A stretch of 14,225 nt of DNA, from NCBI RefSeq assembly GCF_006345805.1, contig NW_021825852.1, forward strand, positions 1 to 14,225, in the 5' to 3' direction. Positions 1 through 14,225 of this stretch are shown one piece after another. Positions within the stretch are counted from its first letter, which is position 1. Each line of letters opens with the position of its first letter. A program made the position numbers and the translations under genes. The stretch is from Octopus sinensis. Lineage: Eukaryota. The notes beneath the pieces are model-generated. The model made no database searches. It was not told the DNA's origin and saw only the letters and a list, made by a program, of their open reading frames with translations.

Positions 1-40
1 ATTCATCTGAATCTATAAATAAATATATATATATATACAT

Positions 41-200
41 ATATATACGACGGGCTTCTTTCTGTTTCAGTCTACCAAATCCCCTCACAAGTCTTTGGTC
101 GGCCCGAAGCTATAGTAGAAGACACTTGCTCAAGGGGCCACGCAGTAGAACTGAACCCGGAACCATGCGGTTGAGAAGCAAGCTACTTACCACACAGCCA
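41..200 (-). mobile_element. tRNA-derived SINE family A, 5' half, truncated at the internal (TA)n tract
   Basis: The reverse complement matches 8854-9015 nearly throughout (tggctgtgtggtaagtagcttgc...ggttccgggttcagttc...gagcaagtgtcttctactatagc...gaaagaagcccgtcgtata). A-box-like and B-box-like motifs are present. Confidence 0.9.
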
Positions 201-344
201 TACATTTATATAGTAAGAGGAGGGATATAATATCCAGGTAGGTGCTGCTGATTCCTTCTGGTGGTGCGTTTTTTGGTAAACCTCCTTTAACTCACATCAG
301 ATGTTGCAGTTCCTTTCTTGACTGTTCCTTTCTTGTAAAGTCCA

Positions 345-489
345 ATGGCGACAATAAAGAGAATGAAGAACGAACTTTATGTTTATTTCCAGTTTGTTGG
401 TTCATAATAACAATTATTAGGAATCAACCAAATGGAAAGAATCATAAAATTTCAATGTTCCAATTCTTCATTCTCCTTATTGTCACTAT
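345..489. repeat. Long imperfect palindrome / foldback hairpin (MITE-like)
   Basis: 347-370 matches the reverse complement of 464-487 at 21/24. 376-403 matches the reverse complement of 421-448 at 23/28. The stem closes on a 3-nt loop (411-413). Confidence 0.85.
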
Positions 490-563
490 ATACATATCTG
501 TTTCCCATTCGTCTGTGTATTTAATATATGATTGTATGCTTATTTACTACAGGTATTTTCAAT

Positions 564-566
<3 letters not shown>

Positions 567-608
<42 letters not shown>

Positions 609-734
609 CACACACATATACACACACATATATACACACACACGCGCGCACACATACACACAGTTATGTTATATTTTCTGCTTGTTGTCTTTTTATTTAA
701 TCCTGAAAACAAATATATGTGTGTGTGTGTGTGT
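567..734. repeat. (CA)n microsatellite (567-662) and short (TG)n (718-734)
   Basis: Seen directly. Confidence 0.95.
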
Positions 735-744
735 ATAAAAATAA

Positions 745-1920
745 GCAACAGGATATCAAGAGGTGATGCAGCACGACTGTTTCAAGCGGCTCCATGTAAT
801 TGAGCAATACAATCATTGCATCAATTCAAATGCAGGGCTATCCTCAGCTGCATAAATAAATAGAATTTTTAATCAGTTGGACTCATTAATATAATTTTAC
901 TCAAATTCCCTAATAGAGCAAAAAGCGGGAAAGAGTCCATGTTGCTACTAATGTAGCTAAGAATTTAATACACTTCTAAGAACTATGAAGTTTGTTATGG
1001 TCATGGCTTGTAAAGGATGGTGGTTCATATTTAATTTATTAGTCTTTTTTTAAAGGGAAATTAATTTTTAGAGTCATATATGATGTGAACTTACCCCCTA
1101 GTATTATAGATAATAAGTTATATATTTTCTTACTATTTTCTATAATTTCTGGTTATTTTGTTTTCTTATTTTGATAACTTTACCTATTAATCTCTTATCT
1201 CTTATGTTATCAATGTTCTTAAAGAGAGATATAAACTTTCTAGTCACTTAAGTCTATGAGAGTTGATTATAATATACCCATAATAAAATACAAATATTTG
1301 TGTGTATTTGCATGTGTGCACATAGTTAAATATGTGTATTATCTGTGCACAACTTTTTTTCCGACTTTTTTTTTCTGATTCTTAGCTTATAATTAATATA
1401 AAGATAGCATGATTTATCGCCCCAGTATTCCATAAGTAAATACCCAGAGCAATCTTTACAGAAACCATCAAATAAGTAAATAATTAAGTACAGGAATGAA
1501 TATTAAACTAATTCTATGTAATCTTCCCTTTCTAATGTTGAAAACAGTTTATCTATTCTGGTTATAATATCACTTTTGATAATCTTAAATTTTATCTTTA
1601 TAACAATAATATTGTATACACAATCATCCATTGTACCCCATGATAATTTCCTCTGTATTAACATCATAGGTTTTATTAGCGCCTTGCCCCTTTAACTGGT
1701 AATTAACATCTTGATTTGAGGTCTTACTCTGCCCAGCCTCCTTTATTGACAGTTACTTTATACTAATTCTAAACTCCTGACAATTGTTATGACCATACTC
1801 AACTATAAACTGTCAACTCACTCCTGCATTCCATTCTAAACAGATGTTGTCCTCTTGCCTTAGATTTGGTAGTTGCTAAAGAAAATAATTTTAAAATTCA
1901 CAATTCTTTACAAGCTATGA
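745..1920 (-). mobile_element. Probable heavily decayed Penelope-like retroelement remnant
   Basis: Carries the hammerhead at its 3' end. The minus-strand translation at about 1230-1060 gives SLFKNID...KL*KIVRKYITY...HI*L*KLI, which resembles the PLE GIY-YIG endonuclease C-terminal pattern WKIL.K..Y...C.LCL.EK..I with W and C codons mutated to stops. This protein evidence is weak and the boundaries are uncertain. Confidence 0.5.
766..853 (-). ncRNA. Degenerate minimal type I hammerhead ribozyme (Penelope-like element type)
   Basis: The minus strand reads ATGCAG-CTGAGGA-[stem II: AGC..AATTGA-T-GCAAT-loop GATTGT-ATTGC-TCAATT..GCT]-GAAA-C-AGTC-G-T-G-CTGCAT. It has a perfect 6-bp stem I and both core boxes (CUGANGA, GAAA) in the correct order, with a minimal stem III. 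The cleavage triplet is GUG, which is non-canonical. Confidence 0.75.
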
Positions 1921-1923
1921 TTC

Positions 1924-1931
1924 TATCTATC

Positions 1932-2012
<81 letters not shown>

Positions 2013-2017
2013 GTGTA
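1924..2017. repeat. Compound (TCTA)/(TA)n/(TG)n microsatellite
   Basis: Seen directly. Confidence 0.95.
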
Positions 2018-2376
2018 TGTGATTAAAATATGTATTGTAAACAAACATATACCAAATAGAAAACACAGAGGGTCACCAACTCCACTTCAATTATCGGCAA
2101 GAAGGTCAAGCGCAATGTCAGCCCTTATTGATAATATTACTCTCACTAACGGTCTCGTCTCGAACCCGTCTCCTTTTATTATCTTTTGGTCCCGTTCCCG
2201 GCAAGTTTCTTGCCGATGTCCCCAGAGTGGAATCAACATTATCGATAATGGTCGAAATTGCGTTTGATCCTCTGGCTGATAACTGATGAAATGTTGGTGA
2301 TACTCTGTGCTTTCTGTTTGCTTGTGAATTTAGTATATATTCATATGTTTGTTTACAACACGATTTTTTAATCACA
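2018..2376. mobile_element. Non-autonomous DNA transposon (MITE/foldback) with long terminal inverted repeats, TGT...ACA ends, flanked by TA
   Basis: Termini are TA|TGTGATTAAAA...TTTTAATCACA|TA. TTGTAAACAAACATAT is present on both arms. 2053-2147 aligns ungapped to the reverse complement of the right arm at about 70/95 by hand count. The spacer is about 80 bp. Confidence 0.85.
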
Positions 2377-2393
2377 TATATATATATATAATA

Positions 2394-2439
<46 letters not shown>

Positions 2440-2533
2440 ATATATATATATATATTATATATATATATAATATATATATATATAATATATATATATATAA
2501 TATATATATATATACACATATATATATATATAT

Positions 2534-2597
<64 letters not shown>
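2377..2597. repeat. Long (TA)n microsatellite
   Basis: Seen directly. Confidence 0.97.
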
Positions 2598-2602
<5 letters not shown>

Positions 2603-2749
2603 ATGAGAGGTTTAGTTCGCTGGTGATCTAAACGAATAAGTACGCTGTGTACGTGTTATAATTGGTTATGCTTTAGGTTCCAAGTTCACAGCTGAGGTTG
2701 GAGATAAGAATCCATAATGGCTTCCGAATTAGCGTCATTTTTCCTCTTT

Positions 2750-2913
2750 TATATATATATATACATACATACATACATACATACATACATACAAACATAC
2801 ATACATATATATACATATATATATATGTGTATATATCTATATATGTGTATATATATATACACATACACACATATATATTTAGATAGATGCATGCATATAT
2901 ATATACATATACC

Positions 2914-2952
<39 letters not shown>
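2750..2952. repeat. Compound (TA)n/(ATAC)n/(TG)n microsatellite
   Basis: Seen directly. Confidence 0.95.
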
Positions 2953-2953
<1 letters not shown>

Positions 2954-3032
2954 ACAGGCTGTGTGTCAGACAGGCTTAATAATGCTGCCGATTTGAAATT
3001 CTCATAAAACGTACGAAACAAGCCAATCCGAG

Positions 3033-3071
<39 letters not shown>

Positions 3072-3127
3072 GTTACTACTACTGTTACCACTACTACTAC
3101 TACTACTACTACTGTTACTACTACTGT

Positions 3128-3169
<42 letters not shown>

Positions 3170-3253
3170 CACGACTACTACTACCAAGACTACTACTACT
3201 ACTGCTACTGTTACCACTACTACTACTACTACTACTACTGTTACTACTACTGT

Positions 3254-3314
<61 letters not shown>
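3033..3314. repeat. (CTA)n trinucleotide array with recurring CTGTTA/CCA variant blocks
   Basis: Seen directly. Confidence 0.97.
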
Positions 3315-3316
<2 letters not shown>

Positions 3317-3507
3317 CAATGGCTTTTACTTTAACGCCCACAACTGCTAAGGCTACTATAACCATCATTCACCACTAGTCGTACTCTAACCATCACGCCA
3401 TCGCCTTCACCACCACCACCACCACCTCCACACCGCTACCGCCTCCGCCATTACAGATAATAATAACACCACTAATACTATAAACAATAAGCTCACACCT
3501 CGGCTAA

Positions 3508-3597
3508 CAACACGCACACATACTTACACACATACATGCGCTCATGTGCATGCTCATACACACACACTCACATTCACATTCACACACGTCTAGGCAG

Positions 3598-3647
<50 letters not shown>

Positions 3648-3765
3648 CGGACGCATACAGATACGCACACATACAGACACGAACACAAGCGCACTCGTAG
3701 ATGCATGCATACAAACACATACACCCACCCTACGCATATAGACGCATACACGTGCATACGCATCA
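3508..3765. repeat. (CA)n-rich degenerate microsatellite
   Basis: A pure (CA)n run at 3601-3646 sits within degenerate CA/CG/TA alternating sequence. Confidence 0.9.
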
Positions 3766-3838
3766 TCCGTGCGCACTTCTTACGTTCGCGAAGATCTTTG
3801 GTGATAAAATGGAGATGTATGGTGGGGTGGAGGGGAGA

Positions 3839-3864
3839 CGGTGGTGTGGTGGTGGTGGTGGTGG

Positions 3865-3895
<31 letters not shown>

Positions 3896-4195
3896 GCTGG
3901 TGGAGGAGGGGGTGACGATGGTGGTGGTGGTGGTGGTGGTGGTGGTGGTGGTGGTAGTGCTGGTGCTGGTGGACGAGGGGGTGGAGGTGGTGGTGGTGGT
4001 GGTGATGGCGGTGGTGCTGGTGGTGCTGGTGGTGCTGGTGGTGCTGGTGCTGGTGGTAGTGGTGGCGGCGGTGGTGGTGGTAGTGGTGGTTCAGGTGGTG
4101 GTGGTAGTGGTGGTTCAGGTGGTGGTGGTAGTGGTGGTTCAGGTGGTGGTGGTGTTTGTGGTGGTTGTGGTGGTGGTGGTGGAGGCTGCGGGTGA
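3839..4195. repeat. (GGT)n trinucleotide array containing a 24-bp higher-order repeat
   Basis: Seen directly. TCA recurs at 4091, 4115 and 4139, a period of 24. Confidence 0.95.
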
Positions 4196-4373
4196 GGAGA
4201 AGGAAGAGTACTTTCCGATGTCGCCATCTTTAAATTGTGTGACTCAGCGAAGATATCTTGAGATTAAAACAGATTAGGGCTGATTAATGAAAAGGTTTAT
4301 ATCAAAATGCTAAGGTTAACAACAATAACTGCAACAATGATGTCGATGACGTCAATGAGGGACACTCTGGGCG

Positions 4374-4560
4374 ATCCAACTGCTGGAAGTAGCAGCCAAA
4401 TCTCTCTCCAGTCTAATACATACTATATCAATTTTTTTTTTTTGAAAAATGGATGCACATGTTGAATAATGTATTCCTACATACACTTAGAGCAAAAACA
4501 TAAACAGACATTGTCTCGGGGTGGTCATAACTGGGCTCTCTTTGGCAATAAGTATCTTAA
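4374..4560 (+). mobile_element. Diverged interspersed repeat family C (SINE-like), copy 1
   Basis: Shares ordered motifs (gaartagcagcsaaat...ataatktaktmct...tggtca) with 12948-13110 and with the reverse complements of 10490-10570 and 11550-11615. The strand is assigned from the (CAA)n tail of the other copies. Confidence 0.6.
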
Positions 4561-5005
4561 TAGTTAAATTGCAGTTCATGTATGTAATACAATGAATATT
4601 AACAAACTAATTGAAATAATTTTGTGGTGAAATAAAGATTACAACAAGATAAGTCAATTCCTAATTTTATGTTATTTCTGCAAGTATAGGACAGCACTAC
4701 GGATATGTTTCTTCTTTATACTGATCTCATCAACAAAGTATGGACTTCCTCTACAAATGAGAAAATAGGGGTGGGGAGAGAATCACAATGTGATTGTTGA
4801 TTGTTATTTACTGTTTGAAGAAGATGAATTATAATCGTTTAGAGATTGTATATGGCTCAGAAACACCAGCTGCAACAAGAGGTAATAATTAAGAAGATGA
4901 TAACATATTTAGTACAGATATTATTAAACGGGAATAAAGGAATGGTGAGGTAATCAATGTCTAATATCACTGTTTCTGCTTCGCTATATACAAATTCATA
5001 CCAAG

Positions 5006-5096
5006 CATACATACATACATACATGCATGCATACATACATACATACATACATACATACATACATACATACATACATACATACATACATACATACAT
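5006..5096. repeat. (ATAC)n tetranucleotide array
   Basis: Seen directly. Confidence 0.97.
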
Positions 5097-5630
5097 GGTG
5101 GCTGCCCCCTCGTTATCGAATATGGCCATTGCACGAAGCTTAATCAATGTTGTTATCGGGCAATGCGTGTGCAAGAAGATTTTTTTAAAGTGAAGAAAGG
5201 CTGTGCACTGAGTCAATCCCACTCACTAAGCAACAGCAGCCATAATCCGAAAAGAAGAAAAGTCAACATCATCGGTAACCACTGAGCCGCAGGTTTTATA
5301 TCGGAGTTATCCCAGTTATCTGAGTTACCTTCTCCTAGAAGGATGCCCTAACAAAGGTTAGGAGTCCTTCACTTCCAATGGTTTTACCGCGCAATCGGGT
5401 ATTCAGTCCGATTATTTCTATGTCCCCGCGCATGATACAGCCTTAAGACATTTATTGGATGGCCGTTGACTCTCAAGAGTTCCTCCGCCCTTTGACGGGT
5501 TTTGTTTTTCATACCGCAGGGTGTCCAATAAGCACCCTCCTCACCAGGCAAGCTTGGTGGGCTTGCCGGTTTAGTCGTCGACGACCCGACCATGCAACAG
5601 GTTGTACTGGGTTACATGTTACCAGTTACA
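5097..5630 (-). mobile_element. Probable non-autonomous RTE-clade LINE derivative (5'UTR-like region plus 3' end, no ORF)
   Basis: A GC-richer island with sharp borders. The minus strand contains ggcatccttctaggagaaggtaactc...aaacc, which I recall as an RTE 5'UTR motif. It ends ttcgataacgagggggcagcc followed by (TATG)n, similar to RTE 3' ends with tandem-repeat tails. The family call is from memory only. Confidence 0.5.
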
Positions 5631-5640
5631 TGTTACATGT

Positions 5641-5696
5641 TACATACATACATGCATACATACATACATACATACATACATACATACATACATACA

Positions 5697-5729
<33 letters not shown>

Positions 5730-5732
5730 GCA

Positions 5733-5768
<36 letters not shown>
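5641..5768. repeat. (ATAC)n followed by (TG)n
   Basis: Seen directly. Confidence 0.97.
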
Positions 5769-5770
<2 letters not shown>

Positions 5771-6050
5771 CTTCCCAGAAGATGTGATTGTACTATCCAA
5801 AATCATAGAAAAAGTGAATGTTTATGGTAAATTAAAACGGAACGTACAGCTCTTGTACCTTGTCTATGAATTCTCATTTGCACCTATCATCATTGGGGCA
5901 TTCGGCTTATTACTTACAAAGTAACACAAAATGCAAAAAGTTCCTGGTTTTTTTAACAAAGAACAAAAGAAATGTATATGAACTCTCCAAATCCAATTTA
6001 TTAGAGGCACAGTGGAGATCTGTAAGACATTCAAAAGAGTCTCCACCTGA
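5766..6050 (+). pseudogene. Decayed C-terminal restriction-like endonuclease (RLE) domain of a non-LTR retrotransposon (R4/Dong/NeSL-like)
   Basis: One frame reads VNFPEDVIVLSKIIEKVNVYGKLKRNVQLLYLVYEFSFAPIIIGAFGLLLTK*HKMQKVPGFFNKEQKKCI*TLQIQFIRGTVEICKTFKRVST*. The P...K..EK...Y and PIIIGAxG motifs are typical of RLE domains. There are two in-frame stops. Confidence 0.8.
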
Positions 6051-6240
6051 GTTTCTTTAGATGAATAGACGCACACATTTGGGTGTGTGCATCCACAGTC
6101 CAGCCAACACACAAACTCCCCCACATGTTTACAAACACTGGGTACCCTTTTAAGTTTTGATGCTTTGTTAGTGACCGATTTGATCTCTCTCTTGAAGAAC
6201 TGAAATAAAACTCCAAGAAAAATATAATGACAAATAAGAA
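5766..6240 (+). mobile_element. 5'-truncated RLE-type non-LTR retrotransposon including 3'UTR and A/TAA-rich tail
   Basis: The ORF remnant above is followed by about 170 bp of UTR ending ctgaaataaaactccaagaaaaatataatgacaaataa. Confidence 0.65.
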
Positions 6241-6284
6241 TATGTCAAATAATATTGAAGCTAAATTATTGGAAACGAAAATGA

Positions 6285-6380
6285 ATCAAGGGACACAACT
6301 CGAAGTGGCCAATGGCATGTGCGGAGATTGAAACACCATCGCTGTCTCAAGAGATCACCATCACGCTAGTAACTCCATTA
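6285..6380 (-). mobile_element. Possible very old tRNA-SINE head fragment
   Basis: tcaagggacacaac followed by ggagattgaaac, an antisense B-box-like motif. Highly degenerate. Confidence 0.3.
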
Positions 6381-6934
6381 AAACTGTCCTATAATATCGT
6401 CGTTGGATTTCCATCCCTTTTATCTAAACAATATGGCAACCTTTGTTTAAGCCACACAAATTCTCTCCCATAGTTACACATCTGACAACCGGAAATGAAA
6501 GTTCTTTTCTGTGTTTCCGCTTTTCACTACAACCATTTGAATATCTTTTTGTGATCTTATCGTATTTACCAAGCATGTTGTGTGCTTATGTTCATTCGAG
6601 ACAACGTATATTTGTATGTATAAATTATTTATATTTGTATTAGGTGTGTGTATATCTATGTATATAAAACCGACAAATGCCTCTTGCAAGTTATGCAGCA
6701 AGATGGAGGCGGTATAGCTCGAAGCCAGAAGTAGATAATAAGCAATGACTTGGCCACCTCGGCTGACCTACCAATGGAAGTGTGTAACAGTCCTGAGTCG
6801 AAACACCCGATGATCGTTGGATATCGTCCCATGACAACAATTCCTTCTTCGCAGAGTTCTGTTCACTTTGGTGATTCAAAAAGATGCACCTGCTTCTTAG
6901 TGTTATCAATAATGTATATATACAGGCAAAGGAA

Positions 6935-6970
<36 letters not shown>

Positions 6971-6980
6971 GTATGTATGT
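6935..6980. repeat. (TG)n microsatellite
   Basis: Seen directly. Confidence 0.95.
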
Positions 6981-6989
6981 AGGTCAAGA

Positions 6990-7015
6990 CATGGCTGTGT
7001 GGTAGAAAAGTTTGC
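6990..7015 (+). mobile_element. Family A SINE extreme 5' fragment (A box only)
   Basis: tggctgtgtggtagaaaagtttgc resembles the reverse complement of 178-200 (tggctgtgtggtaagtagcttgc). Confidence 0.45.
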
Positions 7016-7289
7016 AAGAAACAGCAGAGAAGGCAATTAGATTTTGAGAGATTGATTTTTTTATTATCGGAATTGGCGATTGAGTTAACAAGTTCGTACA
7101 AAAATAAGAATTAACTTTAACAGTATTTCGATGAAAAGCTTAGAATATTTACGGTTTCTTTGGGGATACAGAGAAATTATGTTTAAGAATTTGGTAGCAG
7201 TGTGGCATCAGGAATTTAAGATAAATCGAAGATTAAACTACATCATGTTTCTCAGACTATTTTCACACTTGTAGACATTAGTACGACTG

Positions 7290-7604
7290 TTGATGATGAT
7301 GATGATGAGGAGGAGGAGGAGGAGGAGGATAATGATGATGATGGTGGTGATGGTGGTGTGGTGGTGGTGGTGGTGATGATGATAGTGGTGGTTGTGGTGG
7401 TGCCGGTGGTAACGGCACTGTTGGTGTTATCAGTGGCAGAAGTGGCGTTGGTAATGGCGCTGGTGGTTGTGGCGGTGATGTTGATGGTGATGGTGACAAG
7501 GGTGGGGATTTTGTCGGTTATGGTAGTGGTGCTGCTGCTGTTGCGGAGGTGGAGATGCTGGTGACAGTGATGGGGGGGGGGACTGCTGTTGCTGCTGCTG
7601 TTGT
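7290..7604. repeat. Degenerate trinucleotide array (GAT/GAG/GGT/GCT)
   Basis: Seen directly. Confidence 0.9.
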
Positions 7605-7632
7605 AATTGTGCGCGTATTCAAATAAAGCAGC

Positions 7633-7635
7633 GGA

Positions 7636-7675
<40 letters not shown>

Positions 7676-7810
7676 AGAAAGAAAGAAAAAAGAAAGAAAG
7701 AAAGAAAGAAAGAGAAAAAAGAAAGAAAAAAGAAACAAACAAAAAAAAAAAAAAAAAGAAAGAAAGAAAAAAGAAAAAAGAAAGAAAGAAAGAAAAAAGA
7801 AAGAAAGAAG
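7633..7810. repeat. (GAAA)n polypurine tract
   Basis: Seen directly. Confidence 0.95.
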
Positions 7811-7983
7811 CCTAAAAAAGATGGAAATAAAAGGCGAGAAAGAGGGGGAGGTGATGTAGTGTGGAAGAGAAAGAAAAGAGATTTAAAAAGCAATCGGTCA
7901 AGCAGACGAAACAATGAAGTCAGATGACGTGTCCAATGAAGCTGTCTGCTGGCATTGACCAATGGTAATCATTCAACTAGAAA

Positions 7984-8065
7984 CCGACCAATCAGTGTAG
8001 TCAGTTGCTGGCGTGTGGTATGTGAGATTCGGTGGACGGAAACTGTACGGAAACCTGTCGATGTG
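7984..8065 (+). mobile_element. Diverged family A SINE internal fragment
   Basis: ccgaccaat...gattcggtggacggaaactgtacggaaacctgtcg resembles 8952-9006 (ccgaccaat...aattggtagacggaaactgaaagaagcctgtcg). Confidence 0.55.
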
Positions 8066-8108
8066 AAATTTCCTTACACACACGAGCGCATACAGACACA
8101 TGTATAAA

Positions 8109-8330
8109 TCTTTTATTTTGCTTCATTAGACCGTGGCCAGGCTGGGGCAACCCCTTGAATTTTTAGGCGAATGAATGGACCTCAGTCTCAGTCTTTTTTT
8201 AAGCCCGATAAATATTCTATTGGTCTCTATTGCAGAACTGCTAATATACGGGGACGTAAACAACCCAATATCGGTTATCAAGCGATGGTGGGAGGCAAAC
8301 ACAGATTCAAAGACACACACACATACATAC
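8109..8330 (-). mobile_element. Family A SINE, diverged 3' half
   Basis: tattctattggtctctattgcagaactgctaatatacggggacgtaaac...atcggttatcaagcgatg is the reverse complement of 9065-9140. 8109-8155 matches the reverse complement of 9190-9240. Confidence 0.85.
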
Positions 8331-8440
8331 CCACACATACACCACACATATACCACATACACACACGCACATACACACACACACACACGCACACGCACAC
8401 ACACACAAACAAACACACACAAACACACACACTCACACAT
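8312..8440. repeat. (CA)n degenerate microsatellite, an expanded SINE-internal tract
   Basis: Seen directly. Confidence 0.9.
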
Positions 8441-8846
8441 GTATCACGTACGTAGAGTGTGTTCGGACTAAGTTTGACGGCTATTTTTCTGTCCTCCATT
8501 TTTTTCAGGCTGAAGATGTTCAAAAGATCTCCGCTGGGTCGCAGTGAGGAACACATGAGCTGTGTTGAGGTTGTGGTGGGGACCGACTACCTCCACCAAA
8601 AGCAAACTATTATCTCCCAGACACAATCTACTTGATATATATTCTTTTTTCTTTCTTCTTTTTAAAATACTTTTATTTCGGATTTGAGATATGTTTTAGC
8701 AAAGTGTATTTGCCAACGCAACATGGCTGCCCTACGCTGTCTGCTGACACGTGATCTGTGTCCGTATATTATGCTCTCGTTACTTTTTATGCCAATTGTC
8801 ACATTTATCCCAAACACCCTGTATTATACGCTTGGATGTATACACA

Positions 8847-9259
8847 GCAGGAGTGACTGTGTGGTAAGTAGCTTGCTAATCACCCACATGGTTCCGGGTT
8901 CAGTCCCACTGCGTGGCATCTTGGGCAAGTGTCTTCTGCTATAGCCCCGGGCCGACCAATGCCTTGTGAGTGGAATTGGTAGACGGAAACTGAAAGAAGC
9001 CTGTCGTATATATGTATATATATATATATGTGTATATGTTTGTGTGTCTGTGTTTGTCCCCCTAGCATTGCTTGACAACCGATGCTGGTGTGTTTACGTC
9101 CCCGTAACTTAGCGGTTCGGCAAAAGAGACCGATAGAATAAGTACTGGGCTAACAAAGAATAAGTCCCGGAGTCGATTTGCTCGACTAAAGGCGGTGCTC
9201 CAGCATGGCCGCAGTCAAATGACTGAAACAAGGAAAAGAGTAAAGGAGTAAAAGAGTAA
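8847..9259 (+). mobile_element. Full-length tRNA-derived SINE family A (CORE-like central motif; octopus-type SINE)
   Basis: A-box-like tgactgtgtggt at about 8854 and B-box-like ggttcagtccc at 8897-8907. gtggcatcttgggcaagtg resembles the CORE/MIR motif. It has an internal (TA)/(TG) tract and a (TAAAAGAG)n tandem tail. Partial copies occur elsewhere in the window. Confidence 0.92.
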
Positions 9260-9489
9260 TTGTTCATATACACTCTCTCATTGTTGCTATGCCATGCTCA
9301 CGATATCATTTGATCGAATTCATGATATTAGAACGTGATTACCACGAAATTTGGTTGTTCTTTCTAGCAAGTAGATTGACTGTGTAGAAGCTGTTGTCCA
9401 TGTTGTTCTTGTTTTCTGCTGTTTTTCATGGAAGACGATATTTATTGCTTTTTTTGTTTTGTTTTGTTTTCCTGCTACTATTGTTCTTT

Positions 9490-9732
9490 TTTTATGGCGG
9501 TGGCGGAGTTGCGATGTTGCTGTTGTTGTCTTTGCAGTGATGGTATTGGTGGGGAGGGGGGATGAGGCGAGGCTTGTGGTCATTGGGTTGATAGTGGAGT
9601 TGTTGTTGCTGCTGCTGTTGTTGTTGTTGTTGTTATGGTGGCGGTGGTGGTGGTGGTGATGATGGTTGAAGGGGTGATGATGGTGATGGTGGTAGCGGTG
9701 GTTGTAGTGGTGGTCGTCGTAGTCGTCATGGT
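9490..9732. repeat. Degenerate (GTT)/(GCT)/(GGT) trinucleotide array
   Basis: Seen directly. Confidence 0.85.
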
Positions 9733-9805
9733 GGGGACATTATTTGTACTCAATGGTGATATTTCACACATCACATTCATATGAAGCAGCCTATGTTCAT
9801 ACAGG

Positions 9806-9982
9806 CACACACACACACACACACACATGTACACACGGTTCTCCACCCTCCTCTCCTTCACTGCATTGTTTCCAGTTTTCAGAACACATAAGGGCAGAAA
9901 TAATTGGTAGAACCATCACCACCACCACCACCACAATCACCACTACCACCACTATTACCACCACCACCACCACTATCACCAC
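9806..9982. repeat. (CA)n (9806-9836) and (ACC)n (9912-9982) microsatellites
   Basis: Seen directly. Confidence 0.9.
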
Positions 9983-10230
9983 AGCAACGTCTTTACTGAT
10001 AAATAAATATTTGACCCTTTTTAAATCAGTTTCGGAAAAGATATAAAGAAATCCGGCAACCCAGTTTTCGCTCCGATTCGCCATTTTCAATAATAGGTTG
10101 GGTTTCCGGTAGCAAAATTTAGCCGAAGATTCTCGTTAAGAACGCCCACTGGAGGGGGCCTTTCACTCAACTTTTCCTAAACGTTGCTAAGGTCAGCTGA
10201 AGACAAACAACTTTTTTCAGCGTTGTTTTC

Positions 10231-10231
10231 G

Positions 10232-10263
<32 letters not shown>
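10231..10263. repeat. (GTT)11 microsatellite
   Basis: Seen directly. Confidence 0.95.
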
Positions 10264-10444
10264 GCCATTTTCTGGAGCAGGAAATCACTCTTCGAAGGAA
10301 TTTATTCTTTGCTGGAAATGTAGGTGAGCAATATGGAGGCTGCTGTAATGCCAGCTTAATTCTAGAAACGGCACCACACTGTTCCGAGTGGTGGAAGGGG
10401 TGGATGGGCGGGAAAAGTGGAGCAATGACCGCGGACTTGATACT

Positions 10445-10570
10445 GTGTTGTTGTTGATGTTGTTGCTGCTGCTGCTGTTGTGGTTGTTGTTCTTGTTAAG
10501 CATAGTATAATCCAAGGTCATCCTATGATTCAAGATGTTCCAGCCATGACCATCCCATCTCAATTTTTTC
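10445..10570 (-). mobile_element. Family C repeat 3' end with expanded (CAA/CAG)n tail
   Basis: The reverse complement agatgggatggtcatggctggaacatct resembles 13046-13072 (agacgagatggtcacggttgtacatct). Both are followed by (CAA)n. Confidence 0.65.
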
Positions 10571-10599
10571 TCCGGCAAACAGCGTGACCCGGGGCTAAC

Positions 10600-10822
10600 C
10601 TGGCAGAAACGTTAGCACGCCGGGCGAAATGCGTAGCCGTATTTCGTCTGCCGTTACGTTCTGGGTTCAAAATCCGCCGAGGTCCACTTTGCCTTTCATC
10701 CTTTCGGGGTCGATAAATTAAGTACCAGTTACGCACTGGGGTCGATGTAATCGACTTAATCCCTTTGTCTGTCCTTGTTTGTCCCTTCTGTGTTTAGCCC
10801 CTTGTGGGCAGTAAAGAAATAG
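10600..10822 (+). mobile_element. tRNA-derived SINE family B (Nin/Deu-domain-like body), near full length
   Basis: A-box-like tggcagaaacg at 10601 and B-box-like ggttcaaaatcc at 10664-10675. gcctttcatcctttcggggtcgataaattaagtacc (10691-10726) resembles the Nin/Deu SINE domain, from memory. A second partial copy lies at 13692-13787. Confidence 0.88.
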
Positions 10823-10930
10823 CTAATCACCAAACACAATCGGTTTCTTAAACAAATTCTGGAGGACATATCTCTGTATAACAATAAGCGATATAAATGG
10901 TTGGTTTGGTTGCTTGCTTGTATTTTGCAG

Positions 10931-10931
10931 G

Positions 10932-10972
<41 letters not shown>
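10931..10972. repeat. (GA)n microsatellite
   Basis: Seen directly. Confidence 0.95.
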
Positions 10973-10974
<2 letters not shown>

Positions 10975-11085
10975 AAAGCAAGACACGGAGAGAGTTAAAA
11001 TAAGATATGCGGGATGACTAGGCTTGGTGACAGGCAATGAGTAAAGGAATGCTACACACAAACACGGTGAAAGAGTAACTATCAT

Positions 11086-11340
11086 AGACGGAGGAGGAAG
11101 AGGAGTGGGAGGAGGAAAAGGCAGAAGAAAATCGGGGGAAGAAGTGGATAGGGGGAATGGGAGGGGAGAAGGCGTGGAGAAGGGGAAGAGAAGAGGAGGA
11201 TGGGTGAAGGGGAGAACGAGAGGGGGAAACGAAGAGAGAGAAGGGGGAGGGGTGAAAGTGGGGAGAAGGAGAAGAAGAAGAAGAAGAAGAAGAAAAGAAG
11301 AGGAGGGGGAGGAGGAGGAGGAGGTGGTGGAGGAGGAAAT
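11086..11340. repeat. Polypurine low-complexity tract with (GAA)n and (GAG)n
   Basis: Seen directly. Confidence 0.9.
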
Positions 11341-11549
11341 AACAGGTGAAAAATTTGATTTAATTTAATTATTTTAAGGTAATAAATATTTCTTTTGAAA
11401 ATTTGTATTCATTTCATCCTATTGCCTTTTAAGCACCAACAAATTTGGTAAAAGTTAAATCATAATTATTGTCTGCGGCAAAAGTATATTTCCAAAGTTT
11501 ACCGCCATAATACAGGTAGCACTCCACTTATGATCAATATAATCTAATA

Positions 11550-11615
11550 TGACCTACCTTTTCCTTAAGATAGCGATTTGAGGGAAGTTTAGCTACTGCT
11601 TGTCTATATAACTGG
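11550..11615 (-). mobile_element. Family C repeat fragment
   Basis: The reverse complement gcagtagctaaacttccctcaaatc...cttaaggaaaagg...cattattagat-like resembles 12959-13022. Confidence 0.45.
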
Positions 11616-11645
11616 CAATTGAGGTACAGGAATATGGAGATCTAG

Positions 11646-11876
11646 CTTTTATCTTTGACTGATTTCAGTCATTCAACAGCAGCCATACTGGAGCACTGCC
11701 TTGAATTGATTCCGATACATATTCTATCGGGCTCTTTTGCTAAACCGTTAAGTTACGGATTTATAAACATACAAACGCCGGTTGCCAAGCGATGGCAAGG
11801 AACAGACACAAATACATACACACACACACATACATGCACACACAGATATGAGACGGGTTTCTCTCAGTTTCCGTCT
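11646..11876 (-). mobile_element. Family A SINE, diverged 3' two-thirds with an internal deletion
   Basis: tttcagtcatt...gccatactggagcactgcct, tattctatcgggctcttttgctaaaccgttaagttacgg and gacgggtttctctcagtttccgtct are reverse complements of segments of 8981-9240. Confidence 0.85.
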
Positions 11877-11973
11877 GTTCTCGCTTACAGTATAGCATTA
11901 CACCTAGCTGGGTTTTTTTTTTATTTTGTATACACATTGGCAATCTGCTAAATTATCCGTAAATGTTTATGGT

Positions 11974-12106
11974 AAATACATATATTCTGATTGGTGAAGT
12001 AGCACGGAATCTTCCGAACGAGCTGGCATCACTGACGATAGCTACGGAAATAGCCGAAACTGACCGGAATTCTTGCAACCCCTATCAGAATATATGTTAT
12101 GTATTT
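11974..12106. mobile_element. Small MITE-like element with terminal inverted repeats
   Basis: acatatattctgattgg (11978-11994) matches the reverse complement of 12081-12097 (acatatattctgatagg) at 16/17, with weaker pairing inward and outward. Confidence 0.65.
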
Positions 12107-12154
12107 TTATCAATGTAGGTGTCTTGACACCCTTAGTCACATTTAGTTAATGAC

Positions 12155-12211
<57 letters not shown>

Positions 12212-12229
12212 GATACATACATACATACA

Positions 12230-12294
<65 letters not shown>

Positions 12295-12386
12295 CATACA
12301 CACACATGTATATATATATATTATATTATGTATAGGTATTTATGTACATATGTATATGTATGTATGTATGTATGTATGTGTATATA
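12155..12386. repeat. Compound (GATA)n-(ATAC)n-(TA)n-(TATG)n microsatellite
   Basis: Seen directly. Confidence 0.95.
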
Positions 12387-12947
12387 TTCCCGAAGTACCA
12401 ATAGAAATTTAGATATCTCTGTAGATTTCCAGTAGAAAAACGTCCAACTATAGAATTTCTATGAAGGATTTTGGGGTTATATTCTTGGAAAAGGTCAACT
12501 TTAGTGATAAATTGTCCATTTAGAAAAGAAGAAAAACACATCAATTAAATTGTGAAAAGATAATTGTACAGACTCGGAATCTATTTGAGAAAGAATAATG
12601 AAGTTGGAGAGAAAACATTTGTTAAACTTCACCAAATAAACTGGAAGAATGGGAAAAAAAATCAATACATTTATTAAATGGATGATCGGGAGCGTATTTT
12701 TTTCTGCGTGCGTGCGCGCGTGTGTGTGTGTGCATTTATATATTTCATTTTAACTTATTTTATTCTTTTCTTTGTAAGACATGACAGAATTGTTCGCTTG
12801 AACGAGAAAGATCGTGACTGCCACTAACGGATGAGATTCTAACAAGAATCGAATTTCCAAACCTTCCACAGTTGATCACGTGTTTTTACTTTATACTGAC
12901 AAATTCACAAACCAAACGAGAATGCCTTTTAAAATGGTCGCCAGATG

Positions 12948-13112
12948 TGGTAGAAATAGCAGCGAAATTACCTTCAAAGAACACCATATACCTTCTTATA
13001 AAGCAAAGGCTGCATTAGATAATTTAGTACTGCATACCGTTAAAAAGACGAGATGGTCACGGTTGTACATCTGATGAAGGACCGACCAGAGGTCAAACAA
13101 CAACAATCAACA
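12948..13112 (+). mobile_element. Family C repeat copy ending in (CAA)n
   Basis: Motif order is shared with 4374-4560 and with 10490-10570 on the minus strand. Confidence 0.65.
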
Positions 13113-13691
13113 GCGCTAATTTGTAGCCAATTAATTAATACACTGTTTGCTGTCTTCTTTAACAATCCTCGCAGATGTATTGTGAAACTTATGCAACGAT
13201 TAACAAGAATCTTTTAAGGCTTTCAACCTGTGGCCGAAAAGCAACCGACTCGAGCAGACCGGAAATGATAAAATCATTTTCTTGTTTTGTATTTTTAGTG
13301 TTTCGATTCGAGATCTACTGATCCATGCGTTATTCCTGTTTGATCCCTATAACTACCCTTTTCTAATCTATAAAGCCACAGTCGTTTAAGGTTTACCATG
13401 CACCTCTTCATTTGTGTACTGACATAGGCAAGATTTTATGGAAGGACAGTAGTCCACAACCCCTACGCCATCCAAGTTTATCCAAAGAGAAAAGCCACCG
13501 ACTCGGGCCGATAGAATTTGGTACCGGCATCATCACGGACGATGTTATCAGAAGTCAAAGAATCGGAGGAAATACCGCCAAGAACCATAATCCTAATCTT
13601 TTACCAGTCTTAATCAGTCCCGTCTGTGTACAGCCCTATGGGGCTAATAAACAAGCATATATACTGCCCCATGGATTGCCATCCTAAACCT

Positions 13692-13787
13692 AAAAGGTAA
13701 AGTTGATCCCGGCAGGATTTGAACGCCAGAAGCATTCTATACTGAAGCATTCTATCCAGCGCTCTATCCACTCGTCCAATTGGCCGC
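13692..13787 (-). mobile_element. Family B SINE head, diverged
   Basis: aaaggtaaagttgatcccggcaggatttgaacgccagaa resembles the reverse complement of 10659-10696 (aaaggcaaagtggacctcggcggattttgaacccagaa). It has an internal 12-bp duplication of gaagcattctat. Confidence 0.7.
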
Positions 13788-13933
13788 TGTGTATCGTTAT
13801 CGCATTAATTCCTATGCTGGACGGACGCTTCTCTGATTTCTCAACGAAAGCTCTCTCAGTTTCTCTCCAAACCCCTTAAACACACCCAGCTCTTCCATCG
13901 ATTTCATCTTCAGACGTTGCTAGCGTCGTCTTA

Positions 13934-14225
13934 TTGTGGTTGCTGCTGTTGCTGTTGCTGTTGAGTGAACGGTCTTCGTCCCAGAGCTCGCAAGATGGGA
14001 GAAGTCCGAAACGTGGTCCTTTGCTATTCGTAAGACCCGCAGAAGAGAAAGCAGGTCAACCCCGACACCGAGAGCATCGACGGATGGATGAATGCGCATC
14101 CAGGCTCAGCGGTTGCGTAGGAAGTCGGGGACAAGAAACAGGAAGAAAGAGTGCGTGAAAGTTGGGGCGAAAGAGTACAACAGGGTCGCCACCACCCGCT
14201 GCCGAGCCTCGTGGAGCTTTAGGTG
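13934..14225 (-). mobile_element. Probable SINE family D, 3' part with (CAA/CAG)n tail, running off the window
   Basis: A CpG-rich block starting at a (TTG/CTG)n tract. 14135-14225 (gaaacaggaagaaagagtg...gagcctcgtggagctttaggtg) is recalled as the body of an abundant octopus tRNA-SINE. There is no second copy here to confirm this. Confidence 0.55.

Follow-up and report, generated by a model that had tools for sequence, protein, structure and literature searches.

A decayed, inverted hammerhead motif with a long stem II in Octopus sinensis, probably from a Hydra-type Penelope-like element

The hammerhead ribozymes of Penelope-like elements (PLEs) have been described as minimal by Cervera and de la Pena (2014, PMC4209133): they are of type I, with a stem III of 1–2 bp, a palindromic loop and a helix II of 6–8 bp, usually closed by G10.1-C11.1. 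In the model given there they cleave as dimers, and they are found in thousands of dispersed truncated copies. The Hydra clade of PLEs, as presented by Craig et al. (2021, PMC8557442), has a type I hammerhead near the 3' end of the element. The traits given there as diagnostic are RWK, DKT, a CxCX5C linker, and CxxC and CxH around E and N; the GIY-YIG endonuclease is C-terminal. These elements insert in (TA)n, carry an inverted 5'-truncated copy and have a tail at one end, described as 30–40 bp. They are generally shorter than 3 kb, a trait which is descriptive only and not diagnostic. The families listed have stem II arms of 12–26 nt, and 14 of the 25 listed in File S2 have U/U at the base of stem II; Hydra-1_Obim, the sole octopus family in that source, has an arm of 23 nt. 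In two spike-moss elements of the same file, PLE-X1_sMoe and PLE-X1_sTam, CUGANGA is separated from GAA by about 54 and 48 nt; both elements are flagged there as deviating from the canonical hammerhead structure. They can be taken as a precedent for long arms in PLEs. They differ from the elements described below, since they are endonuclease-less plant elements which target rDNA, given as single consensus entries with no covariation reported there. The core-only hammerhead search of the same work used a spacer of 7–17 nt. Non-LTR retrozymes (bioRxiv 10.64898/2026.07.22.740005) also have type I hammerheads, related to those of PLE pseudo-LTRs, in short non-coding tandem repeats. In the PLE of the anole (PMC11167929) cleavage by the hammerhead is protein-assisted; in the experiments described it is dispensable for insertion in vitro, and no RNA-seq ends are reported at the cut site. 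For a squid genome, 235 hammerheads of Rfam have been listed (PMC6962438).

We will start with a stretch of 14,225 nt from Octopus sinensis (contig NW_021825852.1), which we call the window. Its features are given in Table 1. On the minus strand, from 853 to 766, it contains stem I, CUGAGGA, 57 nt, GAAA, C-AGUC-G, UG and the second strand of stem I: the elements of a type I hammerhead in order, exactly as the original prediction had claimed. A hammerhead descriptor applied to both strands of the window gives this motif as its single match. Among 1000 dinucleotide-shuffled windows a match with a stem I of at least 4 bp is found in one and with at least 5 bp in none. Our model R1, which has the window copy in its training set, scores positions 760–859 with 84.1 bits. 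The energy of the 88-mer is ordinary (z = -1.39; 17 of 200 shuffles fold equally well). The Rfam hammerhead models, proposed as a check, do not match the window at E<=5. They also give no hammerhead at the gathering score in 10 loci and no match to an intact copy at E<=10. Copies with a short arm (in L151, L157 and L160) are likewise missed, so that the miss is not specific to the long arm.

Table 1. Features of the hammerhead motif and of the insertion that contains it, with the loci that have two-ended insertions
Feature	Position	Strand	Basis
(TG)n run flanking the left junction	716-734	.	repeat scan
Inverted terminal copy of the end of the element, reaching 37 nt beyond the cut site	735..1051	-	locus comparison
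Decayed type I hammerhead, with triplet GUG and a broken stem III palindrome	766..853	-	descriptor, paralogue comparison
5' strand of stem I, forming 6 Watson-Crick pairs with 771-766	848..853	-	descriptor and covariation
Catalytic core CUGANGA (CUGAGGA here)	841..847	-	paralogue columns
Stem II arm of 57 nt, with U/U at its base, a basal helix (839-832 pairing with 793-785), an AU-rich middle and an apical hairpin	784..840	-	alignment, RNAalifold, covariation
Apical 7-bp hairpin with 3-nt loop; register conserved across families, not favoured in the window copy	806..822	-	covariation, folding
GAAA core (783-780) and stem III hexamer C-AGUC-G (779-774)	774..783	-	descriptor, paralogue comparison
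Cleavage triplet GUG (U773, G772); predicted cut between 772 and 771	772..774	-	paralogue comparison
5'-truncated body: 3' non-coding region	1053..1920	+	locus comparison
Right-junction microsatellite of (TA)n/(TG)n	1921..2021	.	repeat scan
Two-ended insertions with the short/long pattern	L003, L009, L010, L011, L016, L031, L038, L049, L055, L088		

The insertion has the organization of the Hydra clade: location in (TA)n, an inverted 5' copy and a tail at one end are all found, although the tail, of about 85 nt, is longer than the one described for that clade. The inverted terminal copy has the shorter of the two 3' ends found in the family. The body starts just after the position of the endonuclease stop codon of the paralogues and breaks off before its own hammerhead. 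The window copy holds no coding sequence; in other copies the body continues into a hammerhead on the same strand. A scan of the window for further pieces of the element found none. In 94 alignments of family copies most ends fall in one of two places, 36–45 nt or about 124 nt beyond the predicted cut, and adjoin a microsatellite. Two-ended insertions usually have one short (about +40) and one long (about +124) end, which is the tail pattern of PLEs. Since inserted copies extend 37–42 or about 124 nt past the cut, their templates were uncut at the downstream hammerhead, and reverse transcription began downstream of it. In this respect the family resembles the anole element (PMC11167929). These ends count against a simple part for cleavage in producing the template.

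Beyond the cut site, several blocks of the tail are conserved between families (L002:1398-1532 on the minus strand, L131:1859-1993 on the plus strand and eight more copies), a candidate for a reverse-transcription start signal. A possible GGUGC/GUACC hairpin, nearly invariant, lies about 85–105 nt downstream of the cut, just before the long 3' end; in 10 aligned copies of the tail RNAalifold gave no structure and no covariation for it.

The identity of the element is apparent upstream, in its paralogues. Walking through them we have found a GIY-YIG region, which carries a CxCX5C linker and, at its end, CxxC and CxH, and then an RT core, which places the motif in the terminal repeat of a PLE, as had been anticipated. 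The GIY-YIG Pfam match of the paralogue region (E=3e-4) is just below the cutoff. In natural copies the motifs are RWK in L131 and RWI, RWT or RWR elsewhere, together with DKT, CxCX5C, CxxC and CxH. Paralogues and sister elements have RT and C-terminal GIY-YIG in one ORF, with open frames of 709–787 aa and no in-frame UGA. These traits agree with those described in PMC8557442, and the element may be placed in the Hydra clade, an assignment made by motifs and not by an RT tree of named members. The RT of an older copy of the window family is 66% identical to that of a sister. In L091, L092 and L093 the ORF is stretched to about 950 aa or more, as RT and endonuclease are separated by long insertions of Asn-rich, low-complexity sequence. 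These insertions, and a distance of 0.6–1.7 kb from endonuclease to hammerhead, differ from the Hydra clade as described in PMC8557442, and the protein of Hydra-1_Obim is different by eye.

Two other identities were discarded. A tandem non-LTR retrozyme is ruled out because there is no tandem array at the locus and the family is dispersed and codes for RT and endonuclease. A SECIS-bearing PLE of the Naiad type is ruled out by the C-terminal endonuclease and the absence of in-frame UGA in the open frames; a conserved AA at SECIS spacing was not seen by eye in the alignment of 19 representatives described below. As for outside relatives, the long proteins found are mostly 30–44% identical. The family also occurs outside the Octopus sinensis assembly: contigs from the runs of three other organisms cover the arm, and their alignments list no indel in it. 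In metagenomes a protein scan found no relative, and a pattern scan gave 44 loci, whose best R1 score was no better than E 0.065.

The window copy itself is probably inactive. In the assembly searched (2.72 Gb, 13,516 contigs) a query of 161 nt around the motif gave 2,416 candidates; the best 40 were scored, and the full-length ones are 88–94% identical, self excluded. We have compared it with 78 distinct copies chosen by similarity, 21 partial hits and 6 duplicates having been left out. Position 17, in the triplet, is A in 74 of them, G in 3 and U in 1, so that the family triplet is GUA, which conforms to NUH, and the GUG of the window copy does not. Its stem III hexamer is not self-complementary, with A at position 778, where the paralogues have G in 60 cases and A in 14; the predicted self-duplex of stem III has -1.8 kcal/mol, versus -7.8 kcal/mol in an intact paralogue. 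In all, 7 of the 88 positions of the window copy depart from the majority of their column. The original prediction that this copy is probably dead is thus supported for two of its three reasons, the triplet and the palindrome. The third, the U/U base of stem II, is not a sign of decay: the two U's are present in 73 and 74 of the 78 paralogues, as well as in the Hydra families quoted above. Nor is the family loop AGCU, the palindrome named in the original prediction. In the window family it is C-GGUC-G, which is self-complementary if two G.U pairs are counted; C-GAUC-G is found in older subfamilies and C-AAUU-G in sister families. In an older subfamily the palindrome is perfect and the first stem II pair changes from A-U to U-A. 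Intact-looking relatives are frequent, as had been suspected: 53 of the 78 paralogues have the full core with NUH, and 37 have a self-complementary stem III hexamer as well. Antisense to the body, with no partner, GUG and no palindrome, the window copy would be unable to perform dimer cleavage and is, on its sequence, an inert fossil.

Within this young family the conservation of the core (0.974) is little above that of the flanks (0.92–0.94), as neutral decay would predict. Position 843, the variable N7, has G in 53 paralogues, A in 14, U in 7, C in 1 and a gap in 3. The signal of selection comes from the comparison of families.

For this purpose we have aligned 19 sequences: the window copy, one intact paralogue and the 17 of 45 cluster representatives with alignable arms of 56–60 nt. 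Invariance of the core in this alignment is circular, since all except the window copy were selected with a pattern in which the core is fixed. Without guidance RNAalifold finds stem I, the basal part of stem II and an apical 7-bp hairpin with a triloop; 11 of the 20 pairs are double-changed. In the named structure 87.5% of 472 cells are paired, versus 27–49% in slid controls. Double-changed cells are 74, versus 26 in shuffles (none of 500 reaches 74), counts which overstate significance because of the relatedness of the 19 sequences. Of the 25 pairs, 13 change on both sides, a value reached by 23 of 500 shuffles, and the score for further pair types is reached by 233 of 500. In stem I four of the six pairs change on both sides across families. 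The palindrome pair 86-89 is A-U in 9 sequences, G-C in 7, G.U in 1 and unpaired in 2. Compensatory changes are thus found in stem I, in basal stem II, in the distal triloop hairpin and in the dimer palindrome, which includes the covariation in stems I and II that had been proposed as a test. Along an independent endonuclease tree, ladder-like and built from those 31 of 60 hits that have a downstream arm of 52–63 nt, the apex pair 44-52 goes from U-A through U.G to C-G, and the palindrome switches between CG and AU several times.

The apical part of the arm requires some comment. An inner helix of 11 bp had been proposed, and the minimum free energy fold of the window copy is indeed this helix. 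The register conserved across families is a different one, the triloop hairpin 822-806, in which 94.7% of the cells are paired. The changes that favour the inner helix are rare in the family (position 818 in 4 of 78 paralogues, position 804 in 6 of 78). The AU-rich middle of the arm has no fixed register. For a monomer, folds that leave the core open are predicted to be rare in all 19 sequences (P 3e-7 to 0.08), and several sister sequences prefer other pairings; these predictions fit help from a dimer or a protein and prove neither. The 3' strand of stem I is repeated internally at 836-831, and this repeat might hide the core. We considered such a switch and rejected it, since stem I still forms (P 0.79 in the window copy and 0.95 in L003) and the sister families lack the repeat.

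The long arm is a trait of the family, as had been guessed from the single copy. An endonuclease search gave 18,099 candidates, of which 150 were scored, and 40 loci chosen at 49–63% identity were examined with a descriptor open to arms of 8–120 nt. A sense hammerhead is found downstream in 23 of them; the arm has 55–60 nt in 22 and 48 nt in one. Such an imperfect stem II hairpin, often opened by U/U, is unlike the minimal PLE hammerheads and the arms listed for the Hydra clade. We have also searched the whole genome with the pattern CTGANGA-N-GAAACRRTYGTA and, as a control, with the reversed pattern. For N 8–36 there are 5,304 matches (control 15), for N 37–49 1,794 (control 9), for N 50–66 9,798 (control 24) and for N 67–95 1,839 (control 20). 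Arms of 8–95 nt total about 18,700 core-pattern matches, a few of them nested and most counted without a check of stem I. Details of each class come from the first 100 matches listed. Other families in the genome have arms of about 13 to more than 90 nt with unrelated apices, and one group of families has arms of 38, 39, 44, 50 and 68–69 nt through indels. In the literature we have found no report of hammerheads with a long stem II in cephalopod PLEs; minimal PLE hammerheads are reportedly treated by Lunse et al. in 2017, whose alignments or supplement may hold cases. Hammerheads in PLEs, their cleavage as dimers and the Hydra elements have all been described before. The long-armed stem II of octopus Hydra-type PLEs is likely an overlooked form of this known ribozyme, and a predicted cutter.

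Further families with arms of 63 nt and 67–95 nt appear among the matches listed and in L134 and L146-L148, most without a check of stem I or clade. In L134 a distant RT (39%) lies about 4 kb upstream of a long-arm hammerhead.

Two sister elements, L131 and L132, are complete tandems: hammerhead, about 215 nt, ATG, RT, endonuclease and hammerhead. Their hammerheads lie on the same strand, 4,627 and 4,790 nt apart, so that these units of 4.6–4.8 kb exceed the size given for the Hydra clade in PMC8557442. Such pairs fit dimer cleavage. In the window family two same-strand hammerheads are found 3.1 kb apart in L063; a pair is absent at the window locus. We consider it likely that the motif of the window is a decayed inverted hammerhead of a Hydra-type PLE, that in intact tandems its relatives cut as dimers after GUA, and that stem II is a covarying hairpin which closes the core. 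A read-through transcript of a tandem element would fold a double hammerhead, with the stem III strands swapped through the palindrome, probably helped by the protein of the element. The predicted cut falls after GUA in the paired hammerheads; made at the upstream copy, it would release a unit RNA whose 5' end is defined and lies ahead of the ORF. The stem II hairpin of 55–60 nt likely closes the core without misfolding. The arm may have been free to grow because these hammerheads seem to have no contact between loop I and loop II, while selection keeps it paired. Against this reading stand the uncut templates of the inserted copies, the anole results on insertion and RNA ends (PMC11167929) and the predicted rarity of open-core monomer folds.

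It is possible, if somewhat unlikely, that the apical triloop hairpin is instead a sequence-specific docking site, probably for the element's own protein, which would couple ribozyme folding or template choice to the RT complex. The apex is the best kept part outside the core: its column conservation is 0.80, versus 0.67 for stem I and basal stem II and 0.57–0.63 for the flanks. A purely structural role does not fully explain an apex better kept than stem I. AU richness inflates column conservation. The length of the arm in the loci picked by endonuclease is stable while the distance from endonuclease to hammerhead varies from 583 to 1,742 nt in the tree of 31, and the anole hammerhead described in PMC11167929 cleaves only with its protein. 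On the other hand, the triloop register is weak in the window family (P 0.17 in L003 and 0.00 in the window copy), and families of the same genome vary in arm length with unrelated apices, one group by indels from 38 to 69 nt. This wide range between families favours tolerated growth of the arm under selection for pairing; the stable length and conserved apex in the window group leave room for a docking site.

A different role, which we think quite unlikely, is that the hammerhead acts mainly 5' of the ORF: cleavage of a tandem transcript would give an uncapped RNA translated from about 215 nt downstream. The ATG of L131 and L132 is found at about this distance from the upstream cut site, and self-cleavage is reported to drive cap-independent translation in fungal RNA viruses (PMC13725137), a result which comes from fungi and plants. 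However, the long arm remains on the 5' cleavage product and cannot act on the cut RNA that bears the ORF.

It is very doubtful that the fold is kept for a non-cleavage role or as a passenger, with no cutting in vivo. All the inserted copies examined run past the cut site, PLE clades without canonical hammerheads proliferate well according to PMC8557442, and metazoan PLE hammerheads are described in PMC4209133 as having low activity in vitro. But between families N7, stem I and the sequence of stem II change, whereas core, NUH triplet and palindrome stay the same, the pattern expected under selection on catalysis. A chance arrangement in AT-rich DNA, to which the unexceptional fold energy and the lack of an Rfam match might point, is extremely improbable: the shuffled windows speak against it, and the excess of matches over the reversed pattern and the covariation refute it.

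The octopus families bear on why PLEs keep hammerheads, given that insertion in vitro could do without cleavage in PMC11167929, the only system in which this has been tried. They form a graded series, with core, triplet and palindrome fixed and stem II from about 13 to more than 90 nt, a natural set for asking what the arm and the dimer do. Descriptor limits such as the spacer used in PMC8557442 can hide thousands of hammerheads, and some PLEs scored as hammerhead-less may carry long-armed forms. A broader proposal, tentative and in our opinion unlikely, is that a radiation of Hydra-type PLEs has placed more than 13,000 long-armed hammerheads (stem II of 37–95 nt) in this genome, missed by Rfam and by published descriptors, and that in the largest group the conserved triloop binds the element's own protein, making it a protein-gated dimeric ribozyme.

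Some other repeats were met in the course of this analysis. An abundant hammerhead family with a short arm of 16 nt (L151-L156) forms inverted pairs at distances of up to 4.2 kb, and the DNA between the two hammerheads gave no match to RT or endonuclease; the family may be non-autonomous or a more distant PLE. Any RT or endonuclease match is found in 4 of 20 short-arm loci, partial and in some cases out of line with the motif. The window also contains inverted dispersed SINE-like repeats, at 19-200 versus 8854-9035 (87%) and 8196-8295 versus 9058-9157 (79%). The first of them, which we take to resemble a known octopus SINE, recurs in many of the loci examined. Imperfect inverted repeats at 350-484 (73%) and 2016-2378 (69%) are possibly MITE-like remnants.
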